DNA of 64,000 bases, from positions 7,111-71,110 of the forward strand of contig JAZSQI010000042.1 of assembly GCA_045537895.1 (NCBI GenBank), read 5' to 3'. Origin of the DNA: Clostridia bacterium (GTDB lineage Bacteria > Bacillota > Clostridia > TANB77 > CAG-465). A program made the translations under genes and the position numbers. The number at the start of each line of letters is the position of its first letter. Position 1 is the first letter of the stretch. The notes beneath the pieces were generated by a model. That model did not search any database, was not told the origin of the DNA, and was given only the letters and a program-made list of their open reading frames with translations. This document shows, one piece after another, positions 1 through 64,000 of this stretch.

Positions 1-1525
1 GCGATAATAATTCCTTTGTTATTTTTTTCATACTTACAAATTCTTTTGCAATTTTTTTAATTTCTTCATTATTATTTTTTATTACTTTTTCTTTTGATAG
101 TAGAATTATATATTCTTCTCGTTTAGTAACAAGTTTTTCTTTTTCAGCTGAAATATTTTTAGATATAGTTTTGAATTGATCTTCACTTATTAAATTAGTT
201 GCTTTATCCATATATGAATCACTTAAACATTTATCTAAATTTCCAATCTTATTATCTAGTTCTTTTATTATTTCTTTATACTCTTTTGTTAGCTCCATTG
301 ATTCTTTTTCTTTTAAAGCTAAATTTGTTAATTCATTAGATAAATCTTTTCTTAAATATTTTTTACATACTCCTTTAATATTATTTAGTATTACTTCCTC
401 TATTGCTGAAATACTATTTGCATGTCTTGTACAAGCCTTATTATATAACTTAGTATAAGTATAGCATACCGTTGTATATTTATATTCACCATGCTTTTGA
501 TAATACTTATGAGAATACGATAACATTAATCTAGCTCCACACTCTTCACAGAAAAGTAATCCTTTTAATAAATAATCATGTTTTGTACCTTTAAAAGAAC
601 TATTGCCACTTATTCTTTTTTGAACTTCATCAAAAATTTCTTGTGATACTATTGCTTCGTGTGTACCTTTAACCAATATTCTATTTTCTTTTGGAACATC
701 TACTCTTATTTTAGATTTATAGTTAAGCTTTGTTCTTTTTAATTGTTCTAAATCACCAACATATACTATATTTTTTAACATACGACTAATAGTAGTCTGT
801 TTCCAACAATTATATAATGCTGTTTTATTTGAAGGTTTTATATTTCTAGATACACCAGGTACTTCATAACCTTTTTCTGTAAATATTTGAGCTATTTTAG
901 TTAATCCTTTTCCCTGCAAATATAACTCAAAAGCTTCTCTAACAATCTTTGCTTCGCTTTCATTTATTATTAAATGATGTCTATTTTCAGGATCTTTCAT
1001 ATATCCATAAGGTGTTGATGCTCCTAAAAACTTACCTGATTTTTTCTTTTCATGCAATGCACTCTTAATTTTTTTAGAAAAGTCTTTTACATACATATCA
1101 TTTATAATAGATTTAAAAGGTGCAATATCATTCATACCTGCATCTTTTAAAGTATCTATACCATCTAGCAAAGCCATATACCTAACATTATGCTCTGGAA
1201 AATATCTCTGTACATAATTACCAGTATCAATATAATCTCTACCAAGTCTTGATAAGTCTTTTGTTATTACTGTATCAATAATGCCTTTCTCAATATCCCT
1301 TTTCATTTGCTTAAAAGCAGGTCTTTCAAAATTAGTACCAGAATAGCCATCGTCTACATACTCATTTACAAATAATAAATCATTGTTTTCTTTAATAAAT
1401 CTTTTTAATATTTCTCTTTGACTTGTTACACTAGAACTTTCTTCTTTATCACCATCCTCACGAGATAATCTTATATATATTCCTACTTTATAATATTGTT
1501 TTTGATTACTTAATATATTAACCAT
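1..1525 (-). CDS. Large serine recombinase (partial; the 3' end runs off the window start)
   Basis: Missing from the ORF track because it is open-ended. Reverse-strand ATG at 1525-1523, with AGGAGG at 1531-1536. My translation is MVNILSNQKQYYKVGIYIRLSREDGDKEESSSVTSQREILK...YVDDGYSGTNFERPAFKQM...VITKDLSRLGRD (resolvase catalytic domain). A recombinase domain follows, then a Cys-rich zinc ribbon (LFCEECGARL...) and a coiled coil. The frame is open for about 508 codons. Confidence 0.85.
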   Translation of the reverse strand, partial: MVNILSNQKQYYKVGIYIRLSREDGDKEESSSVTSQREILKRFIKENNDLLFVNEYVDDGYSGTNFERPAFKQMKRDIEKGIIDTVITKDLSRLGRDYIDTGNYVQRYFPEHNVRYMALLDGIDTLKDAGMNDIAPFKSIINDMYVKDFSKKIKSALHEKKKSGKFLGASTPYGYMKDPENRHHLIINESEAKIVREAFELYLQGKGLTKIAQIFTEKGYEVPGVSRNIKPSNKTALYNCWKQTTISRMLKNIVYVGDLEQLKRTKLNYKSKIRVDVPKENRILVKGTHEAIVSQEIFDEVQKRISGNSSFKGTKHDYLLKGLLFCEECGARLMLSYSHKYYQKHGEYKYTTVCYTYTKLYNKACTRHANSISAIEEVILNNIKGVCKKYLRKDLSNELTNLALKEKESMELTKEYKEIIKELDNKIGNLDKCLSDSYMDKATNLISEDQFKTISKNISAEKEKLVTKREEYIILLSKEKVIKNNNEEIKKIAKEFVSMKKITKELLS

Positions 1526-1612
1526 AATAGCCTCCTATTAAGTAATCGATACCTTATGGCTTGATTATAACATAAGGTCCGACTACTTACAACTAGTATT
1601 AACAAATTACAA

Positions 1613-1762
1613 TTACCAATTTTCACCTTTCATTTTTAATAAAAAACTTTGCTTAAAAATCTCGTTTATATCAACATCCGATTCATCGTCAAAAACACTT
1701 TTTACTATATACTCTTTTTTATCTATTTTACTACAATTTCTTCTACTGGTATTTTTATTCAT
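1613..1762 (-). CDS. Small hypothetical protein (49 aa), a possible recombination accessory factor
   Basis: My translation is MNKNTSRRNCSKIDKKEYIVKSVFDDESDVDINEIFKQSFLLKMKGENW. An AGAGGTG RBS lies upstream. It sits just upstream of the recombinase. Confidence 0.3.
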   Translation of the reverse strand: MNKNTSRRNCSKIDKKEYIVKSVFDDESDVDINEIFKQSFLLKMKGENW

Positions 1763-1982
1763 TCTAGACACCTCTTGTAAATTAATATTTCCAATAATGT
1801 TTAAACATATACTATTAATCGTTCGACTAAATCTGCTATACTCTTCAAAAGTATTTAACTATATCATTTGTTTCTTCTAATTATTTCTTTTTTCGTTTAT
1901 TTTCTTCTATGGTACTAATATCTATACTTAATACTTTAGTTCTTTTTTTGACATTATTTTCACATGATTTTATGCAAATAAA

Positions 1983-2405
1983 CTATTTCCAACTAATTTT
2001 TTTAGGCACATCTGCACCACCTACAATCCCACTTTTTAATATGAAACTATGACTCTTTTCGTTATATCTATATATAGATGGATTCCAATTACGAAAGACT
2101 CTATTATTCATGGGCTTTCTTCCATCTGATAATTCTGAACTTGCTTGTTGATGCATTCTCTTTAATATGTGATTATCTGTATTAACTTGTTCTTTTCTCT
2201 TCTTTTCAACTCTTCTTTGAATTTCTTTATTATGTTTAATTTTATTTAATTCTTTTCTTGTTTCTTTTTCTTTTTTATATCTTGCATCATTTTTTACAAT
2301 TTTTGAAACTGCATTTGTTGATATATTTAACATATTAGCAATATCAACTTGTTTCAGTTTTTCATCAAAATATAATTGTAGAACTTTTTCTTTATTTGAT
2401 TTCAT
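1983..2405 (-). CDS. HTH DNA-binding protein (sigma region-4-like HTH)
   Basis: LKQVDIANMLNISTNAVSKIVKND is a helix-turn-helix. A basic linker follows. Confidence 0.5.
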   Translation of the reverse strand: MKSNKEKVLQLYFDEKLKQVDIANMLNISTNAVSKIVKNDARYKKEKETRKELNKIKHNKEIQRRVEKKRKEQVNTDNHILKRMHQQASSELSDGRKPMNNRVFRNWNPSIYRYNEKSHSFILKSGIVGGADVPKKISWK

Positions 2406-2473
2406 AATATCTTTCCTCTCAAGTTGATTTTTTGTTAAACAAATTTTGAATATGAAGAAACTAATAAAGCTAT

Positions 2474-2674
2474 TTACTTTATTTCTAAATCTTTCATTCT
2501 TTCCTTAAATTCTTTCTTATTTAACTTACTTAATGGCTTAACAATATTTGCTTTTTTATTCTTTTGTTTCTTTCTTATATTAGCTTGTGCTATATACATC
2601 CAAGAACATAAATTTAAAACAACTAAACTTATAATTAAAACTTGCACATTCATTTCCTCCTCTTTGATATACAA
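2474..2674 (-). CDS. Small membrane protein, hypothetical
   Basis: One hydrophobic helix (VQVLIISLVVLNLCSWMYIA) followed by a basic tail. Confidence 0.35.
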   Translation of the reverse strand: MYIKEEEMNVQVLIISLVVLNLCSWMYIAQANIRKKQKNKKANIVKPLSKLNKKEFKERMKDLEIK

Positions 2675-2859
2675 TTTTTAATAGCCTTTACTTCATCTAG
2701 CTCAAACTTTTTAATTAACATTTTGACTTCCTGTACAACTTCTTTTGGTGTTATCTCATTAGCAGTTTTCTTTAACATATGAACAGCAACTTCTGTATAA
2801 ATCAAATATGTTTCAATATCCATTTTTGTATCCATATTTATCGCACCTCCCTTTTTCAC
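2650..2859 (-). CDS. Hypothetical small protein
   Basis: ORF with a GGAGG-like RBS context and operon continuity. Confidence 0.35.
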   Translation of the reverse strand: MKKGGAINMDTKMDIETYLIYTEVAVHMLKKTANEITPKEVVQEVKMLIKKFELDEVKAIKNCISKRRK

Positions 2860-2910
2860 CTATAAAAATCCAAAAAAGCGAAAAAATGTTGCCAATTTTA
2901 AAATTTTTTT

Positions 2911-3078
2911 TTATTTTTTTCTATTTCTTGATAATTTAATAAAAATTTCTATTTTTATTTCTTGATATAAATCCTCATCAAATTGATTATTTATTATTGA
3001 TTTGCTAACAATTAAAGGATCATAATCCTTTATTATCTTTTCTATTTCTTCATCGGTTAACGAATAATTATTAAACAT
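2911..3078 (-). CDS. Small hypothetical protein (55 aa)
   Basis: Below the track's size cutoff. Its ATG overlaps the stop of the sigma-like gene (ATGTTTAA). My translation is MFNNYSLTDEEIEKIIKDYDPLIVSKSIINNQFDEDLYQEIKIEIFIKLSRNRKK. Confidence 0.3.
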   Translation of the reverse strand: MFNNYSLTDEEIEKIIKDYDPLIVSKSIINNQFDEDLYQEIKIEIFIKLSRNRKK

Positions 3079-3508
3079 CGTTATTCCCTCCTTCTAATTT
3101 TCTTTTTATTTTATTTATTGCTTTTGTTTTTATTTTCCATACTGTCTCTCTAAAAATCCCCAAACTAGATGCAACTTCATTTACATTCTTATTCTCACAA
3201 TATAAAGAAAAAAGCACCGTCTTTTCTTTTAAAGACAATGCTTCTACACATTTATATAATTTTTTATTTGACATCACATCTTGAAGGTTATTTGCAGATA
3301 ATAATGCCTGTTCTAATCTTTCTGTTATTTCATATTTTTCATCTATTATATAATCTTCGTACAATCCATCGATTTCGTTTATACTATAAATTTCATCTCT
3401 TATGTATTTGTTCATTCTATTAATAACTAACTTTTTTAAATATGCTTTTTCTTCATTTGATAATTCTTCTATTAAATAATTCTTTCTTTCCATTTTATCA
3501 TTCTCCAA
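3071..3508 (-). CDS. Small sigma-70 family protein (region 4 HTH)
   Basis: C-terminal LSLKEKTVLFSLYCENKNVNEVASSLGIFRETVWKIKTKAINKIKRKL matches the region-4 pattern. Confidence 0.6.
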   Translation of the reverse strand: MENDKMERKNYLIEELSNEEKAYLKKLVINRMNKYIRDEIYSINEIDGLYEDYIIDEKYEITERLEQALLSANNLQDVMSNKKLYKCVEALSLKEKTVLFSLYCENKNVNEVASSLGIFRETVWKIKTKAINKIKRKLEGGNNDV

Positions 3509-3716
3509 TCCTAATTAATTGGACAATGCCATAAAACAAAGAAAGAATTAATCTTTATTTGTTATTTAATATACACCATAATACATCCCTCCTTAACAAT
3601 TCTCTAAAACTGAAAAAACCTTATTACATATATCAACCTCTTATGATTCTTTCCTTATTTTAGATATTGCCCTTATAGGAATATTACCATTTTTTATGTT
3701 GAATTTGTTAAAAAGT

Positions 3717-3750
3717 GTATAAAAGGGTATAAAAGGGTACAAAAGGGTAT
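3717..3750. repeat. Tandem 10-bp iterons GTAYAAAAGG (about 3.5 copies)
   Basis: The sequence reads gtataaaagg gtataaaagg gtacaaaagg gtattttt. It lies in the divergent intergenic region between the sigma-like gene and the Spo0A-like gene. Confidence 0.5.
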
Positions 3751-3800
3751 TTTTTTAAGATAAAAATATCAATTTTTGACACTTTCAGTTACCATAAATA

Positions 3801-3829
3801 TTGTTATTTTGATATTCCTATGATATAAT
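3801..3829 (+). promoter_or_regulatory. SigA-type promoter for the Spo0A-like gene
   Basis: TTGTTA, a 17-nt spacer, then TATAAT with a TG extension (tgatataat at 3821-3829). Confidence 0.4.
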
Positions 3830-3871
3830 AAGTACAATTATTTATAGAAATTATAAGGTTGGGATGTATAG

Positions 3872-4585
3872 ATGTTTACAAAAGTCTTGATAGCTGAAGA
3901 TAATATGGCAATATATTCAACTTATAAAGATATATTGTCGGCAGATAAATCAATAGAGATAATAGGTCATGCACAGGATGGATTGTCTGCTATAGAAATG
4001 TATAATAAAACTAATCCTGATGTTTTTCTTCTAGATTTAGGATTACCTGAAAAAAATGGTATAGAAATCGTTAACGAACTTTCCAACTCTGAAGAAAGTA
4101 AATGTGACATCATTGTAGTATCAGGAGATACCGAATTAAGACAACAATTATTTAATACTAAAAAGGTATACAGAATTATACCTAAACCTTTCGACTCCGA
4201 AATACTTACTCAAACAATTCACAAGCTAAAGAAAGAACAAGTACTGGCATCATTCCCAAAAGAAAAATATTACGAGCTACTACTTAAACTTAAATTAAAA
4301 CCTTATTCTCGTAGCTGCAAAGTTTTAACAAGTATGGTTAAACTAGCCTATCAAGATATATCACTATTAGAAAACATGAATAACTTATATACTACATTAG
4401 CATATAAGCAACACTGTCCACCTCAAAAAATAAAAGAGAGTTTACGAAGCTCTATTAGAATTGCAAATCGCTATTCTAGTAGATCAGTTTTAAACTCTCT
4501 TTTTCACATTTCTGATGATGATTATAATAATACTATAACACCTAAACAATTCTTAAATGGTATTTTGTTTCATTTAAAACAATAA
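3872..4585 (+). CDS. Spo0A-like response regulator (receiver domain plus Spo0A_C-type DNA-binding domain)
   Basis: Receiver motifs: LIAEDN, DVFLLDLGLPEKNG, IIVVSG, IPKPFD. The C-terminal LKPYSRSCKVLTSMVKLAYQDISLLENMNNLYTTLAYKQHCPPQKIKESLRSSIRIA parallels the Spo0A effector domain. Confidence 0.7.
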   Translation: MFTKVLIAEDNMAIYSTYKDILSADKSIEIIGHAQDGLSAIEMYNKTNPDVFLLDLGLPEKNGIEIVNELSNSEESKCDIIVVSGDTELRQQLFNTKKVYRIIPKPFDSEILTQTIHKLKKEQVLASFPKEKYYELLLKLKLKPYSRSCKVLTSMVKLAYQDISLLENMNNLYTTLAYKQHCPPQKIKESLRSSIRIANRYSSRSVLNSLFHISDDDYNNTITPKQFLNGILFHLKQ

Positions 4586-4691
4586 TAGTAGGCAAATAAT
4601 TCATACATAAGTTAATTTTTCTTGACTTTTATCGACAAGTTTGATACATTTATGGTAGCTAATAGATTATTAGCAAAAGGGGGAGAATTTT

Positions 4692-4967
4692 ATGAATAAA
4701 GCAGATCTAATTAATGCTATTGCAGAAAAAGCTGACTTAACAAAAAAAGCATCAGAAGTTGCTTTAACTTCTATCATTGATTCTATTACTGAATCATTAA
4801 AAAAAGGTGATAAAGTTCAATTAGTTGGATTTGGTAGTTTTGAAGTAAGACAAAAAGCAGCTAGAAAAGGACACAATCCTTTAACTGGTGAAGAAATCAA
4901 AATACCTGCTTGTAAAGCACCTGCATTTAAGGCTGGTAAAGCACTAAAAGAAAAAGTTAATAAATAG
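4692..4967 (+). CDS. hup: DNA-binding protein HU
   Basis: [13 protein letters not shown]...[46 protein letters not shown] is a canonical HU sequence. Confidence 0.9.
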
Positions 4968-4974
4968 TAAAATA

Positions 4975-5013
4975 TATGGTATAGAAAAAAATTCTATACC
5001 ATACTCTTTTTTT
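4975..5013. terminator. Bidirectional intrinsic terminator
   Basis: A 12-bp stem (tatggtatagaa / ttctataccata), flanked by an A run and a T run, between convergent hup and the T4CP gene. Confidence 0.7.
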
Positions 5014-7024
5014 ATTCTACTGTATCAGATGCTGTTCCAAATATCTCATCAAATTTCTTTTCTAATTCTTTTTGAAGATCTATCATTTCATCTTGTGTGT
5101 CTTTTATAGGAGAAATATTTTGGATTGTTGGTTCTTTTAATTTTTCTTCACCTAAATCTATATCAAGCGAATTATTTAGAGATACATCTACTTCTGTAAT
5201 TTCTTCATCTTTTTTTTGATTTAATATTTCTTTTGCTTTTCTTACTCTGTCATTTATGTGTTTTTGTACATCCATTACACATACCTCGACATCATCAGTT
5301 TTAGGCATTTCTGATATATTTCTTATTTCAGTTTTTCTAGCAATATCTCTCATTGGATGATACTTAAAATACCAAGCCTTTCTTGCTTTAATTGGTTTTA
5401 ATCCTCTAACTAATAGTATTTCTTCATCAGAAGGAAGTCGCTTTAATTCATCTATTGTCATAAGTTCTCTTCCCTGTCTTTGTTCACCTATCTGTAATCC
5501 TTGTGTTGTCATATTGTCTTTATCTCTATTTTTTGTTTTGCTTTCAAATTTAATTGTTTTTTGTCCCAAACTCTTTGAAAAATATTCACAGGTTTTAATT
5601 GATTGACTTCCTAAAAACAAGTGTGTATCACAGTTACCCAAAATGTTTTCATAGTTTTCTTTGTATAGTGCTTCTAATTGATCTAAACTCTGCACAACTA
5701 TTGATATGCTGATTCCTAAACTTCTTGTTGTACTTAATTTTTTGTTAAAGTCAGGTATTTGTCCAATGTTTGCAAATTCATCTAACAAGAAGTACACTTG
5801 GTTATTTAATGTTCCACCATTTCTATCTGCTTGTACATATAGTTTTTGTAACATTTGACTAAAAAATATTGTTGATATAAAGTCATATGTACTATCAGAT
5901 GCAGATGTAATAACAAATAATGCTACTTTCTTTTGACCTAAATCATCAAAATTTATATTGTTACTAGTTGTTATTCTTTGCATAGCAGGAGTATCAAATG
6001 CTGTTATCTTTGAAATTGTAGAAACAACTATACTTTGCATTGTTTTATCTGCTGCTGTACTGAAATTTTCATATTCTTTTCTACCAGGATGCTCTGGTTT
6101 TAATTCATTTACAAATAATTTCTTAAATATATCAGGATCAGCTCCTCCCTGTCTTATAATATTAAGACAGCTTGATATATTTTGCTCTTCTTTTGGAAGT
6201 ACTGATATAACATAATAGATACATGCTTTCAAAAGCATTTTTGCTGTTTCATCCCAAAATGGATCATTGCTTCCCTGTCCTTTTGTTGCACCTTGAACTA
6301 TTGTATGTGCAATAATATCAACACTAGTATGGTCAACTATATGAGATAAAGGATTATATCTATCACTATATTCAGGATTAACTAAATTAAATGCTCTTAC
6401 TTCATATCCATTTTCTTTTAAGAAACCTGATGTTTCTCTATATAACTCACCTTTCGGATCTGTTATTACATAAGAGCCTAACATTTGAAGTATGTTTGGC
6501 TTAATATAACAAGCAGATTTACCTGCACCAGATCCACCGACAACAAGTATATTTTTATTTATTTTAACTTTTCTTAAATCTGTCCCAAGATAGTGATTTT
6601 TACTTAATATGAAACCATTTTTTCTATTTAATACCTCACTACCATCAGGAAGTTTTTTATATTCTTCCCCACCTTTACTCCAATCACTAGAACCACTTTC
6701 AATTCCATCATACTCATGTTTACTTTTATTCTTTATTAGGAAATAAATTGTTAATCCTATAAATAATGCAAGTAACCACCCGCATCCTGAAAAGAAACTA
6801 TCCAATGCTTTTTCTTTAAATAAATCACCTATTATTTTGAATGGATTTTTCATATATTCTCCCATTGTTGTAAAGAAAGTATTAAAATCATCAAATATAG
6901 TTTGTCCATCCTCAAGAACAACTGCTTTTGTAACACAAAAAGATCCTACTATTTCTATACAAAGAATCAAATAAAAAACGCCTATTGCTATAAGTTGTCC
7001 TTTGAATTTTCTTATCGTTTCCAT
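5012..7024 (-). CDS. Type IV coupling protein, VirD4/TraG family (T4CP copy 1)
   Basis: N-terminal TM helices. Walker A is VVGGSGAGKSACYIKPN. Also present: ITDPKGE, Walker B FLLDEFANIG, and RSLGISISIVVQSLDQLEALY. The C-terminal extension is acidic. Confidence 0.85.
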   Translation of the reverse strand: METIRKFKGQLIAIGVFYLILCIEIVGSFCVTKAVVLEDGQTIFDDFNTFFTTMGEYMKNPFKIIGDLFKEKALDSFFSGCGWLLALFIGLTIYFLIKNKSKHEYDGIESGSSDWSKGGEEYKKLPDGSEVLNRKNGFILSKNHYLGTDLRKVKINKNILVVGGSGAGKSACYIKPNILQMLGSYVITDPKGELYRETSGFLKENGYEVRAFNLVNPEYSDRYNPLSHIVDHTSVDIIAHTIVQGATKGQGSNDPFWDETAKMLLKACIYYVISVLPKEEQNISSCLNIIRQGGADPDIFKKLFVNELKPEHPGRKEYENFSTAADKTMQSIVVSTISKITAFDTPAMQRITTSNNINFDDLGQKKVALFVITSASDSTYDFISTIFFSQMLQKLYVQADRNGGTLNNQVYFLLDEFANIGQIPDFNKKLSTTRSLGISISIVVQSLDQLEALYKENYENILGNCDTHLFLGSQSIKTCEYFSKSLGQKTIKFESKTKNRDKDNMTTQGLQIGEQRQGRELMTIDELKRLPSDEEILLVRGLKPIKARKAWYFKYHPMRDIARKTEIRNISEMPKTDDVEVCVMDVQKHINDRVRKAKEILNQKKDEEITEVDVSLNNSLDIDLGEEKLKEPTIQNISPIKDTQDEMIDLQKELEKKFDEIFGTASDTVE

Positions 7025-7060
7025 AAAACCTCCTAATTAACTTTATTCTACTGGTTTATA

Positions 7061-7606
7061 TTATCTTAAAAATTCATTCAATTTTTTATCTATTACTTTA
7101 ATTGTTTTATTACAATTACTTATATGCTTTTTATCAATGAAATCATACCACTCTGATATAAAATACTCAATGTTATCTTTATTTACCTTATCATTAAAAA
7201 TCTGCATTGCAGTATTATAATAATCTCTTACTGCAACAGCCCCCAATGCTTTTGGAAATGCTTTTTCTGGAATTTTATTCTTTTTATAAAATTCCATTGC
7301 CATTTCATCAGTAACTTTTCTAGGATTTCTTATAATTATCTTATTTGCTCTAAAAACACCATTTGGAGTAGCACATTCTTTAACACAAATTACTTCTGCA
7401 TCATCAGGTACCTCTACATCATAAATAGTATCACCATTATGTAACCATCTTAAAATATTTTCTTCATTACTGAAATTTAATCCTCCCATTTCTTTCGGAG
7501 TATTTGCTTTTGGATTCCAATGTAAAGCAACAGTTACATCCTCTACTTTATATTTAAATTCACTATATCTTGATTTGTCTAAAAACATTACTTTTAAGTA
7601 TTTCAT
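7061..7606 (-). CDS. Hypothetical protein
   Basis: Intact 181-aa ORF between T4CP copy 1 and the tagged enzymes. I recognise no family. Confidence 0.45.
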   Translation of the reverse strand: MKYLKVMFLDKSRYSEFKYKVEDVTVALHWNPKANTPKEMGGLNFSNEENILRWLHNGDTIYDVEVPDDAEVICVKECATPNGVFRANKIIIRNPRKVTDEMAMEFYKKNKIPEKAFPKALGAVAVRDYYNTAMQIFNDKVNKDNIEYFISEWYDFIDKKHISNCNKTIKVIDKKLNEFLR

Positions 7607-7636
7607 TATTTCACCTTTAATATTAAATACTACTTT

Positions 7637-8080
7637 TTATCTTCTAAATATTCTTTTTATTTTATTAATTATTTTTTCAAATATATTTTCTTTTACAGGA
7701 ACAATTATTTGTTCTTCTAGTTTTTGAGTAAAATATTCATCTTTTGTTCCAAACACCTCATCTGCATTAAAATCCACTTGAAATATATCTTGATATTTTT
7801 TCTCATTATTTGCATATACTTCTCTTAATCTTGCTTTTTCTTCTTCATCTTCACAAATATAGTTTAAGTTAAGCATTGCAATTATTGCAAGTGTTTCTTC
7901 TAACAAATTTTGGTCTTTTATTTCTATACTTGGATTTATTCCTTTAATATAATCTTTATCCTTTTCTTGCCTAAAAATCTCTCTTAAATTTTCAGGGATT
8001 TTATTTCTTTCTTGTTCTGATAACAAACTTAAAAATTCATCTACTTCTGAATATGCTTGTCTTATGTTTTTTGAAATCAT
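7637..8080 (-). CDS. Hypothetical protein
   Basis: 147-aa ORF, acidic and predicted helical. Confidence 0.45.
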   Translation of the reverse strand: MISKNIRQAYSEVDEFLSLLSEQERNKIPENLREIFRQEKDKDYIKGINPSIEIKDQNLLEETLAIIAMLNLNYICEDEEEKARLREVYANNEKKYQDIFQVDFNADEVFGTKDEYFTQKLEEQIIVPVKENIFEKIINKIKRIFRR

Positions 8081-8091
8081 ATCTTCACCAC

Positions 8092-8499
8092 CTATAAATT
8101 CTTTATTTTTCTTATATGTTTATCTAACAATTCGTTTGCAAATCTATTTACTATAATATAATTATCTTCTATATTATCTTTATTTAATTCTGATGTAAAT
8201 ATATTACTAGTTGTTTTTTCAAGTAAAGTATATCTATTAATAATAAGTAAAGATAATATATATGATATTTCATCTTGTATAATAAACATATTATTAACAT
8301 TATTATTGTTTAGTTTATTTAATGTTGCTATTTTTATATTTGTATTCAAACAATATGCTCTTGCATTAAGTTCCATCAGTTCTCTTTTTTCCTTATCAGT
8401 AATATTATAATAATTATCACCTAATATAAAACTGATGAGTTCTTCAATACTACTAAACTGATTATATCTATCATTTTCTATTAATATTAAATCTTTCAA
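8092..8499 (-). CDS. Hypothetical protein
   Basis: 135-aa ORF with operon continuity. Confidence 0.45.
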   Translation of the reverse strand: MKDLILIENDRYNQFSSIEELISFILGDNYYNITDKEKRELMELNARAYCLNTNIKIATLNKLNNNNVNNMFIIQDEISYILSLLIINRYTLLEKTTSNIFTSELNKDNIEDNYIIVNRFANELLDKHIRKIKNL

Positions 8500-8515
8500 T
8501 TTTTTTCTCCTTTAT

Positions 8516-17828: not shown

Positions 17829-18695
17829 CTATTTATTTTTACAAGCAACTATGTGCAATTTTCCTTCATTTTCTTCTATTTCCAACATCCTAGATGAAAA
17901 TTTAGATGCATTTTCTTTAACATATTTTTGTATTTCACTATACTCTGTTACTTCTGAAACTTTTTTTATTACTTTATCATTACTCTTTATTGCTAATGCT
18001 GCATTTTCAATATCTTTCAAAGTCTCTGAAATATCTAAAACATAATCAATAACTTCTACACTATATTTATTATCATTTTTTACTATATCGTATATAATAT
18101 AATGCGGTTCATCTTCCACCATCAATCCATGATGCTTAACTGTATAATATTGTCCTTCTTCATCCCAATATGCACCTAATATATTAGTTCCTGGTTCTTT
18201 TTTTAAGTTTGTTCCGAATAAATCTTTAGCATTAGATATTATTTCCCATTTATATACCATTTCTAAATTTTGACATTGCATAAATGCTACTCTCCAAAGC
18301 CATTCTTCATCTGCTTCGTTAATGTCTGTAAAATTAGGTATTACTCCTCCAGTTCCATATAAATATATTTTTTCAATATATTCTTCTATCGAAACTCTTT
18401 CTATATTTGTAATTTTTTCTACCTTATTTTGACTTTCATTTTTATTAGAATTTGAATTACTTGTATTTTCTTGTTTTTTATTTTCACTAGTAACATCATC
18501 TTCTACTTTTTCAACATCTGAAATCTCATTTTTATTAGCAATGTTAGAGTTTTGCTTTTCTATTTCATTATTATTAGTTTTTTTACCAATTGAACTTAAT
18601 CCCCATGCAAGTGATATTCCTACTACTAATATAAAGAAGAATATCATTAATCCTAATACTACATTATACTTTTTATCTTTTTCCATATATAACAA
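17829..18695 (-). CDS. Membrane-anchored extracytoplasmic protein, hypothetical
   Basis: N-terminal TM helix (VVLGLMIFFFILVVGISLAWGL), then a low-complexity N/S/K/E linker and a globular domain. Confidence 0.5.
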   Translation of the reverse strand: MLYMEKDKKYNVVLGLMIFFFILVVGISLAWGLSSIGKKTNNNEIEKQNSNIANKNEISDVEKVEDDVTSENKKQENTSNSNSNKNESQNKVEKITNIERVSIEEYIEKIYLYGTGGVIPNFTDINEADEEWLWRVAFMQCQNLEMVYKWEIISNAKDLFGTNLKKEPGTNILGAYWDEEGQYYTVKHHGLMVEDEPHYIIYDIVKNDNKYSVEVIDYVLDISETLKDIENAALAIKSNDKVIKKVSEVTEYSEIQKYVKENASKFSSRMLEIEENEGKLHIVACKNK

Positions 18696-18757
18696 CCTCC
18701 ATCTTTCGTTTTATATTTAAAATAATATAACATTTTTTATAATTTTAGCAAGTGTTT

Positions 18758-19921
18758 CTATTCCAATATTATATTTTCTTTATTTTTATGTTTAACACTT
18801 ACATCTTCATTATTTTGTTGTTCTGTCTTACTTATATCTGCAACATTTTCCTTTAAAGAATTTACAAATTTATTTTTTGTTTTTTCTAATATTTTTTCTA
18901 ATTCGGAAATTTCTCTTTCTTGGAATAATATAATATTTTTTTCTTTATATTCAATAGTTTCTATACTATCTACTTTATCACTTTGTCTTGTATATGATTT
19001 TATTCTTTTATTTACTCGTTTTTCTAAATTTTGTGCATCTTTAATCTCACCATTTGAATATAATTCATTAATTTCAAAAAGCAAGTTTTCATCTTCTAAC
19101 TCCATTTGAGCAGATACTTTTTCAAAAAACAATTCTGCATTAGGACACTCTCTGCCATACATTCCAATTGCTAATTCTTTCATTCCTACTACTTGCTCAA
19201 TTTTTTGTATAAATTTTGTATGCTCTGAATGTGCAAATGGTAAATTCCTAATATCATATTTATTACAACATTTTCTAGTTAAAGTTTCTGCAACTCCCTC
19301 ATTAGAAAATCCAAATATATGCATAGCCTCGTGTGGCATTGCATCCAAGAAAAATTCAATATCAGTAGATTTATTTAATGCTAGATAAGTAATATAATCA
19401 ATTGGCATTAATTCATTTTCTATTTTTTCACTTTCAAGATACAAAAAATCATTGTTTCCATTTTTTATTTTATCAATTTTTCCATTATATTCACTTACTT
19501 TTTTGCCATTTCTATCAAATCTAATTCTTCCATTTTTGTCTTTTGAATATGTTAATTCAGAGTTTAATTTTTTTATAGCCTCTGCTGTTCCTGATGCAAG
19601 TTCCATACCACCACTATGTCCAAAAGCATCTATATCATTATGCTTTCTTATAGTAATATTTGTATTATATTTTTCTCTGCCTTCTAAATAATAAAATTCC
19701 TTATCATAAATTAATAGTATTTTATTAAGTTCATATTTCATTATTTGTGAAGCCATTTCGTTTAATTTAAATTCACCATTTTCTTCTTCTATTGCAGATA
19801 TATTGTTTTGTTTCATATATTGTATAATACTTTCAATCATACCATTTATAATAGTATTATTCTTCTTTATTTTCTCTGCATACGACATTAAGTTACTCCT
19901 CTCATAACAAACCATACTCAA
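18758..19921 (-). CDS. Hypothetical protein with an HExxH motif
   Basis: DAMPHEAMHIFGF is a possible zincin motif. There is no signal peptide. Confidence 0.4.
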   Translation of the reverse strand: MSMVCYERSNLMSYAEKIKKNNTIINGMIESIIQYMKQNNISAIEEENGEFKLNEMASQIMKYELNKILLIYDKEFYYLEGREKYNTNITIRKHNDIDAFGHSGGMELASGTAEAIKKLNSELTYSKDKNGRIRFDRNGKKVSEYNGKIDKIKNGNNDFLYLESEKIENELMPIDYITYLALNKSTDIEFFLDAMPHEAMHIFGFSNEGVAETLTRKCCNKYDIRNLPFAHSEHTKFIQKIEQVVGMKELAIGMYGRECPNAELFFEKVSAQMELEDENLLFEINELYSNGEIKDAQNLEKRVNKRIKSYTRQSDKVDSIETIEYKEKNIILFQEREISELEKILEKTKNKFVNSLKENVADISKTEQQNNEDVSVKHKNKENIILE

Positions 19922-19939
19922 AAGTTCTACTGCATTTAA

Positions 19940-20302
19940 TTAATTTTTCTTTAATTTATTTATTTTTTTATCTACTTCTTCTAGTTCTTTATCGTAATAT
20001 TTATTAACATATTTTAATTGTTTCATTGATAATTTATTAAGAGTTTCAGGATTTTTTTCTACTGTATTTACAATATCTTTTATTGCATCTTCTTTTCCTG
20101 CATTCTCAACATTAGTTTGACTTTTTATTTCTTCTAAAAATGAATTATTGTTTTCTATTTTCATTTCATTTTCTACTACTTTTTCTTCATTTTTTTGTTC
20201 TTTATAAAATAAAGATTTTAGAAAACATTTTATTTTAGAAAAAATATTATTTTCTTTTACTGACAAAGAATTATTCCCCATACACATTTTCCCCTTGTTC
20301 AT
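19940..20302 (-). CDS. Hypothetical protein
   Basis: 120-aa ORF. The true start is probably an internal Met. Confidence 0.4.
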   Translation of the reverse strand: MNKGKMCMGNNSLSVKENNIFSKIKCFLKSLFYKEQKNEEKVVENEMKIENNNSFLEEIKSQTNVENAGKEDAIKDIVNTVEKNPETLNKLSMKQLKYVNKYYDKELEEVDKKINKLKKN

Positions 20303-20909
20303 CTCTATTTTTTTCTTCCAAAGTTTCTAATTCTAATCTTTTCTCTTTTAATCTTTCTCTTTTACCATTTATTTCTTCAATAATTTCATCTCTTGTTCCA
20401 AAATCAAATTCATCATAATCATCAAAATCATCAAATCCACCAAAATCATCAAATTCATCTTTATAATATTCTTCTGCTTCTAATGCCATTCTGTGTTCGC
20501 CTTCTCTGTTATAACCCTGTTTATCAAAACCTTTTTTATCATAGCCATACATATCATAGCCATCTTCATCAAAACCATCTTTGTCATAGCCTTCTCTATC
20601 GTAGCCTTCTCTATTATAGCCTTCTTCATTAAAACCAAGAAAGTTATATCCTTCTTCATCATATATCGTTCCTGTACGCTTATGGATTCCTGAAACATGA
20701 AAATCATTTTCATCATAACCATCTTTGTCATAGCCATTTATATCAAAACCATTATCATCAAAGCCATCTTTTTTATAGCCATATGTATCATATACTGTTC
20801 CTGTATCTTTATGAATGCCTTCTCTATCAAATCCATCTTCATTGTAGCCATATTGATCATAACCATCTTCATCATATACTAATTTTTCTTCCATAACATC
20901 TTCCTCCAT
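20271..20909 (-). CDS. Acidic G-[YF]-[DN] pentapeptide-repeat protein
   Basis: More than 25 units such as DGYDQ YGYNE DGFDR, interrupted twice by GIH[KR][DR]TGT[VI]YD. The other frames of the same repeat DNA give spurious ORFs. Confidence 0.55.
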   Translation of the reverse strand: MEEDVMEEKLVYDEDGYDQYGYNEDGFDREGIHKDTGTVYDTYGYKKDGFDDNGFDINGYDKDGYDENDFHVSGIHKRTGTIYDEEGYNFLGFNEEGYNREGYDREGYDKDGFDEDGYDMYGYDKKGFDKQGYNREGEHRMALEAEEYYKDEFDDFGGFDDFDDYDEFDFGTRDEIIEEINGKRERLKEKRLELETLEEKNRDEQGENVYGE

Positions 20910-20985
20910 ACATATTTTATAGTTTTATTTTTACACAAAACATAAAAATTGTCAATCTTTCTTAGTATTACATACTTAAACAATT

Positions 20986-21432
20986 CTATTTTTTAATAAT
21001 ATTTATAATATGTTCATTATTCTTATAATTAATTGTTTGCAATATAACCTTATCACCTACTGCATATTTTCTTTCTACTGGCTCTATTTCATAAAGAAGT
21101 CCAGTATCTTTAAAATTTAAATATGTTATAGTTCTGCTAGGTTTATATTCATCTACTTCTTGATTTATTTTCTCAAATCCAACAATTTCAGTTTCCAACA
21201 CTTTATAATCTTTTGCTTTAATACATTTTACTTTTGCCCTTTCTAAACCAGTAGTTGATTTTATTATAAAATGAATTCCTATTAAAGTAGCAATTGTTAA
21301 AATTTTTACTGCTACTTCTTTTTGAATAAATACAACTATAAATAAAACTACTATAATTGCTATTATGTATATTTTTCTACGAGTATTATATCTATTGATT
21401 ATTTGTTGATTGCTTTTTTCTATTTCATTCAC
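20986..21432 (-). CDS. Membrane protein, hypothetical
   Basis: Two TM helices followed by a beta-rich domain. Confidence 0.45.
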   Translation of the reverse strand: MNEIEKSNQQIINRYNTRRKIYIIAIIVVLFIVVFIQKEVAVKILTIATLIGIHFIIKSTTGLERAKVKCIKAKDYKVLETEIVGFEKINQEVDEYKPSRTITYLNFKDTGLLYEIEPVERKYAVGDKVILQTINYKNNEHIINIIKK

Positions 21433-21511
21433 TCTAAAATACCTCCTATAAAATTTAGAATTGATTTATATTTCTATCAATACTTCTACTTACCTACTAT
21501 TCATCTTTTAT

Positions 21512-22693
21512 CTAAAAATCAATTTCATATACACATTTATCATCCATTAAAGCAACGATGTATGAATTCATTAATGCTATCTTTTTAAGTTTATTATTTT
21601 TATTGTAGTCTGTTAATGTTGAATTATATTCTAATTTACTTATATCATCTTCACTTGCAGTATATATAGCCTTATCATCAAATTCAATTAACATATCTTC
21701 GTGAATAACTACATTTTTTATATCATCAGTTGTATATTCAGTAGGTAATGCTATTGTTATTTTATATTGGTCTTCTGGTGTTCCAAGTGTTGACATAGAA
21801 GCATCATCAGTATAAGTGTATAGATTTTTATTATCTCCTATTTTTTCAAATAATGGTCTTCTAAATTCCATACTACTACCATAACCATATACTTTTTCTA
21901 CATTATCTAACATTGCTACTTTTGTATTAGAACTAAGTGTTACATAGTTATCTTTGAATAAGAATGTTATACTAAGTCCTGTATCAAATACTCTACCATC
22001 TGATAAAACAAATATTAATTTACTATCACTTTCAATAAATATTTGTTTAATGTTATTTACTTTATTTCCTTCACCACCAATATCAAGATATAAAGGAACA
22101 TTTAATGTTTTATTTGTTACATTATTAGTTTGGTCTAACTCATATTTATCAACCACAAATGTATTACCTACATTTCTTATTACATTAAAAGAATTATTGT
22201 TTACACTTTCAGATGCATATATGGCATTATCTAAATTTACACCTTCTATTTCTTTAAATTTTGGCTCTGCACCTATTGATTCAAAATATTCACCATATAC
22301 CGCTTTTTTATTATTTGAATCTTCTAAAATCATTGTACTATTTTTTACAAAAAACATAGATTTTATATCTTTTGAAGTACTTAATATTTCTTCAAAATTA
22401 TAACCACCATATACTTTGTCTTTTGAACTCAAATATAAATCTTTTCCTGAACTCTTTATATCAAGTATTTTTCCATTTAATTCTTCTAATTTATATGACT
22501 CTTTTAAAACATCTGATGCATATTTATTAGATTTGCTTGTATTTACACTTCCAGAATTGCTACTACTTCCATTACTGCTTGAATCTATATTCATATCATC
22601 ACTATTTGAGCCTCCTAATGATACTCCTACTATTATGCCACCTATAATTATAACTGCAAATATTATAATTCCTATTAACATACTTTTTTTCAT
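21512..22693 (-). CDS. Secreted or membrane-anchored protein, hypothetical
   Basis: N-terminal signal or anchor (MLIGIIIFAVIIIGGIIVGV), an S/N-rich linker and a beta-rich body. Confidence 0.5.
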   Translation of the reverse strand: MKKSMLIGIIIFAVIIIGGIIVGVSLGGSNSDDMNIDSSSNGSSSNSGSVNTSKSNKYASDVLKESYKLEELNGKILDIKSSGKDLYLSSKDKVYGGYNFEEILSTSKDIKSMFFVKNSTMILEDSNNKKAVYGEYFESIGAEPKFKEIEGVNLDNAIYASESVNNNSFNVIRNVGNTFVVDKYELDQTNNVTNKTLNVPLYLDIGGEGNKVNNIKQIFIESDSKLIFVLSDGRVFDTGLSITFLFKDNYVTLSSNTKVAMLDNVEKVYGYGSSMEFRRPLFEKIGDNKNLYTYTDDASMSTLGTPEDQYKITIALPTEYTTDDIKNVVIHEDMLIEFDDKAIYTASEDDISKLEYNSTLTDYNKNNKLKKIALMNSYIVALMDDKCVYEIDF

Positions 22694-22713
22694 TATATAT
22701 CAACCTCTCTTGC

Positions 22714-23640
22714 TTATTTTCTTTCTTTTACACACATATTTAATGCCTTTATTAAATTAGGTGTATTTTTAAAACTCTTTGTTATTTTTATTTTATCTAA
22801 TCTTTTTGTTTTACCTGTTCTAAAATCAGCTGGTGTAAATCTAGTAACTGATTTTTCAATATACCCATATATTGTTATAGAGTTAAATGTTTCTTCTAAC
22901 TTTGTTATAGAATGAATATCGTAATATACCCAAGTTCTAAACATATCATTACGATGATCATCAGGTGCATAAGTACTATAATTTCCAAATAAATCTACAA
23001 TTTGATGACTATATTGAATTTTGCCATATTCTACTCTGAATCTTTCAGTTGATTTTTTAAGTAACTGAACAACAAATACTATACCTGCTATAATAACAAT
23101 TCCATAATATATTAATCCTATCTTTTCACTTTCAATATTGATTTTTGTTGGTAGCCATAATGCTACTAATATAAACAATATTTTATATATTAGATTATGA
23201 ATAAAATATTTTGTAAGTGAAAATGGAAATATATGCTCACTTGTTGGTGTATTAAAATAATTTAAAATTACACATACAAATGCAAATGTCCCTCCAAAAA
23301 ATGCTACTATTATACCTTTCTTTGATTCTTCATTTCCTACTTGTGTTGCAAGTAATAATATTAATATACAATAACCTATTATTGCTATTATTTTAACAAT
23401 AGGATTTCTCTTTTTTAGCCCATTTGTCGGCATTTCTTCATTTGAAATTTCTTCTTTCTCTTTGGATTCTTCAGCATAAACCTTATCTGCAATATAATCT
23501 ACTATATCTTTTGACTCCCTTATACCAATATTAAATTTTTCCATTCCTACTTTTATTGTAGCTTGTTTGTCTCTATTGGATTTGTAAAGAGAATATAAGT
23601 AATCATACTTTTCTTTATCAAAATTATTTTCTACATCCAT
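22714..23640 (-). CDS. Polytopic membrane protein, hypothetical
   Basis: About four TM helices between a soluble N-terminal domain and a C-terminal domain. Confidence 0.5.
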   Translation of the reverse strand: MDVENNFDKEKYDYLYSLYKSNRDKQATIKVGMEKFNIGIRESKDIVDYIADKVYAEESKEKEEISNEEMPTNGLKKRNPIVKIIAIIGYCILILLLATQVGNEESKKGIIVAFFGGTFAFVCVILNYFNTPTSEHIFPFSLTKYFIHNLIYKILFILVALWLPTKINIESEKIGLIYYGIVIIAGIVFVVQLLKKSTERFRVEYGKIQYSHQIVDLFGNYSTYAPDDHRNDMFRTWVYYDIHSITKLEETFNSITIYGYIEKSVTRFTPADFRTGKTKRLDKIKITKSFKNTPNLIKALNMCVKERK

Positions 23641-23680
23641 CTATTCAACCCCCATAAATTCATAATACCATATAATTTTC

Positions 23681-23719
23681 TTGCAGTAAATAGTTCATGT
23701 GAATATTTTGCAGTAAATA
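23681..23719. promoter_or_regulatory. Direct repeats TTGCAGTAAATA (2 copies), a putative operator or promoter
   Basis: Exact 12-mers at 23681-23692 and 23708-23719, upstream of the XRE gene. Confidence 0.35.
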
Positions 23720-23742
23720 ATATCATAATTATTAAAGAAAGT

Positions 23743-24036
23743 GTGGTATTTATGAAAATTAACTTTGAAAATTTAAGAGATTTGCTTATTTTTAATATAA
23801 AATATTATAGATATGTTAATGAACTATCACAAGAAAAACTTGCAGAACTATGCCAATTAAGTCCAAGATATATAACTGATGTTGAAAGAAGTTTACATTG
23901 TCCAACAATTCCTAAACTTGAAATAATTGCTAAAGCCTTAAATATCGAGCCATATCAGTTATTTATGAATACAGATAGAGATAAGAAAATAGTTGATAAA
24001 ATGAAATCATCTAGACAATATAATCAAAAAGCATAG
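23743..24036 (+). CDS. XRE-family HTH transcriptional regulator
   Basis: ELSQEKLAELCQLSPRYITDVERSLHCPTIPKLEIIAKALNIEPYQLF. The likely true start is the ATG at 23752. Confidence 0.75.
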   Translation: MVFMKINFENLRDLLIFNIKYYRYVNELSQEKLAELCQLSPRYITDVERSLHCPTIPKLEIIAKALNIEPYQLFMNTDRDKKIVDKMKSSRQYNQKA

Positions 24037-24078
24037 ATGCTGTATTATAACATCTATGCAAGCTGGTTATTTAATAAT

Positions 24079-24648
24079 TTATTTTTTTATAAAATCTTTT
24101 GCACTAACTCTTTTGTCAGCACCTTCATCTGCTTTATATAATTCATAGGTATTTCTAAATCCTAATATCCCTGCAAAAATAACATTAGGAAAACTTTGTA
24201 TTCCATTTCTATAACTTTGTACATTATTGTTATAATTTCTTCTTGCTGCATTTATTTGATTTTCTACTTCTACATTCGCATTCATTGCTATAGCAACTGC
24301 TTCTATGGATCTTAATTCAGGATAATTCTCACAAACCATTAAATATTCTTTATTCAATTTTGAAATTTCTTTATCCATATTAACTATATCTTTGCTTTCC
24401 TTATTATATTGTTCTTTTATACCTTCTTGTTTAGTTCTTAATTCAACAATTTCTTTATACAATTTACTTTCATGGTCAAAAGCTATATCTACTTGTTCGA
24501 ATAAATTACTCATCAAATCTAATCTTGTTTGCAAACAAGTATCTATTGTAGATAAAGCATTATCAACCGAATTTCTCTTATTAATCAAACTATTGTAACT
24601 TACAATAGCAAGTAAAACTATTATACCTACTACTATTATTATCCACAT
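24079..24648 (-). CDS. lemA: LemA family protein
   Basis: N-terminal TM helix, YNSLINKRNSVDNALSTIDTCLQTRLDL...YPELRS...ARRNYNNNVQSYRNGIQSFPNVIFAGILGF. Confidence 0.85.
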   Translation of the reverse strand: MWIIIVVGIIVLLAIVSYNSLINKRNSVDNALSTIDTCLQTRLDLMSNLFEQVDIAFDHESKLYKEIVELRTKQEGIKEQYNKESKDIVNMDKEISKLNKEYLMVCENYPELRSIEAVAIAMNANVEVENQINAARRNYNNNVQSYRNGIQSFPNVIFAGILGFRNTYELYKADEGADKRVSAKDFIKK

Positions 24649-24650
24649 AA

Positions 24651-25961
24651 TTATATTCCCCCTACAATTTCTCTATATGTGCCTTGAACAGACTTGTCCA
24701 TTTCATAATCACTTAATTTATTACTTTCTATAGCTTCTTTTAAACCGTTAACATCATCTTCTGTTATTAAGTATTTTTCAGGATAACAATTTAAATATTT
24801 TAGTATTAGTTTTTGTATTTCAATAAGTTCATAAAACCTATATAAGTAACTTATCTTTAAATCATTATTACTAAATAATGTAGGTTTAATTATTATATCT
24901 TTATAATGTTTTTTATTTCCACCTACCATACTTGTATTTAAAAGTTCTATATCTATTTTATTATTTGTAATAGCCATATTAAATCTACCATATTTTTTTC
25001 TAATATATGATATTAAATCTTCAACAACTGGTGTAACTATTTGCAGTGCTTCTACTTTTACATCTTTATTTTTATCATCACTAAATGCATAAAAATCAAA
25101 GCTTTTATTTAAATCTATTCTATTAAATTTTATCTCGTTTTTGTTTTCTTTTAAATTATCAATAGTATTTTCAGTTAAACGAGAAAGTAATGTGTCATCA
25201 TCTTTTATTAGTATTCTAAAATCTTTTAAATTTATATTATGCAGATTTTCAAATGTAAATACTACACCTGACGTTAGAATTTTTTCTTTTCTCTCGGTAT
25301 ATGTCACATACTTATCATCACCACTATAATTTTCAGCATTTGCTCTTTTTCTTCTTCGTTTTACTTTCTCGACTTTCATAGCAGTAGCATAATAAAAATC
25401 AATAGTAGTATCTGTATTATTATGCTTAAATCTTGCTATATTAGAAGTATAATATTCATCTGCATCAACAATTTTAGAAGTTTCAAACTGCTTTGTATTT
25501 ATAATACTCATTTTGTGTATATTATCATCTAATTCATCTAAGTATTTTTTTGTTTTTTCACCTTTTGCACCTTCTTTAAATTGTTCCCACATAGTCATTT
25601 TATTATATTCTTCTTCATTAAAATATTTCTTCTCTGCCACATCAACAGTAGACAACTCTATATCACTTAATTTAGCTATCATAAAAGGTATCTCAGTTCT
25701 ATAAAAGTTAGGATAACCTATTATAAATTTCTTACCAAACACTATGATTTCAAATATTATTCCTACAGCCATTATTCCAAGTCCTAAAAGTGGAGCTAAG
25801 AGCATGAAAAATATCGCAGGTATTCCCCATATAAGTGTTATTATAACAAGTTTTTTATATTGTTTTTTTATTTTATTTGCTTTCTTTAATAATTCCTTAA
25901 ATTCAGCTGAATTATATATTCCTTTAAATTCTTCAAATGTTTTTATATTTTGATTCATCAT
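24651..25961 (-). CDS. Membrane protein adjacent to LemA (possibly DUF3137-like)
   Basis: Two N-terminal TM helices and a large cytoplasmic domain, immediately upstream of lemA. Confidence 0.4.
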   Translation of the reverse strand: MMNQNIKTFEEFKGIYNSAEFKELLKKANKIKKQYKKLVIITLIWGIPAIFFMLLAPLLGLGIMAVGIIFEIIVFGKKFIIGYPNFYRTEIPFMIAKLSDIELSTVDVAEKKYFNEEEYNKMTMWEQFKEGAKGEKTKKYLDELDDNIHKMSIINTKQFETSKIVDADEYYTSNIARFKHNNTDTTIDFYYATAMKVEKVKRRRKRANAENYSGDDKYVTYTERKEKILTSGVVFTFENLHNINLKDFRILIKDDDTLLSRLTENTIDNLKENKNEIKFNRIDLNKSFDFYAFSDDKNKDVKVEALQIVTPVVEDLISYIRKKYGRFNMAITNNKIDIELLNTSMVGGNKKHYKDIIIKPTLFSNNDLKISYLYRFYELIEIQKLILKYLNCYPEKYLITEDDVNGLKEAIESNKLSDYEMDKSVQGTYREIVGGI

Positions 25962-25970
25962 CTTACTCCT

Positions 25971-27656
25971 CTATTCTTCGGTATATATTAATTTGCCGTC
26001 ATAGTTATATATATTATTATTATCAGTTCTAATATAATTTTCATATAAAACAGGAATTTCACCATCAAGTGATAGAATTATTTTCTCTTTAGATAAATCA
26101 TAAATATCTGTAACTTTATCTTTCTTTAAACAAATAACTGGTACATTTTCAACTCCACTTGCATCATCATATTTAAATTCTACTATGTTTTTTCCAGTTT
26201 CATCTATAATTCCTACTTTACCATTTGTATCAGCCACTACAAGATATTTCTTTCCTGTTAGTCTATATGTAAATTTTGATGTGTTTGCTTCCATTACACT
26301 AGAAAAATTATCTGCTATTTTATTTAAGTTTGAATCTACAATATATATATATTCCTCTTTATATTGATTTAAGTTTTTATCAAATTCGTGCTCTCTTATA
26401 GAATGAATTCCTTTAAAAATTTCACCATAAAGACTTTCTAATGATCTTCCTACTTCTATATGATATCCTACTTCTCTTATTTTTTCTTTTGTTTCAACAT
26501 TTATAAAAGCATGATTATCGTTACTATCTCCAACAGTGCTATCACCAACAAGTACTATATTATTACCTATTCCTGATTCCAAATCCATTCCTTTTATATT
26601 ACAAATATTTGTTTTATTTCCTTTTTTATCTACACTATAAAGTTCATCATTTTCTTCATATATTACTAAATTACTTAATAATACAACATTATTTTCATTT
26701 GATATGTCTAAAATCTTTTTATTAGTTTCCAAGCTATAAAAGATCGTATTATTTGCATTTTCATCTGAATCATACCTTACAATATTCTGTAAGTGAACTA
26801 TTCCTTCTTCATTTATATCTATTATGCTATGATCATTATCACTAACATATATAACTTCATTATCTTTTACAACTGCTGAATTCTGAACTTCATAATAATT
26901 ACCATATTTATTTATTTCAGAATATGACTCTGCACCTATTTCTTTTAATACCTTACCAGTTATGTTATTAATTATTTTGTTACAATTATCAAAGCTTAAT
27001 ACAGAGATTGAGTCGCAAGTATCTTCAACATCAAATTCTTCATTACTAGTAAGTATCTCTTTACCATTTACATCTAATAATCCATATTTACCATTGTTTT
27101 CAAAATATATTATGCCATTTTTTTCATCAATGTCTTCATAAGCATTTGATGTTACAACTTTTCCATCTTTATTTATTAACTTCTTTTGTCCATCATCAGT
27201 AGTAGCTATAAATATATTTGAATATTCACTGATTACATTTTGAGATTCATTATATCTATAAATATTACTAAACTCACCAAATTTAACTACTTCGTTACCT
27301 TTTGTGTCAATAATACCTTCTTCATAATCTTCATTATGTACTATAGCTAGACCATTTATATAATCTCCTGCAAATTCATATTTAAAATCAATTTTTTGAT
27401 TTCCATTAGTATCTATAAAACCATATTTTTCATCTTTATTTTTAACTGCTATATAATTTTCTTTATTATTAAAAGAATAATTTATTTCTGATTTAGAACT
27501 ACTTCCTACATTAAATATATTTGTAGTACCTGATTTAGAAGCTCCTTTTAATAAGAAAATTGCTCCAACTGCAATACCTAATATGATTATACATATTAGT
27601 ATTATAGATATTTTAGAAATACCTTTTTTATCTTTATTCATATACAATCCCTCCAA
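25971..27656 (-). CDS. Membrane-anchored WG-repeat (KWG-type) protein
   Basis: Repeats include YGFIDTNGNQKIDFKYEF, GIIDTKGNEVVKF, YGLLDVNGKEIL and VGIIDETGKNIVEFKYDDA. The likely true start is the second ATG, at 27641, after GGAGGG. Confidence 0.7.
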   Translation of the reverse strand: MEGLYMNKDKKGISKISIILICIIILGIAVGAIFLLKGASKSGTTNIFNVGSSSKSEINYSFNNKENYIAVKNKDEKYGFIDTNGNQKIDFKYEFAGDYINGLAIVHNEDYEEGIIDTKGNEVVKFGEFSNIYRYNESQNVISEYSNIFIATTDDGQKKLINKDGKVVTSNAYEDIDEKNGIIYFENNGKYGLLDVNGKEILTSNEEFDVEDTCDSISVLSFDNCNKIINNITGKVLKEIGAESYSEINKYGNYYEVQNSAVVKDNEVIYVSDNDHSIIDINEEGIVHLQNIVRYDSDENANNTIFYSLETNKKILDISNENNVVLLSNLVIYEENDELYSVDKKGNKTNICNIKGMDLESGIGNNIVLVGDSTVGDSNDNHAFINVETKEKIREVGYHIEVGRSLESLYGEIFKGIHSIREHEFDKNLNQYKEEYIYIVDSNLNKIADNFSSVMEANTSKFTYRLTGKKYLVVADTNGKVGIIDETGKNIVEFKYDDASGVENVPVICLKKDKVTDIYDLSKEKIILSLDGEIPVLYENYIRTDNNNIYNYDGKLIYTEE

Positions 27657-27666
27657 CTTCGCATCT

Positions 27667-27695
27667 AGAATACACTAAAAAAAAAAAAATGTCAA
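27667..27695 (-). promoter_or_regulatory. SigA-type promoter whose 17-nt spacer contains a T13 homopolymer
   Basis: On the minus strand: TTGACA, T13AGTG, TATTCT. On the plus strand this is A13 at 27677-27689. It drives the WG-repeat gene. Confidence 0.5.
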
Positions 27696-27790
27696 GAATA
27701 CATAAATATATTTTATAAAAAACAATTTGACAAAATACTACAATATTTTTATACAAAGTATGCTATAATTATACAAAGGAGTTGATAATT

Positions 27791-27940
27791 ATGAGTTTAA
27801 CAAATCTATTATTGATTCATATAAATAGAAATAAACTTAATACATTAATATTGAATAAAGCTCCATATGATAAAATACTTAAACAAAGTCAAAAATTAGA
27901 CAAATACATTTATAGACAAATGCTCATTATAAATCAATAA
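27791..27940 (+). CDS. Spo0E-like aspartyl-phosphate phosphatase family protein (49 aa)
   Basis: Below the track cutoff. RBS AAGGAG. My translation is MSLTNLLLIHINRNKLNTLILNKAPYDKILKQSQKLDKYIYRQMLIINQ, containing SQKLD (the family signature is SQELD). An upstream TTGACA and an extended -10 (tgctataat) are present. Confidence 0.55.
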   Translation: MSLTNLLLIHINRNKLNTLILNKAPYDKILKQSQKLDKYIYRQMLIINQ

Positions 27941-27947
27941 TAAAAAA

Positions 27948-27984
27948 ACAAATAGTACGAGATCAAACATCTTGTACTATTTGT
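27948..27984. terminator. Bidirectional intrinsic terminator
   Basis: A 16-bp stem (acaaatagtacgagat / atcttgtactatttgt) with a 5-nt loop, flanked by A and T runs. Confidence 0.7.
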
Positions 27985-27990
27985 TAATTT

Positions 27991-28809
27991 TTACATAAAT
28001 CCTAATATTAAAGCAATAAATACTATAAGTAACACTACTAACCAACCAATCAAAATCAAAGATAATGTTTTCTTAGCTTGATTTTTTACCATACTTTTTA
28101 CTTTTTCTACATCTCTTTCAACGTTTTCAAAATAATCATCTGCTCCAAAATTATTTCTTACCCAATTAGAATCATAATATTTATTTGCTTTTGAATAAGT
28201 TTTTGTAAATTTTACTTCTGCACCTTTATTTGATATATAACTTGAATTAAATCTTACTCTATCTAAATATATTACTAACATCGAAAGTGAGTCTGCAAGT
28301 TCCTTGTATTCATCAAATAAATAAATTCTATATTCGTCTTTACCACCATATATAGCTTGTGATTTTAGCAATTCACCTATTTGTTTGTCCCCATCATATA
28401 TTGGCATATGCAAGATATATCCATCATTTATTGAATAACAATTTATTATTTTATCTTTATATTTTATAATATATGAATCTTCAAACAAATCTCTCATTTC
28501 AAAATATATAGAAAATTGATCTTCATCATTATTATTAGTTACTATATATTGATCAAACTTTTGAGAATTAGTAACTAAATATTTTAAAGGAATAAATTCT
28601 TCTATTTTATTACCTATATAATTATATTTTGTTTTATATACTTCATTTCCCTCTAAATCAAATATTTTTAATTCTCTTAATTTATCTAATCCCATCGCAC
28701 CTGATATTTTTATAAAAGGTGTTTTTGCTTTATATACTACATTATCATCATATATAATTTCAAATTCATTTTTATTCTCTGCTAATGTTTGTTTAATATC
28801 TATAACCAT
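27991..28809 (-). CDS. Hypothetical protein with a C-terminal TM anchor
   Basis: 272-aa ORF with a C-terminal helix (LSLILIGWLVVLLIVFIALILGF). Confidence 0.45.
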   Translation of the reverse strand: MVIDIKQTLAENKNEFEIIYDDNVVYKAKTPFIKISGAMGLDKLRELKIFDLEGNEVYKTKYNYIGNKIEEFIPLKYLVTNSQKFDQYIVTNNNDEDQFSIYFEMRDLFEDSYIIKYKDKIINCYSINDGYILHMPIYDGDKQIGELLKSQAIYGGKDEYRIYLFDEYKELADSLSMLVIYLDRVRFNSSYISNKGAEVKFTKTYSKANKYYDSNWVRNNFGADDYFENVERDVEKVKSMVKNQAKKTLSLILIGWLVVLLIVFIALILGFM

Positions 28810-28859
28810 ATATACTCCTTATACAAGTGTGTTTTTTTTTATTTCATTTTTATATATTA

Positions 28860-29795
28860 TCATTTAACACGACTATACATTAATTCACACGTTGTTTCAC
28901 TTTTATTTGAAATAATGTCATATTCATACCAACTACCAAAAGAATTTAACAAATAATTAGTATTAATAAAAACATATTTATTTATAAACTCTTTATATTC
29001 TTTATTACTCCCACTATCTACTTGATATATTGTAAATTTAACTTTATCTTTATTTAAACTTTTTCTTACTTCTTCTGCTAATGATTTCATTGAATCCAAA
29101 GTAACTTTCTTGTTTATTAAAATATCACAAAAAATTTCATTATCTTCATCTGAAAATCCCCAGCAAACATCTGAGCCAATCAAATTTGTATCTATTCCTA
29201 ATTTCTCTGCTGTATCATAAATATAATTTCTACCTTTCCAACCATTTATATCCTGTATATAACCCCCATCATTATCAGGATTTACCCTTAAACAAGTATA
29301 AACTTCTGGGTATTCATCAGAAAAAGCATATACAGTTGAAACTTCATATACATTCTTTTCAACTTCACTATAAGAACATCCAATATAATTAAAATTAACA
29401 TTATATTTTTCTTCATATTTTGAAATTATATCATTAACTCTTTCTTTATCTTTCATTGTTTTAGGTTCATTTTTCATCCACTTTGGAATTTCATAATATT
29501 TTACATTATTTTCTTCTAATACTATTTCACTATTATTTATAGAGTCATCAATACCATTCCCTATATCCATTTCAATACAAACAAACATAAATGAAATTAC
29601 TGCTCCTATAATTCCTAAAACCATACCTGCTGTCGCCAAAGAGCCTTTCTTCGATATTACCGAAAATATTATTGATACTATCGCACATATTAAACAAAAT
29701 TTTGGCATCAATATCGCTAAAACTAACGAAAATAATCCTAAAACAAATGATGCTATTCCTAATCTTTTATTTCCCTCTTGTACATTATTTTCCAT
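28860..29795 (-). CDS. Membrane protein with a DUF4190-like N-terminal module (paralog A)
   Basis: GIASFVLGLFSLVLAILMPKFCLICAIVSIIFSVISKKGSLATAGMVLGIIGAVISFMF, followed by a unique extracytoplasmic domain. Confidence 0.55.
   Translation of the reverse strand: MENNVQEGNKRLGIASFVLGLFSLVLAILMPKFCLICAIVSIIFSVISKKGSLATAGMVLGIIGAVISFMFVCIEMDIGNGIDDSINNSEIVLEENNVKYYEIPKWMKNEPKTMKDKERVNDIISKYEEKYNVNFNYIGCSYSEVEKNVYEVSTVYAFSDEYPEVYTCLRVNPDNDGGYIQDINGWKGRNYIYDTAEKLGIDTNLIGSDVCWGFSDEDNEIFCDILINKKVTLDSMKSLAEEVRKSLNKDKVKFTIYQVDSGSNKEYKEFINKYVFINTNYLLNSFGSWYEYDIISNKSETTCELMYSRVK
29511..29789. repeat. About 279-bp direct repeat (copy 1), encoding the shared N-terminal module
   Basis: Near-identical to 31494-31772 at the nucleotide level. 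Confidence 0.75.
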
Positions 29796-29807
29796 AAATT
29801 ATCCCTC

Positions 29808-30296
29808 TTAATAACCTAATTCTTTTAAAATGTCTTTTACATTATCTTTATATTGTTCATCAACATTAACATATACAACTGTATTATTTATTCTTGAAAC
29901 AACCATATACTTATTAGCAGATGTTAATGTATATTTAGCATGATTACTAAATTCACTACTTGTAGATGTTGAAACACTTGTTTTATTTTGTTCAAATAAT
30001 GTTTTATTGGTATTAAAGAAATATGTGGCACTAGAATCATCAGATAAAGTATAAAACTCTATTTGATATAACTTATCACTTGTAGTAGCTAGATATACTT
30101 TGCTCACATAGTCATACTCTGAAAATTGACTTGTTGCATCAGCTATTAAGTACCCCTTATCTTGCATTATAATTTTAAATTCTTCTGCTGTTATTGATTC
30201 TTTCTCTCTATTCATTAGCGAAAATGCAGTAAAACCTGCAACTATTGTTACTAAAACTAACAATACTATTGATATTATTACTATTGTTTTTTTCAT
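29808..30296 (-). CDS. Membrane-anchored hypothetical protein
   Basis: N-terminal TM helix or signal peptide, 162 aa. Confidence 0.45.
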   Translation of the reverse strand: MKKTIVIISIVLLVLVTIVAGFTAFSLMNREKESITAEEFKIIMQDKGYLIADATSQFSEYDYVSKVYLATTSDKLYQIEFYTLSDDSSATYFFNTNKTLFEQNKTSVSTSTSSEFSNHAKYTLTSANKYMVVSRINNTVVYVNVDEQYKDNVKDILKELGY

Positions 30297-30314
30297 ATAA
30301 AATTCCCCCTAAAA

Positions 30315-31085
30315 TTAATTATTAAAATCATTATAATATGTTCCTCTAGTATACTCCCAAATATAAGCATTGTTGATATGCATAGCTTCATTTTCTAAAC
30401 TACGATCTGAAATATATTCTATTGAAGATGCATTACAATCTTCAATAGATTTGTAATTTATCAACATTACTTCATTTCTTTTATTAAATATGGATAATTG
30501 TTGGTTTTCAATATTATTTATACTTGCATTATTAGTATAATCTAATTTTATGTCCATAGATATTTCACTTATATTATTTTTATCATAATATTCTTCTATT
30601 AAACCTCTGCACATTTCTTTATGATTTTTATACCAACTTTCACCATATTTAATATCATACCTATATGGCTCTACACCTACTATATTTTTAACTTCATTTA
30701 TTATATCTGATACTATTTCGTCATATTGATAGTTATCACTACCTGATTCGGATGCTTGGCTACCTAATATATATACATAGAACTCTTTGGTGTTATATTC
30801 CATTTTTACATATACCCATCCCGATGGCTGTCTTTTTGATTTTATATCTGGAATCGGTCCATTTTCAACATAATCATCTTCTACTGATATTACATTTGGA
30901 ATAAATCCATATTTATTATATATATAATTGATAGCATTTTGTTTTCCAAATTCTGCATATTCACTTACTTTTTCTGCACTAGAAAATATTTTATTTCCTA
31001 CACACATAACTATGATAACCAATAATACTATTCCTAATATAATAAATACTTTCAACCCTTTTTTATTTCCCATTTTCATATTCAA
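30315..31085 (-). CDS. Membrane-anchored hypothetical protein
   Basis: N-terminal TM helix, 256 aa. Confidence 0.45.
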   Translation of the reverse strand: MNMKMGNKKGLKVFIILGIVLLVIIVMCVGNKIFSSAEKVSEYAEFGKQNAINYIYNKYGFIPNVISVEDDYVENGPIPDIKSKRQPSGWVYVKMEYNTKEFYVYILGSQASESGSDNYQYDEIVSDIINEVKNIVGVEPYRYDIKYGESWYKNHKEMCRGLIEEYYDKNNISEISMDIKLDYTNNASINNIENQQLSIFNKRNEVMLINYKSIEDCNASSIEYISDRSLENEAMHINNAYIWEYTRGTYYNDFNN

Positions 31086-31121
31086 CTCATTTCATATAAT
31101 ATAGTGTATTAAATTGCATTT

Positions 31122-31799
31122 TTATTTTACCTTTTCTAAAAAATACATAGAACCTGTTATTTCACTTAGTATTACACCTGATATATTATCATTTACTACA
31201 CCCATTTCATATGTATTTCCATAAGGCTCATCTTGTAAAACACCATTGTTATAGTACTCATCCCCTGTTATAGCTACTCTATAATAAGAACAATTTTTTC
31301 CATAATTAGTCTTGTGTAAATCTTCAAAAGTATAAGTTCCTTTAATATAATTTTTATCTAAATTACCATATTGTCCCCAAGTAAAATTATAATCTTCATC
31401 AAGTATAAAAACAATTGAGTAATCACCATTTTCTAATGATGTTAAATCACCTGCTCCATACCAAGTTCCTATAATTTTGTTTCTTGGATCTTCCTCTTCT
31501 AATACTATTTCACTATTATTTACAGAGTCGTCAAAAACAGTCCCTGTATCCATTTCAATACAAACAAACATAAACGAAATTACTGCTCCTATAATTCCTA
31601 AAACCATACCTGCTGTCGCCAAAGAGCCTTTCTTCGATATTACCGAAAATATTATTGATACTATCGCACATATTAAACAAAATTTTGGCATCAATATCGC
31701 TAAAACTAACGAAAGTAATCCTAAAACAAATGATGCTATTCCTAATCTTTTATTTCCCTCTTGTACATTATTTTTTTCATTTACTATATTTTCTTCCAT
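31122..31799 (-). CDS. Membrane protein with a DUF4190-like N-terminal module (paralog B)
   Basis: The same roughly 93-aa N-terminal module as 28860..29795, with an unrelated C-terminal domain. Confidence 0.55.
   Translation of the reverse strand: MEENIVNEKNNVQEGNKRLGIASFVLGLLSLVLAILMPKFCLICAIVSIIFSVISKKGSLATAGMVLGIIGAVISFMFVCIEMDTGTVFDDSVNNSEIVLEEEDPRNKIIGTWYGAGDLTSLENGDYSIVFILDEDYNFTWGQYGNLDKNYIKGTYTFEDLHKTNYGKNCSYYRVAITGDEYYNNGVLQDEPYGNTYEMGVVNDNISGVILSEITGSMYFLEKVK
31494..31772. repeat. About 279-bp direct repeat (copy 2)
   Basis: Near-identical to 29511-29789. Confidence 0.75.
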
Positions 31800-31836
31800 A
31801 TATAACCTCCACCTTAATTATTTACTATCTTATTTT

Positions 31837-33288
31837 TTATTCAATACTCATTCCCTGTTCTTCTATTTGCTTTTGTATATTTTTTTCTTCTAGTTTTTCA
31901 TTAGCCTCCATATATTCTTTGTCTGATGTGGTTTGTTCTTGTAATTCACTTGAAAAATCTTTTGGAGTATATGCTTCATTTCTACTTGCAACTGACTTTG
32001 TTGTATATTGTCTTAATTCATCAGTATGCTTTGATTTCTCTGCTTGACTTTGTTCTAATTTAGTCTTTGCTTCTTGTAATTGTTCTTTTGCTTCTTGTAT
32101 TTCTTTTTCTAATTTATCTATTTTTTCTTGTATGTTTTTACCCTCTGCAAATTTTTCTAAATCACTTTTATCTTGTCCAATTTCACTTCTAACAGATAGA
32201 AGAACTGATAATTCATCTTCTTTTGAGCTTATTTGCATTTCTAAATCACCAATTCTACTTTTATCACCTTCAACCACTTTCCTATCTTCTACTAGACCAC
32301 AAAGTTTTTGAACATTATTTTTTGCCATTGGCTTTCTTACTTTATTTTCTAATTTTTTAATTGTTTTTTCTTCTTTTTGTTTTAATTTATGAAGTGCTTT
32401 ACAAAGTTTTGCATATTCTTTTGATCTATCTTTTTTATTTTCATCTATTTGATTCTTATCTTTATCATCAACTTCAAATCTGCTTAAAACATCTTCTATT
32501 TTTTTAACTATTAATTTGTGTTTAGAAATATCACCATAAAGTTCAGAGCATTTATCTAAATCTTTTTTCATACTATCTGAAATATTAAATTCATTTTCAG
32601 GATTCATAACTTCCTGTATTTGATTATATCCATCAATAGAACTTAAAATATCGTTTTTTTCTTGTTCTAATTGTTCTAGGTTTTGCTCTTTAGGATAGTT
32701 TTGTTCAATTTCATTATGTTTTTTTATAGTCATATCCTTAAAAGTTTGGTCTGAAAAATCACTTTTTCTAAATACTTGCTTACCATCATTATTTATAACA
32801 TAAGCTGCTTCTCTAGTTAATGTTTTCTCAAATACTGCAAAAGCATCATTTACTTCTTTTTCTATCTTTCCAAACTCTTTTTTAAATGTTGCAGTTATTT
32901 TATCTTTACTAGCATCTCTCGGATCAATACCTCTTGCAAGTGATAAATTAGATATTAAATTAGTATCACCAAAATACTGTGCTCCTCTTTTTTCTGCACT
33001 TCTTTCATAACTATGATATGTACCTTTAATAGCATTTTGTTTCTCTACAAGTTCCCCTTGTTTCTTTTGAAAGTGTGCAACTTGTCCTTCTAAATATTCT
33101 TTTTTATCTGCTATTTGTTTTGCTGAAAGTCCTCTTGTAGCATCACTATCTCTTCTTCCTAATTCTCTTATTTCTTTTTTTGTTTTCTGAATTTGCTCTG
33201 CATAAAACACACTTCCATGTTCTATTGCCCATAGTGCCTCTTCATATGCTTTTTCTTGTTTTTCTATTTGTTCCATATATATCACCAA
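31837..33288 (-). CDS. Long coiled-coil protein, hypothetical
   Basis: 483 aa, K/E/Q-rich with heptad character and no TM helix. Confidence 0.45.
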   Translation of the reverse strand: MVIYMEQIEKQEKAYEEALWAIEHGSVFYAEQIQKTKKEIRELGRRDSDATRGLSAKQIADKKEYLEGQVAHFQKKQGELVEKQNAIKGTYHSYERSAEKRGAQYFGDTNLISNLSLARGIDPRDASKDKITATFKKEFGKIEKEVNDAFAVFEKTLTREAAYVINNDGKQVFRKSDFSDQTFKDMTIKKHNEIEQNYPKEQNLEQLEQEKNDILSSIDGYNQIQEVMNPENEFNISDSMKKDLDKCSELYGDISKHKLIVKKIEDVLSRFEVDDKDKNQIDENKKDRSKEYAKLCKALHKLKQKEEKTIKKLENKVRKPMAKNNVQKLCGLVEDRKVVEGDKSRIGDLEMQISSKEDELSVLLSVRSEIGQDKSDLEKFAEGKNIQEKIDKLEKEIQEAKEQLQEAKTKLEQSQAEKSKHTDELRQYTTKSVASRNEAYTPKDFSSELQEQTTSDKEYMEANEKLEEKNIQKQIEEQGMSIE

Positions 33289-34388
33289 ACCCTCATATTT
33301 ACTTTATCATTTCCAAAAAATATTACTTTCCTATTAATTTCTTCATCAATGCCAATTCCTTTATATTCATTATTTATACTATTATATGTATCTTTACTAA
33401 CTTGAATAAAAACTATGGCACTATTTCCTTTAAGTTCCCTTAACTCTTCTGCTATTGCTTTAATATCATTATCATTTAGTTCTTCTTTTGTTATAATAGT
33501 TGTACTTGTATATATTAAATTCTTATTCATTGCATCTTTTAATAAAGTATCTTTGTTTACATTATCGTCAAAATAATATAAAGAATCATATTCTATTTTA
33601 AATATATATTCTTTAAAATATTTGTCTATACTGTCTTTTATATTTTTTTCATATTCATCTTTTATTAGCAAATTATAATATCCCTCACCTACATCCAATT
33701 TTCGATTAACTATAACCTCAAATGATGCCTCTTTTCCTAGTCTTCTAGGATATACTGTTAATATACAATCACCTGCATATACATTCCCTGATATTTCCTG
33801 TGGATTCTGCTCTATATAGCAATCATCTATTATAAATTTTTCATTGTATCTTCTAGATAATTCTTTTATTGCCACATTTTTTGACTGTTTTGTTGTTAAA
33901 TCAAAATTACAACCATATCCTAGAATTAATAGAAATTGTTTCCATTGATCTTTTACTTCTTCATATTTTAATTTGTTTTCATCACCACAAATTTTATTTT
34001 TCCCATCATCAAAACAAGCATAGTATTTATCATCTATATATGATATATATGAGCTTGATCTATATTCCCTATCATATGGCGTTTTAGGAATCTCTATATT
34101 TAATTTTTCTAAATCTTCTATCTCATATACTCTATCTATATTTTTATTTTCATATTCTTTTAATTTACCAATAATATCTTTTACTTGTTTCTTCATCTGT
34201 CCTTTTTCAGTAGAGAAAATATTCTCTAAAAAATTTCTTGTAATGTTATTCTTCTCATCTATTCTAACTACTGCTATAGAAAGAAATACCACTACAAATA
34301 TAATCAAAATAGCACTTAACATTTTTGTTATATGACTTCTTCTTTTTTCTGAGTTATTCTTATTATCTTGTTTATTTATATCATCCAT
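33282..34388 (-). CDS. Membrane-anchored hypothetical protein
   Basis: N-terminal TM helix (MLSAILIIFVVVFLSIAVV), 368 aa. Confidence 0.45.
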   Translation of the reverse strand: MDDINKQDNKNNSEKRRSHITKMLSAILIIFVVVFLSIAVVRIDEKNNITRNFLENIFSTEKGQMKKQVKDIIGKLKEYENKNIDRVYEIEDLEKLNIEIPKTPYDREYRSSSYISYIDDKYYACFDDGKNKICGDENKLKYEEVKDQWKQFLLILGYGCNFDLTTKQSKNVAIKELSRRYNEKFIIDDCYIEQNPQEISGNVYAGDCILTVYPRRLGKEASFEVIVNRKLDVGEGYYNLLIKDEYEKNIKDSIDKYFKEYIFKIEYDSLYYFDDNVNKDTLLKDAMNKNLIYTSTTIITKEELNDNDIKAIAEELRELKGNSAIVFIQVSKDTYNSINNEYKGIGIDEEINRKVIFFGNDKVNMRVW

Positions 34389-34454
34389 AATTTCAACCTC
34401 TAAAACTCTCTCATATATGAATATATCATTTATAATAAACTTTTACAACATTTT

Positions 34455-34506
34455 TTGACGATTTTTCGTCAATTCATTAACGATTTTTCGTCGTCGTTTT
34501 TTCGTC
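34455..34506. promoter_or_regulatory. Operator-like inverted and direct repeats (TTGACGA-N4-TCGTCAA and related copies)
   Basis: ttgacgatttttcgtcaa at 34455-34472, taacgatttttcgtcg at 34478-34493 and cgttttttcgtc at 34495-34506. They lie upstream of the XRE gene, and an extended -10 (tgttatact) follows. Confidence 0.45.
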
Positions 34507-34546
34507 TGTTTTGTTATACTCTTTTATATGATAAGGAGTTGATATT

Positions 34547-34780
34547 ATGACCCTTTCACAAGCTGTAAAAGAAAGAATATTACAACTTGCTTCTGAAAGA
34601 AAAATAACTTTACACAAACTTTCTTTAGAATCAGGCATTACATATTCTACTTTAAGTAGTTTTATTAATGGAAAATGTAAAAATCCAAATCTTGCAACAA
34701 TATTACATTTATGCGAAGGACTACAAATAGAACTTAGTGAATTTTTTAAAGATGAAATTTTTAAAGATGTTGAAGAATAA
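34547..34780 (+). CDS. XRE-family HTH transcriptional regulator
   Basis: ERKITLHKLSLESGITYSTLSSFINGKCKNPNLATILHLCEGLQIELSEFF. Confidence 0.75.
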   Translation: MTLSQAVKERILQLASERKITLHKLSLESGITYSTLSSFINGKCKNPNLATILHLCEGLQIELSEFFKDEIFKDVEE

Positions 34781-34848
34781 AATAGTGGTAATTATTTTTT
34801 TATTTACCACTATTTTCATTATTAATTATATATATTATTTTTATTATA

Positions 34849-35187
34849 CTATTTCATGCATTCTATTATCAAAGTTACTCCTGCTTTTAACCCCACCTTA
34901 TAATACCTTTCGTTAAGAAAACTTGTTTCCTTTCTTAATTCTTCTTTGTAATTAGTAATCAGATCAATTATTTCTTTTACCTTTTCTTTATCTGGTATAA
35001 CATTTTCTAACTTGTTCTTAATATTATTTAATTCTTTTTCTTGCGAATTATATAATATTTTTAGAGAATTTTTTGTCTTTTCATCAACTATACAATTTTG
35101 CTCCTGAAAATCATATATAAGATTTAATATAGTATCATTATTATCATATCCTAGCATTTTTTCTAACATAATATCACTCCTCCACAC
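34849..35187 (-). CDS. Hypothetical protein
   Basis: 112-aa ORF with RBS GGAGGAG and promoter P1 upstream. Confidence 0.45.
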   Translation of the reverse strand: MWRSDIMLEKMLGYDNNDTILNLIYDFQEQNCIVDEKTKNSLKILYNSQEKELNNIKNKLENVIPDKEKVKEIIDLITNYKEELRKETSFLNERYYKVGLKAGVTLIIECMK

Positions 35188-35199
35188 CTACTGTGTGTG

Positions 35200-35228
35200 A
35201 TATTAACTCTAATTGTAGTCATTGTCAA
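35200..35228 (-). promoter_or_regulatory. Promoter P1 (TTGACA-17-TAATAT) with the extended shared motif AGAGTTAAYATCACACACA
   Basis: The minus strand reads gttgacaatgactacaattagagttaatatcacacacag. Confidence 0.5.
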
Positions 35229-35235
35229 CACTTTG

Positions 35236-35632
35236 CCCAAAACTTCTCAAATCTTCTGAAACCCTGAAATTTTTGAGTGAGCAAGTGGTGTATTATCCCC
35301 ATATGTTCAAAAAAGATAATACACCATATCGAAACCCCTCATTCCGTCGTTTCGCTCATGGTAGTCTAGTATATAGTAAAACTATTGCAGATGCTGTTAA
35401 TTTAATAACTTGTCCATACTTGCCCAAACTTTTTACATCTACATATCCACTTACAAGCTTTGCCTCCTGAAACTCTTTTTTTATTGTGAGTTTTCGTTAC
35501 GAGATCTCACCGACACATATAGTTTTAATAGACCTTTAAAACTACTGCAGGTCACTTATTGCAACAGCTGACCAAACTTATCCCTTTGTTGTTTTAAAAC
35601 GAGTTTAAGGCATCTCTCGTTTATATATAAAA
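35236..35632 (-). other. About 400-nt non-coding, relatively GC-enriched, hairpin-rich region. It may be an ncRNA or a cis-acting site; the strand is uncertain.
   Basis: No credible ORF in any frame. Several 5-10 bp stems are present, for example gtgtattatc...gataatacac, ggtca...tgacc and gtgag...ctcac. It also contains a degenerate copy of the P1 -35 region. Confidence 0.3.
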
Positions 35633-35660
35633 GGCTCTAGCCTTTTTATCAGCTAGAGCC
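35633..35660 (-). terminator. Intrinsic terminator of the 91-aa gene
   Basis: A 9-bp stem (ggctctagc / gctagagcc), followed on the minus strand by TTTTAT. Confidence 0.65.
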
Positions 35661-35666
35661 GTATTG

Positions 35667-35942
35667 TTAACTTACAAATTGTAATATTCCTTTATTTATG
35701 ACCTTAACATTATTTTCAGTTTCAAATTGCTTTATAGCATCTTTTATAATTTGTTCCTTTTCATCAAGTGTGAAATACTCTTGATTAGCAGAATCATATA
35801 ATTGCTCCATGTCTCTCTTCTTATCAAAAAAATAACTCTCTGTTATCTCTTTACTAAGTGCTTGAACTAAACAATCGTATCTTCCTTTATGCACCTTATC
35901 CTGCATAATATCATATTTTTTATTAGAATCCATAGTTAACAC
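35667..35942 (-). CDS. Hypothetical protein
   Basis: 91-aa ORF with RBS GGGAGGTG and promoter P2 upstream. Confidence 0.45.
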   Translation of the reverse strand: MLTMDSNKKYDIMQDKVHKGRYDCLVQALSKEITESYFFDKKRDMEQLYDSANQEYFTLDEKEQIIKDAIKQFETENNVKVINKGILQFVS

Positions 35943-35964
35943 CTCCCTCTTATGTTGTGTGTGA

Positions 35965-35993
35965 TGTTAACTCTGCTTTAATCCTTTGTCAAC
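35965..35993 (-). promoter_or_regulatory. Promoter P2 (TTGACA-17-TAACAT), sharing the extended motif with P1
   Basis: The minus strand reads gttgacaaaggattaaagcagagttaacatcacacacaac. Confidence 0.5.
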
Positions 35994-36020
35994 TTATTTT
36001 ACTTAATTTATATTCTTTTC

Positions 36021-36305
36021 TCACTCATATTCTTCAGCTGAATAACTAGGACAAAAATCAGTATAAAAAACTATATCAAAATTACCATTTTCATCTAGCT
36101 CTATATATGATATTCTTTCATCTTCTGCAATTTCTTCTACTATCTCTTGTTTAAATTCACTTATATTTTTATATTTATTTGATTCTACTATAATATTAAA
36201 TCCCCATATACCATTTATTGCATCTTCTATAATCTTACCTGCATAGAATTTAATCATTTCTTCTTTTGTCATCTCAACATTATATTTTTTCAAATTTACC
36301 CCCAT
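36021..36305 (-). CDS. Small acidic protein, hypothetical
   Basis: 94 aa, ending in SAEEYE. Confidence 0.45.
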   Translation of the reverse strand: MGVNLKKYNVEMTKEEMIKFYAGKIIEDAINGIWGFNIIVESNKYKNISEFKQEIVEEIAEDERISYIELDENGNFDIVFYTDFCPSYSAEEYE

Positions 36306-36352
36306 AATATTTATAGAGAGAGTTCACATGAACTCCCTCTACTTCCACTCTT

Positions 36353-39300
36353 CTAGCATCCTGTTTTTGGTAGTTTTTTCACAGTTACTTCTTTCTCATA
36401 AACTTTTGTTGTATGCTCATCTTCATCCCAAACCATATATGTTTTGTTGTAGCCCTCTATTCTTGTTTTATTTGTAAATTTATCTTCATTTTTAACGTTG
36501 CTGTTTACTCTTACAAATATATATGGATCAATTACTGATTCAAAGCCTACATCTACTACTCCAAAATCTGCTTTAAAATATGTTACATACTCATCTTTAT
36601 CTAATTCTAGATTAGAGAAGTCTATATAATTATTCACCTGTGTATTTAAATTATCTTTTAGTAATCTATAATCATTTTTATTAGTTTTATAGTAAATACT
36701 ATAATTTAAATCTTGATTATATGTTCCAGTTATTAGTTTAGTTATTCTTACATAATCAATAGGTAATGAATCTATCCAAGTAAATTTACTTAATGGAACA
36801 TTTCCTGTATTTTTTATTTTAAAATCATATCTTATCTCTTGATTTGCTGTTGTTTGAATTATTCCTGTCTTTGTTATATCTACATCAGGTTTCTCTGATT
36901 CATTAGTTATATTTACTTCTATTACTTCGCCATGAGTTTTTATCTCGGCATCAAACACATCAGTATTAAGTAAGTACCACTCTCCTGAAGTTACTTCTTT
37001 TATTTTGTATTTACCTTTATCTAACAATCTAGTAATACAAGTTCCATCTTCCATTGTTACTATCTTATCTACTAAGGTATTATTAGCATCATATACTTCA
37101 AATTCAACATTTGGTATTGGACTTCCTGCCTCTTTATCATTTATAAAGTTATCATCTTCACTTGTCTTTATAACTTTAATTTGTCCCTTTATTCTTTCGT
37201 TCGTTATATCAAGTGTAGATACTATATCAGTCTCAACATTAACTTTAAATATTTGAGTATTTAATATATGCATTTCATCAGTCTTTGTTTCTCTTAATGT
37301 ATAACTACCAATAGGAATTCTAGAAGTCTTGGCATAACCATCTTTATCAGTTACAATAGTTTCAACAACTTTGCCATCAGAATTGATTACCTCAAATTCT
37401 ACCCCCTCTAGTTTATATTCGTTATCTTCTGCATCTACTTTATTTACTTCAATTTGTCCTTTCAGTTTCTCGTTCTTAATTGTTATCTCTGAAGTCTCAT
37501 CGTATTTTATTTCTACATCATATGTTTCAGTTGATGGTTTGTATATAGCATTAGTTTTTAATTCTTTTATACTAGCAATTCCAGTTCTTATATTCTCTAT
37601 ATAAGCTATTCCATTCTCATCAGATTTAGCATAATATTTATATCCATCTTGATCAGTAATTTCAAATTCAACATCAGATACTGGAAGTTTCTCATCATCT
37701 AAATCAACCTTATATATTTTTAAGTTACCCTTTTTGTGTTCGTTTTCAAATGTCATATTATTTATCTTGTCTTCTTCTACCACAATTGTCTTTACTTCAT
37801 CATTTAAAATATATTCTTCATTAGTTCCTAAACTTACTTCCTTTATCTTATAATTACCGATAGGGATACGAGAAGTTGCAGCTTCGCCATTATGGTCAGT
37901 TTTTATAGTTTCTATAACATGATTATTTTTATCAATTACTTGGAACTCGACTCCCTCTAATTTTACTTCGTTATAATCTTTATCTATTTTTATTACTTTA
38001 ATCTGCCCTTTTTTCTTCTCGTTTTCTACTTTAACATTTGTTATCTCATTCCATTTAACCTCAACATTTTGATCTACTGCCAAATTATATTCATTCTTTG
38101 TTAAAGTTTCTCTTAAAGTGTAATTTCCAATATTTATATTAGTTATTTTTGCTTTGCCATTTACATCAGTAACAATATGCTTTACAACATTATTGTTAGA
38201 ATCTATCAAATCAAATTCTACTGCTCCTAATGTAATATCGTTATCGTCTTTATCTACCTTTACTATTTCAATATTACCTTTCTTGTGTTCATTTGTTACT
38301 TCAACAGTTGATGTTTTATTAAATAAAGTCTCTACTTCTATAACATCAGTATTTAAAATATAGTTTGATAAAGTAGATTTTTCAGTTAATATTACTTTCC
38401 CCTGTCTTAATCCATTTATTGTTATAACACCATTGCTATCAGTAGTAAAATCACCTATATTTGTGCCATCTTCATATTTAGCATTAAAAACTATTCCTGC
38501 AAGTTTTTCACCTGTATCCTTATCACTTTTAATAAGTTTTATACTTGCTGTATTTGTTTTATAATTAAATCTTAATATTGTATTATCATCACCATATGGA
38601 TCAAAAGTTACAGCATAATCCTGCCAACCTGAAACAGTAGTCACACCATAAAAGACTGGATAGGTTTTACATTTGCCCTGTACCCCAATAGCTACATTAC
38701 TTATATCTTCTCTTAAGCTACTTTTAGGAATCATTAGCTTAAAATGTTCTGCTCCTGAAAATGTATTTGTTGCTATTCCATTCATATTTGCTATAAATGA
38801 ATCCTTTGGCATATTAGTAGTACTTGATATTTTATACTCACTTATATTTACTGCTGATGTAACACTAAATTCTTGGTAGTAATAGTTTCCATCTTCTATC
38901 AAAGTACCAATTTTTTGTGCTGACAAATTACTCTGTTGTGGTGTTTGTGTTCCATTTCTACCAATGTCTACTAATCTTACCATAGCATTCAGTATTTTAT
39001 TGCCTCTTGCATCTTTGCCTCTATACACAGCTGTAACATTACGATCAAACATTACCGAATATATAGCTTGTTTTGTAGCCATATATGCATCCTCGTCAGT
39101 TTCTACTCCCATCTGAGCAGGTGTTTGATATGGATAGCCATTAATAATTACCCTCCAAATTCTCACATCATCAAGTAATTCAGTTATATTAACATTATAG
39201 TTACCAACATCATCAACTCCAGGTGTTTGTGGATGTGATATACAATATGCAGGATATCTAACTCCATTTAAATTATAGTGTATTAAATTCCCTCTAATAT

Positions 39301-39463
39301 CACCCCATGTACCACTAAAATTATATTGTAAATGTCCTGCACAACTTGGTCCATTTTCTAAATATGCATTGCTTATTTCAACAGCAGTTACACTCGGTAC
39401 TAAATTAGAAAATAGGACTAAAAAAAGTAGCACTACTGCTACACACTTATTTCTTCTTTTCAT
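36353..39463 (-). CDS. Surface adhesin with a signal peptide, a thioester-type N-terminal domain, about 7 Cna-B/SpaA-type repeats and a terminal LPKTG motif
   Basis: Signal peptide: VAVVLLFLVLFSNLVPSVTA. Thioester hallmarks: PAYCISHP (Cys) and ATKQAIYSV (the TQxAIW-like Gln). Repeated units: KGxIxVxKVDxD...LxGVEFxV...DxxGxA...IPIGxYxxxE. The protein ends VKKLPKTGC and then stops. Confidence 0.85.
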   Translation of the reverse strand: MKRRNKCVAVVLLFLVLFSNLVPSVTAVEISNAYLENGPSCAGHLQYNFSGTWGDIRGNLIHYNLNGVRYPAYCISHPQTPGVDDVGNYNVNITELLDDVRIWRVIINGYPYQTPAQMGVETDEDAYMATKQAIYSVMFDRNVTAVYRGKDARGNKILNAMVRLVDIGRNGTQTPQQSNLSAQKIGTLIEDGNYYYQEFSVTSAVNISEYKISSTTNMPKDSFIANMNGIATNTFSGAEHFKLMIPKSSLREDISNVAIGVQGKCKTYPVFYGVTTVSGWQDYAVTFDPYGDDNTILRFNYKTNTASIKLIKSDKDTGEKLAGIVFNAKYEDGTNIGDFTTDSNGVITINGLRQGKVILTEKSTLSNYILNTDVIEVETLFNKTSTVEVTNEHKKGNIEIVKVDKDDNDITLGAVEFDLIDSNNNVVKHIVTDVNGKAKITNINIGNYTLRETLTKNEYNLAVDQNVEVKWNEITNVKVENEKKKGQIKVIKIDKDYNEVKLEGVEFQVIDKNNHVIETIKTDHNGEAATSRIPIGNYKIKEVSLGTNEEYILNDEVKTIVVEEDKINNMTFENEHKKGNLKIYKVDLDDEKLPVSDVEFEITDQDGYKYYAKSDENGIAYIENIRTGIASIKELKTNAIYKPSTETYDVEIKYDETSEITIKNEKLKGQIEVNKVDAEDNEYKLEGVEFEVINSDGKVVETIVTDKDGYAKTSRIPIGSYTLRETKTDEMHILNTQIFKVNVETDIVSTLDITNERIKGQIKVIKTSEDDNFINDKEAGSPIPNVEFEVYDANNTLVDKIVTMEDGTCITRLLDKGKYKIKEVTSGEWYLLNTDVFDAEIKTHGEVIEVNITNESEKPDVDITKTGIIQTTANQEIRYDFKIKNTGNVPLSKFTWIDSLPIDYVRITKLITGTYNQDLNYSIYYKTNKNDYRLLKDNLNTQVNNYIDFSNLELDKDEYVTYFKADFGVVDVGFESVIDPYIFVRVNSNVKNEDKFTNKTRIEGYNKTYMVWDEDEHTTKVYEKEVTVKKLPKTGC

Positions 39464-39509
39464 TTTTTACCTCCTTAAAAAGCAGAGCTTATAAAAGCTC
39501 TGCCTATCC

Positions 39510-40346
39510 TTATATTAAATAACATTCAGTATACATGAACTGACCATTATAATAATAGTCTCGTGCATATATCCTTATTGTTCCAAATTTATTTATTATT
39601 TTATTTTTAACTCGATACTCTGTAAAAGTAAATTGATTAGTATCTTGTATTATAGAACTATCTACAACTACTTCATATCCGAACTCTTTCATTGTATCAG
39701 ATTCATTATTTATAATTACATTTCTCATATTATTTATCATTGTATTATTTACTTTATATTCATGAGTCGGAACACTAGGTTTAACAACTTCTACACTTGG
39801 CTGTGGTTGTTCTTGTTTCGGCTCTGTTGTTGTAGTATTTTCTTGTGTTGGTTTCTTCTCTTCTTCCTTATTAGTTTCTACTGGTGTATTTGTGTTACTT
39901 GTATTATTTACATTGCTACTTTGAATAGTCGTTGTTTGAGTAGTAGAATTATTTTTTGTAGTACTTGTTGTTTTATTTGTTTCAGTTTTACTTACTGTCT
40001 TATTTGTTTTAGTATTAGTTATAGTTTTTGATGAAGTTTGAATATTTTCTTCTGACTTTTCTTCCTCTTTAACAACATTTTCTACTGGCTTTTCTAAATT
40101 AGAATCACTTTCTTCTAATTCTTCTACATCATCTTGAATCGTTTCTTGCTCTTCTTCATAGATATTTATCTCTTTATTATTGTTATTTTTCGCACTAAAA
40201 ATAACTATTGTAGCACCTATTATTAAAATAACTGCTAATATGATTATTAATACAATATTTTTCTTGCACATATACATCACTTCCTTTGTTTTCATTGTAA
40301 CTCTGTTTAAAATATATTGCAAGTTATTTCTCACTAGCTTGTACAC
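39510..40346 (-). CDS. Membrane-anchored protein with a T/N/K-rich linker, hypothetical
   Basis: TM helix IVLIIILAVILIIGATIVIF. The likely true start is the internal Met near 40271. Confidence 0.45.
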   Translation of the reverse strand: MYKLVRNNLQYILNRVTMKTKEVMYMCKKNIVLIIILAVILIIGATIVIFSAKNNNNKEINIYEEEQETIQDDVEELEESDSNLEKPVENVVKEEEKSEENIQTSSKTITNTKTNKTVSKTETNKTTSTTKNNSTTQTTTIQSSNVNNTSNTNTPVETNKEEEKKPTQENTTTTEPKQEQPQPSVEVVKPSVPTHEYKVNNTMINNMRNVIINNESDTMKEFGYEVVVDSSIIQDTNQFTFTEYRVKNKIINKFGTIRIYARDYYYNGQFMYTECYLI

Positions 40347-40875
40347 ACAATCTCTGATTTGGTCGTCCTGTTATACAAGTTATCATAGTTATTTTATTAT
40401 TTTCTGAACTTTCTAATAAACTCCAATCAGTTTCATATATTACTTGAATGTTATCTACAACATAAGTTCTCTCAAAAAATTTAGTTTTATAATTTACAAT
40501 ATCACCTATTTCAAGCTCATTTATTCTTGCAAAATAACTCTTTTCATAACCTCTATTATGTGCTGCTAAACCTATATTGCCATCATAAGTTGCTGTTTCT
40601 TCTATATGTCCTATATATTCTTGCAATATTTTATCTGATGTACCATCTTTCACAGTTGCATTAAGTCCTATTTCACCAATTGTTAAAATACCCAGTACTG
40701 AATCATCCCATACATCCTCTACATTATCATAAACAACATTCTCGTATTTTCTATCAGTTTGTATTTCTTCTACATTTATTAGTTCTCTATTTCTATAATT
40801 TACAATTGTCATTACTATTGCAATAATTGATAGAATAATAGCAATTACATATAATATTTTTCTCAAAATCTGCAC
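40324..40875 (-). CDS. Sortase-family transpeptidase
   Basis: N-terminal TM helix, GLAAHN (His), ITMITC (the TLxTC Cys) and RLCVQA (Arg). Confidence 0.8.
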   Translation of the reverse strand: MQILRKILYVIAIILSIIAIVMTIVNYRNRELINVEEIQTDRKYENVVYDNVEDVWDDSVLGILTIGEIGLNATVKDGTSDKILQEYIGHIEETATYDGNIGLAAHNRGYEKSYFARINELEIGDIVNYKTKFFERTYVVDNIQVIYETDWSLLESSENNKITMITCITGRPNQRLCVQASEK

Positions 40876-40878
40876 CTC

Positions 40879-41886
40879 CTACACAATAACATCAAATTCT
40901 CTATTTGTAACATGATAGATATGTTGTTTATCAAAGTATTTTATTTTTAATCTTTTGTTTCGTATTGCTCTATATAATGATTTTGACAATACAATCTTAT
41001 ATGATCTTGTTTTTGATTTTGTTGGTGTAAGATTTAATAGTAATTTACTTTTATCTATCTTTACTCTTTTTACTAACTTATATTCACCATCAATTAAGTT
41101 ATATACTTTTGCATTTTTAGTTTTATATATTAAAATACCACTTAAAAATACTATTCCAGTTATTCCTAGTATTGCAGGTACAATATATTTATACTCTTTA
41201 ACTTCTTTATATGTAATAGTAAATGTTGTTGTATCATGTACTTGTTTTTCTAACTTTCCAGTATATTTTATAGTTGCCAAGTAACTTGTAACTATTGTCT
41301 TTGTTTTTACTCCCTCATAATACATTGTTCCATTATATTTTACTGGTACTTCATTATTTGAAACCATCTCGGTTTCTGCTATATCCCATACTGGATTTAC
41401 TAGGTAATAAGTTGTCCCATTAGCTTTTATTTCTTTTGGAATATCATTTAACTCATTACTAGGCACATTATTATATGCCTTTTGCAAATACACTTTATAT
41501 TCTTCTTGATACGAATCTTTAATTGAAACTTTTAGAGAACTATTGTCTCTTGTAAGTGTTCCAACATATCCATTCTCTTCACAATCTTTTGTTTGATTAA
41601 ACATATCTATTACTGAATCTAGATTATTTGTGTTACTTGTCTTTTCTTCTACAATTTCTTTATCAATTGTTAATGTCTTTAAGTTATCTTCCCTTTCTAC
41701 TTTATCTAATTTATATCCTACCTTATCTTCAATTAGCATTTCATCTATTGTATTATAGAATTCATCTGCTACTTTATAATCTACGGTATGCTGTTTTTCT
41801 ATTACTTCTAATTTATCACTTGCATATATAATACCACCAAAAACTGCTAGTATTACCATCATAATTATTAATACTTTCTTACTCAA
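40879..41886 (-). CDS. Bitopic membrane protein, hypothetical
   Basis: N-terminal anchor, an extracytoplasmic domain, a second TM helix (IVPAILGITGIVFLSGILIY) and a basic cytoplasmic tail. Confidence 0.45.
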   Translation of the reverse strand: MSKKVLIIMMVILAVFGGIIYASDKLEVIEKQHTVDYKVADEFYNTIDEMLIEDKVGYKLDKVEREDNLKTLTIDKEIVEEKTSNTNNLDSVIDMFNQTKDCEENGYVGTLTRDNSSLKVSIKDSYQEEYKVYLQKAYNNVPSNELNDIPKEIKANGTTYYLVNPVWDIAETEMVSNNEVPVKYNGTMYYEGVKTKTIVTSYLATIKYTGKLEKQVHDTTTFTITYKEVKEYKYIVPAILGITGIVFLSGILIYKTKNAKVYNLIDGEYKLVKRVKIDKSKLLLNLTPTKSKTRSYKIVLSKSLYRAIRNKRLKIKYFDKQHIYHVTNREFDVIV

Positions 41887-42265
41887 ATTCTTCTTCCTCC
41901 TCTTCTTTTAGAGCTTCAGTTAAATTGTCTTTTAACTCTTTTATAAAATCAAATTCTTTCATCAATTCAGGTAACTTTGTATTTTTCCTAAACTCTATAT
42001 CAGGCGATTCTTCACCTAGTCTGCAAAACACATATCCATCTTTTAATTTCTTCAACCTTTTCTCTAATAATTGAACTTCTTCATATTCCTTATAATATTT
42101 AATATATCCGAAATGTGCAAATACACATTCTTTATCATTTTCTATATAATTATTTACTTCAAGATCATCTAATAAATAGTTATTAGGTATTGTTCTTAAA
42201 TCATTTTCTATTTTATTAAAATCTTTTTTTGTTACTGCTATCATTACATTACTATAATATCCCAT
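41879..42265 (-). CDS. Small acidic-tail protein, hypothetical
   Basis: 128 aa, ending in KEEEEEEFE. Confidence 0.45.
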   Translation of the reverse strand: MGYYSNVMIAVTKKDFNKIENDLRTIPNNYLLDDLEVNNYIENDKECVFAHFGYIKYYKEYEEVQLLEKRLKKLKDGYVFCRLGEESPDIEFRKNTKLPELMKEFDFIKELKDNLTEALKEEEEEEFE

Positions 42266-42280
42266 AAATTTACTCCTTTC

Positions 42281-42973
42281 TTATTTCAAGCCAAATACTT
42301 GAAATACTAATTCTCTAAGTTCAGGATTAACTAATACCGTCAATCCTACTGAAGTTAAACAAAATATAGTTATATAGCAAACTAGTTTTACTAATCTTGT
42401 TATAGCCTCTATTAGCAATGAAAAAAGATATACCCTATTACTTGGCATATCTACTGAATTCTCTTTTTCCTTTTTAGTTGTTTCCTTTTTATTTCCTTTA
42501 ATCTTTATCTTACTAATAAACTCTTTTACTTTACTTTCTTTTTGTTTAACTTCTTCCCTTTTCTTAAATTTCTTTGCATCGTTCTTTTGTATCCCATCAC
42601 CTAATGCTATATTTAACTTTTCTTTAATTTGCTCTTTATCTACTTCATTTATTATATTATAGAATTCCAAATCATACATATTGGTAAGAAGTATATCTTG
42701 ATCATCATAACCACTTGCTATAAATACTATTCTTGCCTTTGTATATAATTTAGAAAATTCATATATACATTCTATTATTTCCTCCTTAGAATTTTTCAGC
42801 ATACTTAAATCAATAACTAAATATTTTATTAAGTTAAAATTTATCTTTGTTTCTTTTACATATTGCTTTATATCAATTTCACTTTCCTGTGTATTTAAAA
42901 TCAATATGTTTTTTCTTTTGCATATTTCTTGTATAACTTCTGATGTATCTACATTTGCAATATAACTAAGCAT
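42281..42973 (-). CDS. Hypothetical protein with a C-terminal TM segment
   Basis: 230 aa with a flavodoxin/receiver-like N-terminal pattern and a C-terminal hydrophobic region. Confidence 0.4.
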   Translation of the reverse strand: MLSYIANVDTSEVIQEICKRKNILILNTQESEIDIKQYVKETKINFNLIKYLVIDLSMLKNSKEEIIECIYEFSKLYTKARIVFIASGYDDQDILLTNMYDLEFYNIINEVDKEQIKEKLNIALGDGIQKNDAKKFKKREEVKQKESKVKEFISKIKIKGNKKETTKKEKENSVDMPSNRVYLFSLLIEAITRLVKLVCYITIFCLTSVGLTVLVNPELRELVFQVFGLK

Positions 42974-42988
42974 TTTATTCCCTCCTCT

Positions 42989-43183
42989 CTAATCTAACCA
43001 TTTCTCATCAAATGGTACATTGTAAGTTATATTGTCTATCTCTAATTGCTGTATTTCTTGTTTGTCTTGTATTTCTTCTCTTTCTTTTCCTATCTTCCAA
43101 AATACATTGTTTAAAACAACTATAACAATAAGTAATACAAGGATTAGAGAATAAAAAACAATTTCTTTCTTACTTCCTTTCAC
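42989..43183 (-). CDS. Small membrane protein
   Basis: 64 aa with one TM helix. Confidence 0.4.
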   Translation of the reverse strand: MKGSKKEIVFYSLILVLLIVIVVLNNVFWKIGKEREEIQDKQEIQQLEIDNITYNVPFDEKWLD

Positions 43184-43185
43184 TA

Positions 43186-43572
43186 TTATTCAGCCTCCAT
43201 TTCCTCTTCTTCTTTTACTTTTATAAGTGAACTATATAGATGCTTACTACATCCCTCTGGATCATATTCAAATAATCTATCTAGATTTAAAAATGCTATA
43301 TCATATATTCCATAGTTATATGGTACTTTAAATAAAATTGAATCTATTATATTCTCTTCTATTAATTTCTCTTCAAATCCTGACATTTTACAATCACCAT
43401 CAATAGCTATAAGTGTATCTATATCTAAATCATATTTAGACAAATTAACACTAACATCACAATATGACTCATCTTTTGTATAGGCTTGTATTGCTAATCT
43501 ATTGTTTTCTTTATATCTTCCTACTTTTAGATATATTTCTTCGCCATTAAACTTTATTGTTCTTCTTTCCAT
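43186..43572 (-). CDS. Small acidic-tail protein (possibly DUF4313-like)
   Basis: IKFNGEEIYLKVGRYKENNRLAIQAY...DVSVNL, ending in EEEEMEAE. Confidence 0.4.
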   Translation of the reverse strand: MERRTIKFNGEEIYLKVGRYKENNRLAIQAYTKDESYCDVSVNLSKYDLDIDTLIAIDGDCKMSGFEEKLIEENIIDSILFKVPYNYGIYDIAFLNLDRLFEYDPEGCSKHLYSSLIKVKEEEEMEAE

Positions 43573-43576
43573 TTAC

Positions 43577-44122
43577 TCACTCCCATTCTTCCTCTATACA
43601 TTCTTGGTTTTCTTTTAACTTACTTATCTCATTTTTTAGTTTCTCATTTTCTAAAACTAATAATGTTTTATCAAGTATATCAATTTTGCTGTTACTCCAT
43701 ACCTCAGCATATTCTTTTATACTTGAATATCCTTTATCAGAAACAATTACATGATCAACTAGTTCAATATTAAAAACTTCTAATAATTTATCAATAGTAG
43801 CTGTAAAATCCTTATCATGTACACTTGGTTTTAAATCACCTGATGGATGATTATGTACTATTATTGCACCTGCACAAGCATTTAAAAGAGCTGTTCTTAA
43901 AATATATTTAACATCCATTTGAACTTTATTATCACTCCCTATACCTAGTATATTTACATTTGTTACATGTTTCTTATTATCTAATCCTACAAATAATAAA
44001 TGTTCTTGCACAGCATTTTTAATCTCTTGAACTTCCTTTAAATTATATATATCTTTTGGACTTGTAATCCTTTTCTCTTCTAGGCTTTGTCTTGGTAATT
44101 TTTGTTCTATTTTAAATTCCAC
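43577..44122 (-). CDS. radC: RadC-like JAB/MPN domain protein
   Basis: AIIVHNHPSGDLKPSVHDKDFT is the JAMM motif. The protein ends in IEEEWE. Confidence 0.8.
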   Translation of the reverse strand: MEFKIEQKLPRQSLEEKRITSPKDIYNLKEVQEIKNAVQEHLLFVGLDNKKHVTNVNILGIGSDNKVQMDVKYILRTALLNACAGAIIVHNHPSGDLKPSVHDKDFTATIDKLLEVFNIELVDHVIVSDKGYSSIKEYAEVWSNSKIDILDKTLLVLENEKLKNEISKLKENQECIEEEWE

Positions 44123-44135
44123 TAAAAACTCCTTT

Positions 44136-44730
44136 CTATATTGCAGTAAATAAATATGGTGCAGGATCTATTTTTGTTTTATCCTCTAATCTTATTTCAA
44201 AATGCAGATGGTCTCCTGTAGAGTTACCTGTTGTTCCCTGAACACCTATAACTTGTCCCTCTACTATATTTTGATTCTTCTCAACACAAATTGAATTGTC
44301 TCTCATATGTGCATAAAAGGTATAATATATTTCATTATTCTCATCTATATGCATTACTTCTACACAATTCCCATAGCCATTTTGCCATCCTGCATGTGTC
44401 ACAATCCCATCTTTAACATTTAAAATTCTACTTCCTGTTGTGCCTACTAAATCAATACCAGTATGAAAATCACCTTTTGCTCCGTGTTATTGGATTCATT
44501 CTATATCCAAATTTACTTGTAACTACATTTAGGTTTTCTACTGGTGTTAGGAACTTTCCTTTATATTCAATCTTTCCTATCTCTTGCCCATTATTCAAAT
44601 CAACACTCGGCACAACTATTGTTTTGGAATATCCTGCACACAATATAAGTACTGCTAATATAATACCTATTATTATTTTAAATTTAAGTGTTAATAATCT
44701 CATTTTCATCACCACCTGCAAAATGTTCAT
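44136..44730 (-). pseudogene. M23-family peptidoglycan peptidase (conjugation-associated hydrolase), frameshifted at about 44473-44486
   Basis: The upstream piece has a TM anchor and ...TSKFGYRMNPIT, then stops. Reading on in the +1 frame gives GAKGDFHTGIDLVGTTGSRILNVKDGIVTHAGWQNGYGNCVEV...GNSTGDHLHFE. Removing one nt (c at about 44484) restores a continuous M23 ORF. Confidence 0.7.
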
Positions 44731-46342
44731 CTATTAATTTTAGCTCCTTATATGGAACTTTAATTGTCATGAATATTTTTCTAGTTCCTGCACTAAGTAA
44801 TGTCTCACCTCGTTTTGCATTATATATTAGATTTTCTTCCTTTTTAGTTAGATTAAAAGTTTTTACAACATCTCTTAAATCTTGTCCATCCATTTTAAAG
44901 AACAACTTATATGTACTATTTGCAAGTAAGCTCTGACCATATAGTTTTATCTTTTCATTTAGGAAATCTTCTATCGACTGAGTTATTACTATAATACTCG
45001 AATTATATTTTCTTGCCCTTTTACTTATATTTCTTACATACTCAAGAGTCTGTGGTATGTTTGGATCTACTAGGATATGACACTCATCTGCTATAAGGAC
45101 ATTCTTCTCTTCTTTATTTTTACTTAATATTTCCCATGCATAACTCATTATGTTATAGTATTGTGCTCTTTTGTATTGTGCTTGGAACTCCTGCATATTT
45201 TTAGTATTAAATACTGCAAGTCTCGTATCTATTTGTATATCAGTATAACCATTCCATATTGTTGATGCTTGACCTATTGATATTGGTCTTAAAAGTGATA
45301 ATAACTTCTCATACTCTGCTTTATACTCTCTATCATTTTTTTCTTGTAAAAAGTAATACAAATCTTCCAGTAATGGAAAATCTGTATTACTTAATTTTGT
45401 TATATCAGTTTCTCTTGTTATATTGAATTTAGCATACAATTCTTCTAACACTAAATCCAACATTGAAAACTCAATATCAGTTAAACTTGGAAATAGTATC
45501 TCAAAGAATGTATGTAGAAATTGAAAATGCAGAGCAAATACATTTGACTCTTCCAAATCATCTTTATTTATTCTTACCTGCAAAGGATTAAGTGTTTGTG
45601 ATTTTTGACTTCCACCACAATTTATTATCTTGCCTTTTAAATTTTTAGCTAGATATGTGTACTCATCTTCTGCATCTATTATTAGTATCTTTGAATTTGG
45701 TATCTCGTTATATATTAAATGCTTTATTGCTAAACTCTTACCACTTCCTGAACTTCCTACTACTACCATATTGCTATTTGTTCTATCGTGATCTTTATGC
45801 CATATATTAAATATAATGATTCCTCCATTTTGATTTATTCCAAAGTAATATCCATTCTTATCTATAAATGTGTTAGTATTAAATAAAAAGCCTCCTGTAA
45901 ATGAACTTGTTAATATATTTCTTTTGAAATACTGACTTAAATCTTCTTGTATAGTGAAAAATGGTGCTACTGCTTTAAAGCCACTTTTTAGTAAGAAATT
46001 AGTTACAGGTCGTATCTTTAATCTTAATTTTTGAACTTCCCTTTCTATTTCTTTACTCCTATTAGTTAGTTCTGATTCTTCTTGTGCTGATACACAAATA
46101 TATATTGTTAGATACGAAACTACTTCATTATTATTTATCATTCTACTTATTATGCTTGATGCTTCCTTTACTTCTGCATCTCTTAATTGCTTTATAGATT
46201 CGTTCTTTGCTATTTTAGATAAGCTACTTGCATCTCTTATTCTTGCATCTAAACTTTCTATTAATTCAGTATTATCAGTTTGCTCTATATTAATTGAAAA
46301 TATTGCTCCTGTATTTTCTACTAATTTTGCTAACCATCCCAT
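44684..46342 (-). CDS. VirB4-family conjugation ATPase, C-terminal fragment (ATPase domain)
   Basis: Walker A is VVGSSGSGKSLAIKH and Walker B is LIADECHILVD. The frame stays open upstream to 46441 (HQFGGLKFYNNKLYLGDRFAKIYTIVHYPSNID) with no in-frame ATG, GTG or TTG. Confidence 0.85.
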   Translation of the reverse strand: MGWLAKLVENTGAIFSINIEQTDNTELIESLDARIRDASSLSKIAKNESIKQLRDAEVKEASSIISRMINNNEVVSYLTIYICVSAQEESELTNRSKEIEREVQKLRLKIRPVTNFLLKSGFKAVAPFFTIQEDLSQYFKRNILTSSFTGGFLFNTNTFIDKNGYYFGINQNGGIIIFNIWHKDHDRTNSNMVVVGSSGSGKSLAIKHLIYNEIPNSKILIIDAEDEYTYLAKNLKGKIINCGGSQKSQTLNPLQVRINKDDLEESNVFALHFQFLHTFFEILFPSLTDIEFSMLDLVLEELYAKFNITRETDITKLSNTDFPLLEDLYYFLQEKNDREYKAEYEKLLSLLRPISIGQASTIWNGYTDIQIDTRLAVFNTKNMQEFQAQYKRAQYYNIMSYAWEILSKNKEEKNVLIADECHILVDPNIPQTLEYVRNISKRARKYNSSIIVITQSIEDFLNEKIKLYGQSLLANSTYKLFFKMDGQDLRDVVKTFNLTKKEENLIYNAKRGETLLSAGTRKIFMTIKVPYKELKLIDEHFAGGDENEIINT

Positions 46343-46464
46343 ATCTATATTTGATGGATAATGAACTATTGTATATATCTTCGCAAATCTATCACCTAAA
46401 TATAACTTATTATTATAAAACTTTAATCCACCGAATTGGTGTTATTAAGTTTATTAAATTATAG

Positions 46465-64000: not shown

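Follow-up and report, generated by a model that had tools for sequence, protein, structure and literature searches.

The window, by which we mean the whole 64-kb stretch of DNA analysed here (~26% GC across it; host genome of 1.34 Mb in 49 contigs), carries an element of ~62.4 kb that is cleanly inserted, with the core GAAGT, in the host's only alpha/beta SASP gene. The left junction of the element lies 251 bp outside the window, on whose left side the contig extends for a further 7.1 kb. Every gene called is on the minus strand except a response regulator gene and the HU gene behind it, and the regulator faces a sigma-like operon that runs towards a terminal recombinase. The features on which the following description relies are:

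2..1525 (−): 554-aa large serine recombinase with its own promoter; the gene runs beyond the window to contig C2:6971
1592-1564 (−): recombinase promoter TTGTAA-17-TGTTATAAT, by sequence match
1613-1771, 2474-2674 and 2650-2859: small ORFs surrounding the 140-aa HTH gene, candidate recombination directionality factors
1983..2405 (−): HTH protein, 140 aa, Sigma70_r4 25.8 bits, conserved operon member
2911..3078 (−): HTH_16 protein, 55 aa, 26.5 bits against a cut-off of 22, always paired with the sigma-like gene
3071..3508 (−): leading gene of the operon that faces the regulator, for a sigma-70 region-4-like protein of 145 aa if started at TTG but probably of 140 aa, starting at the ATG at 3493
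3245-3210: terminator-like hairpin inside the sigma-like ORF
3518..3672 (−): conserved ~29-bp inverted repeat (arms ~3518-3548 and ~3640-3672) in the leader of the sigma-like operon, enclosing AGGAGG and a tiny ORF
3681..3689 (−): predicted extended −10 TGGTAATAT of the sigma-like operon, a conserved TGnTAWAWT motif without a good −35
3705..3754: iteron array, predicted operator, in 10-bp units: degenerate TTGTTAAAAA (3705), GTGTATAAAA (3715), GGGTATAAAA (3725), GGGTACAAAA (3735) and GGGTATTTTT (3745)
3801..3838 (+): candidate sigma-A-type promoters of the regulator gene, TTGTTA-17-TGATATAAT and TTGATA-18-TACAAT, by sequence match
3872..4585 (+): response regulator gene, 237 aa, an intact ORF with a receiver (residues 1-120) and a Spo0A-type effector domain (residues ~130-237)
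4692..4967 (+): 91-aa DNA-binding protein of the HU family, encoded behind the regulator
4975-5003 (both strands): bidirectional terminator following the HU gene
62172-62176 (+): attR core GAAGT, by comparison with the intact SASP gene
62177-62288 (+): SASP 3' half (...GVNLKQGYNGDLTSRQAGSIGGQMVKKLIEKAESNM, ending ...KAESNM and stop), PF00269

The SASP 5' half (MASRNSYVNPNAKAALEKMKYEVASEV...) is found at contig C2:6779-6858, just past the recombinase end. The two halves are the only PF00269 matches in the host genome, and each of five congeners carries exactly one intact copy. These intact genes give an attB of ...GAAGT/TGGTG..., that is ...GCTTCTGAAGT/TGGTGTAAAC..., and the joint of the excised circle is predicted to read ...CAGCAACAGAAGT/GGCTGTAAAAAA...; excision would restore the SASP reading frame. 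The comparison of attL and attR with the five intact genes bears out the initial annotation, which had placed the regulator on a mobile element inside a spore-protein gene.

The element is conjugative, judging by its type IV secretion genes, with two VirD4-type coupling proteins, a VirB4/TraG-type ATPase and TrbL among its transfer genes. It further encodes a SpaA/thioester adhesin, a DNA methylase, an ArdA-like protein, DUF3560 and a SAM synthetase. A prophage identity was considered and rejected: type IV secretion genes are present, and the ORFs scanned included no virion genes. A six-frame HATPase_c search of the element returned no histidine kinase.

The regulator and its distance from Spo0A

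In Pfam, the 237-aa regulator matches Response_reg over residues 5-116 (62.6 bits) and Spo0A_C over residues 135-232 (35.1 bits against a cut-off of 25), and it belongs to both PF00072 and PF08769, by its receiver residue set and by the score and fold of its Spo0A_C domain. The phospho-acceptor set comprises E9, D10, D55 (within DVFLLDLGLP), S84 and K105-P106. Across 14 family members E9, D10, D55 and K105-P106 are invariant and position 84 is S or T; in the wider family, 88 of 98 aligned sequences retain D55 and 89 retain K105, the 98 including seven orthologues of Spo0A and two further paralogues. The conservation of these receiver residues argues for a working phospho-switch.

Among solved structures, the N-terminal half is closest in sequence to the receiver of Spo0A (1DZ3/1QMP, E 5.9e-11), slightly ahead of CheY. 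The C-terminal half alone matched 1FC3/1LQ1 weakly in a phmmer search of the PDB (E 0.1-0.2), so its fold was examined with AlphaFold2 and Foldseek. As the full-length model was swamped by receiver domains in Foldseek, the C-terminal domain (residues 125-237) was modelled alone, with a pLDDT of 89.3. The Spo0A effector structures 1LQ1 and 1FC3 were the only significant PDB fold matches of this model (TM 0.76-0.77, rmsd 2.4-2.8 Å, 108-112 columns, probability 1.0), the next-best match having an E-value of 2.3. Pfam matches, a collinear TIGR02875 match and the modelled fold thus agree with the initial annotation, which had described a 237-aa protein with a complete receiver and a Spo0A-type effector domain, and had noted the DVFLLDLGLP context together with the conserved S/T and K positions; D55, S84 and K105 are all present.

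With Spo0A (1QMP, 1LQ1, 1FC3) the regulator therefore shares a two-domain architecture, the full acidic pocket/T/K set of the receiver and an effector-domain fold that is collinear helix by helix (TM 0.77, model). It differs in being carried on a mobile element beside the host's own Spo0A and in several features of its sequence. The Spo0A equivalog TIGR02875 (NCBIfam) matches it collinearly over residues 4-223 at 77.1 bits, against a cut-off of 200, and its inter-domain linker is ~25 residues shorter. The recognition helix is almost wholly replaced: in three independent alignments the regulator's QKIKESLRSSIRIAN (residues ~184-198) aligns with SRVERAIRHAIEVAW of Spo0A at 3/15 identical positions, with three charge reversals relative to Spo0A (E to K, R to E and E to R). 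SRVERAIRHAIEVAW is invariant in the host Spo0A, in the Spo0A of six relatives and in the B. subtilis and G. stearothermophilus structures, and our argument is built on this whole-helix invariance, not on named base-contacting residues. The host's canonical Spo0A is a 271-aa protein on contig C43 that carries the same SRVERAIRHAIEVAW and whose effector domain matches 1LQ1 at E 8e-43.

A maximum-likelihood tree of 97 proteins places the Spo0A orthologues in a tight clade (support 100/99), distant from the regulator. The latter falls in a 19-row clade (100/99) within an 81-row radiation of Spo0A-like regulators of 230-250 aa, with long branches, across which the recognition helix is hypervariable. 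By sequence, the element regulator is a paralogue, not Spo0A. The Spo0A effector domain is usually seen as serving a single purpose, with a DNA-reading helix that hardly varies; here its fold recurs in dozens of short paralogues with hypervariable helices, which would make the paralogue family a natural series for learning how the Spo0A fold reads DNA.

The protein family of the regulator is rare. Among 5.8 billion proteins we found 13 close relatives (39-98% identity), and the host's own taxonomic family added three more distant homologues (79 genomes searched, counting G000). Searching 185,579 species genomes with the family alignment gave generic receiver matches only and no relative, an IMG/VR scan gave none, tblastn against plasmids gave matches at receiver level only, and a scan of JGI metagenomes yielded one true relative, L118. 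Spo0A homologues of gut-virome phages are receiver-less, consisting of the effector domain only (Schwartz et al. 2023, PMC10294663). They share with the present regulator a Spo0A-type effector domain on a mobile element of spore-forming gut bacteria, and differ in being truncated and in having 0A boxes as presumed targets, whereas the regulator has a complete receiver and its own predicted operator. Our literature search turned up neither a full-length Spo0A-like regulator carried by a conjugative element nor one that has an operator of its own, a result that in view of the coverage of such a search is no proof of novelty.

Iterons, promoters and the conserved cassette

The iterons between the two divergent genes have the consensus GGGTAYAAAA, with units exactly 10 bp apart. 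Single GTAYAAA sites occur 1087 times in the 1.34-Mb genome, and a pair 10 bp apart occurs at the iteron array alone. A search of the element for further iteron sites gave no enrichment of single units (19 observed against 12.8 expected). The GTAYAAAA core is also found in 10-bp phase at the related loci L007, L005, L099, L100 and L116, with mixed units at L103 and the variant unit G[TC]TAAAAA at L114; the regulators of these seven loci are 42-53% identical to the 237-aa regulator. A helix motif, IK(S/E)S(L/I)RSSIR, is common to the regulators of the GTAYAAAA-type loci. At L114 the regulator (P0004) has the helix KIKSCLRTAIDNS. Regulators of clade B carry the helix K/Q-W-S-I/V-R/H next to repeats of AGTTGAAAA or TGAAAAG, as in L090 (helix KTKWSVHSSLATM, repeat AGTTGAAAA) and L092 (helix KTVKWSIRTSIDTL, repeat TGAAAAG). 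This covariation of iteron and helix spans about three clades, with few independent events. Taken at clade level and together with the genome-wide uniqueness of the array, it is the main evidence on which we take the iterons as the regulator's sites, and they are probably where it binds.

Spo0A domains bind tandem 0A boxes as direct repeats at 10-bp spacing, and the predicted operator of the regulator likewise consists of 10-bp direct repeats beside a promoter. It differs from the 0A box in its sequence, GGGTAYAAAA and not TGTCGAA: the iteron core GGTACAA departs from TGTCGAA at the C and the second G; Spo0A binding requires the G and C residues of its box (PMC3485338).

The position of the array relative to the two genes bears on which of them is controlled. 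An alignment of five clade-A loci has no indels between the iterons and the TGnTAWAWT motif, placing the iterons at about −31 to −80 of the predicted sigma-like operon promoter. No −35 match was found upstream of the conserved motif, whose L100 version is poor. The distance from the iterons to the regulator's own start varies between loci, and the homologue of the regulator promoter in L007 reads TTGAAA-17-TGTTATAAT. An extended −10 without a −35 and with in-phase repeats upstream is the usual layout of activator-dependent promoters. The gap-free spacing to such a −10, set against the variable distance to the regulator start, favours activation of the sigma-like operon.

The first product of that operon scores just below the thresholds for Sigma70_r4 (Pfam, 24.0 bits against a cut-off of 24.1) and TIGR02937 (NCBIfam, 40.2 against 42.9), and matches a PHROG sigma-factor group at E 4.6e-8. 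The gene at 3071-3508 (−) and iteron units starting at 3705 confirm the divergent arrangement of the regulator and a small sigma-like gene across phased iterons that had been noted initially. A PHROGs search of the small ORFs assigned no function. The conserved leader inverted repeat shows that there are further layers of control and, like the hairpin inside the sigma-like ORF, the sub-threshold sigma matches and the poor L100 motif, tells against the activation scheme proposed below.

We examined 12 related loci (L005, L007, L090, L091, L092, L099, L100, L103, L107, L114, L116 and L118). In all 12 the regulator is divergent from a sigma-like gene of 132-160 aa followed by an HTH gene of 55-79 aa, with an atypical partner in L005 (182 aa, weak region-4 match). 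Where the flank is long enough, the operon continues through an HTH protein of 137-143 aa and small ORFs to a recombinase, which is a large serine recombinase in L007, L099, L100, L103, L114 and L116 and a tyrosine integrase in L005, L106, L107 and L118. Cargo on the other side is variable and includes a coupling protein, lysin plus holin, a diversity-generating retroelement, BREX and restriction genes. Since the cassette is conserved while cargo and recombinase type vary, the regulator is part of the elements' recombination/regulation module and not cargo. At least one clade of the short Spo0A paralogues is built into mobile-element control cassettes with matched private predicted operators, and conjugative elements of spore-forming gut bacteria would here have a kind of switch that is new.

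The gene order of the cassette fits that of the Tn916/Tn5397 module (orf9, orf7, orf8 and then the recombinase): a putative sigma-like gene, here with borderline matches, and a small HTH gene are transcribed towards a terminal recombinase, with a divergent regulator alongside. The divergent regulator there is an HTH_3 repressor, whereas here it is a response regulator. In tblastn searches of plasmids, the sigma-like protein had no detectable similarity to plasmid-borne copies of Tn916 orf7.

Proposed control of excision and a possible link to sporulation

In CTnDOT of Bacteroides, an element-encoded response regulator, the NtrC-type RteB with its own kinase RteA, heads the excision cascade. 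A response regulator on a conjugative element would top the excision cascade in our proposal too; the present system differs from RteA/RteB in having no kinase on the element and an effector domain of a different type. We consider it probable, although well short of certain, that the regulator is phosphorylation-dependent and element-specific, and that it acts, probably as an activator, on the sigma-like/recombination operon through its private iterons. D55 would be phosphorylated by a host phosphodonor, and the phosphorylated protein would bind head-to-tail on the GGGTAYAAAA repeats at 3705-3754, a geometry taken by analogy from Spo0A on tandem boxes, presumably as in 1LQ1. With the iterons occupying the −35 location, binding would activate the operon (the sigma-like protein, the HTH_16 protein and the small candidate directionality factors), and its expression would trigger excision by the separately promoted serine recombinase. 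The regulated product might be one of the small operon ORFs acting as a directionality factor; in other large-serine-recombinase systems the directionality factor is the regulated component (PMC5595907). In the circle, minus-strand transcription would, by its geometry, cross the joint from the left end into the conjugation genes at the right end. The conjugation genes of Tn916 are expressed from Porf7 only after circularisation, and its transfer genes are co-oriented like those of the present element, such that circularisation would couple them to the operon promoter (PMC11658703).

The same array could instead serve to silence the operon. A regulator bound to the iterons would then act as an immunity-type repressor like Tn916 Orf9 or ICEBs1 ImmR, and transfer would be derepressed once phosphorylation, or the protein itself, is lost. 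Its gene does hold the divergent position usual for repressors in element modules, and the degenerate proximal iteron overlaps the −35 position, where binding can occlude RNA polymerase. The predicted promoter, however, combines an extended −10 and the lack of a −35 with in-phase repeats at about −31 to −80, and Spo0A-type effector domains activate from such positions, though they are also able to repress; we regard repression as unlikely. Far less probable still, to the point that we give it little weight, is the suggestion of the initial annotation that the regulator occupies 0A boxes of host promoters in competition with Spo0A. The modelled fold of the C-terminal domain is that of the Spo0A DNA-binding domain and the 10-bp repeat spacing resembles that of tandem 0A boxes, yet the helix has 3 of 15 residues in common with an otherwise invariant Spo0A helix, the iteron core is unlike TGTCGAA at positions needed for Spo0A binding (PMC3485338), and TGTCGAA is absent from the 64-kb window (none found against 1.8 expected). 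The initial annotation had itself named a diverged helix with targets inside the element as grounds for dropping the idea, and this is what the comparison with the host Spo0A points to, as far as sequence can tell: three charge reversals in the helix, and a conserved, genome-unique tandem operator of the regulator's own within the element.

A further possibility concerns the source of the phosphate, namely that a host orphan kinase feeding Spo0A also phosphorylates the regulator, through which the element would sense, and maybe damp, sporulation; the initial annotation had likewise considered competition for phosphorelay input. The element has no kinase, and the host encodes three complete histidine kinases, two of them paired, on contigs C9 and C12, and one an orphan (572 aa, contig C47). 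Spo0A-N is the best solved-structure match of the receiver, family elements are inserted in spore genes, and elements of a sister clade have perfect 0A boxes at the regulator promoter. Against this, the lead of Spo0A-N over CheY is marginal, and receiver identity to the host Spo0A (24.4%) is no higher than to an unrelated LytTR-type host regulator (24.4%) and close to that to an unrelated WalR-like one (23.7%). In other two-component systems helix alpha-1 holds residues that set partner specificity; here 0 of its 12 residues agree with Spo0A. We hold such cross-talk to be rather improbable. It is compatible with an element-specific activator, to which it would add and which it would not replace.

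Related elements also sit in spore genes. In L007 and L099 the reading frame of the recombinase leads without a break into a full SpoVT C-terminal domain (158 bits), which places these elements inside spoVT. In L100/L101 the recombinase stop codon is directly adjoined by a SleB/CwlJ-type hydrolase that lacks its N-terminal part, and in L116 by a Mn-catalase (CotJC-type) gene, likewise truncated N-terminally. The present element resembles the gene-intervening elements skin, SPbeta, vfbin and gin, which are large-serine-recombinase elements lying precisely inside the CDS of a sporulation gene that excision can restore (PMC5595907, PMC4191935, PMC5025042); its own insertion is a precise CDS insertion with a large serine recombinase at one end. 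The examples named there (sigK, spsM, gerE) belong to the mother cell, in which excision is a terminal event (PMC5595907). Compared with these elements, the present one differs in being conjugative and in carrying a Spo0A-like regulator, and its family has targets that include ssp and spoVT. To our knowledge the other gene-intervening cases likewise act in the mother cell. The targets ssp and spoVT, which are forespore-expressed in model spore-formers, make the element family unusual beside the mother-cell cases.

In three aligned clade-B loci (L092, L118 and L091), TTTTGTCGAA-N3-ATTGAA-N17-TGATAWAAT is invariant upstream of the regulator gene, and a second perfect 0A box lies 20 bp further up in L092 and L118; in this clade the host Spo0A probably controls the regulator gene directly. 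Because of these real 0A boxes in the sister clade and the insertion targets of related elements, a coupling of element excision to sporulation, which the initial annotation had proposed on other grounds, is plausible. A bolder proposal, which we put forward as speculative and on present indications improbable, is that the cassette marks a group of spore-gene-dwelling elements (ssp, spoVT, SleB/CwlJ-type and CotJC-type genes) whose Spo0A-derived regulator, fed by a sporulation kinase or, in the sister clade, by Spo0A via 0A boxes, triggers excision at the onset of sporulation and restores the split genes, including forespore-expressed ones. The host's only SASP gene would then be rebuilt in the germ-line compartment, and the element would need to persist in the spore in circular form, then to integrate again at germination, or else to leave by transfer. 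We know of no developmental rearrangement of this kind, with excision of family elements at the onset of sporulation. With the host's only SASP gene split by the element, and spoVT and cortex/coat genes split by sister elements, there is a physical link between the activity of the elements and the quality of the spores, and this may bear on how gut Clostridia persist and are transmitted. The host genome itself contains 46 TGTCGAA boxes, one of them just upstream of spoIIAA (C2:3075).

Spore genes occupied by related elements

Elements carrying the same regulator cassette as the element in the window sit in further spore genes, at four of the loci compared. At two of these, the recombinase and a full SpoVT_C domain (158 bits) share one open reading frame, and at the other two a truncated spore gene adjoins the element:

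L007:4972-7221, recombinase-SpoVT_C fusion
L099:1686-3872, recombinase-SpoVT_C fusion
L100:682-1032, truncated SleB/CwlJ-type Hydrolase_2 gene
L116:1587-2018, truncated Mn-catalase (CotJC-type) gene

Counting the ssp insertion in the window, this single element family has four distinct spore-gene targets.

Spo0A input and candidates for 0A-box competition

Promoter regions of three regulators of clade B, whose recognition helix and repeats differ from those of the window's element, were aligned:

L092:2188-2440 (-), clade-B regulator promoter region
L118:7745-7994, clade-B regulator promoter region
L091:1982-2230 (-), clade-B regulator promoter region

In all three, the -35 of the regulator promoter is preceded, at a distance of 3 nt, by a perfect 0A box, within the invariant arrangement TTTTGTCGAA-N3-ATTGAA-N17-TGATAWAAT, which suggests that in clade B host Spo0A would feed directly into the regulator gene. 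A further TGTCGAA is found 20 bp upstream of the first box in L092 and L118, in phase with these elements' own repeats. Such direct input through 0A boxes is, in contrast, absent from the element in the window.

The host genome has a very small two-component repertoire, with three complete histidine kinases (paired on contigs C9 and C12, orphan on C47) and a kinase fragment at the start of contig C6. The receiver proteins number six, Spo0A and the element's own regulator among them. A TGTCGAA box is located at C2:3075, immediately upstream of spoIIAA. The host chromosome additionally encodes two Spo0A_C paralogues without a receiver:

C18:11545-11997 (L002:1477-1929), minus strand, 150-aa paralogue
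C38 (L004:1420-2250), minus strand, 276-aa paralogue, two diverged copies

Both share an N-terminal motif of ~25 residues (MY.I.T.NEK). The 150-aa protein, full-length relatives of which were found in two of the host family's six genera, retains an almost intact Spo0A recognition helix (SRVERAIRHAIETA); as a candidate competitor for 0A boxes it ranks above the element's regulator.

Repeats in the sigma-like leader and beside attR

Two sets of inverted repeats were located in the window:

3518-3548 and 3640-3672, minus-strand leader of the sigma-like operon, arms of a conserved inverted repeat of ~29 bp
62133-62157, 15-mer AAGGTATCGATTACT with the sequence directly following it, beside attR, the right junction
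1541-1555, inverted copy of the 15-mer, 5' UTR of the recombinase gene

The leader arms are separated by 100-190 nt containing AGGAGG and a tiny ORF (MYYGVY* in the window). RNAalifold analysis of five loci gave 29 pairs, six of them with compensatory changes, and the repeat could act at the RNA level, as a stem in the leader, or at the DNA level, as the arms of an invertible switch. Separately, a terminator-like hairpin (15 pairs and a T run) lies within the sigma-like ORF at 3210-3245 (-).

At attR, the 15-mer is directly followed by GGGTATAAAT, one mismatch away from an iteron unit; this placement may be due to chance, since the window holds 19 such one-mismatch sites.

Another type of Spo0A-like regulator

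Spo0A-like regulators of another type (242-246 aa) were observed at L007:16405-17746 and L105:5571-7744, in both cases preceded by genes for an ECF sigma factor and for a protein of 322-394 aa that may be an anti-sigma factor. Pilin and sortase genes occur in the vicinity of the L007 copy.
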